A stretch of 61,128 nt of DNA, counting the filler, from Globobulimina sp. (Eukaryota): NCBI GenBank assembly GCA_003354225.1. It is 13 parts of 13 records of this genome, joined end to end, with 100 filler letters (N's around TTAATTAATTAA, not from the genome) between each part and the next. Parts side by side here need not be neighbours in the genome. Positions count along the whole stretch, not along the records: positions 1 to 4,614 come from PIVH01001060.1; 12 more parts are not named here. One strand, 5' to 3'. The notes beneath the pieces are model-generated. The model was not told the DNA's origin, did no database searches, and was given only the letters and a program-made list of their open reading frames with translations. Shown here in pieces: positions 1-61,128 of this stretch (the first letter of the stretch is position 1; every line of letters begins with the position of its first letter). The position numbers and the translations under genes are program-made.

Positions 1-1
1 C

Positions 2-136
2 GGACAAAAACAAAGAATCGCCATCGACAGAATGTTGATAAAAAAACCAAACATATTATTGCTGGATGAAGCGACTTCGAATCTGGACACTGTGTCGGAA
101 GCATTGGTGCAATCTGCGATTGATAGAACAATATGG
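2..136 (+). CDS. ABCB/MDR-type ABC transporter NBD fragment (5' partial), cut off at the transposon insertion
   Basis: Frame 2 reads [45 protein letters not shown]: end of the ABC signature, Walker B and D-loop. Confidence 0.85.
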
Positions 137-138
137 TA

Positions 139-209
139 TTACTATTTTCGAAACGGTGTGGTATTTTTTGTGTTGTGAATTGTTAATAATTGTTAAATTT
201 CTAAAATTC
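139..209 (+). repeat. Left terminal inverted repeat
   Basis: TTACTATTTTCGAAACGGTGTGGTATTTTTTGTGTTGTGAATTGTTAATAATTGTTAAATTTCTAAAATTC is the reverse complement of 3443-3513. Confidence 0.95.
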
Positions 210-284
210 AGCAAAACACTGTTTTTGCCCATTTTCCAGAAAATTGCAAAAATCCAGAAATTCTTAAAAACACAATTTTGCGCT

Positions 285-488
285 TAAAATACATAAAATA
301 CATAAAATACATTAAAATACATAAAATACATAAAATACATAAAATACATAAAATACATAAAATACATAAAATACATAAAAATACATAAAATACATAAAAT
401 ACATAAAATAATTAAAATACTTAAAATACATAAAATACATAAAATTCATAAAATCCATAAAATACATAAAATACATAAAATACATAAA
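285..488 (+). repeat. Subterminal 9-bp tandem array (TAAAATACA)n, about 22 units
   Basis: Directly visible tandem repeat. Confidence 0.95.
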
Positions 489-570
489 TCACTAATTTCT
501 ACAAAAACACAGTTTTTTTTAAAAATCACTAAATCTCTTTAAATCGTTATTTCTTCAAAAGTGTGGAATT

Positions 571-1880
571 ATGGCCGGAAATGTAGATGGTAAACAACAC
601 GAAGCACAGCATCCTCCACCACCAACAACAACGCAAATCATGATCCAAATTCAGATACCGAACGGTAAAAAGAGATCATTAGTATCAACATGGGATCTTT
701 CATATCGATACATTTAAAAATGAAATATTAGATCGGGTTTGTGAAGAACTTAATTTGTGTCACCAGCATTGCACTTTTAATGTTAAACTGAAATCAACTG
801 GCAAATTATCAATATGTGACCGATTCACATCTAACTTTGTCAAACCCGAAGTTGATGCGTTAATTGTAACATTGGGTATCAATCAATCTATCTATACATA
901 TGTTTTTGTTTTTGTTTGGTTTTAATAATAAAATACGTATTTAGATAATGAAGAATGCAAAGTTTGTGATATTGGTAAATTTCGAAAAGAGAAAAAACCA
1001 CCAAAACCACGGAAAAAAAGAACCAGCAAAAAAAATAAAAAACCACCAACAAAACCTGTCGCTGTTGCTGGGGCTGAAAGTGCAGAACCACCAAAAAAAC
1101 GGAGAAAGATAACAGAAATTTCCGACTATGAAGAAGAAGAAGATAATTCAACAAATGATGATGAATTCGATCCATCAAAAATGGGATCTGGATACAGTGC
1201 ACAACAATGGACCATTGCATTGAAATCAATTCAAGATAGCAATGAAAACAAGGGATGGGGACTTAACTCAAAAGGTATTGTCGAATTTACAAAATTATTG
1301 GTATGCAATCCATTGTCATTCTGTTTTATTTTTTCAATATAAATTATAAATAACACAGGCAAATGATAAGAATAAAGAATATGACATAAAATCGGTGCCA
1401 GCACATATATTGAAAAAACATGGAAAAAAAAAACCAAGAAACGTTTATAGAGCGCATACAAACCATTCAAATTATGGTGCTGGACAATATCAACAACCAC
1501 CACAATATCCGCCAGCATATCCACCACCATATTCGCATCAACCGCCACCACAATGTCATCCTCAACAGCATCGACAACGTCCACCACAAAATCCACCTCC
1601 ACATCAAAAACATCCGTATCCACAATATCAACCACAACAATATGCATATCCTCCACCGTATCCGTACTATCCACCACAACATTATCCACCGCCATATCCA
1701 TATCCTCCTCAACAACAACATCCAGCAGACCCAAATCAGGCAGACCCAAATCAACCAGAGTTACCAGACCCACTTCAATCAAATAATTCTGATAATGATG
1801 AGCCAGATGAGGATGAAATTAAAATTATTGCTCCTCCTCCACTGCCAATAATGAATGAATTCGACGGTGATTATGTTTAA
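571..1880 (+). CDS. Transposon cargo gene, about 371 aa, unknown function (basic NLS-like segment, acidic patch, Pro/Tyr/Gln-rich tail)
   Basis: Manual splice model 571-664, 732-875, 945-1300, 1359-1880 with GT-AG introns gives 1116 nt in frame; contains PPKKRRK and YPPPYPYYPP. Intron 1 is the least certain. Confidence 0.7.
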
Positions 1881-2029
1881 TTCAAAATGACATTATATTT
1901 AATTCTATAAATGCCTATAAATTGACATTTTTTTTAACTTTTGCGCTTTCTCATAATCAATTAACTCATTTTTACTTTCGCGCTGCTTTAAAATTAAGTT
2001 TCTAGTCAGGTTCAGAATATATGCAACCA

Positions 2030-3191
2030 TCAAAGCACTGAGGTCCGTTGGGACCGACCACAATCTACGACTGCTCCGCTTACGCGGAGCACCTTCGTAT
2101 AATTTGTAACATCAACATCTGTTAAAGTAGCCATTGCAGAATGCAATACGTATAATGGATCTCTTCTGGCAATTTGTTTATGTCTCCGAACATATAATTT
2201 TGCCGTATTAAAATCCAATTCAATGCAATTCAAATACGCTGAATACGGCGGCAAAAAACATAGCTCAATTCCATAATTGGCCATTAATCCTTTAAATGCC
2301 TGGCCACGATGATAACTCGCTCCATCCAAAACTAAAACTGAATTTGGTCCAGGAAATGGATTCATCATTGGTACCACCTCTTCCATTATAAAATTAACAA
2401 ATTGTGCTGCATTTGTATTAACTGAATATATAATTTATTATATAACATTTATGATTATAAAAACGTTATTTTATGATTATATTACATACCATCTATCACC
2501 TTCCATACCATCATACCAGCACTATTTCTCGCAGCCAGAATACCATACCGTGTACCTTTTGAAAATAAAAAACGAAATCGAGCTCTGGAACCTCTGTTAC
2601 ATATCAGAAACAACAACAACACAAGTTTAGTATATACAAAAGGAAATACCTCAAACTCCTTCCATAATTTCTGTTAGCTATTCTGTCGTGGCAATAACTC
2701 TCATCAACAAATACTAATTGGCTTTTTCTGATACTCTTTAATCTTAAATTTAAATGAAATAATCGAACATTTTTGTATTTAAAATGAAGTCCGATTTTCC
2801 ATATTTTCTTTCGCGTAATTTTTAATTTTTGTAACATTCTAACTATTTTCGCCATATGATAATATTCGCGACAATGTTTTGCCATTTCCCATTGTATTTC
2901 ATCTAAATAAAGAGTTGAATTTCTTTGAATAATTTGTTTCAATACCAATAAATGTCTGCGATTATATTCTATTGTTCTACCATGTGTTACGCGGAATTTT
3001 TCATATACAGATAACAAAGATCCAGTTTTGAACCAGCGATTGACGTATTTTCTTACACAATTGGGAGATAATAGCAATCTGTTTGCTGTTCGTTTGACGC
3101 TGTATGTTTTTGGATATCCCTTGATTGCGGTGTTAAAAGTAAAGACAATTATTATTTTATTCCGCTCACGTATGGACAGTGCAGATGGCAT
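2030..3191 (-). CDS. Tc1/IS630-family DD34E transposase, about 345 aa, 2 introns
   Basis: Exons 3191-2650, 2593-2490, 2421-2030 (1038 nt, in frame); FVDES...LVLDGASYH...FLPPYSAYLNCIE with 34 residues between D2 and E; HTH-like N-terminus. Confidence 0.92.
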
Positions 3192-3209
3192 AATTTGTAT
3201 CAAAATATG

Positions 3210-3396
3210 GGTTTTATGCGAATTTTATGATTTATGCGTTTTATGAGTTTTATGAGTTTTATGTATTTTATGCGTTTTCTGTATTTTATAGATTTTATGA
3301 GTTTTGTGAGTTTTATGGATTTTATGGATTTGATGCGTTTTATGAGTTTTATGGATTTTATGAGTTTTATGCATTTTATGGATTTTATGTATTTTA
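3210..3396 (-). repeat. Subterminal 9-bp tandem array, inverted relative to the left array, about 20 degenerate units
   Basis: Units TGTATTTTA / TGAGTTTTA / TGGATTTTA / TGCGTTTTA are reverse complements of TAAAATACA-like units. Confidence 0.93.
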
Positions 3397-3442
3397 ATAA
3401 AAATTCATTTTTTCGGAAAAAGCGCAAAATTGTGTTTTTTAA

Positions 3443-3513
3443 GAATTTTAGAAATTTAACAATTATTAACAATTCACAACACAAAAAATACCACACCGTT
3501 TCGAAAATAGTAA
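3443..3513 (-). repeat. Right terminal inverted repeat
   Basis: Reverse complement of 139-209. Confidence 0.95.
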
Positions 3514-3543
3514 TATGCCTTGAATCTTTACAAAGCAAAATAG

Positions 3544-4374
3544 CTAATCAAAGTGAACAAATTTTAAAGGTGTTCCAAAACCAGTTTCCTCTGTTTTTAA
3601 TATTGGCACAAGTTCATGAAAAATGTCTTTAGATAGTGCCAAATTTCCATTGTATTTATTTCTAAATCTAAGTTTGTTAACAGTCAATTTTTCGTAAATG
3701 AAATATCCACTCAGCCCCGAACGAGGATAATCAGGATCCTTTGATTTCAATTTAATGAGTTCGAATACTCTCTTATCACAAAAACAACGTATTGACCTCC
3801 ACAGTTGACCCAGTCCTCCTCCTTCACTGCAAATTGCATATATTTCATGATGATGATTCACCACAATATCTGTTTTATTGATTGATACGACTTCCTTCAA
3901 AGCCCCATCCTTTTTGTTTTGTATCATAGAACAAAAATGTCTATTTACACCTTTTTCCAATTTAATATATTTTTTTTTTGCTTTTTCTGCCAATTCATAA
4001 CTTTGAAATATGCCCAATAATATATCACATCCGGCATAGGGCGAAACTTCGTGATTTAAATAATATCCATAAAAAAGTTCAAATTGATAATATGACACAA
4101 TAATTTTTACCAAAACATTGGATAGCTCGCGACACCATTCATTAACAATTAATTCGACACTTTGTTCGTTGATCAGGAAATGCTGCATATTTTGTATTGC
4201 ATGATATCTTTTTTTGAATAATGTGAGAAAAAAAACATGAATATCTACAGTTAGTTCTTTACGATCAATGAAATCAATGGATTCATCAGGTTGGTCTGGA
4301 ATTGGTTCCTTTGCTTCTTTTTCATCGTGAAATTGCAGCTTTGTTTGGATTGTTTTTTGAAGACAGCTCCCCAT
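3544..4374 (-). CDS. Hypothetical eukaryotic protein (MGSC N-terminus, possible myristoylation/palmitoylation); may contain an in-frame intron
   Basis: 276-aa ORF with ATG start. Confidence 0.55.
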   Translation of the reverse strand: MGSCLQKTIQTKLQFHDEKEAKEPIPDQPDESIDFIDRKELTVDIHVFFLTLFKKRYHAIQNMQHFLINEQSVELIVNEWCRELSNVLVKIIVSYYQFELFYGYYLNHEVSPYAGCDILLGIFQSYELAEKAKKKYIKLEKGVNRHFCSMIQNKKDGALKEVVSINKTDIVVNHHHEIYAICSEGGGLGQLWRSIRCFCDKRVFELIKLKSKDPDYPRSGLSGYFIYEKLTVNKLRFRNKYNGNLALSKDIFHELVPILKTEETGFGTPLKFVHFD

Positions 4375-4614
4375 TGTTTCAGTTAAAGAATTAAATGAAT
4401 TTTACAGATACATTTTTTGCGTAAATTATAAAGCACAAAAACTAAAAGTCAAATTATATTAACCATATGCATCATAAATTATCTTTTTCATCTTTGTTAT
4501 TTTCTTCAAAATTACCAATTATTATTCGTGTTTCATTAAATCCAGGACAAATATCAACTATTTCTGTACCTTTATCAAAATAATTTGAATTAAATAATAA
4601 TGGTTTCCGCTGTA

Positions 4615-4714
4615 NNNNNNNNNNNNNNNNNNNNNNNNNNNNNNNNNNNNNNNNNNNNTTAATTAATTAANNNNNNNNNNNNNNNNNNNNNNNNNNNNNN
4701 NNNNNNNNNNNNNN
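4615..4714. other. Artificial contig linker; identical linkers at 9328, 14041, 18753, 23464, 28175, 32885, 37594, 42303, 47011, 51718, 56424
   Basis: 44 N + TTAATTAATTAA (stops in all six frames) + 44 N, recurring about every 4.7 kb. Confidence 0.99.
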
Positions 4715-4737
4715 GAAATTAATAAATACTCGTTGAA

Positions 4738-5499
4738 TTAGATAAATATTATCCTGTACCTTAATATATATTCCTCCTCATCCAAATCCTCTGCAAATCC
4801 ATTTTCCTTAACTTCCGCCATCAAAACATTGATAAAATCGCCTTTATGTTCTGTAATCTCATCGTTTGTGGGGTCATTCAATGCGGTTAATTCAAATTGT
4901 TTTTCCTCATTGGTTTCAAATGTAAATGGCGAGAAGTTTTGCGTTAATTTAATTAATCTCTTTCTCGGCGGATGGTTATACAATGTCATATGGCATAAAT
5001 CCTTCAAATCATTGCCACCAACTTCTAATCGCTTAAATGCTTTGCACTCCGCCAAATGTTTACATTCTTCCTTTGGGTGCTCCAAATCCTGTAAATGATA
5101 ATAAGCTTTTTGCGTGAAATTATACTCATATTTGCATTGTAAAAAATATTTGCACGAATCTGTGCATTTATTTTGTATCGCGTGCGGGCTATGGACTAAA
5201 GGACATCGACGATGCCAAAATGTAAAAATATTAATTATGTCAATTCTGAAGTGGTTGGCGTTGATATTGTCCATGTAATATCGTAAAGATTTGTTTTTTT
5301 TCATTATGACTCCATTATAATCTGCATTTGTTTCTGATACACTTTCTGAAAATTGCATTGCCATCAAATCAGGATTGAATGGTTTGTGTGCTTTCCTTGA
5401 AACATCATATAACACATCACCAACCCTTGCAATGTCAGAATAAGAAAAACAACTTTCTTTATAATGAACAGCTACTGAGGTGCTGTTATCGGAACCCAT
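4738..5499 (-). CDS. Hypothetical Cys/His-containing protein, probably continuing past the contig end through an intron
   Basis: 253-aa ORF with CKHLAECKAF...DLCHMTLYNHPPR. Confidence 0.55.
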   Translation of the reverse strand: MGSDNSTSVAVHYKESCFSYSDIARVGDVLYDVSRKAHKPFNPDLMAMQFSESVSETNADYNGVIMKKNKSLRYYMDNINANHFRIDIINIFTFWHRRCPLVHSPHAIQNKCTDSCKYFLQCKYEYNFTQKAYYHLQDLEHPKEECKHLAECKAFKRLEVGGNDLKDLCHMTLYNHPPRKRLIKLTQNFSPFTFETNEEKQFELTALNDPTNDEITEHKGDFINVLMAEVKENGFAEDLDEEEYILRYRIIFI

Positions 5500-5682
5500 T
5501 GTTTCTTTCCTACTCTCAATTATTTGTACATGTTAATCAACTCTGAAGGTGCTTGGTGGAATAACGGGTTTATAAATTTAAATGTGATAAATTAAGAAAA
5601 ATTACAAAACAACACTGTTTTTGATAATGTAAAATAATTCAAACATATATAAATCGAGTTACTCAAAAATCAAGTTATCATT

Positions 5683-7693
<2,011 letters not shown>

Positions 7694-7845
7694 TGTTGAA
7701 GGTGTTGCGTTTTATAGTGGTGATATTATTGCTGCTATAATTGAACGGCAAGATTTGCGGAAAGATTGGTGGAACTGGGTTTGAAAGAAAAGTTTTGGAA
7801 TGATGAAAAAATTGTTATGTAAGCTTTGCTGACACTCTCTTTAAA

Positions 7846-8988
7846 ATGTCAGCTATTTTTCCGTTACTTTTTGTGAATATTTTTTGCATTTCTAAGTCTG
7901 AAATATTATGGAGTGATCCATTGGATTCACTGAACGGAGGTAATGGCATCAATTGGACAGCTAACAGCAATCCAACTGGTAGCATTTCTGCACCATACAC
8001 GACAACAATAGCAAACTGTCCAAATCGTACATATTGCTGGGAATTAAAGGAGGATTATTTCGTATATTATGCATATCCGACATTAAACTTTGATAATATC
8101 AGTCTGACTATAAGCGTTTCTGCAGTTGGTTTGGAAACAGGCACTGTCGATGATGCATGCAGCATTTATTACAGTATCGATGGAAATACAACAAATTGGA
8201 ACTCACCACCTCTGGCAACATGGACAGATAATGATCAATTTCCAATATTATCCTATTTGATTGCATTGCCATCCGATGCTTCCAACAATATAGGAATTGG
8301 TATCAAATTACAATCAGAAAGCAATGGGAATGGCAATAAGTTGGACTATTGTTATTTCAGTGATGTTATATTTCGAGGAAATACTATCCAACCAACCACA
8401 TCTATGACAACCACAGCAACACCAACCACATCGATACCAACCACAGCTCCAATCACGTCGATGCCAACACCGCCAACAACGTTATGTATAGTTTTAATAT
8501 TTAATTTGTTCAAATAAATATTAAATATGTAATTATGAATATGTAGAATGGCGCCAACATCAAACCCAACCACTACCACTGATGATGATGCTGGAGATCC
8601 GAAAGAAAGTGATGGGAGTGATGGTATGGGGGAATTTGCGATATTTGGAATAATTGGAGGTGTATTTGCGTTACTAATTTGTGTTTCCATCATTGTTCAA
8701 ATTCGTCATAAAAAGAGTAAAGAAAAGGAAGCAACCGCTGACAAACAGAAGATGGCAGAAGAGATTACATCACAATATATGGATGCATATAAACACGGAG
8801 TCAGAGAGCGGGATTCAGAGACTACACCAAACAACGAACCACCGGCAGCAAGGAATGTGCCTGCACCACCAATTGAATTGACTGATATATTTGGTCCAAC
8901 CCAAGCAGTGAGAGTGAGTACTAGCAAACAGGAGGACTCTGATGATGATTCAATAAGGAAAAAACAAGCGTATTGGGATGCACATTGA
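7846..8988 (+). CDS. Type I single-pass surface protein (signal peptide, beta-rich ectodomain, Thr/Pro stalk, TM helix), 1 intron
   Basis: ORFs 7846-8517 and 8548-8988 joined by an AT-rich intron; TM segment FAIFGIIGGVFALLICVSIIV. Confidence 0.75.
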
Positions 8989-9201
8989 AACAATTGCGTA
9001 TTTTATGATGATTGATAGTATTATTAGTGTTTTACGGTTAGATATTTATTTATAAAAAGTTTTGCTGTGCCTATATGCATCCAACTCCTCATAAGGGATG
9101 TTTCAGGAACAACAAGTGCGTAAAACTCCGCGATGTAAACAAACGAATTTAAAACATTGCCACTTTCCCAGTGGACTATGGAACGAATGTAAGGAGTACA
9201 G

Positions 9202-9327
9202 TTACAACATAGATTTGCATTTATAGCAGCTGTCAATATACATAGTTCCTTGACACACTTTTTGAGCCTGGCCAGTCAAAGTAACAAATAAATCGTTTTT
9301 ATTGTTACGAATCTCGACACGCAAAAC
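9202..9327 (-). CDS. C-terminal fragment of a possible PhzF/DAP-epimerase-fold protein
   Basis: VLRVEIRNNKNDLFVTLTGQAQKVCQGTMYI resembles the terminal strands of that fold. Confidence 0.35.
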   Translation of the reverse strand, partial: VLRVEIRNNKNDLFVTLTGQAQKVCQGTMYIDSCYKCKSML

Positions 9328-9624
9328 NNNNNNNNNNNNNNNNNNNNNNNNNNNNNNNNNNNNNNNNNNNNTTAATTAATTAANNNNNNNNNNNNNNNNN
9401 NNNNNNNNNNNNNNNNNNNNNNNNNNNCAACAACAATTACACGTTCACAACAAAAACACCGATAAAAGAAGATCATCAAAAATTTCCAAGACAGGCAAAG
9501 AAAGAAAACTAGCGTTAAACAAACGATAAAAAAAGAAAGCAACGAAATCGCATATGAAGAATAGAATCATTGATACATTAATATTTAGAACATTATTGAA
9601 TTAATATCGAACGAAATCAACGAA

Positions 9625-12230
9625 TCATCTCAACTCTTGCTGCGCCAAACCTAAACCAATATTTTTACTTTTCTTTTTGCCAAACCACCCAAAACACGAA
9701 CATCCAGATGTTTTCTCAATTAATATCTCGGCATCGGTCTCATCAAAGATCTCCCTCTCTGGCCGCGAGCCAGTCTTCCTCTGTCTATGCATCATCTCAA
9801 TATCAATAAATCCGGTGATGGCGGATGAATTACTGTCAGTGCTCACATTACTACTGCTGCCATGCAACAATTTCGTATCCGGGCCGCGTTTATGTGAGCT
9901 GACAGAATCGGTTGGACTCATATTCTTCTCTGGAGATAACACAAAATCACCATTCTCCACATGCACCTCTTCCTGCTCATCATCGCCGGTACCATCATTA
10001 TAGTCCAATGGCGGCATATTCTTGGGAGGCGACGATAAATCCTCAGACCCATCGTTATCTTCCTGAGGGCTGTTTGGTTCAGTTTTGCGTGCCTCATCCT
10101 GTGGTTTATCCAATTCTATGCTCGGCCGTTTATCAAAATTTGGCGCTGTGGGCTTTGCAGTCGCTTTGGGAGAGTCATAGGCATCACGAAACAGGACATC
10201 TTCATCGTAATTGTCAAAAATCAATGCACCGCCGGCGCCGATGCCAGAATTTGATTCGTGTGATGTCATTCTACTATGAATATGTGCATTGTTGTTGTTG
10301 TTTGCGTTTTTATTATTATTGAATATTTCGTCTAGTTCACTGTGTGTCAGTTTGTTCTTATTATGCTTCTCTTCGCTGCTATTTATTGCAATTAATAGAG
10401 TGCGAGGATATGAATAAAAAAAAAGTCTACTAAACGGTTTCTGAGAGCTCTGCTTGCTTTGTTTGTTAGTCTTATTTATATTTTCTTGTTGTAGCTCGCC
10501 CTTCGATTTTGATAATGAATCTAATGACTCGTCGTCCTCCTCATTGGATGAATCATTTGGTGTTTGTTCAATGACTACAGACGAATCCTCATTGTCCTCT
10601 CCATCATCACCATCCGTGGACTCTTCCAGCGACTCGTTTTCTGCTACAATCGCGTCCTTCAAATGTTGCAAAAACTTGGCCGAAGCCTGTCTGCTGTGTC
10701 TCCTTTGCCGTGTTAACAAATCTATGTATAAATGATGCAATGTATACAAAGTGCAAGGATAAAATATCAAATTGCAGAATATCTATTTGTATACACACCA
10801 ATGACGCCATCATCGTTGATATTTTTGGCTATGACCCCCATCACATTCGTGGGTATGTTCGTCGCATCGGGTGGTGGCGCCCCTAAGCCACTCAAATGAT
10901 ACCTCACATCTTTATGATCGGCGATAGTCCACAAGGTAGGGAACAGAGTGTCCATCAACTCATTGTCTGTCGGCTGTGCCAAGCCCCAAAAGCCAGCCAC
11001 CCGCACACTATTCGGCTCAAACCCTCGATACGACAACGGATTGTCATCCACCATCACAATAGTCGATAACTCCCGGCCTAATTTGGCTAAATTCTTATGT
11101 CTATATTGAATATATGTTTATTTATGTTAAAACTGAATATATATTAATTTACATTCACACCTATACGGTAAGCCATATTCATCCAATTTCTCGTCACAAT
11201 CGCTGCGAAAATACACACTCTGCCATAACTTATGTGGGATGATAAAATCAACGTTATTGGCATCCGATGCTTCCGTCAAAGTCTGCTTCAATATATGGTG
11301 TACTTGTTTTAACAGTCCTTCATACACACTGCCATCAGCCGCAGTGAATAATATCACATCATATTTGGCGTTGCAGAGAGACAGAAACTTTTCCAATCCG
11401 GGCCGGATACGTACTAAATATCCGCCATACATGAATGTAACCGATATATAGTTCTCTCGACTCATCATTGGCTCCAACTGCGATAATTCATCACTATTTT
11501 GCAAGAAAGATATATCAATTTCTTCGTGTTCATGTTCAGACTCTTCCTCTGTAGCTGCGTTTGCGTTGTCTAGCTCTGCCGCATCGATATCGTCATCATC
11601 GTGGTGTGCTAATTTAATAACACAGCCAGTGGGGTCCGCCTGATGTATAATGGCAACTTTGCTTAATTCATCAGGGAACCATTCACCTCGTTGGGGTATG
11701 GCATCATCTTTAGATTGCAAGACATGATCATATGCACTCATAGTGCCTGGATTCTCACTGAACTCTAAATCTAAGCGGTAGGTTATTTTGGTGACAGTGG
11801 CGTCTCTGTCGCCTAATTTTACTAAGTCGCCCACACGCATCTCATCCATGAAGTGGCGGACGTATATTAAGGTGTTGTCTACATCCAAAATTAAACATTT
11901 TTTGTCGGTTATGAGTTTGGAGGACACTCTGCGATGTTGATGTATTTTTTTCTTTTTTTCGTTGATGTCGTTGCTGTCTGACGAGGAGGAATTGTTGTTT
12001 TCATTCTCTTCTTCTTCTTCTTGTTGCATTTCTGCAATTTGGACTGTGTCAAATATCTCATCTACTTTGGATAAGTAGCCATTGGATTCGTCAAATAATT
12101 GTTCTAATTGGTCTTGAGTTAATACTATATGTTGTTATATGTTTGTTATATAATATCTCGTTTGATATGTTTCTCATTTAAATATGTACATACAATCTAA
12201 TGCTTGGCAAGTGCCAATTGGATCCACCAT
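9625..12230 (-). CDS. FCP1/SCP (NIF-domain) HAD phosphatase with a long disordered C-terminus, multi-exon
   Basis: CLILDVDNTLI, VRIRPGLEKFL, ILFTAA, then after an intron KNLAKLGRELSTIVMVDDNP. Confidence 0.85.
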
Positions 12231-12310
12231 TATCTGGTGTTATATAGCTATTGAGGTATTGATGTATATAGAATTTGCGAACTCAGAACAAAAAACTGTA
12301 AAATTTTAAC

Positions 12311-13411
12311 ATGTCTCTCATTGCTGGCTTTTCTCAATTATTAGAACAATGCGGGAATGCATTTTTGCAATATCTTGAGACATTGGACATAGATACAATG
12401 ATTGAAGGAATACAGTTGACGAAAAAAAGCCATTACGCAATCATAAAAATTCAACATGTAATGCAAAATCAGTTGGCAGATGTAATGAACGCTGAATCCA
12501 TAGCAAAAAGATTTGAAATAATTAAACAGGATCCGGGGAATAAGGATAAGTGTGCTGCATATTTTAATTATTTTCAAGGTATACATTCGAACAATATTTG
12601 TATACATAAATATGAGAAGAATGAAGAAAAGCAAACACGATTAATTGAATTTATTTTAAAAACTCAAGATATGCTTCAAGACAAAACAAATGAGAAACCT
12701 AAGAAAGCCATATCGAATGTATATAAAATCTCAAAATATTGCCACAAAGAGCTATTAAATATTGAATCAAATCAAGTGATGTGCTTTAATCACAAAGAAT
12801 TGATTGATTGGGATGGTCAATATATGCAACATCAAAAGGAGAGATATTTACAGTGTCAAGAGTGGGGTCGTTATGATGATAAAGAGGATGATACAGACAC
12901 TGATAGCGATTCAGACTCTGATAAAGAGGATGAAGACTCTGATTCAGATACAGATAAAGAGGATGATAATGAGTCAGATAAAGCGGATGATTCGGACACA
13001 GATAAAGAGGATGAAGACTCTGATTCAGATATCGATGAAGATCACAGTACACTGGATTTGAATGAGAAGATTGTTTTATGCGAGGATGGATGTCCAAAGT
13101 TTTATGATTATACAGTTGAATTTGGTTATTTATCAGCAGATATTGGAAACTGTGTTTTGTTTCTTTTAGAAAAGGGGAAAGGAGTACGTTACGGAAATGA
13201 TAAAAGAGTAGAAGCTGCTTCATTTATTGTATCAAAATTATTTTTATCAAATATATACCAATGTGGAGATTTTATTGCAGTGTTTGATCGTCTTGACCAA
13301 ATTGGATGGTATCCACAGTATCCATGTCGTACATTTAAAATGAAATTCTTTTGGATCTGTAAAAAAGAAATAGATGAATCACTGGCATTGCTGGTCTCAA
13401 TAAGCGTTTAA
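12311..13411 (+). CDS. Hypothetical protein with acidic D/S repeats
   Basis: 366-aa ORF; DKEDEDSDSD repeats. Confidence 0.65.
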   Translation: MSLIAGFSQLLEQCGNAFLQYLETLDIDTMIEGIQLTKKSHYAIIKIQHVMQNQLADVMNAESIAKRFEIIKQDPGNKDKCAAYFNYFQGIHSNNICIHKYEKNEEKQTRLIEFILKTQDMLQDKTNEKPKKAISNVYKISKYCHKELLNIESNQVMCFNHKELIDWDGQYMQHQKERYLQCQEWGRYDDKEDDTDTDSDSDSDKEDEDSDSDTDKEDDNESDKADDSDTDKEDEDSDSDIDEDHSTLDLNEKIVLCEDGCPKFYDYTVEFGYLSADIGNCVLFLLEKGKGVRYGNDKRVEAASFIVSKLFLSNIYQCGDFIAVFDRLDQIGWYPQYPCRTFKMKFFWICKKEIDESLALLVSISV

Positions 13412-13469
13412 AATACTAAGTGAACTGTCCAGATGTGAATGTACGTGTGATATTGGTCAAACTTATTAG

Positions 13470-14040
13470 TTAACAAAGGTTCCTCTTTTTTTCACTAGGC
13501 GCAGCATGTTCAGTCAGTTCAGAAACAGAATCATCATTTATGTCATTATGTTGATTGCTTGGTCTTGGCCTCACTTTGATGCCATTTAAAATATATCCGC
13601 CTAAATGTCGCATACTGACCATAGGATGCGTTCTTTGCGGCAAAACCTGTTGTTCTCTAAACCAATTTTCATGTATCCTCAACCCAACGGCCTCAATTTT
13701 ATTCCTGTTCTCCATAAACCACTGTTTAATTTGAATGAGTGGTTGAATGTATTCGCACCAAACCACTAAAGGACATCCAAAATCTAAATATCGATACAAA
13801 TGTTTAAATAACGTAAATGGATAATATCTTGAACATAATATCAAAGAATCACATTTTTCAAATTTAATCCACTGTTTAATATCATATAAACTCGGTCGAC
13901 TCTCTTTATATTTTGATAGTTTTGAATTGGAATCAATAATTTCCTTCAATTTGTTATCGTTTTCATCAGAATCATGTATCCATAACGGATCATTAAATAA
14001 TCCAATATTGACATTATAAACAATTTCATTATCTTTTTCT
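13470..14040 (-). CDS. TRM6: tRNA m1A58 methyltransferase non-catalytic subunit (Gcd10/TRM6), C-terminal part
   Basis: ENWFREQQVLPQRTHPMVSMRHLGGYILNGIKV matches the conserved Gcd10 C-terminal motif. Confidence 0.85.
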
Positions 14041-14140
14041 NNNNNNNNNNNNNNNNNNNNNNNNNNNNNNNNNNNNNNNNNNNNTTAATTAATTAANNNN
14101 NNNNNNNNNNNNNNNNNNNNNNNNNNNNNNNNNNNNNNNN

Positions 14141-14829
14141 TGGCACGAACCGCATGATCTGTTCCATTTGAATACAAATAATAACATCCATAGTGAATAG
14201 GCGATGATCCAGCCATAAGACATTGGCACTAATAACTCAAAATTGTTGTATTTTATATTTATGTCAATATATGACGGATGGTACGAGGGTAAGATGATAT
14301 TATTTGGTATTGGGATTGTAATCAATAATAAGAGACCCACCAAGCCGTTGATTATGTTGTTGTTTATTAAGAAATCGATGATAATGAACATTAATATGTG
14401 GATAAATAATGATGAATATACTATTATTGATGTTAATTTGTTGTAATAATACTTTTTCTCAGCACCGTCGATAAAATCCTTCTCAATGGAGATAAAATTC
14501 GAATGTAATCGGTTTGACATTTGATGCAAAAGTTTATTAAATCTGTTTTTATTTACTTGGATGTGGTCGCGATTAAAATATGCTATGCGTATCGTAGATA
14601 TATAAATGTATAATATCGAGGTTATAATATATAAAAATATATGATAGATATCAAAGAATGGCCAAAATAAAAACGGTGCAAAAATCATAATTGATACTAG
14701 AAATAATATTGTTATTGCAAATGGATAATATCGAAAGAATTCATAAAAGACAAATTGATATACACAATATAACATAAATACTAACGCTGAAAACCACCAT
14801 GAATGATAATCAAAACTAAACGAAACCAT
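14141..14829 (-). CDS. Multi-pass membrane protein (3' partial)
   Basis: Several hydrophobic segments; WIIAYSLW motif. Confidence 0.65.
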
Positions 14830-15415
14830 GTTTACTTATTTTAGGATATGACTAACTCACTTGACTCTTTTCTTAAATAACAAATAAAACTCTTCAAAAA
14901 CTAAAGAAACACTCTGTTCCGTGTGTGCGAGGATAAGTTTATTTCGAAATGAGTTATAATTAGAACGTCCGTACCCTATAAAGTTAATTAAAATTATTTT
15001 TTACAATATTCACAGTTTCACAAATAATTACAAGGAAAAAAGAACAAAAAAAAGAAAACAAGAAAAAGAAAAAAACGAATTATAATTAGTAGAGGATAGT
15101 AAAATAATGATATAATTGAACAATGGAGAGGCAATAAATAATAATGAAGGAAATAATGAAGAAAAAAAATAGCAAACATGCTTACATTACAAATAATAAC
15201 AATGTTGACATCCATATTGAATAATATATATATTCACAAAATTATTATTTCTTTATAAAAATACCTATACTCAGTAGTCTGACAGCAGACTGTCAGTATG
15301 CTGTACAAATACAATGTGAAAGAAAAAGAAGATGTTTCAAGATAAAATTATTAATATAATACGATAGATGCTTTTGTACATATAATACAATTATTTATTA
15401 TACAGAAATAGGACA

Positions 15416-16219
15416 TTAAATATTTTTTCTTGAATGAAGAAATTTGGCTTTTTCTTTGGCATAATCGATAGTAATATTTTTTTGATTTTCTTCAAAAATG
15501 GGAGCTAAAGATATAATTAATTCAAATTCTTGATTCATTTCAGAAATGCTTGGTTTTGCGATCAATTTCAAGCGATGTAAGGCGGTATTTTCACAATTTG
15601 AGCTGGATAAAGTAACTGTTTTGGACGCATGGAATTCATCCCAGGAATCTCCGATACACACAACAACACATTGTCTACCGTTATTTATTGCGAATCGGCT
15701 GGTAATAATCCGTTGAAACACAAAGTATTTCCAAATCATGGTTTGTTTTGGGTATTGACTCGAATATAAATAATTTGCTGAAATGGTTGTAATTTTACCC
15801 CATAATATTAAGTCAAATATGCATTGAAATTTATGATTTTGTATATCATATTTGTCACAATAATCAATTGCTATTTGTAATGACTGTAATACCCAATTTT
15901 GTTCCCCATTGGTTATTATATATACATTTGTGCGTCCATAGATTGATAAATATACATTCAATAAATCTAAAACCAATTCAGACAATTTCCGCAGTTCTGT
16001 TCCGTTTATTTTGTTGTGTTTCTTAATCAATGATGTCGTTGGATATAAAGTATCGTCCCAATCAAATATGACAATTCGGTTACTTTCACATAATGGATAT
16101 CGATAAAAATCATTGAGTGTTGCTGCAATATGTTGTTTCATGTGCACGCGATTCACATTATGTGTACTGTTTTTTAATGCAAACACATTTGGTTTTGGAA
16201 TTGAAGCTGTTGGGGTCAT
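15416..16219 (-). CDS. HAD-superfamily protein (protist DWDDTL type)
   Basis: IVIFDWDDTLYPT, YIITNGEQNWV, CIGDSWDEF. Confidence 0.8.
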   Translation of the reverse strand: MTPTASIPKPNVFALKNSTHNVNRVHMKQHIAATLNDFYRYPLCESNRIVIFDWDDTLYPTTSLIKKHNKINGTELRKLSELVLDLLNVYLSIYGRTNVYIITNGEQNWVLQSLQIAIDYCDKYDIQNHKFQCIFDLILWGKITTISANYLYSSQYPKQTMIWKYFVFQRIITSRFAINNGRQCVVVCIGDSWDEFHASKTVTLSSSNCENTALHRLKLIAKPSISEMNQEFELIISLAPIFEENQKNITIDYAKEKAKFLHSRKNI

Positions 16220-16332
16220 CGAAATCACTTTGTTATGATTGCAAAAAAAGGATTCAACGATGCACCGCAAGCAGAAGGCTAAAATAAAATTGTTGAGATG
16301 TTTGGATAACTTCAGAGTTTTTCTAGTTGAGC

Positions 16333-17256
16333 ATGGCACATGAAAACGATGTGCAAATGGAACTTGGTTCACGCTCATATCTAGGAAAACAAATTCATAA
16401 TAACGATAGTGATACACCAAACGAAAATGACGCAGCATCATATCCAAACATTGGTTTAGGCGAAATATTCTATCCAAAACAACACGATTTACAAAATAAA
16501 ATCAAACTATTCGCACACAATGACGACGAAGACAACGAAAACGACGAAAACGACGAAAACGAGATCGAAGATGAAGCAGACCTACAATTTATCTCATCCA
16601 CCTGCCATGACAGGTCGTGCCAAATTGAATTTGCCAATGAATCCACAACACCGATATATTGTTATTGGCTGCATTATGACTCACATATAAGCCAACCACC
16701 ACACACCATACATCCCGAAGGGTCATTGCGATTAAACACATATTTGACACATCCCTTCGTTATATCCACTGCAGATGTATTAAATTCAGACAATTTCAAC
16801 ACAGTCATTGCAGTTTACATCCCCACAAATCCAAAACATAATATCCATCACGTAATCATTGACGAAGACTTAGAGCAAGTTACAGTGAGTCCCTTCGATG
16901 AAGAGATAAAGCCCCGATGCAAATGTGGTCGCATTCTGCAGCAAAAGGACTTTAAATCGCAACCAAATGACGATGTGCCAGATGAGGATGTGGTCGATGT
17001 CTGTTTTGGGTGCGACAGATATATCGCTGATGGTGATACAGTGTGGATTTGTGACAATTTGCGGCTTCACGTTTATAAAATATATTGTCTGCGATGTGCG
17101 CAACAGCGATCGCAGCCATTGGCTATCATTCGTGCATTTGCTTCAGATATCGATCGGGATTATTGTTGCAATAAGAAATACAAAAATTATCCACGAAACT
17201 TTCCAAAGTTGTTTGAGGCACATTTATTCATAGAGAATGGATTAAGGTATTTATGA
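16333..17256 (+). CDS. VHL beta-domain protein with a Cys-rich zinc-binding module
   Basis: IEFANESTTPIYCYWLHYD...LNTYLTHPFV; CKCG...CFGC...C...CLRC. Confidence 0.75.
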   Translation: MAHENDVQMELGSRSYLGKQIHNNDSDTPNENDAASYPNIGLGEIFYPKQHDLQNKIKLFAHNDDEDNENDENDENEIEDEADLQFISSTCHDRSCQIEFANESTTPIYCYWLHYDSHISQPPHTIHPEGSLRLNTYLTHPFVISTADVLNSDNFNTVIAVYIPTNPKHNIHHVIIDEDLEQVTVSPFDEEIKPRCKCGRILQQKDFKSQPNDDVPDEDVVDVCFGCDRYIADGDTVWICDNLRLHVYKIYCLRCAQQRSQPLAIIRAFASDIDRDYCCNKKYKNYPRNFPKLFEAHLFIENGLRYL

Positions 17257-17468
17257 GATCAGTGAAGTGCAAATATGACAGCTTTGGGATCGACCATCTT
17301 AGATTTAAATAACAGTGCAACCGAATTTGTATATGTTTGTCGATCCCAAAACCTTTTTTGAAGCGCTTAAAATGTGCATGTTGCTCAAAGTTTTTTCTAA
17401 GTTTGCAACATTTTCATGCAGCATGGCAGCGACATTCACTTCACTAACTCGCATAACTACCTTTAAGA

Positions 17469-18752
17469 GTGCTATCATTGGCTACTGATTTGATATTAAT
17501 TTATGTATTGATTAATAATAATTTAGAATTTGAGCAATTGTCTTCTTTAGAGATGGCAAGAATTGCCTTTACATTTTTGCCAGGACTGATCATCTGCGTT
17601 TCATTGTTGATATTATATCACGTCCAAAATGGATGTTGTTGTGGACACAATGACGACGATGACTTATCGCCAGCTGACAAACGAAAGGAATGTTTGAAAG
17701 CCATCTGTATAATTTTAGCGTTGATATCGTTGGTATTTTTTTACAAGATAGCAATGATTGGGATCTGTATGTTTCGTACAATATATGCATTCAAACGCAT
17801 CAGTCATTTAAAACCCGTTCCCTCCGACATTGAAATAAAACACATCAATTTCTTATATCCTTTATTGTATGATCAGGTGTTGAGTGCCTGGCCATTATTA
17901 ATAATAACTTTGGTGCAATTAATTGATTTTAATCATAGTGTGTCACTGTATTCATTCACTTTGTTTATTAAAGTGATATCGAGTACGATCATATTAGTGT
18001 TTGTTGACATGGATAGGTTGCGATTATGGCGCTATTCGTTGTATGACGCACAGATGTTAGTACCAGTCTGTATTTTACATACATCGCGTCCGTATCCTAT
18101 GCGTGCTCGCAAATTAAAGCAAGACAAAAACGACAAAAATTGTGTAATGTGCGGCGAAGTTTGCGAAGAATATATGTTTTTTTGTGCGCATTCTGCATGC
18201 AATGATAATATAGTTTGCAGTGAGTGTACATGGCAATATTTAGGTAAATATCAACAGCATAAACAGCTCGATGATGAAGCATTTTATGAGGATTTAATTG
18301 TATCGACTCACTTTATGAAAACATATAGTGATGAAATTGAGAGATTTGCGGCGGAGAATGGCTTAGGAAATATACAAAGGCATTGTTGGAGCAGTGTTGG
18401 TGGATATATTTGGACTGCAAAAGTGATGTATAATATATTTCAAATATGTTTATTGATTGTTGGTTGTTGGGTATTTCAAAAAGTTTGGTTAATTGAATAT
18501 TTTACAATTGATATCGATGGCGATACGGATACGAATAATGATTCTATGATTAGTACAATTTATGGCTCATTATTTTTGTGTATTGCACTTATATTTGAAT
18601 GCATATTGATAATAATCGAGATTTCATATTTATTGCCAAGCTCAAAAATTGAGAAATCTGTGGCAAGAGTTATGTTTAATTTGTTTTTTGTTTTTTATTT
18701 ATTTGGATTTTCTTTATTACTGTTTGATTATCAACGATTGTCAAAAATGCAT
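17469..18752 (+). CDS. Multi-pass membrane protein with an internal Cys-rich loop (3' partial, start uncertain)
   Basis: Many TM segments; CVMC...CAHSAC...CSEC. Confidence 0.65.
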
Positions 18753-18926
18753 NNNNNNNNNNNNNNNNNNNNNNNNNNNNNNNNNNNNNNNNNNNNTTAA
18801 TTAATTAANNNNNNNNNNNNNNNNNNNNNNNNNNNNNNNNNNNNNNNNNNNNTAATGGCAATCCATATGTGAAATATTCGCCCACAGCGGAAACATCTTT
18901 TACATATTATACCTATGGTGTATTAA

Positions 18927-19124
18927 TTGGATATAGGACCCAATTTTTGGACAACAATGCCTGATAAGCCCTACGATATAGAAAACGATATTGTCTATGA
19001 TCCATTTTTGGGTCAAGGCACATTTGGTATTTCAGCAGTAAAACAAAACAGACAATTCATTGGATGTGAAATTGACAAAGACCACTTTGAAAATGCTAGG
19101 AGGTTAATTTCTGATGCAACCTAA
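18927..19124 (+). CDS. N6/N4 DNA methyltransferase C-terminal fragment
   Basis: DIVYDPFLGQGT (motif I)...FIGCEID. Confidence 0.85.
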   Translation: MDIGPNFWTTMPDKPYDIENDIVYDPFLGQGTFGISAVKQNRQFIGCEIDKDHFENARRLISDAT

Positions 19125-19647
19125 TCCTAATGATTATGATGTAACACCTGATGAACTCAGGAAAAGAATGAAACTGCCAACAAATGCTACAATTATCCAG
19201 TCAGGCGTGGAGCATATGTTCAGTCAGGCCATAACAAAAATGCTAGTTGATCAATATGATATTCCAGGATTAATGGTTCGTACATTTCCTGACTTTATCG
19301 TAATAATTAATGGCCAAACCATACTAGTTGAGGCAAAACAAAAGACTACATCATTAGAAGCAATAGGCCTGTTATTTAACAAACAAAAGGAAAGAGAGGG
19401 ATGCACAGTCCTGTATAGTTTCCCAGATGTTACAATTAACGCCTCATTAATCCCAATGGAAAATATCATCATTCCACCACGATATAGGGAAAAATTTGAT
19501 ACCTATCTCAAGGATTTGTTTCTAAAAGAAGAATGTGAATTCTGTTATGCAGAGTATAATCCAAAGAATGGGAGTGGTGATCCATATCTTACAATAGATG
19601 AAGAAGATCTAAAATTATTATCTGGAGGCAACGAACTTGGCAATTGA
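19114..19647 (+). CDS. PD-(D/E)XK-type nuclease-like protein
   Basis: FPDFIVIINGQTILVEAK. Confidence 0.65.
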   Translation: MQPNPNDYDVTPDELRKRMKLPTNATIIQSGVEHMFSQAITKMLVDQYDIPGLMVRTFPDFIVIINGQTILVEAKQKTTSLEAIGLLFNKQKEREGCTVLYSFPDVTINASLIPMENIIIPPRYREKFDTYLKDLFLKEECEFCYAEYNPKNGSGDPYLTIDEEDLKLLSGGNELGN

Positions 19648-19786
19648 GCATACTTGTGGTACTATGGCATATCGCCTATCATATCAGAAAAAATATCCAC
19701 AAGATCCTAGACCTAGTTATTTTAAGACTAATCGCTATTATTGTGCAAAATGTGATGTTGTAGTTAAGATAACGGAGGGTGAATAA
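19637..19786 (+). CDS. 49-aa zinc-ribbon protein (not in the ORF track)
   Basis: GGAGG upstream of a TTG start; MAIEHTCG...YYCAKCDVVVKITEGE. Confidence 0.6.
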   Translation: MAIEHTCGTMAYRLSYQKKYPQDPRPSYFKTNRYYCAKCDVVVKITEGE

Positions 19787-19954
19787 TGAATAAAGTTACT
19801 TACTTACTTACTTACTTACGTAAGACAGACACCAGTATTTCCACTAGCTATAACAAACAACAAAAAATAATAATTAAGAAAGAAAAAATAAATTTATTTA
19901 TTTATTTATTTATTTTATTTTTATTAAATAATAATAATAATAGGAGTTTTTCCT

Positions 19955-20308
19955 TTGCTTGAGAGAGATAAGACTGAAAAGAAACATGAAACACAAATGG
20001 GTGTATCTCTTGATGATGAAACTCATTCACAATTCAAAATGTTAGCTCTTAAAGAGCATAAAAAAATTAAAGAATTAACTAAAGAACTCATCCTAGATTA
20101 TATTAAAAAACATGGTGATGGAAATCCTGCATTTACTTTAGATCAATGGCAAGATAACGACCAAATGAAAGCTGTGCCAGCATTTTTCAGAACTGCTGAT
20201 GACTGGGAAAAATATCTGTATAGTTTACCAGAATCAGAATTACAAGAAATTATCTGGCAATCTCAAACTATTGGAGCAAGAGCACAAAAGAGGATGAATA
20301 TGATATGA
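19955..20308 (+). CDS. Ribbon-helix-helix DNA-binding protein
   Basis: TQMGVSLDDETHSQFKMLALKEHKKIKELTKELILDYI; AGGAG RBS. Confidence 0.65.
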   Translation: MLERDKTEKKHETQMGVSLDDETHSQFKMLALKEHKKIKELTKELILDYIKKHGDGNPAFTLDQWQDNDQMKAVPAFFRTADDWEKYLYSLPESELQEIIWQSQTIGARAQKRMNMI

Positions 20309-20508
20309 CATTTAGAACTAGCCAAATCAGGCATAATAGAATCCTGGACCTTAGGAAAAAAATTGGTAATGGTTGGAAAATTGATGATTTAATGTCCTTT
20401 TGTACGAACAAACTACAAGTTTCCAAAGTCACAGCTACTAGCTATATTGATGAAGCAGCAGAACCTTATCGTAAAAAATTCCAGGAGGCAGAAAATGAAT
20501 CTAAATGA
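20305..20508 (+). CDS. Small HTH-like viral protein
   Basis: ATGA overlap with the upstream gene; LQVSKVTATSYI. Confidence 0.55.
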   Translation: MTFRTSQIRHNRILDLRKKIGNGWKIDDLMSFCTNKLQVSKVTATSYIDEAAEPYRKKFQEAENESK

Positions 20509-20586
20509 TAACGATTATCAATTTTTGGCAAACTGTACAGAAATAGAATTCCACAACTGGACCATTAGATGGCTAAAGGAGAATCA

Positions 20587-20808
20587 ATGAGTCTAACTAA
20601 ACTAAAATCAGTAAGGCCAGACAGAAGAATTTCTGGACTTTGTCATCGTGGTTCACATGAAAATACTACACATAAACAGATCTGTAAGGGAAGAAATTGT
20701 AATTGTGAATGTCATCCAATAAAACCTAATTTGCCATTTTGTATCAAATGTGATGCAAGGAGAGTTAAAGATGAAAATCAACTCTGTGGTGTATGTAGTG
20801 ATGTTTAG
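20587..20808 (+). CDS. Small Cys-rich viral protein
   Basis: AGGAG RBS; CNCECH, CIKC...CGVC. Confidence 0.6.
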   Translation: MSLTKLKSVRPDRRISGLCHRGSHENTTHKQICKGRNCNCECHPIKPNLPFCIKCDARRVKDENQLCGVCSDV

Positions 20809-21017
20809 TGGTTAGATGTAATAATTGTGGCAAATCCTATAGATATCATTCTGGCCAAAGCTGGCAAAAAGATGGAATTTGTAGGAAATGTGCAAACAAG
20901 ATAAAATTAGAAAAAAAATTTGTTTTTGAAAAATCAATAACTCGTAAATTAACCAGTCCTACTGATTTGTACCTTGATCTGTACACCTGGCAGGAAATGG
21001 ATCAATTACAAGGATAA
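20808..21017 (+). CDS. Small zinc-finger viral protein
   Basis: CNNC...CRKC. Confidence 0.6.
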   Translation: MVRCNNCGKSYRYHSGQSWQKDGICRKCANKIKLEKKFVFEKSITRKLTSPTDLYLDLYTWQEMDQLQG

Positions 21018-21169
21018 ATTTTATGATCATGGCATAGTATCAATTTTGTTTGTTCGATAGATATCTCATCCATTCTGGCACCAATTGAAAAGAGAGCCTG
21101 AATTAAAACGCCAAATAACAAACCCATGAACAGAAACATGGATGTCATCATAACATCAAATTTTTCCAT
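21002..21169 (-). CDS. Small single-TM viral protein
   Basis: MEKFDVMMTSMFLFMGLLFGVLIQALF hydrophobic helix. Confidence 0.45.
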   Translation of the reverse strand: MEKFDVMMTSMFLFMGLLFGVLIQALFSIGARMDEISIEQTKLILCHDHKIYPCN

Positions 21170-21262
21170 ATTGTGTGTATGTACGTATAACAAATAACTA
21201 CTAATTTAAAATTAATAAGAAATTAAAAAACAATAAAGTCTAATAAATTATCAGTTAAGTGT

Positions 21263-21586
21263 ATGGTTTTGCCACAAGATGCAGATGATGATCTAATCAA
21301 AGAGGATATTGCAGAAGTCGGAACAACTAACGCAATAGTTCTGGAAAAAATCAAGAGAGCTAATGAGGATGCAACAGGAGAAATGAGATCACTATTTTTG
21401 AATAATGTAGAATTTACTGGAACACTTCCAGACTTTTATGTGCAAATTACATCAAAATATGCAACTGCATTATTTTGGGTAAAATCAAACGGTACTGATG
21501 CAGCACTAAACCAGGCAAAGGAAATTTATGCACAAGCTGAAAGAATCTTAGAGCAAAGATTCTTGCCAGTAGGGAGCAGAGTCTAA
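21263..21586 (+). CDS. Putative head-tail adaptor (Mu gp36-like helical protein)
   Basis: 107 aa; ANEDATGEMRS...LPDFYVQITSKYATALFW pattern; lies before the fiber gene. Confidence 0.45.
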   Translation: MVLPQDADDDLIKEDIAEVGTTNAIVLEKIKRANEDATGEMRSLFLNNVEFTGTLPDFYVQITSKYATALFWVKSNGTDAALNQAKEIYAQAERILEQRFLPVGSRV

Positions 21587-23463
21587 TGGCTGATGTAACT
21601 ATTCCAGACCTACCTCTGAATAATACACCAATTGGTACATCATTATTTGAAATTTCTACTGCTGGAATATCTCAATCAACCACACTTAATGATATTATTT
21701 TTGGACTTCAATCAACATCAGAAAAAGGTCAGCCAAACGGTTATGCTGGTTTGGATGGTTCAGCCAATTTACTATTAACAAATTTTCCAAGTGGCACATC
21801 TTTACAGGTCCTAAGAAGAAATGCAGGAAACACAGCTTTAGAATTTGCTGATCCATCTGGGGAATCAAATACATCATCTAATGTTGGTGGTGGTGATGGA
21901 TGGGCTTTGCCAAAAGTTGGAGCTGACTTACCATTCAGATCAATATTTGGACAGCTAAACAAAATTATCATAAACGCAAATCCAAATGATATCACACTAA
22001 CCATTGGAACAGAAATTGTAACTCTATCTGATTCTCAAACACTATCAAACAAATCAATCAATGCAGCAAGCAATATTATTACAAATCTTTCAAACAGTTC
22101 TTTACTTCCTGGTGCATTTTCATCAATCCTTGGTATAGGTATTCAGACACAAGCTTTGAACATGAACACCAACCAAATTAACAATGTTGCAAACGGAACA
22201 TCAGACTTTGATGCAGTAAACGTTCAGCAATTACAAGCAGCAATAGCTGGTGTAAACTGGAAAGACAATGCTAGAGTAGCTACTACTGGAAACATCACAC
22301 TATCTGGAAACCAAACAATTGACGGTGTAACTACCATTAATGGCGATAGAGTTTTGGTAAAAGACCAAACACTAGGACAAGAAAACGGTTTGTATAATTC
22401 TGATGCAGGAGCATGGACTAGAACCACAGATGCAGATACTGATGTAGAACTAGATAACATGGCAGTAGCCATTGAGGAGGGAACACTACAAGCTGGTACA
22501 ATCTGGCTATTAATTACAAACTTGCCAATTATAGTAGATACTACACCACTTGATTACATTCAGTTTGGTGGCTCCACCATAGTAGCTGGTGATGGTTTAA
22601 TCAGAACTGCAAACGTAATTGATGCAGTTGGTACTACAAACAGAATTCTAGTTAACGCAGATAATATTGATATTTCCCCTGCATATGTTGGACAAGCTTC
22701 AATCACTACTTTGGGAACTATTGGAACTGGTACATGGCAAGGTGATGTTATTGTAAAATCATTTTTGCCAAGTGAGGTTGTATTTACAGACCAGATTAAC
22801 ACCTATGGATTATTCAAACAAAACTTTACACCATCAGCTACTGATGCAGGAATTAACGTAGGACAACTGGCAGATCCTGATCCAACAGTTCCAATAAATG
22901 GAGATATCTATTACAACACAACTAACGGAAAGTTCAGAGGCTATGAAAACGGAGCATGGGTTGATTTAATCAGTACTTCACAGACACCATGGATATCTGA
23001 CATTGATGCAAGTGGCTTTGACTTGACAGATATTTCAAACCTAGAATTCCAAAATACAACAGGAGTTCCAGCAGGAACTATTCCCTCAATGTATAATGTC
23101 GCTGGTGGTTTGCGATTAAACACAGTTGATACTGCCGACATTGAACTTTTAGTAAATTCTGTAGCAGAATATACCTTTGGAGCTATTGGTGCTAATTTCC
23201 AAGGAAACAATCTAACTAACGTTGTACTCACAACTTTGGTCAATGTTAATAATTCATTAATTTGGGCTGATGGTGTAAGGCAGACATTCAATCCAGATGC
23301 AACAAACGCAGGAATTAACATGGGTTCACAGTCAAACCCTGATCCTACAAACGGTGTAAATGGTGATATCTACTATAACACAGATACCAATACCTTTAGA
23401 GGATTCCAAGGTGGAGCTTGGGCTGCATTAGGTGGTGGTGGTAGTGACACGCCATGGACTGAA
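21586..23463 (+). CDS. Virion fiber/structural protein (3' partial)
   Basis: G/T/N-rich; EKGQPNGYAGLD; WKDNARVATTGNITLSGNQTIDGV...GDRVLVKDQT...ENG motif typical of phage fibers. Confidence 0.8.
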
Positions 23464-23563
23464 NNNNNNNNNNNNNNNNNNNNNNNNNNNNNNNNNNNNN
23501 NNNNNNNTTAATTAATTAANNNNNNNNNNNNNNNNNNNNNNNNNNNNNNNNNNNNNNNNNNNN

Positions 23564-26500
23564 TGGGTACAAGTCAGACAATAAAGAGTCGAACAAATGT
23601 GTAAAGTACGAGTTGAGTACTACTGAATATACAAATTGCGCAAATATGCCGGGTAAGTTACGTGGCGCAGAAGCAGTGTGCATTGGTGATGGCAAAATCG
23701 CAGTGTGTGGCACGTATCCGACGGGTGATAGTTTATGGCTTTATGACGAGAATGCAGATTCGTGGGAAGTTATCAAAAAACCAGAGAAAACGGGTTGGGA
23801 AGCGTCGATTGCTGTGGATTGTAACGGCAATTTGCATGTTTTGGGTGGTTTACAGGGTCATGACCATCATTTGCGATATGACTTTGAGAGGAAAGAATGG
23901 AAGAAATTGAAGGGGTTCCCAGAGCCGCGAATCTGTGGTGGTTTGGTCACCGGTCCTGATGGACAGTTGTATCAATTTGCTGGTACAAATTCGAGAGAAA
24001 ATAAGAAAGTTTCGGATAAAATGTATAAGTATGACGATGACGCAGATGAATGGAAAGAGTGTGCTGCGTTGCCGAGAGCATTGGTGCAATTTGCATATTG
24101 TAATACCGGTGATCAGATTGTAGTGTTTGGCGGAGGCAAAACTTATGGAAATGACGTGTCTCCACAATATGATAGAGTTTACGTTTACAGTTTTTTTAGC
24201 AATGAATGGATTGAATCCGCAGTGGTTATGCCGAAGAAAAATAGGGAATTTGTGGCGGTTTGTGTCGGTGATGAAATACACCTATTTGGCGGCAGTGCTG
24301 ATAGCAAAAAACAAAGTGGTCATTATATTGTCCGGTCGCCAGACAGTGGCGCTGTCAGTGATGGTGTCAAAGGGCAGAAAAGCATGCGTAGAGTGGCTGG
24401 GAAATCGGTGAAAATTCCAGTTGATTTTAATAAAGCAATCATCCGAGATTTCGAAGACGGTTCGTATGAGCTCCAAACTACCATCAATGAATCTGGTTTA
24501 TTTTATTTGCGTGTGTTGGTGAATGAACATCCAATCCTTGGCTCGCCCTTTAAAGTGGATGTTGAATCATCGTTTGATGACATTATTGCGTACGGCACGG
24601 ATGGAGAGTGTGTCTATGTGGAGGATTGTAAGATGGATTGGTATTACATTTCAAATAATATACAACAGATATGGAAGGATACGAAATGCGCCTTTCAAGG
24701 CAGGAAATCGGCGAATATTGAAGTTAAACCTACTGTGTATGATAGCAAATGGAAGGAAATGTGCTGTATATTTATACCAAATAATATATGGATTGCGAAT
24801 TTCGCAAATACTATGGATGTGAGCATGTGCGCGATTACCAATGAAGGCAGAAACTTATATAAAGCAGTTAAATGTGTTAAAATTGATGACGAATTTGATG
24901 AAATAAAAGAGGAGGATGAGGAAGAAAAGAAGGACGATGAGAAAAAAGAAGAAAAAGAGAGAAAAAAAGTGGTCAGAAAGATTTGTTATTTTTCGCGAGA
25001 TTTAGAAAAATATTTTAATTTTGGTCTTTCGGATCAAGAATGGAGACCGCCCGCTGATATTGAAGAGAAAAAAGAAGAGCTTGAAGAAGACCAACAAATT
25101 AAAGTTGGGGTTCAATTTAAAATGGGTAATATTTATTATATGATCGAAGCAATGGATAAGGATAATAATACTATAAAATGTAAACAATGTGGTGATATTA
25201 ATAATGAATTCCCCGATGTTATATATTTAAAACAAAATCAATTGAAATATGTCACCATTACTGCGCACAAAATGGACATTATTAACATCGGAGTGGAGTT
25301 TAAAATGGCTGATATTTGTTATGTGATTGAGAGCATTGGCGATCATATTAAATGTAAACAATGCGGTGATATTAACAAAGAATTCCCAGAGATTATTTAC
25401 TTAAAAGATAATCAGTTAAAATACGTTGTCATTATAGATAAAGATGGAGATAACGCCGAGACAAAAGAAGATAAAACAGACGATATAGACGAAGATGAAG
25501 AGGACAAACCGGATCCATTTGAAACGAAACCATTCTCCTTATCCATCAATAATGATTCAAAAATAGCCATGCCAAACATAACCAGTTTGATCTATAAATT
25601 GGTCGAATCAGACCAGAAGGACAATACTGACGACCTTATACTCACCCAAAACCTGGTAAAATATGTGAAAGAAAATAAAATCCCGATCAACATTGGAGAT
25701 ACAATGATGAACAAGTATGAAATCGTGGAAATCCGCGATTGCGATGATCTCATATTGCCATTTGGCGCAATTAGCGACAAAACAGAGATTCAATACGATC
25801 CATTGCGCGCTAATATATCTGCAGCCGATTGCTGTACAAAATTTGAGATTTTAGATATCATGGAATTAGAACCTATCTTAAAAAAAGAGCAAATCGAGAA
25901 AAAAGAAGAGATCGCCAGTATCGTAGAAGAAAAGAAAAAGACACTGCCCGAATGGTACATCACTTTACGCGGAATCCGACCCGGTTTACCCATGAAATTA
26001 TACGCCATCGCGTACCGCGAGAAAGAGAAGAATATGGAACAAGCATTGAATTGGTTGTTAGACAAAGCTGACCAATATGTTGCAGAACATATTAAAGAAT
26101 TTGAGGAATTGAATGGTAAAAACAAAAATGCTGCAGGTTGGACCTGCCAATTTTGTACATTTATCAACCGCGGAGCCGGCACCAATTGCGAGATGTGTCG
26201 GTCTGCCAAACCAGAGGATGAATGTCCGGATTATTTGGATGAAAATCATTCATTTTGGAAAAAGAAAGCAGCGGAGGAAAAGGGCAAAATTGCAATTGTG
26301 GAAGCGGAGGAAGTTACGGATGAATTGCTATTTGGCGGTGTGCCATATTGTGGAAACGAGTTAATATCGCCGGATAAGTCGAGCATCAAACCGGATAAAT
26401 TATTATTAATGGTGTTGCCCAAACCTGTGGCCTATTCACCCTCTGCCAATACGCCCGCAGCTCGGAGGGCAGTGCGCTATGTATTTGCTGCATTGCTGCG

Positions 26501-27354
26501 CCATCACGGGGTGGTATCGGAGGCGATTACTTGCGTCAATTTCTTGGAAACGTTTGGTGCTTTGCAAGTGGAGAAGAGTTCCCATCCGTTATTGAACGAA
26601 TTGGCGAGATTATGGGATGTTGCATTGGCTTTGAAACATGAATTAGCGGCACAATACGATGACGGTATAGATAAAGGCAAAAGTATGAATAAATCGGGCG
26701 GCAAAGCGGAGTATGACGGCGTTGGCAATTCGTTAAAACCGAAAATCAAAAACGATTTTAAGCAACGATCGGATGACGATATCCGTAGAGAATTAATTAA
26801 ATTTAAGCTTAAGATATTGCCCGATGCCCGCGAGGAGATGGAGGAAAAGCTAATGCATTTCAGATTGGACTCTGCCATTCGCGGTACTCGATGCTGTTGT
26901 GGTTCCCGTATGTTACGGATGGTGGCGAGGGATATTTATGGCAGTGGCTTATACTGCGATATATGTGGCACGCCGGTATGTGGCACATTGTTAGCGTATC
27001 ATTGTCCGTCTGACAAAGTTGCAGCCCATCCCAATGGCTATGACGTTTGCATGGATTGTGTCCATAAACAATGGTCGATTGACGAGAACAACAAAAGTAA
27101 ATCCAAATTATCACAAAAAGATGATCCCTATACGCATTTGGCACAGATAGCAGTGGAGAAAATCACATTATTATTCCGATTGTATCCGGCAAATAAAGAT
27201 TTTGGATCATCGGTGCGTACTTTGACCCGCATGACTTATGACGAACCGCCCTCTGCGCCAACAGTGCGATTCCAATCAAGTATAAAACATAAATACCAGA
27301 CGCAAGCAAATATATTCACGCCCTCCAAAGTGCCCCCCTCCAATTCTGATACCA
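23564..27354 (+). CDS. Large eukaryotic multidomain protein fragment: Kelch repeats, filamin-like Ig, UBA-like, RanBP2 zinc finger, Cys-rich module; possibly an E3 ligase
   Basis: GG...W Kelch repeats; DGSY...HPILGSPFKV; NMEQALNWLL; WTCQFCTFIN...CEMC. Confidence 0.8.
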
Positions 27355-28174
27355 CAGCACCTGCGCCACCGCAAAGTAAAGGTGCCCGGGGATTTCCTGG
27401 TCCAGTTTGCAATTAGCGTAAAGCGCTCGCGCCAGCGGTGGGGCTTCAAAAATTTCGATATCGTGAAACGCGGCAATCTCCCTGATCTTCAGGGCGATCA
27501 AATCCTTTCCCATCGCCAGTACCAGGGGCGCGGCCATGCTGTCGTGATGATATTTCAGCGCCACTGCGTAGTGCGTCGGGTTGGTAATAATGACGTCGGC
27601 CTCAGGCACCGCTTCCATCATCCGCCGTTGCGCCATTTCCTGTTGTAGCTGTCTGACCTTGGATTTGACTTCAGGCTTACCCTCGGTGTCTTTCATTTCA
27701 TCGCGCACTTCCTGCAGGGTCATCTTCAGTTTTTGCGAGTGATCCCAAAGCTGGAAGGGTACGTCGATTGCGGCTATCAGAACCAGGGTCGAAGACACCA
27801 CCAGGAAGCTGACACCCAGTAACCAGGCACCGTTTTCCAGCGCCAGTGCCAACGACTGCGACCCCAGCCCGAGAAACTCATCGGCCTTGCTCCACAGAAA
27901 TGTAACCGCGACTACAGATACCACCCGGAACTTGGCCACAGACTTAACCAATCACACCCGACCCTTCGACGAAAATATGCGCTTGAAACCACTCAACGGG
28001 TTTATGCGGTCCGCCTTGAGGGCCAGTGCATCGAAGCTGAATGACCAGCCACCGATTGCCAATGGTGTGAATATCGCGACCACCGTCATCAGAAACATGA
28101 ACGGGCCGATCGCAGTCAGGGCTTCGGAGAGTGCTAGCGCAAATTTTTCGAACAGACGGTGAACTTTTTGCAAG
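27355..28174 (-). CDS. flhB: Bacterial flagellar export protein FlhB fragment (in-frame TGA at 27952-27954; both ends truncated)
   Basis: LKMTLQEVRDEMKDTEGKPEVK, ADVIITNPTHYAVALKY, PPLARALY; GC-rich relative to the rest of the contig. Confidence 0.93.
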
Positions 28175-28274
28175 NNNNNNNNNNNNNNNNNNNNNNNNNN
28201 NNNNNNNNNNNNNNNNNNTTAATTAATTAANNNNNNNNNNNNNNNNNNNNNNNNNNNNNNNNNNNNNNNNNNNN

Positions 28275-30976
28275 GATGTAATACTTTGTTTTTTGATTAA
28301 CTGTGTACCAATGTTTCTTGTGGGTTTGTCCAAAAGCACATCTACATTTGTAGTCACTAACGGTTTAATCATCCTGTAACCATCAAGGCTAAGCTTCATA
28401 GAGTCTTGGTTGTTGAATCTGCTAGCCAGATCCGTATATCTTCCTTGACCATCAAAGGAATCTCTGGTGTAAATGCCACCAATTAAAAATTCTCTTGGAT
28501 CAAAGGCATCAGTAGTATCTGGTTCTGTTGCTGCAAGAAGCGTGCTGATTCCTGGCACACCTTTGAATGGCTTGCCTGGAAGCTTGCCTTGCTGAGAAAA
28601 TACATACTCTTTTCTTGGCTGTACTAAATCATCAATAATTCTAATGTTATCTCGCCTGTCTGCCATCCAAATACCAAAGGCATAATCACCCTCTGTAAGA
28701 TTTAGAATGTTTATAGCTGGATGTCTATTTATGATTAATTTCAGCCAAAACGCAAAAGCTTGAATCGGATAATAATCCTCAGATTGTGGACCAAACCAAC
28801 TCTCAACTCCAAAGTGATCTCTGAACATATTGTTAAAGTCAAAAGTTGGCAAAGTAATATCAGATCCTGCTGAACCACTCCCAAGAAATTTAGAATCGTC
28901 TTGTCCAGTTAATGGCCAAAGACTGTGAAAATTAAATCCAATGTAATAGCTGTTTATTTGTGCTAATGTAATTGGTGCAGTAGTGTTTCTTTGTTCTGAC
29001 TTTATGAAAACAGCAGAATTACTATCTATATCATCATCTAAAATTTCTTCGTTTCCCATGTCTATATTATGGCTAACAGAATCCCATGCTACTGAATGGG
29101 CACATTGTGGGATTGCATCAGTATTGAAAATACCAAATGCAGTTAATGCAATATCAATTAGGAAATAAGCACCCTTAACCCAAGTAGTAGCTCTTGGTGC
29201 TGCACCTCCAATAACAAATACACAAGCTCCACTATCATCAACACCTCTATCAGCCAAAGGTCCAAACGTATTTGGCACACAGGGATTTTTTATCCATTGA
29301 ACACCTTCTTCCCAATCAAAAACTTCTTGATCAGTTGCTAAGACTTTGGATTTGAAAACCACCCATTCTCCTACTCCATCAAGATCAGTATCAATCCATT
29401 CTACAATGTTACCACCTAATACTACACCATTTTTGTCAAGTATTCCAGGACCCCATGGACCACTAAGAGGAGCATTTCCTGTAGCAGGATCTATTGCTAG
29501 AACTCTATAAGCATCAGGAATATCTACACCAGCAATTTTATGAATAGATGGAATGTTTGTAGGATTGTTCGTAACTATTCTTACGTGCGTACGTGGGTGA
29601 TTTGCATCATCAATTATTACATTGGGATCAATCATTTTCACTTTTCCCTTGTTGTCATCTAATACGCCTCCATCTGCATATTTCGAAGCTGCAAGTGCAT
29701 TTACCCAAGCTTGAGCATTTGCTTTGGTTAAAGGAGAATAGTCAACTGCTGGAGCATAAAATATCCTAGTCCAAAAGTCGCTGTCTGGTGGACCATTATC
29801 AGGTGAAGCATCTGACACATGAGCCTGAATACATTTCCATGAAATGTTTAATCTTCTAACCAAATCATTTACAGAATAGGCAATAGATCCAGCATTCCAT
29901 ATTGCAGGCTTTACGAATAATCTTTGAATCCAAAAGCCAGCATTAGGTGGTTGATTTGCTCCACTAGAAAGATGATCTGTAATACATTCATAGGTTAAAT
30001 TGTTCTCTCTTACAAGATTGCCAAAAAAGTAATTCTGACCACTAGCCCAATCCTTTGCACTATCAAAAACATTTTTGGCACCATGGTACTGTGCCCAATC
30101 AACAGGATAACTCCCTGAATTTTTATCAGCTATAAGTTGCAAGTTCGTAGCAAGTTCTGGATCTTCGTCTGAATCAGTGGATAATACGTTGGTTGGTGGT
30201 GTATTGCCACTAAGTAAAGGCTGGTGGATTAATGTAACGTTTGGAATATTTGTTAAATTGCCTCCACCATCATCCTGAAAACCTTGAGGGATTGCCTGGA
30301 CTTGAACAGTGTTTAGATCAACATCGCTTGGTGCATCATGGTTATATTTTGATTTGAATCGAATAAAGACAGCCTCAAAACTTCCTCCTCCCTCTATTGG
30401 CTGCTGCTCAATTTCTGAAATTTCATTAAATGCAGTTTGTAATTTTACAGCTTCAAAGATGTAATTGTTTGAAGTGTCCTGATCTAAGAAATTTCCAACC
30501 TTTCTAACTGTGTCCTGAGCTGGCACTTCAATAACTGGATCTAATGATCCTGTATTCTGTGGAACATTTAGTTGATCTACAATTTTATTAACTGCATCAA
30601 AGCCCGATGTTCTTCTGGCAACTAACCCGATAGTTCTTTTCCATAAATTATCTGATTGATGAGGACAAAACAAAGTAAGCTGTTTATTTTTGCCTGGCTT
30701 CCTAGAACGTTTTATTGTCTTAACATGGAAAACATCCTCAATTATGTTACCTCTTGCATCTGTTATCCTAACGTAAATTTTATCGAATTTTACAATAATT
30801 GGTGCTACTGTCATGTACTTGCCATAAGCAGAGTTTAAAGTAATTTTACAGCTTTGTGGCAAGCCATCTGTATATTCTATTGTACTCCAAGATCCAGACA
30901 AATCATTATCAGCTTCCCCCTCTCTTTTTAGAATTACAGTTACTTCTGTGTAAGGAGTGAAATTTGGAGTACTCAA
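28275..30976 (-). CDS. Tail hub/tip-like protein with two CBM5/12 (chitin-binding type 3)-like repeats (3' partial)
   Basis: WASGQNYFFGNLVRENNLTYECITDH and WNAGSIAYSVNDLVRRLNISWKCIQAH. Confidence 0.65.
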
Positions 30977-31509
30977 ATATCAAGGCCTCTACTTCTTCTA
31001 AAGGTAAGTGTTATCTCTACTCTGTTTCTATTGTAATCATTTACCTTATCAAAATTCTCAAAAATCATCCCAATTGCAGTATCTCCAGTTCCAATTGGTG
31101 TCAAGTCGTTATCTGTATCTGATGAATCAATAAAACCAAATCTTCCAGCTTCCCAAACTCCAAGAATTGCTTGTGCTTCTTCTTTCCATGTTCTAAGTTT
31201 TGCAATTATTGCATTATTTCCATCATCTGCATTTCCTCTCATATTAGAAATGAATCCTTTAAGCTGGTAAGTTCCCTCAACAATTCCTAAAGGTTGAACA
31301 TTACCATCTGGCTTTTCTGCTGCTTGATTGTTTCCAATTCCCTCTGGATCTCCTCTTGTCAGTGTTAGAAGATATGCACCCTCTTTCCCAGTATCTTTAA
31401 AATCTCCTGCTGCTGGATCATTGAATAAAATAAAATCAGTAGTTGGTGTATCAGGTGCAGCAGTTAATCTGTAAATTCTAAAGGATTTTGCAACTAAACT
31501 AGCACCCAT
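30973..31509 (-). CDS. Putative distal-tail-like virion protein
   Basis: 178 aa, beta-rich; assigned from gene position. Confidence 0.4.
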   Translation of the reverse strand: MGASLVAKSFRIYRLTAAPDTPTTDFILFNDPAAGDFKDTGKEGAYLLTLTRGDPEGIGNNQAAEKPDGNVQPLGIVEGTYQLKGFISNMRGNADDGNNAIIAKLRTWKEEAQAILGVWEAGRFGFIDSSDTDNDLTPIGTGDTAIGMIFENFDKVNDYNRNRVEITLTFRRSRGLDI

Positions 31510-32061
31510 TTAATCAACTCCTTGTGTGTTTGTTATCTGATATTCATTTTCTATACGCTGCTGGTTTTCATTAAATTCTCTAAATGTGTTATACGCATCA
31601 CGAGGTTCTGCACTTCCAGCTTGAGTTGTAATGATAGTTTGTGTAAGGCCAGCTTGTATTCTTGCAGTTTCTTCTTTTGCCCTGAACTTGTTTATCCTAT
31701 CATCAACGTTATCAACAAACTCTGCTTGGAAATTATTTACCTTTTGTACAAATGCTGCAATTACACCAGTGATTAAAAGAGCTGTACCAATGAATGGGAT
31801 TAGCTTTGTTACTTGACCTTGAACAAAACCTAATGGGTTTGAACCAACACTGACAAGATTTGAGAATGTTTCCCTACCAAATGCTTTTTTCAGTCCTTCC
31901 TCTTTCTGAGTTTTACTGGCTGTTTGTTGTCCAGGTATTGGTGCTCTTGCTCCAGATTCCTCTAAAGATTCAATTATGTTACCTACCTGATCATCAATAC
32001 GCCTTAGAGATTCAGGTGTAAGCTTTGTCAAGTCAATTTCTAAAACTTTGTCTACTGCCAT
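31510..32061 (-). CDS. Helical protein with a central hydrophobic segment; candidate short tape measure
   Basis: 183 aa; KLIPFIGTALLITGVIAAFV; gene position. Confidence 0.4.
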   Translation of the reverse strand: MAVDKVLEIDLTKLTPESLRRIDDQVGNIIESLEESGARAPIPGQQTASKTQKEEGLKKAFGRETFSNLVSVGSNPLGFVQGQVTKLIPFIGTALLITGVIAAFVQKVNNFQAEFVDNVDDRINKFRAKEETARIQAGLTQTIITTQAGSAEPRDAYNTFREFNENQQRIENEYQITNTQGVD

Positions 32062-32062
32062 G

Positions 32063-32569
32063 TTATACTCCCAAAATCTTTGTAGCTTCTTCTGCTAGAT
32101 TCTCTCCATACATAGATACAGCACTATTCTCATTTTCTTTGATTGTCTTTTCAATTATCAATAATCTCTCAATACCTGAAACCTCATGGCCTTTTGAATA
32201 TGCAATAGATCCATCTGGTGCCTCCCATCTCAAAACTCCACCTTTCTTTTTTGGCCTGATAATATGGTCTATTGTTCCCTCCTCCCTAGCATTAGATACA
32301 TCAAATCCAGTATCTGATTCATAGTCTGAAATGTAATGGATTTGGGCTTTGCCTGATGATACAAGTATAGGACCTACAAAAGTTGCATCAATAATTTTAT
32401 CAGAGAAATCATTTACCCTCATTTTGGTTTTTATCTCATCTAATACATCATCATTGGCAAAATTCGTTAGTGCCTTTTTCTGAATGAAATCAAAAGAAGC
32501 TTCAAGTGTTTTCAATTTGTTTCTAAAACTTTTCAGTTCAGCCAAATTTCTTATGACCAAACGTGCCAT
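32063..32569 (-). CDS. HK97 gp10-like tail-completion/neck protein
   Basis: AREEGTIDHIIRPKKKGGVLRW...KGHEVSG. Confidence 0.55.
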   Translation of the reverse strand: MARLVIRNLAELKSFRNKLKTLEASFDFIQKKALTNFANDDVLDEIKTKMRVNDFSDKIIDATFVGPILVSSGKAQIHYISDYESDTGFDVSNAREEGTIDHIIRPKKKGGVLRWEAPDGSIAYSKGHEVSGIERLLIIEKTIKENENSAVSMYGENLAEEATKILGV

Positions 32570-32884
32570 CTATGAAGCTGTCCTGGTAACAGAAGTTATC
32601 TCTGTGATTTCTCCGTTAACTGTAAACTCATGGACACCAGTTTCCTCAGTTCTATCCAAAGGTGCTGACATTATTCTGCCATTGTATTGTATTTTTGCAA
32701 ACTTGTTTCCTGCACTATCTGGTGCTTTCATGGTAGCTAAAAATGTAACAATTGGTGGTTTACCCAAAGCTATCTGAGTGGCCCACCAAGCATAAGTTGT
32801 AGGATCTACTGCACTACCTGGATCATAAAAATCAACAGTGTTTTTTGTGTTAAATGAAAATGAACCTAGTATATCGGATTTTTT
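32570..32884 (-). CDS. Putative tail tube protein, C-terminal part
   Basis: Open frame from the contig edge: KSDILGSFSFNT...KIQYNGRIMS...HEFTVNGEI. Confidence 0.45.
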   Translation of the reverse strand, partial: KKSDILGSFSFNTKNTVDFYDPGSAVDPTTYAWWATQIALGKPPIVTFLATMKAPDSAGNKFAKIQYNGRIMSAPLDRTEETGVHEFTVNGEITEITSVTRTAS

Positions 32885-32984
32885 NNNNNNNNNNNNNNNN
32901 NNNNNNNNNNNNNNNNNNNNNNNNNNNNTTAATTAATTAANNNNNNNNNNNNNNNNNNNNNNNNNNNNNNNNNNNNNNNNNNNN

Positions 32985-33161
32985 TATATCCTTCTTCTTC
33001 TCCGCTGTAAAATGTATTTGTTGATTCTGCTCAATTTTATCAACAATGGAATTAATATCATTTGGATTATTTACTGTTTGCATTGCTAATTCAATTTCTT
33101 TCTCATTATATCCAAATTGAATCAATTGCTGCATTATTATATCTGCATTTACGTCGTTCAT
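32985..33161 (-). CDS. UBA-like N-terminus of a truncated eukaryotic protein
   Basis: MQQLIQFGYNEKEIELAM...DINSIVDKI. Confidence 0.5.
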
Positions 33162-33369
33162 TGTCTTGTACTACAAATTGAAAATTATTCGGCTGCCATG
33201 CTCGCACTAGATATTAGCTACAGAGTTGGTACTCAAGATGTTAATTCGTGTGGATATGCGCCACAAAGCACACAAACTATGTTGAAAATGGCCTCAATTA
33301 ACGCACAATGTATTATTATTATTATAACTCGCGATCAAACATGTATACAAAAAGATATATTTTCTGTTT

Positions 33370-34255
33370 CTTTATCGGCTGTGTAGATTCTGCATCACTC
33401 TCTCCTTCAAACCTCGCATAAACACAGCTTGCATCCATCTCTTTGTAAACATATTCTTCTTAACAGCCCCATACAATCCGTTACAAATCCAATTCTTAGC
33501 AAGTACGCCATTAAACAACGCATAAAATCAAACACAAATTACCTTAACATCACTATGCGTGGCATACACCGGCATATCCCGTATAAATACGACCGTGTCA
33601 GCCTCGAAAGGATGATATTTTTTTTAATTTTCCATTCCGTTTCATCGTAAAAATACGAGCCATACAATCCACAGCGTATAACTCGCCCATTGTGCTGGAA
33701 AGTCATTTTTGCGAATTAACTCCGCGGCCAACTCACAACTCACAAACTCCACAGCACAGCACAGCTGCTTCCAAAACGCAGTCAACTCAGATCAGTCAGT
33801 CCGAGGATGGAAACCTTTCGCAAAGATGCTTCGTCGATAAATGTCTTGCTTTATGGGAGGAGCAGCCATCGACGGATGCCGTTCAATATTGCAATTTGCC
33901 ATTCAATATTGCAATTTTGCTGATGACTCAATACTTTTCCTTAGCGTTTTTGCACTGTCGGTCAAGCCAGATAGGGGATAATAGCCGGCGTTCCTTGGCA
34001 TCTTTGCTGTCACCAAAATAATATTCAATTAAGTTGAGCTTGCACTTTTTGGATTGTTTCTTGATCCAATTCATCCAATTCATCATTATAGTTGTTGTTG
34101 TTTGGTGTTTCTTTTTGTTCGGTTTTGAATGTTGTTTGGACAGTTTTTGCATCGTTGGTTGATGCATCATTTGGTGTGGTGTCCGTGTCCATTAGTTTTG
34201 GTTGTTTGATTGCATGGCGGTGCTTCTTTTTTGACCAACGGTTGACACTTGACAT
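33370..34255 (-). pseudogene. La/SSB-like RNA-binding protein pseudogene
   Basis: Pieces in shifting frames: KVQAQ/IEYYFGDS (La motif), TLRKSIESS, RSIFAKGFHP (RRM1), TVVFIRDMP (RRM2); several stops and frameshifts. Confidence 0.7.
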
Positions 34256-34370
34256 GGTCGATAAAGATGTGAGTTTTTGTGTTTAAATGAAAACATGCTG
34301 TAACATCAAGAACTAAGTCCATTGATATTATAGCAAGAATGGCACAAAAAAAACAACGTAAAATACATCC

Positions 34371-36163
34371 TTATTTTATTACTTTCTTTTCATACATGGA
34401 CCACAATTTATGCACACTCACATCATGCAGCTGTTCCATTCGATTACCAACATTCCACACTTTTCGCACAGGATTCATCTCCATTTTTAACACAATATAT
34501 CCACCAACCAAGTCCTGCAAATATTCATTCAATGGAATCAATACATTCGGTTCATTATAATGTCCATAAAACCCCAACTCCAAAACCAATCCTTCGAGCT
34601 CATTATTTTTACTTTCATTCTCCTCAATTTCCAGTCCCAACACTTGTTTTTTTATATTAAACACATACTCGTCGGGTCGGAAGCGGTTCTCTTTCGCATT
34701 GATAACGCTCTGTGTTTGCGCACTTATTTTCTGACCATTACATTTCAAGTGAACTGCAGTAAATATCGTAGCATCAATACCGTCACTATCAACACCACAA
34801 ACCACTAATTCCATGAACTGATTCCCGTCAGCTTCAGCACCGATATTCGCCAATTTAATCTTTACAAAGCGGTGCAACATCCATTGAGGAATAGTAATAT
34901 CCAATTCCTCCATTAAACCAATCATAACATCATCGATTTTAGCAAATATACGCACGGCACACAAATCATCGCAATCTGTTTTCTGTAAGTTAACAATACA
35001 CAAATTATGCGTTGGTGCTTTGTCTGGATATTTAAGCGCAGATAAATGCCATTTGAAACCAACATTTTCCGGCAGGTTTTTAGCGGGCGTCACAGTTAAA
35101 GATGAGCCTAAAACTAAGCACAAATCTGCATTTTCATGGTGTTCCTCTGCTAAATGCAATGGAATTGCTGGCAACTTCTCATTGAAACTGACGATGGTAT
35201 CTCGTAACCTTCCTTTACAATTTGCAACGGTGCAATATCGACCTTACAGTTACAGCAAAGCGAACATATCCAGCAAACATTGTAATTTTGGAAGGGAAAA
35301 ACACCTGTTTTGTGGTCATGGACTGATTGCTTCCGCACTGATCCTCGGCATCTATAATCGCGTAAATATTCCTTTGCGCATTCCACACATATTTCTAATG
35401 CCGCATTTCCATGAAGTTCGCTCATTTGACAGGGCGGTATCCCTCAACAAATATAATATAATATTAATGTACAGATGCACCGCAACAGAAACATTAACAT
35501 AAACATACCGCTACGTCGATGCAAACCGTCTGTGTTTTGTGAGACTAAATATTTTAAATAGTTTGGTGGCTGCGTCATGAGCGCAACTAACGCCATATGC
35601 GAGGCACTCGGTGTGCTTTTAAATGAGCCTTTGCTTTTTCTCTTTGCTTTCTTAATTTGTCTGCCTTTCCCCTGTCTTATCGCAGTGAGTCTCGCCCATT
35701 GCCCAGCGCCTGTATCCAATGCGGTGTTTATCCCGGATCGATAGTCTGCGATGCCTGCAGCTGTCGAGATGCCTGAATATTATTTGTATTGTTAAATTGT
35801 CAAAGTATACGATGTATAAAGTTATACAGTTATTAAACCTGCTCCAGTAAAGGCAACAAAATGTTTTGATTTTTTGATCAATTGCGCTAATTTTTTGATT
35901 TTAATATTCAATGTGTCTGCAGCATCAAAGAATTCTTTACAGTCTGCCTCAGCGCGGGCATATCCATTGTGAGGTTTTGGTTTGCTTTGCGTCGATTGTT
36001 TTGAATACATTCGGGATGCTTTGATTATTTGTTTTTGGAGGGTATTGATTCCTGCTTCGAAATCAGCTTTGGTCGAATCAAAATTGGCTTCCATTGCGTC
36101 GATTCTTGCAAGCGTATCTTTCAAATTATACGATTGTGACTCAGTGGTTGGCTCTTGTGACAT
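34371..36163 (-). CDS. Class IV sirtuin (SIRT6/7-like), 4 exons
   Basis: FTGAG|ISTAAGIADYR, SQNTDGLHRRSG, ELHGN, CVEC, LGSSLTV, IVNLQKT. Confidence 0.92.
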
Positions 36164-37030
36164 TATGCTGTGCAAAATAGTTCAAGTTGTGTGTGCTTTG
36201 TTTGACAACAAACCAGAAACAAGTATTAGATGATCCCAACTATTCCCAAGGCATTACTGAATCATCGCCAGTAACCACTGTACCAGCACCATCGCCCACT
36301 GTTTGTCTAAAGCTATTGTTGAATTAATATCCGCTTTGTATCCAATCTCAAATTACATTCAAAACATTTCAAATTAACCATAGTTTTAAATCCATGGAAA
36401 TCCGATGAAATCATTTCATTCGGCAATACAATCTTTAACTTAGTAATATATTGTCCAATATGCCACAATCTTTGATACACAATAAATAACATTATCAAAT
36501 ATTTTAAACTTTGTTTCAACTGAAAATCTCGTGATATTATTCCCGATGATATAAAGTGAAGTGAGATTACACGACGAATCAAACTCCGTTAAATCCACTA
36601 TTTTATTGCTTGTGCGTGATGCATTGGATGTTGTTTTGAGCTCAATATGTCATCCACTTCTAATATTAGTGACATTCCATTTGGACGATAAGTCGATAAC
36701 TGCATTAAAAGCCATCCCAATCGCATAGATTTGTTACAATATACATTTTAACGACACACAAAGCACACAAAAGCAATGCCAAACAGCATCAATTGCAATT
36801 CAGTCTCCTCAGTCTCCATGTGACACACAAACCGCACCAACACCACACGACCTTAAAAACTGTTTTTTGGAAACACGTTTTGGTAAAATAATATTATTTG
36901 TTTATTTGTTTTTTTTAGCAATTCAAACACACGCAAAAATACAGACAAAGAATTGCCGAACAAATCCTGTATTTATTATGCGAAAAAATAAAATCAAACA
37001 CAAAAAAACATCATAGAAAAGATACCAAAA

Positions 37031-37593
37031 TTAATTTTTTGTTATACGGACAAAAGTCATAATACATAAACAATTTAATTTATTAAATATATCATTTGAA
37101 CATCCAAAATATCCATTATATCCACCTTCTTTTAATACAGCATACTCTTCCCCCATTTCATAGTTTGCTTCTTCAAATACAATACTCCATGAAATGTTAA
37201 TTGATGATACTGTTGATGGTAATTTTTTAATTTTAATTCCATGTCCAGATTTATCAATTTTTTGTGGCTCTGATCTACAAATATCACACACAAATAACAC
37301 ATCGCCAACACCATCATCCAACGCATATTTAAATTGAGGACTTGATAACTTTTCGCCTGTTTTCAATTGTTTAAATTTAAGAAATTGTTGTTTATCAATT
37401 ATCCATTTATATTCATTGATAAATTTGATTTGTGAAATTGGTAAATTCAATGGATTTGAAATAATTTTATTATCATTCTCATTAAAAACAATCAATTTAT
37501 GTCGTAAATCTTTATTTAATTTGTTATATTGTGATCGTATGAGATATATATTGTTACCTTCCTTCATTTTATTGATTAAATTATTGAGCATTT
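37031..37593 (-). CDS. Hypothetical protein C-terminus (MATH-like beta sandwich possible), 5' partial
   Basis: YKWIID...LSSPQF...IKIKKLP. Confidence 0.5.
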
Positions 37594-37808
37594 NNNNNNN
37601 NNNNNNNNNNNNNNNNNNNNNNNNNNNNNNNNNNNNNTTAATTAATTAANNNNNNNNNNNNNNNNNNNNNNNNNNNNNNNNNNNNNNNNNNNNTCTTGCC
37701 ATCAACTCTGAGGCCTGGTCGGGAGTGAGGGAGGTTTTTGGTATTCGGGCGTTGTGCTCACAAAATATTGAAACAAAAATAAAACAGAATATTACATTTG
37801 ACAACAGT

Positions 37809-40686
37809 TTACAAAAACAAATCACTCGACAAGAAATGTCTCAATACTTTGAATGGTTTAAACGATGATAACTGATTGACGTCCTTGTCATAATAATAAT
37901 ATAAGAATGACATGGATAATAATAACGAAGTACCGCCCCCATTTGTACTGCAATGGATTAGTTTAGATTTATTGCGTTTGCCCAGGAAACATTCATCCAC
38001 AATCAAGTCATGTATTTGATAATACTTTGCCTGTTCTACACAATCATGTTGAGGCGCATCAAATATCTTTAAGGTGACATAATTATCACATATTTTGTCC
38101 GAATCGCAATTAAAATCTGTGATTTGTGAGCTCATATCGATCTGTGTATGTGCTGCGCCTTGACAATTATCACTACCATTATACCAATGTTGGATTACAC
38201 TGTGTTTATTCAGCGTACATTGATAAATATAACTCCATTTTTCATCGCCAAATGGTGCAATATTACACACACCAATTCGGGATGCATTACCATTGAAATT
38301 CACCCATTTACAATCTAATACATTATGAGATATTCCAACTGGAGCTGTGGTTGGTTCATTTGTGCTGCGAAACGCGCAATCATTAAATAATCCAATCCAT
38401 ACTGTATCTGCTCCACTGGCGGTAGATACCGATACCGCTGCTCTCATATCCTTATCATCAATAATTGTGGCTAGATTTGTACCAAAGGTCTGCGTACAAT
38501 ATCTATCTGCATCTCGCCATGATTTCATATCTGCGACATACCAATATTCCCTATCAATACGTTCCCACTCACAATCCGGTCTGTCCATTCGCTCACAATC
38601 TTGTGCGCTCATAAAACAATCACACGGTCGAATATCATATGGCAAAGCACAGTCATCGGTGGGTGATGTACTTGGTATATATGACGGTTTGGGTGTGTTG
38701 GATGGCTCATTAGTTGCATATTTGGTGGGTGCTGGTATAGGGTTATTTGTTGGATTATTGGTTAGTGTGGCTGAGTGAGACGGACTTTCCGTCGGATTGG
38801 CAGTAGGCTCACGTGTGGCTGGTATAGCCATAGGGCTCTCTGATGGTTGCTTTGTAGGTTCATATATTGGCAATGCTGTTGGTAATGCGGTGGGTGTTAA
38901 TGTTGGATGTTGAGTTGGATCAGAGGTTGGGCGTTGTGTGGGTGATCTCGTTGGTCTGCTTGTTGGTGATATGGATGGTGGTTCGGTAGGATCTATGGTT
39001 GGATTGTTAGATGGTGAATTTGTTTGATTTGTTGGTGAATGTGTGGGACCACGCGGTGTTATGGGGGATTGTGATGGTGTCAGTGTTGGATTATTTGTCG
39101 GTGCTATATAGAAAGTTTTTTTTTACAGTTTTTGTTTTATCTGAAAAACGTTTTTGTTGTATACCTAGTGATGGGATTTTTGTGGGTTGGTTTGTTGGGT
39201 TTGATGAAGGTTCATGGGTTGGATTTGTTGTTGACGTGGGAGTATTTAAAGGCCGATAGGTTGGATTAACACTAGGTTGGTATGTTGGTGATAGGGTTGG
39301 ATTTGATATTGGTTGATTTGAGGGAGAATTTGTTGGTATTTTTGTTGGATTTGCTGTAGGTAAAATGGATGGATTTTTTGTTGGTGGTGATGTTGGTGAT
39401 ATTGTCGGTTGGTTTGTAGGCGACTCAATCGGTACATTTGTGGGATTACCTGTTGGTGGTATTGTTGGTGATATTGTTGGTATATTTGTAGGATTATTTG
39501 TTGGTGGTATTGTTGGTATATTTGTAGGTGATATTGTTGGTATATTTGTAGGTGAAACACTTGGATTGCTTGTTGGTATATTTGTAGGTGACTCAGTCTG
39601 TATATTTGTAGGATTACTTGTTGGTATATGTGTTGGCGGAACACTTGGATTATTAGTTGGTGATACTGATGGTATATTTGTAGGATTATTTGTTGGTGAT
39701 ATTGTTGGTGTATTGGTAGGCTTATTTGTAGGGGAAACACTTGGATTATTTGTAGGTGATACTGTTGGTATATTTGTTGGATTATTTGTAGGCGACTCAG
39801 TCGGTATATATGTTGGATTATTTGTTGGTGATACTGTTGGTATGTTGGTAGGCTTATTTGTAGGGGAAACACTTGGATTATTAGTTGGTGATTTTGTCGG
39901 TTGGAATGTTGGATTTGGTGTAGGTTGAGGTGTGGGCGGAGATATTGGTGCCGCTGTTCCAACAGTCGGAGCATTCGATGGTTTTTCTGTAGTTGGCCCA
40001 GAAGAGCCTAGTTTTTGTTTTTGTTTTTATTTTAAACGCAGTATAAAAATATAATAAAATATAGTACAATATATACCTGTAATGCTTCTTGGTGTTTGCA
40101 ACAAGTTTCGCGTTTTTGAGATTTTTAACGTGTTAGAAACACTTTTTATATGCCATGATAGTTTGGCTATAATGCGTACAATGTCTGTATGAGTATCAGT
40201 AGGAAGAAATTGATGAATATTATAATTTGATTTAGTTCCACAAGATATTGAATGCTTTGAATATGATATGATTGCCATTGTATTTTCGAGAAACGCAACT
40301 TTTTGTATTGGGCATAATATGTTTTTACTGCTGTTGAATATCACTAAAACTAGATTATCAATGGGTGTTTTTGAAGAATAAATGCTTTTGTACAAGTTTC
40401 TTGTAAATGATACATTATGATATAAAATCTTTATTGTAGAAGAAGTTAATTCTCGTAATTGTTGCTCAAAATATGTATGATGCGGTAATTGGGGATCAAT
40501 TGCGTAAATTAAATTGATGCTGTGGTCAATACTTGTCATACAATGGGTGACTTTCCAATAGCATCCAATATCTGTATTTCGTTCATTACATTGCCATTCA
40601 TTCGTAATTGAATAACATTCACCGTTTGTACAGTCAAAAATAAAAAAAATACAGAATAAAGTCCAAATACAATAAATTATTCGCAT
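37809..40686 (-). CDS. Secreted mucin-like protein with PT repeats and a C-type-lectin-like segment, at least 3 exons
   Basis: Signal peptide at 40686; intron 40076-40008; PTNIPTISPTNNPS repeats; KSWRDADRYC...NLATI...VWIGL. Confidence 0.8.
39365..39910 (-). repeat. 12-bp-period coding tandem repeats (PTxx)
   Basis: GTTGGTATATTTGTAGG-type units repeated. Confidence 0.9.
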
Positions 40687-40767
40687 ATTAATTTCCAGGC
40701 TGTATTAATTATGACTATTATCATTCAAAAACATTTATTAACTCTCCTCAAAAAATCTTTTTAAAGC

Positions 40768-41389
40768 ATGTCGTCGTACACAACAGAAGAGGTACTACTA
40801 TACAAAATACTTGCAATTGAATTGATTACAATCTTTTAATATAATATTAAAGTTGTTGGATATAGATAGTGATCATGATATTGAATCGGGCTCTGATGAA
40901 TTGCATGATATTGCATTGGATGAAGAAGAAGAAGAAGAGAAATACATTGTACTTCCTCACACATGTACACCAGGCATGGATCTAACTGGAGAATTAAATA
41001 ACAGTGAGACTGATGACACTCAACTGACTGAAGGCGATGAAAAATATCCAACATTTACGCAAAGAAATTTTACATTTGGTCAACATGGATCAATTTGGGC
41101 AGACGATATTGCGCCAGCATCCATTCTGTCTTTTTTATTTATGATTTGTTGCCTCATTGCATATATGGGATATTCTATGAGTGAGGGAGGCAATCGCTTT
41201 ATTGCAGGGATTGGAGCTTTCAGCATATGGTCCATTCTTACATTAGTTTTTATCTTTTTTGATAGGAAAAATTCTGAACATAAAACAAATAAACAATTAA
41301 CAATAAAAAATACAAATCAACACAATAATGATGATTATAAACCATATTACAGTGATGATGATGATGGGGATGATAATTTATTGAGATAA
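40768..41389 (+). CDS. Two-TM membrane protein with acidic termini, 1 intron
   Basis: Short exon MSSYTTEE, GT..AG intron, then ORF 40853-41389. Confidence 0.65.
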
Positions 41390-41709
41390 ATTACATTAAA
41401 TCAATTCTATTCTAAATATATTTAATATTTTTCGGATGCATGTTAAATTATTGTTTAATTCCGTACTTGCATTGCTTTTTCGTTGTTGAGTGCAAGGATG
41501 TTTTACGATTTTCTTTCATTTTATCTATGTTTTTACCGGTTGCAATGTGGCGCTCAAAAAAAGATCAAAAGAAATCTTCCAAACAAAACACATCACTAAA
41601 ACATCCAAAATCATTTATTGGAACAATAAACTCTGAACAGGGAAAGTATATGAAAAAAAACAAAACAATGAGTCTAGAAATATAATAAAAATACAAAACA
41701 AAATAAACA

Positions 41710-42297
41710 TTATTCACTTGATTCACACTCACTATCGATGGCTACTTTTGCATATCCCTTTTTATTTTTTCGATACAAAATGAATAAAACCATTGCGAAA
41801 CCACCACAAATACAACAAACTAAAATAGTGCCAATAATTACTTCAACGCGGTAATATTTCGAACTATAGCTATAAACATGCGTATCAGGTGTGATATAGT
41901 GGTCAATAATAGGAGCATCGCCGGCATTCTGATTCCAGATTTTAAACGAACTCATCTTGTCATTGAATGAATCAAAAAATGAGGTGCTCTCACTTATCGT
42001 CTGACTGCTACCGCTGAAACCCGAATGTTCATAGATGGTCACTCTGCAATCTGCACCATTTGACGACCATAATTGCATCGAAGACACCTCGTCATTGAAA
42101 TCAAACCACGTGACATAGGGATCATAGTCAAATTCACCAATGCCAAACTCACTCAATCGACTTGGACGAGGTGTTCCTCCATAATTGGCGTGTTGATAAA
42201 ATCGAACTGCGCAGTCTGAAGGTAAAAGTATGAATATTTGAAGTGCGAAAATGCGTAAAAATCTACACACATACCCATATCCATTTTCGCACCGCAA
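41710..42297 (-). CDS. Beta/gamma-crystallin-domain single-pass membrane protein
   Basis: FYQHANYGG...NDEVSSM and IYEHSGFSG...NDKMSSF Greek-key motifs; C-terminal TM helix. Confidence 0.85.
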   Translation of the reverse strand: MRCENGYGYVCRFLRIFALQIFILLPSDCAVRFYQHANYGGTPRPSRLSEFGIGEFDYDPYVTWFDFNDEVSSMQLWSSNGADCRVTIYEHSGFSGSSQTISESTSFFDSFNDKMSSFKIWNQNAGDAPIIDHYITPDTHVYSYSSKYYRVEVIIGTILVCCICGGFAMVLFILYRKNKKGYAKVAIDSECESSE

Positions 42298-42402
42298 GTA
42301 ACNNNNNNNNNNNNNNNNNNNNNNNNNNNNNNNNNNNNNNNNNNNNTTAATTAATTAANNNNNNNNNNNNNNNNNNNNNNNNNNNNNNNNNNNNNNNNNN
42401 NN

Positions 42403-43919
42403 ATTCCAGCAACAACAGCTAATCCAAGAACCAATGTTAATGATACTGCCTGTAGCCCAGTTAATGGAGCAGCGCTGCCAGCGCCAGTAAAGAAACCAGC
42501 CATACTGTACTGTAGTCGTGAAACTGTCACAGGATCGCAATTCGCACCAATTGCTTGTATTGCATCAGCACTTAAGGCTCCGGACAGTCCCAATGCAGAC
42601 AATATACCCGTTGTCCATGCCATGCCAATACCAAAATAATCAGCAATTCTCTGTGCATTCATAGCTCTGTCTGCACCGCCAGAACGACATGAATTTAGCA
42701 GTAATAACGTATTATGTCTGTAATATTTACCATTTCGCATTTCGTTCCATGTATTTTTAATACCATGTTTGACTGAGCCATATGATGTAGCTTGACAGTG
42801 ATTTTTAAAAATGTCTGATGAAACCCATGTTTTTGGATCATTGACATCCAATGCAAAATAATATTCATCGTCGATTGTCGCCCCATGTCCAGAATAACAA
42901 ATTGTAGTAAATTGATTAATATTTGTTTCATTATCCTTTTCCTCTGAAGGCAACACATCTTTTATTGCGTTTTCAACGCTTTCTTTTGTCACTTGGTCTC
43001 CTTTTAAACAGATAATCTGTGACATGTAATAAATAAAATACTGATTTGTTTGTAAAAATTGATTGCACAATAATTTAACTTTATGAAAGCCCAATTTTTT
43101 GAACATTGTAATTAATTTTTCATCATCATTTAATTTAATTTTGCCATCAGTCATATTTGGGCAAATAATTAATGCTACAAAATATCGTAAACGATGAACA
43201 TATTTCTTTCTGCATTTTGTACAAATATCAAAACCATCGGGATGGATTTTATCCAATTTCTGTTTGGGGCAATGATAAACAGTCTGTTTGGACCTAATTT
43301 TTTCATTACAAATATCACATATTACGCATGAATATTCTGTTTCTAATGTATAGCATTTAGATTCTTTGATTGCTAGCATTTCTGTGCCACATTTACAAAT
43401 CGGTGAACAATCATTATTCATTGCTTTCTGTTTTGAGAAATGTTTTTCATCACAAATATTATATTTAGTAATAAAATCTTGGACAATATTTTCATCAAAT
43501 TCTAACTTCATTTTGTTCTGTATATCGCACATAAGTATAATTTTTATAATGTATCATATATTATACTTAACGCAAAAATTCTGTATTTCGTTTTGTATGT
43601 CGTAGATAACATTTGCATCTTTTTTACAATTTTTTAATCTTTTAACATTTGTTTCAAATTTGTTTAGTAATTTTGCAATATCCCTAATTTTTTGAGCATT
43701 AATAAATTTATTGTCAATTGAATTTAGCTGTTTTTGTAATTGTTTCATTTTAGACTCATTTTTTTGAATTTTTCTTGACACCAAACACATTTCACAATAA
43801 GTAATGTATTCGCTATTATCCATTGAACATAATTTACATTTCCAGGTTGATTCCTTTTTTTCTTCCATAGTGGTCATTATTAGTGGACTTATGTGAGAAT
43901 TATTTGAAAATGCAGTCAC
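42403..43919 (-). CDS. RanBP2 zinc finger + Cys-rich module + caspase-like (C14) domain + hydrophobic helices, spliced, 3' partial
   Basis: WKCKLC...CEMC; in-frame join TGC|GTTAAG...CAG|AAC; YSGHG and LNSCRSGG dyad. Confidence 0.75.
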
Positions 43920-43971
43920 TCGATAACTTCACAAAACTTTACATTACTACAATTATAATATCTAAGTAACA

Positions 43972-46900
43972 ATGTTTGCGACACGAAGAGAATATTTACG
44001 CAAAAGCCAGCGTGATTTAATTAAAGAATGTAAGAAAAACCAGCTACCAATAGATGGGAACAAAATAGATTTAATTAATCGTTTGATGATATTCCAAGAT
44101 CCGAAATATAGTGAATACATTCAATATGAAGACTATAAAAGAAAGAAAAGCAAAAAAAAAAGCAATATATATAATATTAAAAATAAAAATAAAAGTAACA
44201 AACATAGCAGAAGTTATTCAATCGGAGCAACACTAACATCTACAAATAAAACAAAAAAACAAAAAATATCAACATCCACAACCAACTTAAATCCCAAAAT
44301 AATAAAATCCAAAGCACATAACAGAGCAAACAGTCAAGTCTCAGAAATGGACCATATGCATAAAAAAAAGAAACCCAATTTATCACAATATAACGAAATA
44401 TTTCCTGAGTTGAGAATGGACTCTCTATTAAAGCTAAACTCAATCAATTTAAATGAATCCGTAGAAACAGAAACTGACGAAATGCTTTTCATTGAACATA
44501 TGCCATTGAATGAAATCCATAAATTAAAAGTTAATCAACTCATTGATTTTAGGATTGATACCGGCTATATTCATGTTGCAAAAGTAAAGGAAATAAAGAA
44601 AAAAAATAAAAAACATAAAATGTTAATCGAATACAAAAATACAAACAATAATTATATTCAATATGATGTGGACATAAATGATAAAAACCAATTATATCGA
44701 TTTGCTAAATACAAATCTTTATCACACCGCCCTGGACACAGAATGAACGATATATTGATTGGAAATTCAGTCGATATAAATCCCAGACATATTATTAATG
44801 AATGGATGATTGGCGAAGTCGTAGAAAAAGATGATGACTCTGGACAGATATTAATTGAATACAGTCATAACAATAAGTTATATGACTATTGGTTTCATTT
44901 AGATAATACGTTGGAAATTGCGCCATATTTATCGCATTATGAATATATGAAAAATATTGTCGATCATTATCTAGAATATGAAATGAAAGACGATGAGAGC
45001 ACAAGTGATGAGAATGGGAATAAGGTAAAGTTGGATGAATGGGACAATAATGATGTTGTTGATTGGTTTAACAATAAATTTAAAAATAAATATAAATCAT
45101 TTATGGAAGGCATAAAAACATATTGTTTTTACGGCCATGATCTCAAGCAAACCAACCATTTAACTCTACGCATTTTAGGTGTAAACGATGAAAACAGCAG
45201 AAAATTAATTATGGATGAGATTAATAAATTATTTTCGTTGAGAAACGATAAAGAAAAACAATACGGTCAGTGTTTGTTTATATTGTTTTTCGTTTCTCTG
45301 TTTTTGCAGAATTCGTTTATTAAAAACAAAAATATTGTACATAGAATCTGAAATTGCCAAATTGAAGGAAGAAATTGCCGCGTTAAAAATGGACAAAAAT
45401 AAAGATTGTAAATTATCTGAAACAAAACCAAGTAAAAACAAAACAAAATCACCAAACGCCATTCACACAATGCAACCAATAAAAAAAGAGCAAAATAAAA
45501 ATGTGGTCAAAATAAATCCAAATCAACCAATCGAACCAATGCAGCCAATACAACCAATACAAAAAGAGCAGAATAAAAAAACAGTCAAAATAAAGAAAAC
45601 TGTAAATAGAAACGGTGCGGTTAAACCTAATCGAAATACAAAACAGGAAAGTACGGCACAAAAGAATTACTGGACAATGCAATCAATATACAATCCAAAA
45701 CAGAAAAAAACAGCCAAAGCACCATCCAAAACCAGAAAAAAGAAAAATATTTCAACCTCAAAAATTGAAAAGAAAATGAGAGAATTTTTATCTTCGACAG
45801 AGACACCATTATCAGTGGCATTTGTAGGCCATGTCAATTGTGGCAAATCTACACTATGTGGTCGTTTATTATATGAATTAAATATTTTATCAGACACAGA
45901 ATTAAACGATTTGCAAATGGCTGCGCATGGATTAGGAAAAGAGTCATTCACATTCGCATTTTGTATGGATCAATCTAAACAAGAACGGATTAGCGGACTT
46001 ACTGTGAATTATAAATATAAGGCAAAGCACGGTTCATTTAAAACAAAATCGTATTTATATGATATCATTGACGTGCCGGGACATAGAGATTTTATCAAGA
46101 ACGCGATCAAAGGAATATCATTGGCAGATGTTGCTGTTTTAATGGTGCCATACAATAAAGGCAGCTATGAGGCGTCAATGATGAGAGGAAATCATAAAAA
46201 AGGCATATTTGAAGGAAATACCCGGCAACACGCAAAATTATTATATTTGTACGGTGTGCAAAATATTATTGTTTGCGTTAATAAAATAGATTATGAATAT
46301 GAAGAAAAAAGATTCACTGAAATCAAAAAAGAGACACAGGAAATGTTAAAAGAAATTGGATTCAAAACGAATAAGATACCTTTTATACCAATAAGTGCAT
46401 TGCTCGGTGATAATGTGACAAAAAAATCAGAAAATGCGAAGTTGATTGGTTGGTATAAAGGATTTACGTTATATGATGCTTTGGAAAATGTTATAAAAGC
46501 TCCAAAACGTTATTATAATGACCCATTTATGATGCCGATAGCGAAAATATATAAGAATAAATCAGTTATTGTTGGTAAGGTAGAACGAGGTATCATTAAT
46601 GTGAAAAACCAGAAAAAAGTAAGATTTCTACCATCAAATATCACAGCAACCATACAATCGATGCAAACAAATAATAAAAACACGGATGTTGCATTTTGTG
46701 GGTTATCGATTGGTGTTAATATCAAATGTTTGGATATTCCGAAAAGTGGAGAAATTATGGTATTGGATGAATCCAATCAATATAAAGATTTAGCAGTGAA
46801 TATTAAACGTTTTTGTGCTGAAATATCAGTTATTAATCATCCACACAGATTGTATTCGCGCATTGGAAGGAATAATAAACGGAATGGATATATTTCAAGT

Positions 46901-47010
46901 GTTTGTAGTAAGAGTGTAACAGTTCCCGCCGAGATTGTATCTGTAATATGGAAAGTGAGCAAAAAAAGAAAGAATGAAAAAGTTGATTATCCGGATTTTA
47001 TTGAGCAGGG
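43972..47010 (+). CDS. SAP + Tudor-like + SAM + divergent EFL-type translational GTPase fusion (3' partial)
   Basis: Intron 45266-45344 joins the two ORFs in frame; GHVNCGKS, DVPGH, NKID; SFTFAFCMD and GNHKKG...TRQHA are EFL-like signatures. Confidence 0.75.
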
Positions 47011-47110
47011 NNNNNNNNNNNNNNNNNNNNNNNNNNNNNNNNNNNNNNNNNNNNTTAATTAATTAANNNNNNNNNNNNNNNNNNNNNNNNNNNNNNNNNN
47101 NNNNNNNNNN

Positions 47111-50100
47111 TCCCAATCACTCAATGAATGCTCATACATAGCACTCATCACTTTGTTATTATTTTGAATCGGACTCATCACATTTTTCAAGACTTCATTT
47201 GGATTTTCTATCATCCGATGCAATATGGTCCGTTCATTTTGCATTTCATTTTGATTCCAAAACAATGGCGGTTCATCAGATGAAATATTGGAAGATTCAT
47301 TGGTCGACGAATCGTTTGAATCGTTACTATCCGGTGTAGCTAAATAAATATTTAATTTCTCAAACTCATTATCCATACCTTTATCATCATTACCTTTCGT
47401 ACCCATAATCTGAAGATTATTATTATCATTCAACAAATTCTCAATTAAACCTAAATGATCAGAGAATGAATCGTCTGTTAATATCGATGGTTCATTGTCA
47501 TTGTCATTCTCATCCTCATTCTCATTATCCGATGGTTGATCCGTTAATATCTCCAAATCAATAGTTTGATGTTCCATGTTCGTCTTTGTTTTCTTGACTA
47601 AATCCATAATGGCAGTCATTGAATGCTGTGATTCATGTTTGCTAATTAAACGACCATTTTCTGCAGAATTGGCCAATGTGGACCGAATACAACTCAGTGC
47701 AGCCGCAGTCTCTTCATAATTGGACGCATCTGAGGCTCGATGATCCCGTTCATCATCAATAGCCATCAACGGAGGGGATAGCTTCTTATCAATTTGTTGA
47801 TGCTGTTTAATGGCTTCATCACTCGTAATGATCATCTCTTGAATTTGTTCGCGTAGATGCTCATTCTCAGTGGTTACTTGCGGCAAAGTATACTCTAACT
47901 GTTCATTCCTGGAAAGCAACTCTTTATTCTGCTCTTGCAACTCATTAATAACCACATTCAATCGCTTTATGTCACTCTCTAAACCATTTGCTTTGTCCTT
48001 CCATTGCAACATCTCCTTTTCGCATTTCTTAATCTCATCGTCTTTTAAACCAATCATTTGTTCAAATTGTTTGGTTAACGTTTCCATAGCAACAGTGAAC
48101 TTACTATAGCTCTCTTCCTCCTTCTCCTTGTCATTATTTTTTTGCTGTAAGGAAGTTAATTGTATATGTAATGTGTCATTCTGATGCACTGCATTCTGTA
48201 ACGACAACTTACATTCCATCAACTCCTTTTTCTTCGATTCAAGCTCTTTTTTTAGTGCTTTATATTTGCAATGCATTGCATTCATATCCTCATATCCATA
48301 TTGCTCCGACTTCTCTTTATTTAATCTCGTTTCTAATTTGCTTTTCTGTGCAGATATTAATTCTCTCTCATACTCTAATTCCATAGTACTCTCTTCCAAG
48401 TTACGTTGTTGTAATCGCAATAATTTCTTTTCATTTTCCACCGATCTCTCTCTGTCACATAATAATTGCTCCCTATATCGCATCATTATGTCTTCTTGCT
48501 TCAAATCCATTCGTTCCTCGTCGATGGACTGCATCGACTTTATTTCCGATAATAGTTTTAATTTATACTCAGACTCATATTTGCGGATATTTTCTAGCTT
48601 TGCGCGTACGTTTGAAAACACCTTTTCTTCATGCAATCCAACTTGGTGTTTGGCGATCACTTTGGCCCATTTTCGTTGCACGGGCAGGAATTTACGGCGC
48701 TCCTCGCGGATGGCTTGGTAGGTTTTAATTAATTGTTTGTGTAACTTCTCCATATTTTCAATATTATAATGGTGAGAGTGTGTGTCTACGTCTTTTAATA
48801 AGAGCCATGGCGCAGATAACATCTCATCGCGTAATTTGTTCATTTTAATGAGATATTTTTTTCGATCCACTTCTTGTTTTTGGATTAGTTGCCGTTCCAT
48901 CTCACATTTCTCATCACATAGTTTTGAATAAATCTCCATTTTCATGGTGGCGTCTTGCACTTTGGACAGTAAATGGGTTGAGGTTTGATATAAGATTTGC
49001 GCAGTTTTTTGTTTCTTTTCCACCGATTTTTGCGAATCACGAAGTAATTTCTCACGTGTTTCTAATTTGTGGTATTGTATCATGTCATTGGTGGCAAAAT
49101 TCTGATTCAGTAACTGATCACAGGTCAGTTTGTAAACATTGTATTGTTTTTTTAATTTTTTGGTTTGCTCCGCGTAGTCGTGTTTGACTGCCCATAGTTG
49201 GGTTTCTTCTTTTTTTTTACTGTAATAAAATTTCTCTTCGTTTACATTTACAGTGGATAAGATGGTGGACTTCCTAGTTATTGCCAATGGATGCGATTTC
49301 CTCTTTCTTGCAATGCTATTATTACTGCTTGTATTTGATGGCTGTCTTTCAAAATTATTGTTATTGAATGGTAATACAACGCGTGTATTTGAATTTAATT
49401 TATCTGTTTTGCTATCATCTTCCGATGAATTGTTGGTGGTATTGGTATTATTATCGGTTAATTGTTGTTTCTTATTGATGTCAGTTACCTATTTGTTATT
49501 GTTTGTAAATTATTGATACAAATAATATGTATAAACATTGTATAGTATATGCTTAACAATAGATATGCGATCATCATTTAGATAGAACCATTGTGTGCCA
49601 TATGCTTTGTTATTGTATTTAATAACCATTTTTTTATGGGTCATATCCACAATTAAGCCATAACAAATTCCCACTTTGGTTGGGTCATTGATCTCAACCA
49701 ATTGATTTATTTTATATTTTGTTTTTATTCTGATTTTTGTTTTGATTTTTGTTTTTTCACTGAATTTATAATCTTTGCTACGTCTTTTGGTTTTGTTGTA
49801 ATCCAATAATAATTCATTTGAGTTGGAATAATAGCTTATGGAGTTTGTAATAGATTGCCTGTATGAGGAGGAGGATGATTTTTGTTTTTTTAATATTTTT
49901 GAATGTCTCCTATCCGATCTACGATTATTATGGTTCTTATTGATGTGATTTTTATTCTGTGGATGTGGCTGCGAATGTGCTGCAGCAATCGGTGGCTGTT
50001 CATCAATTATATGTGGTGCTATTTTATTTTCGTCATCAGACTCGCTAATCTGACCAAATTCATTAGCAACAATTTCTTGCAGCTCTGATGATGTATTGTT

Positions 50101-50415
50101 GGATGTATTTGATCCCGATACGGTTTTTATAATTGGTAAATTTGGCAAATTAGGCAATGAATCTTTGCTATTGCTTAAATTGTTTCGTGTAATTGATGGT
50201 TGTGTACGTTGTTGTATATTAGTATTTAAATTTAAGTGGTCCATGATGAGTGACACTTGATTTATTGGTGTCCATTGTTTACAATATTGTTTATGCCAAA
50301 CATATGTTTTTTCTGAGATCTTTCCTGAATTAAAAAAATCCACCAATTGAGATATAGTTACTCGAGGTTTGTCTTTTCCATTGTGAGTATAAAACCATTT
50401 GGATGAAGAAGACAT
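47111..50415 (-). CDS. GYF_2-domain protein with a long coiled coil, spliced, 3' partial
   Basis: WFY...GKISEKTYVWHK...WTPI; ATT|GTTAAG...TAG|GTA join; E/K/Q/L heptads. Confidence 0.7.
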
Positions 50416-50626
50416 GGTTCAAATTCACAAAGTAACGGTAGTTTTAGTGAGAAAGTTTTTTCAAGAGCACTGTATTAAAGGATATACTTATATCTGGATC
50501 TGGATTTACTTTCAAATCAGATGTTTAACTCAAAGTTACACTTTGATTCATAATTTTATGGTATTATGAATTGTCATTTCTTTTGTCTTTAGCTTTTATA
50601 AATTCATTACCTTGTAATTCGTTTCA

Positions 50627-51717
50627 ATGTTACAGTCTGTTCCCGAGTGGGCTCGAATTCTGCATGATGTAGATGCTGATAGATCATTTCTTAAAGCATT
50701 GATGCAAACAAACAGTTCCAAACAAATCATTCACACAACAAATATCATTAAATTCATTGAAGATAATATCGATAATGAAGATACTGAAACATTGCATCTG
50801 ATTGAAAGTAATTTACTTTATTTATCAACTTATTTAAGTAACTTTCGTCGTGATCAATTAGATGGTGGTCACGTGTCAGTACCAGCCTTGCATATTGATG
50901 CCAGAAGAAAAGGTGAATTATTGTGGTTACACTGCAATCTGCATATATTAATAATGAACATTATCAATAAACATACAAATACCAAATGGATGAATCTGAA
51001 CAATGGACGACATGCGATTTGTATATATCTTGCAATTACAATCATGAAAAACTTATTATTAGGACAATCAAACCACGTTTATCAAAAAATTGTTACTGAT
51101 ACAGACATTGTTTATGTTGCATTGCAAATATTAAATTGTAAAGAAAATGAAAAGAATATTACATGGATGGAAAGATTTGCATGTATCACATTAATGCAAT
51201 TTCTAACCTTATTTGATAAAAGAATATTTGTTAAAGTATTAGAAGAATATGAATTAAATATAATGAAACTATTAATAAATGAATGTTGTAATTGTTTCCG
51301 ATTACCATTTTTTTATAATAATCTGAAACTTTATCATAAATATATGTTTTCCATAATGAACCACCATGATAAGGAGGATATTACCAAAATAAAACAATAT
51401 CAAGATATGCCCACGTATATGCGGTCACCTTTTGCGAATCAAAACAATCTCACCCAGGGAATCCATACATTGTCAGTCAACTGTCGATTACAGGCAATTG
51501 CTACATTACGGCGGTTTTGCCGTTCAAAGCCAAACATATTAAACATATTATTTAAAGGTATCACATCAAAATATTTAAAACGTTTATTACAAGTTACAAT
51601 GAGTTATATGAGACAAGGCAAACAATCATTTCCTCCACAACCCAACACCATTGATATTATTGTGTTGTTATCGCAATATAGATTCATCGCCCAAGTATTA
51701 GTTAATGATGTCGTTAT
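50627..51717 (+). CDS. Hypothetical helical (ARM-like) protein, 3' partial
   Basis: More than 360 open codons. Confidence 0.6.
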
Positions 51718-51817
51718 NNNNNNNNNNNNNNNNNNNNNNNNNNNNNNNNNNNNNNNNNNNNTTAATTAATTAANNNNNNNNNNNNNNNNNNNNNNNNNNN
51801 NNNNNNNNNNNNNNNNN

Positions 51818-52420
51818 AAACGGGTTTAATTATAAACTCTGATTCTTTTGCATTTGTTTGCTGCTTCAACTCATTCAATGTTTTGAAACATTTTACTGTC
51901 GGAATAGAATATTTTATGCAAAATTCATTGAATAAATCTTTATTCATAATACATAAGTTTTCATCTTTTAAAATGTTATAAATGTAATTTTTGTATGACA
52001 TTGAAAGCACAAAAAGTTCCACATAATTATATTTGATACAAAAATCAATGGTAGTATGGTACGACATGGATAGAAGAAATAATAGGGATGTTGAATGCAT
52101 TTAAAATATGTTTTATTAAACAACAATCCAAGACATAAACTGATGAACGGCAGCATGAGTTGCATAAAAATTACAAATACACGATTCAATAATAATAATT
52201 TCATGTAAAATACAAATGATTCCTGATCCATAAAGTCCAAAAAGCGCAAAAGGTTATCTTTTAGAGTAGAACCATTTTTTTGTATGGGTTTGTTCCAAAG
52301 ATTAAAAAATTGATAGCTTGACCAATGAAACAAATCGAGTTTATTTTGTGGTGATTTATCCAATAACACGATTTTTATGAAGGATTTGTAATACCGGAAA
52401 AAATGAATTATTGATATCAT
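51818..52420 (-). pseudogene. ATP-grasp-like gene, N-terminal part, apparently frameshifted
   Basis: MNKDLFNEFCIKYSIPT...FIIKPV lies in a different frame from the upstream ORF. Confidence 0.4.
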
Positions 52421-52786
52421 TGTTTTGTATGTACTGAATCACTGCTGATATTTGAGGGGAGCTCGAGGGTTTTTATTTTTTGTTTGTTTGAATTATGATA
52501 ATTATAAAGCTAAATTTATCGATATTGATTGCATAATTTGCAATTTTGAACAGATTGTCCGATAAAATAAATGGAGAAGCTGCACCAAGCGAATTTCATG
52601 AGAATCTCGGCCAAAATCTGTATCAACCAATTCTTGTATATTCTGTATCCGTGGGACCAGGTCCAGGAGAGACCTCTGGTACCACTCACATGTCATGAAA
52701 TAGGGTGGAAGTTTTACCTTTAGCTGCGCATAACCGTCAGGGGAATCAAATATCATTCCAAAACCTTTTTTTAAAGTGCTAGTCAT

Positions 52787-52834
52787 CCATTCAGTAAAAA
52801 CCATTCAGTAAAAACCATTCAGTAAAACCATTCT
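52787..52834 (+). repeat. 14-bp tandem repeat CCATTCAGTAAAAA, about 3.5 copies
   Basis: Directly visible. Confidence 0.85.
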
Positions 52835-53013
52835 GTCGTTTCTTTCTGAGTCTGCCTGGCCAGTTACGTTTAATTCAGTTGTTTCAACAACAAGTGTCAA
52901 GCATTACGAATTATAACATATATATAAAGTTATCTCATCACACAAATCAATTACTAGTATTTTAAGATATCGATACAACACCAATCGGTCCTGATTATTA
53001 TAACATCAGTTAC

Positions 53014-55323
53014 ATGGCAACTGCGTTGGATGAATTCAATGGTAAATTGTTACAAAACACAAGTACCACCATATCATTTGAGAATAGCTCTGATATTTAT
53101 CATATTCATAATAATCTGCCAGATATCGATGTTGATGATCATGACTATGAAGACGAGTACGGTAAACTGCCTAATATTAAACCATTAACTCCAACACAGC
53201 AAAGACGCATATTTGTGACTGCATTTCTGCCAAACAAATGTCCGGAAGATATCACCTCATTAATCTCAGATAAATGGCTCGATCCTGAATTCAAATGGAA
53301 TCTGGGTTTATTAGAATGGAGGCCGTACACACATAAAACAACTAAACTTGTAGCCGACACATATGGCCGTAATGCAAACACATTGGCATCGATTAATTAC
53401 GCTATAAGCAAATGTATGACACGCAAACGGGTATGGCACATATATTTATTTTATATATATATATCAAACCCATCTCATTGCAATACACAAACACAATGTT
53501 ATCTGCAGTTTGACATCGTTTCTATCCGCAAAGATATAATGGAGACATCCCCAAACAAATCATGGTTGGTCTATTTTATCGTCAAAAACATAGCACCAAA
53601 TCTGCAGAAAGGAGTGGATTTATATCGCGAGAAATGGAAAATGCACAACATGCTATATCAAATTGTGGCGCCCAGTCATGGCTCCTTTATCTCTCCCACT
53701 CATTCACATTCGCGCGACATTCGCGTCATGGCTCTACAATGCATTCCCAGCCCACCAATGGGCTTCGAACTGCAATCCTCGATGACCATGGTATCCATGT
53801 CACCCTTATCCTTGCCACATATTATGGATGACATCGACGTGGATGATATCGACTCCTCCTTCATTCTGGATACCCTCTCACACGAATACCCCGAAAGAGA
53901 TGCGACAGATACACGTCGATTACATGACTTGTTATTAGCATTTAATCGCATCCCCAGCACCAAAGAGGTACAATACATTAGCATGGATATTGACCAGTGT
54001 ATGGAGGAGAAATTAGCCAAACGACTATTACGCACCGAGTGTATGGATTTGATACCGCACAATAAGCCCTATATTATCTCCAAAATGATTGACATCATGA
54101 ACAGAAAGGGCGTGATCATGAACATCGTTAACTTGTTTACAGAGCTGCGTATGGCCTCACATTACATTGAAATGTTTAAGCGCAGCCATAATGAATATAT
54201 CATGGATATGGATCTGGATTCTGATGACTCAGAGGACAGATTACCATTGGAACCGTTTGGAATGTACGAGAATGTACTCACTATCTCCGAATTCCTGCGC
54301 AATTACCCCTTATTTGAGACGTTACGCAGTCAATTAAAATACGATTATATCATTCATTGTATGTCATCCACGGTGACGTACATTATTAATAAAGTGATGC
54401 GGCCGTTGCCATTCCAACCAAGGCATATCATACATGACAGTTACACTGATTTCTTAATGTATACCTCGCAAATCTCGCGCTTTATTTATAATAAGATTGT
54501 GAACCAGCACAGATTTAATAAATTTAAATATTTGGACGATGTTATCTTAAATGCGCTGCACTTTCCGTGCCAGTTAGATTTCTTAATCATACCGCAATGT
54601 GTGAGTGAGTATAAAATAAAGCACCAACACCATGTGATTCATGACTATGAGCAACAATGCGATCAGTTGTTATTTAGTATTGGTGGGCAAAGGGTGGATA
54701 ATATTGGCGAGATATTGGGACAGATTCAATTTAAGGAGTTCGAGATTGATAGAGAGCCGGCTCATTTTTATAAGACTTTAACCCGCGGATTTAATAAAGT
54801 ACAGAAAAAAAATTGGCGCAAAAGGCACCAACGCTATGTGTTTGTGATAGATCGCAGGAATCCGACATTTGATGGTAAATATTGTCTGAATAATAATGAG
54901 AAAACGTGGAAGGATAAGTTGTATATATTTTCACCACCGAAATATAATAAGATATCGTCGCAATGTGATATTTTGCCGGAAGGATTTATAAATCGCACCA
55001 TGCAGTATTTATTGCCAGGTCCCGGGGGAGACGCAGGTGCGGTGGATGTGATTGGTGCAAATTGTGTTGCGAATGGATATATATTTTGCGAGTCGTATCA
55101 TTTATATCAAGAGGATAAAATTAAAAGATATTTTCATTACAATGGACATTCGCAAAGATTTACGAAAGATGAATTAAAATATTATTTTCCAAGGTTGTTT
55201 ATGAAAATTGATGGCAAATTTCAAAATGAATTGAATATTAAAAATAACCAAGCTTCGTTAGCAATGTTTAAAGAAATTCAAGACGAAGAACACCAAACAT
55301 TCCATCAACAAACTATGAAGTAA
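53014..55323 (+). CDS. Large hypothetical protein; probable in-frame intron 53431-53508
   Basis: 769-codon ORF; GTATGG...CTGCAG AT-rich 78-nt segment. Confidence 0.75.
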   Translation: MATALDEFNGKLLQNTSTTISFENSSDIYHIHNNLPDIDVDDHDYEDEYGKLPNIKPLTPTQQRRIFVTAFLPNKCPEDITSLISDKWLDPEFKWNLGLLEWRPYTHKTTKLVADTYGRNANTLASINYAISKCMTRKRVWHIYLFYIYISNPSHCNTQTQCYLQFDIVSIRKDIMETSPNKSWLVYFIVKNIAPNLQKGVDLYREKWKMHNMLYQIVAPSHGSFISPTHSHSRDIRVMALQCIPSPPMGFELQSSMTMVSMSPLSLPHIMDDIDVDDIDSSFILDTLSHEYPERDATDTRRLHDLLLAFNRIPSTKEVQYISMDIDQCMEEKLAKRLLRTECMDLIPHNKPYIISKMIDIMNRKGVIMNIVNLFTELRMASHYIEMFKRSHNEYIMDMDLDSDDSEDRLPLEPFGMYENVLTISEFLRNYPLFETLRSQLKYDYIIHCMSSTVTYIINKVMRPLPFQPRHIIHDSYTDFLMYTSQISRFIYNKIVNQHRFNKFKYLDDVILNALHFPCQLDFLIIPQCVSEYKIKHQHHVIHDYEQQCDQLLFSIGGQRVDNIGEILGQIQFKEFEIDREPAHFYKTLTRGFNKVQKKNWRKRHQRYVFVIDRRNPTFDGKYCLNNNEKTWKDKLYIFSPPKYNKISSQCDILPEGFINRTMQYLLPGPGGDAGAVDVIGANCVANGYIFCESYHLYQEDKIKRYFHYNGHSQRFTKDELKYYFPRLFMKIDGKFQNELNIKNNQASLAMFKEIQDEEHQTFHQQTMK

Positions 55324-55998
55324 TTATAATGTGTGATATGATGGTACAATTTTGTATTTTCTTTTTTATGCTGCATCGTGCTTTTTTGCTTTGTGCTGAG
55401 TGGCATGTTATATACTGTTTATATATTTTTTTTACATTTAATGGTAACACTACCACATTATTTATATTCTCTTTGTGTTTTGATTATGTTCCACTGTTTT
55501 TTGTTTGTTGTTTGTTAACGTAAATTATAATATTATTCATATAGCGAGTATCAATTAGATTAGTCTTACAGCAACTCCTGCTCATATCGTCATCGGTGTC
55601 ATTGGTTATATCATGAATTGCGCTTGTAATTGGTGTTGGAACGACAAATAGAAACATGTCACAAGTGGATTTATCCAACAAAAAATCTGATGAATTCACA
55701 AATAAACCACAAATCAAATCTAATAAAGACGAAAAGAATAACGACACTGTTTGTCTATTTATCACTGTTTGTCTATCTCTGTTGAGAGTATGGTTGTATC
55801 CTCAAAGTTTTCCACATCTCACTTCGCGTGTCCAGCATGTTTAGTTAACTTTAGTTTGTTTCACTCTTTCTAAAGAAAGAAAAAGCTGCCTTTGATTAAT
55901 TAATTTGTAATCAATCAATATAAAACCCAACGAAACCTACTGTTTTTATAACCCATTTTGATAAATTTAAATTTATCACTCCCATTGCCCACTAAAAT

Positions 55999-56340
55999 AT
56001 GAATCAATCTCAACAAAGAAGCAGACCGACAAAAGCACCGATGAGGGGCAGAAGTAGGCCGCCTATGGGTTCCAGCAGCAATCCACCACAAATGCAACAG
56101 CAAAATTACAACCAACAACAACAACAACAACAACAGCAACAGCAAAGACCACCAAGAGGTAATCGCAATATTCGTGGTAACCGAGGTAATAATCGAGGTG
56201 GAAGGGGTGGTTTTAGACAACCGCAACCACCGCAATATCAACATCAACAATATCAACAGCCACCATCTCATCAACGACCACCGGTTCAACAACAACCACA
56301 AAGAAATTATGGTGGTGGTAATTACCAATATCAAGTTTAG
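55999..56340 (+). CDS. Q/RGG-rich low-complexity N-terminal exon of a probable RNA-binding protein
   Basis: PolyQ, RGNRGNNRGGRGG; ends at a plausible donor CAA|GTTTAG. Confidence 0.6.
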   Translation: MNQSQQRSRPTKAPMRGRSRPPMGSSSNPPQMQQQNYNQQQQQQQQQQQRPPRGNRNIRGNRGNNRGGRGGFRQPQPPQYQHQQYQQPPSHQRPPVQQQPQRNYGGGNYQYQV

Positions 56341-56542
56341 AAATTTCTGTTTTTTTCGGAAATTTGTCACTCAGTTTTTATAATAACTAATTCATACACA
56401 ATGACACAGACAATGACACAGATNNNNNNNNNNNNNNNNNNNNNNNNNNNNNNNNNNNNNNNNNNNNTTAATTAATTAANNNNNNNNNNNNNNNNNNNNN
56501 NNNNNNNNNNNNNNNNNNNNNNNAAAATTAAGTGATTTAATA

Positions 56543-57499
56543 ATGACAGATATTGTTAATTATGGCCTAAACAATAAGACATGCGATGATTCTCTCAATT
56601 TATTGAAAACACGAATATTTAAAATATTCCCAAACTTAAAGAGGGTTTTTATTTGGACAACAACTGGAGGTCTTCCTATAGAAAAAGGAGAAGATGGATA
56701 TCCAATATATAGTTCTTCATCATCATCATTTTTATCAGTAATTGAATGTGGAAAACCATCGACAGAATATTATGTAGAAGCACATCGTAAAAGAGATAAT
56801 AATCACTATTGAGCCGAGGATTTTTGCTCAAATCCGCAGCATTTCCATCCAAAGCGCGAGCATGGTTCATAGGGAAATATGGATCCCCAGACAGCCAAAA
56901 ATACACCAAAATGACCGCATCGATCTCTACTTTCATCGTATATTTTTTTTACATCCATAACTCCAATATAAATACCACCAATCCACTCCACCATAATTAT
57001 TATTCACTTTTCCATCAAAAAAAGTAACGACTACTGTCGCCACACTTGAATTCCATACCAAATAGATACAATAATAAATCTCCGTACAAATATTATTCCA
57101 TAACTTGATAAAGCTCCATCTCAGCTTTCATCTGATACCTATATGTCCGATGTAGGACCAATATTTCCATTATAAAAAACGGTCCGAATCCCATAGTCAG
57201 TGCTTTCGGATTGGTGGTATTTATATTGGAGAGCTCGATGCGGTCATTTTGGTGTATTTTTGGCTGTCTGGGATCCATATTTCCCTATGAACCATGCTCG
57301 CGCTTTGGAGGGAAAAGCTGCGGATTTGAGCAAAAATCCTCGGCTCAATAGTGATCATAGTATGAGGTTCACACAGTACAGAAACACCAATAGCTTTAAT
57401 AAATATATGTTTTTCTGCACAACCAAAAAAAAATGGTATTTTTACAATAATGAATGCAAAAACAACAATCACTCGTTGAATAGAATGAAAATAAAATAA
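56543..57499 (+). pseudogene. Host ORF (5' partial) interrupted by a MITE
   Basis: Removing 56804-57355 fuses ...KRDNN to HSMRFTQY... in frame. Confidence 0.65.
56804..57353. mobile_element. Non-autonomous DNA transposon (MITE), 550 bp, CACTA...TAGTG ends, AT on both flanks
   Basis: About 115-bp near-perfect inverted repeats plus an inner pair (56961-56984 / 57208-57231). Confidence 0.88.
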
Positions 57500-57502
57500 C
57501 AT

Positions 57503-57925
57503 TTACTGGCTCATAAAGCCTTTGTAATAATTAAAAGCTACATTCCATAATGTTTTTGTTGTATCATTACGTGCATTGCATAAACATTTAGTTAAATCAC
57601 CAATTATCTCAAAATATGAATTGCTTCCACGATCACGTTCTTTTATTAACTTATCAACAAACATCGATTTCTGTTTCATCCTTATTTTAGCTGGTTTTTC
57701 ATTGAAATTTGGTTTAAATCTTTTTCTTTGGCTATAATTATTTTTAATATTCTTATTATTTGCATTATTTTTATATTTATTATCAATAATATCGAATAAC
57801 AATATCCCTTTAAATCTAATCTGGCATTGATTTGGTATAATTATCATATACTTCAATGTCTCATATTTCTTTCTTTGATTTTTCTTTATATTTTCTGACA
57901 CATATCCTTCCATTTCAATACTCAC
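57503..57925 (-). CDS. Possible C-terminal exon(s) of a hypothetical protein
   Basis: 140-aa ORF with no recognisable motif. Confidence 0.3.
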   Translation of the reverse strand: MSIEMEGYVSENIKKNQRKKYETLKYMIIIPNQCQIRFKGILLFDIIDNKYKNNANNKNIKNNYSQRKRFKPNFNEKPAKIRMKQKSMFVDKLIKERDRGSNSYFEIIGDLTKCLCNARNDTTKTLWNVAFNYYKGFMSQ

Positions 57926-58026
57926 AAAATCACTGTACGCAAAGCAAAATATATGCGTTTAATGTCACAGATGTTAAATTGTGAATGTTTGACAAACCTA
58001 AATCCATTTTTTAAACACGATTCTTT

Positions 58027-59304
58027 TTAATCATACACCAATTCATTCTTTTTCATGTCATCAATGTCTTTGATCTCATTCACTTCATTAATTTCATTCA
58101 AATTGTAATTAAAAACGTTTTTTAACTTTCTCTTTGATTTCTTTTTGGATTTCTTTGATTTCTTTTTGATTCCAAAATATTTATCAATTTCCCATATCGC
58201 TAACAACCATTTTTTAGCATTTTTAAACGTTTTTGTGTCCATAAACCACACTCTGTCTTTCTGCTGATCGATAATGTAAAAACCGTTATAGTTTGGGAAC
58301 GAAGACCACACATTTTGTAAATTGTGAGCAGTGGGATTTTGGTTCAATAATTTGTAAAAATGCGCATCATCGCTATATATATCACGTGCCATTGACACCG
58401 ACATAGATAAACTTAGTGAACGTTCTTCATTGTCATGTCTGGGACGAATGGGTGTGGATAAATGTTGCGTCTGTGCTAATTTTGTGGTCTTGCATGCGGA
58501 TTTGGGTGCAATTAAACCAATATTAATGTTACCCAAAGTATTAAATGAAACGCAACCTTTCAGGTTTGACAATGTATCATCCTCAAAATAGAGCAATTTA
58601 AATTGAAAATAGTAATCATTACGTTTCTCGTCTCGTTTTTCGTCATAATTATCATTGATTTTCGCACATAATAACAATGCAAATCTTTCCTTCCAATTTC
58701 TGCGTATTTTGCCTTGTTTTGTAATATATCCACATTGAATCACTCGGTATTGCAATAAATCAGGTATTAATAGATCTAATTTCGATGATTTTATCAATTT
58801 CGGTCGGTAACGCCTCTGATAATTATTATTCGGTTTGGGGTAATTGATGTTGTAATGGCCATGAATACAGGAAACATTATCAAAACTAGTGCCATAACTA
58901 CACGTATTATTATTATTGTTGTTATAGTTGGAATGTAACATAGCGGCTGGATTTTTTGTACATGTATTATGTAGTTTTTTATTCTTTGAAGAAAGGAGTA
59001 GTTCGCTTTTGGCTTTGCGAAGTACTCCTTTTTTATGAACAATAGGTGCAATGCTTGTTGTTGTTGTTTCTGTGTACCGATTACTTACGGGATCCAAAGC
59101 TAGTGCTAATCCACCCATTGAATTTGAGGGTCCGCCTGTGATGGATTTCTCATCGATTTGTTGTGGTCGCTGTCGCCGTTTCTTATCTGAAAATCGCGGC
59201 TGTACATGTTGTAGTGATTTTGCGTACTGGCGTTGGTATAAATAATATGTGTTTGTAATCACCGGTTTTGGGGTACAAAACATTGCGGGGTACTTGGGCT
59301 TCAT
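58027..59304 (-). CDS. PH-domain protein
   Basis: GYITKQGKIRRNWKERF...LLYFED...KGCV...RVWFM...KKWLLAI. Confidence 0.85.
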   Translation of the reverse strand: MKPKYPAMFCTPKPVITNTYYLYQRQYAKSLQHVQPRFSDKKRRQRPQQIDEKSITGGPSNSMGGLALALDPVSNRYTETTTTSIAPIVHKKGVLRKAKSELLLSSKNKKLHNTCTKNPAAMLHSNYNNNNNNTCSYGTSFDNVSCIHGHYNINYPKPNNNYQRRYRPKLIKSSKLDLLIPDLLQYRVIQCGYITKQGKIRRNWKERFALLLCAKINDNYDEKRDEKRNDYYFQFKLLYFEDDTLSNLKGCVSFNTLGNINIGLIAPKSACKTTKLAQTQHLSTPIRPRHDNEERSLSLSMSVSMARDIYSDDAHFYKLLNQNPTAHNLQNVWSSFPNYNGFYIIDQQKDRVWFMDTKTFKNAKKWLLAIWEIDKYFGIKKKSKKSKKKSKRKLKNVFNYNLNEINEVNEIKDIDDMKKNELVYD

Positions 59305-59399
59305 ATTTCGTGTTCTTTTGGCTAATACGAAGTGATGATCTCAAGTAAGAATTAGTGTCAGTGAACACACACATTAATATTAAACCTCACTACAACATC

Positions 59400-60950
59400 A
59401 TGGCAACTTCAAAGCTCTCTTTCAAATTTGTAATGTTGCTATTGTCATTTATGGCTGTACTCTACCTATTGTCAGAACGTTTTCTGCGATATGCCTTTAT
59501 GGCACACAGCGAAAACCCACCCACTATCACCCTCATAAAGTCTTCCACAGAGCAACCTAAGTCCCACGCCGTCGTCACGCAACACATAGACTCTCATGAC
59601 AACAACCAACAGTCGCCTCGGAGAATACTATTCTTTGCTTATTGCAGACATTACCATGACTTCGATGCAAGATTCGCTCAGTATTCCATAGAACATTTGC
59701 CAAACAATGAATTTTACACTGTCAACCTAGATGAGCTGCATTTAAATGAAAGCATGACACAATTAAACGAATACGCAATAAACGCTTACGACCTGACACC
59801 AAACTTTGACAAATGGCAATGGACATTATGGCCAACCTGCGGCCAATACAAAAATAACTTATACCTGCAACAAAGAGACATGATCAAACGATCGAAAATA
59901 TATTTCAACACAGCAAATATGCAATATCCAAACAACAATACTGTTGTAAATAAGTGGTATCATGACATATATTGGCCAGACACATCACATACAATCGCAT
60001 TGTCGCACCCATCGCGCGCATTGATTGTGGCCATGTCAGGTGAGGTATTTTGGGAAGACGAGGCTGGCAAAGGAGACAATATAGATTTTGAACTGATGCG
60101 ATCTCGCGGACATCCTAAAAGCAGCGCATTCACTGGACATTGGTTGCAATGCGCAAAAGGATTCTATCGTAAATCTTATAATCGGAAGGATAGAAATCTG
60201 GCGTTATTGGAAAACGAATATCAAGCTCGGAGTGAGCTGGAATGGAATGGCATTTATAACAATAAGACTGAATTTTGTGTGATGATTGTAAAAACTGTGT
60301 ATATGCGAGGTTCCTACTATCCAGATGCATTAGTGAGGCATGTTACTTTTAAATTGTTGTCACAGCAGTACAAGCAATGCCATTCTCGAGGTCAGTCATA
60401 CATCATTCCAGAGAGTGTCAGCAGATGTGATCCTAAACTGGGTGATATTGGAACTTTTGTGTGTATGAAGCCGTATAAATTTGCAATTACGATGGAGAAT
60501 ACACTGCGAGCGGGGTATATGAGCGAGAAGATATTTAATGGAATATTTGCGGATACTGTTCCGATATACTTTGGGTTGCCAGATATTGGAGAATATAATG
60601 TCAATGTTGATAGGTTTGTGTATTGCAATGTATCTGAAATGAAGATTGGTGCAATGAGGAAAATGCAAAGCAAACATGGTAAAGAATGGTTTTTTGATAA
60701 AGCAAATATTAATCCAACAGATGAGGAATTGATTGAATGGGCAATGGAAGAGTTAAAAGAGGAATTGCAACCTTGTATTGATGAAATAATTGAATTGGAT
60801 AAAAATAAGGAATTATATGTGAATAAATTAAAGCAGTCTATTTTCAAAACTGGTACCATTAAAAAGTCGCAGTTTGATGGATACACATTAGGTGTCGGTT
60901 TTGGTGACATGTTAAACACTTTGAAATCGTATATTTTCGAAGATCTTTGA
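59400..60950 (+). CDS. Alpha-1,3-fucosyltransferase-like glycosyltransferase (GT10), type II membrane protein
   Basis: N-terminal TM helix; YKFAITMENTLRAGYMSEKIFNG...VPIYFG. Confidence 0.9.
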   Translation: MATSKLSFKFVMLLLSFMAVLYLLSERFLRYAFMAHSENPPTITLIKSSTEQPKSHAVVTQHIDSHDNNQQSPRRILFFAYCRHYHDFDARFAQYSIEHLPNNEFYTVNLDELHLNESMTQLNEYAINAYDLTPNFDKWQWTLWPTCGQYKNNLYLQQRDMIKRSKIYFNTANMQYPNNNTVVNKWYHDIYWPDTSHTIALSHPSRALIVAMSGEVFWEDEAGKGDNIDFELMRSRGHPKSSAFTGHWLQCAKGFYRKSYNRKDRNLALLENEYQARSELEWNGIYNNKTEFCVMIVKTVYMRGSYYPDALVRHVTFKLLSQQYKQCHSRGQSYIIPESVSRCDPKLGDIGTFVCMKPYKFAITMENTLRAGYMSEKIFNGIFADTVPIYFGLPDIGEYNVNVDRFVYCNVSEMKIGAMRKMQSKHGKEWFFDKANINPTDEELIEWAMEELKEELQPCIDEIIELDKNKELYVNKLKQSIFKTGTIKKSQFDGYTLGVGFGDMLNTLKSYIFEDL

Positions 60951-61128
60951 AGTTTTCTGAGCTGTTTTTACCACTAAAATGTCAGTATACACTTTTATTT
61001 AACGGAAAGAGCAACAAAAAACAAAAATGTGAGTTCATTTGTGTGTTGTAACTTGTAAGTCATCAATCGAACATGTGGAAGGAAAATAGCTTATAAATAA
61101 AAAGGAAAATATGTATATTTGTTTAGTA

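Follow-up and report, generated by a model that had tools for sequence, protein, structure and literature searches.

Elements of the IS630-Tc1-mariner (ITm) group are textbook one-gene transposons. Systems in which the transposase works with a non-catalytic helper include MuDR, with mudrA and mudrB, VANDAL, with VANC, and PIF/Harbinger, with its Myb protein; they belong to other superfamilies with other target-site duplications, and in MuDR the two genes are convergent, running inward from the ends. An initial annotation of the locus described here had named ciliate and PIF/Harbinger elements as the known multi-gene cases, but yeast Dici has three CDSs, so that multi-gene ITm elements of the Tc1/IS630 type are not confined to ciliates (PMC13469147, in part). 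Tc1 proper is described as a single ORF in about 1.3 kb with TIRs of about 30 bp (PMC7325037 section 5, in part). In contrast to this one-ORF layout, the element found in our window, a stretch of 61,128 nucleotides (filler included) from a rhizarian, measures 3375 bp and carries two genes, a transposase and a gene called ORF2, between 71-bp TIRs.

Ends, repeat arrays and transposase of the element

The element is real, as its TIRs, the TA on both sides, the 9-bp arrays and a DD34E transposase whose introns recur in paralogs attest. Its ends and transposase gene are as follows:
137..138, no strand: left TA target-site duplication (ends compared; 22 of 23 other TIR ends also preceded by TA)
139..209, plus strand: left TIR, 71 bp, starting with TTAC (exact inverted match to 3443-3513)
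284..488, plus strand: left subterminal array of a 9-bp unit (repeat families D1/D3; 20 motif matches)
2030..3191, minus strand: DD34E transposase, 345 aa, predicted exons 3191-2650, 2593-2490 and 2421-2030 (open frame; Pfam DDE_3)
2057..2100, minus strand: GC-rich hairpin with a GTAA loop, near the 3' end of the transposase, at the site of the missing C-terminal family motif (RNA fold of 1900-2110, z -2.87)
3195..3398, minus strand: right subterminal array of the left array's 9-bp unit, more degenerate (repeat family D2 and inverted pairs; 16 motif matches)
3443..3513, minus strand: right TIR, 71 bp (exact inverted copy of 139-209)
3514..3515, no strand: right TA target-site duplication (ends compared)

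The perfect 71-bp TIRs and TA flanks first reported are indeed present: the 73 bases that match inward from 137/3515 are the TA plus the TIR, and a weaker similarity reaches 246/3406. Elsewhere in the assembly, TA precedes 22 of the 23 distinct TIR ends, and therefore this TIR family has been mobile, as had been proposed. The 9-bp-unit arrays inside both TIRs, overlooked in the initial annotation, are candidate transposase-binding or promoter sites.

The assembly is fragmented (48,370 contigs, 70 Mb, incomplete), and several TIR contigs look chimeric (L010, L011, L013, L017). Two unrelated pieces might accordingly have been joined between repeated TIRs, during assembly or whole-genome amplification, into a chimeric element: the whole stretch is covered by no single contig of run X1, and the flanks do not make one gene, an ABC-transporter exon of the left flank not being continued in the right. 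We consider this very improbable, as the TIR subtype agrees between the two ends without mismatch over 71 bp but departs from other subtypes after about 33 bp, the 9-bp arrays match at both ends, and the layout recurs in unrelated fungal elements. Moreover, a second assembly of the reads has a contig (1641-2173) that bridges both genes, joining ORF2 exon 4 to transposase exon 3; this assembly is not independent, because it was probably made from the source data.

Judged by its sequence, the transposase appears to be IS630-like, closer to IS630 than to Tc1 or mariner proper, to which it had been assigned. It matches Pfam DDE_3 (PF13358) over the cut-off (E=1e-14), with catalytic residues D163, D248 and E283 and a D-to-E spacing of 34 residues, and such a DDE_3/IS630-type transposase together with TIRs and a TA target duplication makes the element an ITm member. 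The open two-intron frame of the earlier description was confirmed: the two introns occupy identical sites in paralogs L004 and L005, the first also in L009, and a protein of 337 aa (P0001) is collinear with the transposase over both splice junctions. Compared with three paralogs, the transposase of the window has a dN of 0.28-0.45, below dS, which was 0.88-2.4 in five comparisons, one of them saturated. Against NCBIfam NF033545 (IS630; cut-off 100 bits), the fungal relatives P0002 and P0003 score 127 and 131 bits, and P0001 78. P0001 has no match among PDB sequences at E<=1 and is thus distant from the Tc3, Mos1 and Sleeping Beauty transposases, whose structures are in the PDB. In the N-terminal HTH region, exon 1 has no Pfam match and a weak IS481 match (E=4e-4); HTH_23 matches a more distant transposase paralog in contig C277. 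Viral contigs and GTDB genomes, searched with the exon-3 alignment, gave no confirmed relative.

The M-x-x-x-GYF C-terminal motif, present in all four close relatives aligned, is absent from this transposase, which also has DGASYH and LNCIE where close relatives have DNASYH and LNPIE. A second contig of run X1 is common with the element over 2057-2093 and then diverges. The hairpin has no Rfam family over threshold and was rejected as an ncRNA; it was also rejected as a Helitron end or repeat, as it occurs at a single place in the assembly, from which the diverging partner sequence is absent. A possible third intron of 46 nt (2083-2038) has a GC of 0.59, against 0.13-0.29 in the other introns, and its removal would not bring back the motif.

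A second gene beside related transposases

Metagenomes searched with the catalytic exon yielded 39 loci, among which 22 were informative, having at least 800 bp downstream. One conserved second gene is found in 16 of these 22 relatives, convergent with the transposase in 10 and on the same strand in 6; the six others have no detectable member of this accessory family. The accessory gene at these loci was also recovered with profiles built from database proteins alone, and at locus L087 both genes lie between 76-nt inverted arms. The two-gene layout is therefore a trait of the wider transposase clade.

The accessory family has 335 representatives at E<=0.001. All ten members looked up are Agaricomycete hypothetical proteins, and none of 12 passes the Pfam cut-off. 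In its predicted structure the fungal protein contains a PB1-like domain, a Cys/His module with a Trp helix, a P/Y/Q tract and a SAM-like domain; structural comparison gave a Z of 10.2 for PB1 (rmsd 2.1 over 82) and of 8.9 for SAM (rmsd 6.7 over 91). PB1 and SAM domains are protein-joining modules, often polymer-forming. No catalytic domain was seen in the fungal protein, and neither Myb/SANT nor another known helper domain was found in the family or in ORF2. The family is under purifying selection: dN/dS over the PB1-like exon is 0.07-0.12 in three unsaturated pairs, three further pairs being saturated.

In a quick tree of 46 rows, from which loci with fewer than 110 recovered residues were excluded and which holds no Tc1 reference transposases, the rhizarian group does not fall within the fungal rows that carry the accessory gene, and the backbone is unresolved. 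Our literature search, which covered the main texts of openly available papers, returned nothing relevant on two-gene IS630-like elements of fungi or on a partner with PB1 and SAM domains, and in the literature searched such protein-joining domains were found described for no transposon. The supplements of PMC7325037 and PMC13469147 may hold related elements. The search on foraminiferan transposases likewise returned nothing relevant, and the main text of a recent rhizarian genome paper does not mention Tc1, mariner or IS630.

ORF2 and its possible relation to the fungal partner

The features of the second gene are the following:
571..1880, plus strand: ORF2, 371 aa open, predicted exons 571-664, 732-875, 945-1300 and 1359-1880 in a three-intron model (translation)
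643..790, plus strand: putative PB1/ubiquitin-like region (profile blocks best at 643 and 722; fold taken from the family domain)
665..731, plus strand: intron 1, doubtful, the alternative being coding sequence with a frameshift (GTAA donor, purine 0.58)
876..944, plus strand: intron 2 (GTAT..AG, T-rich, in-frame stops)
1301..1358, plus strand: intron 3, phase 0, at the fungal family's conserved intron position if F aligns with the family's W (alignment)
1484..1740, plus strand: P/Y/Q-rich low-complexity tract (composition)

The translation shows the K-rich, NLS-like stretch and the P/Y/Q tail noted at first. From the three-intron model the open 371-aa frame stands, but intron 1 is doubtful. 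Its donor is GTAA, against GTAT in the four other introns of the element, and 18 polyubiquitin donors, taken from four partly overlapping contigs, comprise 12 GTAT and 6 GTGT. The accessory-family alignment enters this intron in two frames; within 643..790 the first strands are in the frame of 571, and the helix and the next strand in the frame of 683. At the intron-1 site the family has 18-19 residues in 50 of 53 rows and the window has 64 nt, and a block lying wholly inside the intron scores weakly when taken by itself (P=0.065). What the model treats as intron 1 may be an exon carrying a frameshift; the rhizarian might produce its partner through a programmed frameshift, the gene then not being broken. 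The description of the element as intact is doubtful, because of this possible frameshift and because the transposase is without its family's C-terminal motif: the copy inserted recently but may be defective. The reads of run X1 cover ORF2 at a depth of 4.7-7 and the transposase at 11.9, figures that do not stand for copy number.

Searches with ORF2 itself found no homolog. Pfam returned weak matches below the cut-off; residues 70-119 of exon 3 found no homolog among 5.8 billion proteins, with five candidates on weak evidence, and exon 3 had no match in the ESM Atlas. A profile of 16 ubiquitin-like sequences from the host genome fails to match ORF2, and plain ubiquitin was rejected.

Is ORF2 a member of the fungal accessory family? 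Its transposase is related to those of the fungal elements, which are marked by the motifs MNPFPGPNS and Y-L/F-NPIE, with 30-70% identity on the best segments, and ORF2 lies inside the element, downstream of the transposase and convergent with it, as at 10 of the 16 fungal-type loci. The best-scoring chain of four family blocks places them in ORF2 in the correct order (643, 722, 1259, 1380), the third ending, unforced, exactly at the intron-3 donor. With GT required after block 3, one genome stretch in 321 and none of 150 shuffles attain the chain score of 20.1 (P ~0.003), the blocks having been picked post hoc, after the likeness had been noticed by eye; once the intron anchor is dropped, 11 of the 321 stretches and 9 of the 150 shuffles attain it (P 0.03-0.06). 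HMMER profiles of both family domains did not detect ORF2, nor did HHalign against the family (probability 0.12%). The family's best-conserved features (C283, H288, C292 and W310 in reference numbering, and the SAM tail) are missing: the translation has neither the Cys/His ligands nor a SAM-like C-terminal domain, and the profiles find none on window-derived loci. We judge homology somewhat better than an even bet, because the four-block test, including the shared intron site, gives it modest support while HMMER and HHalign miss ORF2.

ORF2 could instead belong to the element family and be unrelated to the fungal protein, the partner having been gained independently as in TBE, Tec and Dici. 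Such a gain would fit the missing profile match, ligands and SAM tail. Behind the transposase of paralog L004 lies a P/Q/N/Y-rich last exon of 57 codons, convergent with it; its layout and its composition, which is like that of ORF2, favour an inherited partner gene, and its lack of sequence likeness to ORF2 favours independent gain. Other multi-ORF DDE loci of the host genome (C1930, C277) have unrelated neighbours, which also fits independent gain. The four ordered blocks, the common phase-0 intron position and the convergent layout speak against it, and we hold it to be unlikely. Counting against an inherited accessory gene, paralog L005 has no second gene within about 300 bp downstream, and no accessory-family match lies beside other transposases of the host genome. 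The fungal partner P0047 has no match in that genome.

Searching the assembly with the TIR and ORF2, as proposed at the outset, revealed TIR ends elsewhere but ORF2 in one copy: exons 2 and 3 and the start of exon 4 have no second copy, and the fragmented assembly yielded no second full element with ORF2. The suggested two-component family is thus upheld by the second gene of the relatives, but not by further copies in this genome. A single, possibly frameshifted copy could also be a decaying host-gene fragment captured by one element as Pack-type cargo, and contig C3731 ends in an identical piece of 108 bp. Yet no parent gene or ordinary host-gene paralog was found in the 70 Mb of the incomplete assembly, at the DNA or protein level. 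The C3731 junction, which carries a local duplication and lacks a matching loose end in run X1, looks like an amplification chimera; ORF2 also fills the stretch from the subterminal array to the transposase stop, as fungal partners do. Capture thus seems to us distinctly improbable. We favour an autonomous-type IS630-like DD34E ITm element in a rhizarian, in which ORF2 is probably the element's own inherited, very diverged accessory gene and not a captured host gene.

A proposed role and comparison with known systems

In the scenario that we propose, the transposase would bind the TIRs, perhaps aided by the 9-bp arrays, and excise the element by the standard ITm chemistry of its family; it would insert it at TA, the use of which the 22 ends show, and also move short non-autonomous elements that bear this TIR. 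ORF2 would be a very diverged member of the family carried beside the same transposase in fungal relatives, keeping in the rhizarian the PB1-like part, a helix and low-complexity tracts. The partner may act as a nuclear, non-enzymatic, self-assembling helper that shields or regulates the element, for example against silencing or by tuning the transposase; we infer this job as the likeliest of several, and only tentatively. It is possible, though short of an even chance, that these elements form an old eukaryote-wide two-gene IS630-like family, common to Fungi and Rhizaria, and that the partner self-assembles into a PB1(-SAM) scaffold by which the element is protected or regulated. If the scaffold reading is true, a large family of fungal "hypothetical proteins" are transposon helpers, which would give a role to hundreds of unannotated proteins. 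If purifying selection has kept a partner beside one transposase clade in several groups of fungi, and perhaps in Rhizaria, this clade would depend on a second factor, and the means by which simple DNA transposons withstand silencing or control their own activity could be tested directly. For a poorly studied supergroup, the element provides a characterised DNA-transposon family together with MITEs, although the worth of the single copy is reduced by the weakness of the link between ORF2 and the family, and its splice sites are predicted from sequence.

With the IS630 family and Tc1 proper, the element has DD34E, the TA target and the DDE_3 domain in common. Tec of Euplotes resembles it in DD34E and in several ORFs, one on the opposite strand, but has TIRs of about 700 bp and a site-specific recombinase ORF, neither of which is present here (PMC7325037, in part). 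TBE of Oxytricha is likewise a DD34E ITm element, with TIRs of about 80 bp, extra ORFs under purifying selection, one of them reversed, and short tandem repeats inside (PMC4724952 and PMC7325037, both in part). As far as these accounts go, TBE has telomere-like TIR tips and three ORFs including a zinc finger/kinase, whereas our element has two genes, no kinase or zinc-finger match and different TIR tips. Similar in several respects are Dici1 and Dici2 of Diutina catenulata, ITm elements outside ciliates with DD34E, a TA duplication, a DDE_3-type transposase and extra CDSs of unclear role in about 4 kb (PMC13469147, in part). In the same partial account, CDS1 of Dici is an orphan of 143-146 aa and CDS3 a transposase relic with a homeodomain; the Dici transposase has 432-478 aa (473-477 aa in Dici1/Dici2), against 345 aa, spliced, here, and its catalytic core has a KKRK that is absent from ours. 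The TIRs of Dici1/Dici2 are of 8 or 33 bp and start with CAGT (CAGT/CACTA in Dici), against 71 bp starting with TTAC. With one convergent, spliced partner in place of three CDSs, the element is set apart from Dici as described there (PMC13469147, in part).

Ends, genomic setting and transposase

As the initial annotation had claimed, the terminal inverted repeats (TIRs) at 139-209 and 3443-3513 match each other exactly in inverted orientation, each bordered outside by TA; the 9-bp-unit array internal to each TIR was absent from its list. The assembly search that it had proposed located the window TIR on many further contigs, chiefly close to contig ends, and TA precedes 22 of 23 distinct TIR ends among the loci fetched. 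Two complete short elements carry the same ends, one of 475 bp (C22649) and one of about 196 bp (C35983). The TA-preceded ends together with these short elements show repeated transposition of the TIR family into TA, with non-autonomous members.

Short elements in the assembly
L007 (C22649), 212-686: MITE-like element, complete, window TIR
L036 (C35983), 292-487: MITE-like element, complete, window TIR
L032 (C42502), 339-601: internally deleted derivative of an element of the type at L005, a paralogous locus

An ABC-transporter exon forms the left flank, and its terminal GTATGC-like donor is broken by the TA. On the right, an unrelated ORF of the minus strand has its stop at 3544, and nothing continuing the ABC transporter was found; the site is therefore only a candidate empty site.

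Window positions 1-4614 are a single contig (C1060) of a 70-Mb assembly of 48,370 contigs. Polyubiquitin genes of this assembly carry one additional Ala at the monomer junction. Since insertions of 1-2 residues there are Rhizaria-specific according to PMC3014934, the host is a rhizarian. The genome has at least 154 ubiquitin-domain matches over many contigs, and its polyubiquitin genes have three introns per monomer. Bacterial and virus-like contigs are also present, plus chimeric-looking pieces, so that the material looks like amplified single-cell DNA; that the element itself is a chimera is very improbable. Contigs at window positions 21541-23511, 28223-32094 and 27316-27951 look non-eukaryotic, with ORFs that by eye resemble virion/tail genes and, in one case, FlhB; the assembly is therefore mixed.

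The DD34E transposase with two introns, likewise claimed initially, held up: the model gives an open frame of 345 aa (D163, D248, E283), and paralogs about 50-60% identical share its introns (both in L004 and L005, the first only in L009). P0001, a 337-aa protein, is 59% identical across exon 3 and collinear through both intron junctions. Comparison with three paralogs gave dN of 0.28-0.45, with dS of 0.88-2.4 or saturated. Fungal relatives score above the NCBIfam IS630 cut-off and P0001 below, and P0001 had no match among PDB sequences at E<=1; judged by sequence, the clade is IS630-like. The window copy reads DGASYH and LNCIE where close relatives read DNASYH and LNPIE, and its C-terminus lacks the M-x-x-x-GYF motif found in four of four close relatives; these changes count against full activity of this copy. 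A GC-rich hairpin is located where the motif disappears. Another contig from the source run matches this region across 37 bases, then diverges; an in-frame insertion and a third intron are both possible.

The second gene in relatives of the transposase

Scanning metagenomes with the catalytic exon as query returned 39 loci, and the layout count was limited to the 22 whose match is followed by 800 bp or more of downstream sequence. A conserved second gene lies in 16 of these 22 (10 convergent, 6 same-strand), and profiles made purely from database proteins recovered the same 16; no partner-family member was detected at L065, L075, L079, L080, L085 and L099. At the sequence level, the transposase relatives settle the two-gene layout. 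The two-gene layout noted initially recurs in 16 of 22 informative relatives, its convergent form in 10 of those 16. Inverted repeats were sought in 8 of the 39 loci. Arms of 76 nt enclose both genes at L087; L073 has perfect inverted 580-nt arms at its contig ends (9-588, 3716-4295), either a long TIR or an assembly artefact; L096 has weak 40-nt arms; and at L075, 81-nt arms bound an element of 2 kb that has no more than a short, acidic convergent frame. The L073 arms give transposase and convergent partner identical 5' sequence. The 81-bp TIR of L075, a fungal-type element, at 888-968 contains internally, in reversed orientation, 14 bases identical to the start of the window TIR, perhaps by chance.

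The partner family has 335 representatives. All ten members looked up are Agaricomycete hypothetical proteins, and none of 12 passed a Pfam cut-off; Atlas matches are unnamed Basidiomycota clusters and a SAM-domain cluster at 0.78 (SAM_1 in 18% of members). The PB1-like exon has dN/dS of 0.07-0.12 in three unsaturated pairs, three others being saturated. The predicted structure of one member, P0047, has three ordered parts: residues 113-224 resemble PB1 domains (Z 10.2, rmsd 2.1, 82 aligned), residues 383-489 resemble SAM domains (Z 8.9, rmsd 6.7, 91 aligned), and the middle part is, in this model, a putative Cys/His module containing a Trp helix. A phase-0 intron lies four residues past the module's Trp in most spliced members (exceptions L061, L062, L086).

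Relationship of ORF2 to the partner family

ORF2, an open frame of 371 aa in the three-intron model, had no homologs in direct searches of its own genome, Pfam, protein databases and the ESM Atlas. Elsewhere in the assembly, ORF2 sequence recurs just once, as 108 identical bases terminating C3731, probably a chimera; captured host DNA is an improbable origin for ORF2. Downstream of the paralogs, a convergent P/Q/N/Y-rich frame of 57 codons follows an AG at L004, resembling ORF2 in composition only, and no second gene was seen within about 300 bp at L005. At L021 (C26768), a 57-bp minisatellite (330-620) lies downstream of the stop of an L009-type transposase.

HMMER and HHalign did not detect the partner family in ORF2. 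By eye, the order of parts is the same in both, and four partner-family blocks, chosen after this likeness was noticed, were scored on ORF2. Each block, at its expected place, falls within the top 0.05-0.75% of control windows, single scores being without significance given some 800 windows. The highest-scoring ordered chain has its blocks at 643, 722, 1259 and 1380, with the end of block 3 falling, unforced, exactly on the intron-3 donor. Without an anchor, the chain score was reached by 11 of the 321 genome stretches and by 9 of the 150 shuffled controls; with GT required after block 3, these fell to 1 of 321 and 0 of 150. On this post hoc test, we lean towards homology of ORF2 with the fungal partner family. 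A partner gene unrelated to that family, to which the negative searches and the missing Cys/His ligands and SAM tail would point, seems rather unlikely in view of the ordered chain and the position of block 3. A quick tree places rhizarian transposases in a separate group (98), its backbone with the fungal lines unresolved; it is compatible with old shared ancestry, without proof.

If homology holds, the PB1-like domain crosses "intron 1" (665-731) in two frames. The partner family has 18-19 residues from first strand to helix in 50 of 53 rows; ORF2 has 64 nt there unspliced and almost none if spliced. The intron 1 donor is GTAA, which none of the other donors examined has. The block internal to this intron, taken alone, is weak (P 0.065), and a second read assembly, probably of the same data and so not independent, has no indel there. 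The segment is an exon carrying a frameshift or else an atypical intron. The 345-aa and 371-aa frames are open, and this possible frameshift and the missing transposase motif make the description of the element as intact doubtful.

Proposed mechanism and comparison with known systems

The ends, TA targeting, catalytic triad and family mobility are directly supported, as is a selected, conserved partner in fungal relatives. The transposase would perform cut-and-paste, each element end would drive one gene reading inward, and the ORF2 product may be a helper that acts in the nucleus and has no catalytic role. Because PB1 and SAM domains link proteins and frequently polymerise, our best guess among possible jobs, a tentative one, is a scaffold opposing silencing or regulating the transposase.

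Two other transposase loci of the same genome have neighbouring ORFs. L033 (G000:C1930, 2-3885) has a spliced pogo-like DDD transposase (747-2239), the end of an upstream K/P/Q/acidic ORF (2-631), a downstream Cys/His-finger-like ORF (3145-3885) and a 10-bp repeat resembling the 9-bp subterminal unit of the window element; it is perhaps a further multi-gene element, known without its ends. L048 (G000:C277, 1648-4922) has a distant DD34E-type transposase and three upstream same-strand ORFs, one of which carries a terminal NLS-like motif; position 4939 bears a TIR-like sequence, and the locus had no partner-family match. On its minus strand (5105-6550), ubiquitin-like domains lie either side of a CFVAGT ... 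HNFFAN..LVHN stretch, presumably Hint/intein-like.

The PB1/Cys-His/SAM partner is not described in the available parts of PMC11544213, which surveys IS630/Tc1 groups across kingdoms, or of bioRxiv 2025.06.16.659975, and a literature search of incomplete coverage found no description. Multi-gene elements of the IS630-Tc1-mariner (ITm) group are already published, TBE and Tec (PMC7325037, PMC4724952, as far as available) among them. The initial annotation named ciliate elements as the multi-gene examples in this group, and Dici, an ITm element with extra genes in yeast (PMC13469147), shows that such elements are not confined to ciliates. The window element belongs to ITm by definition and works like its members, and it differs in structure from Tc1 proper, TBE, Tec and Dici.
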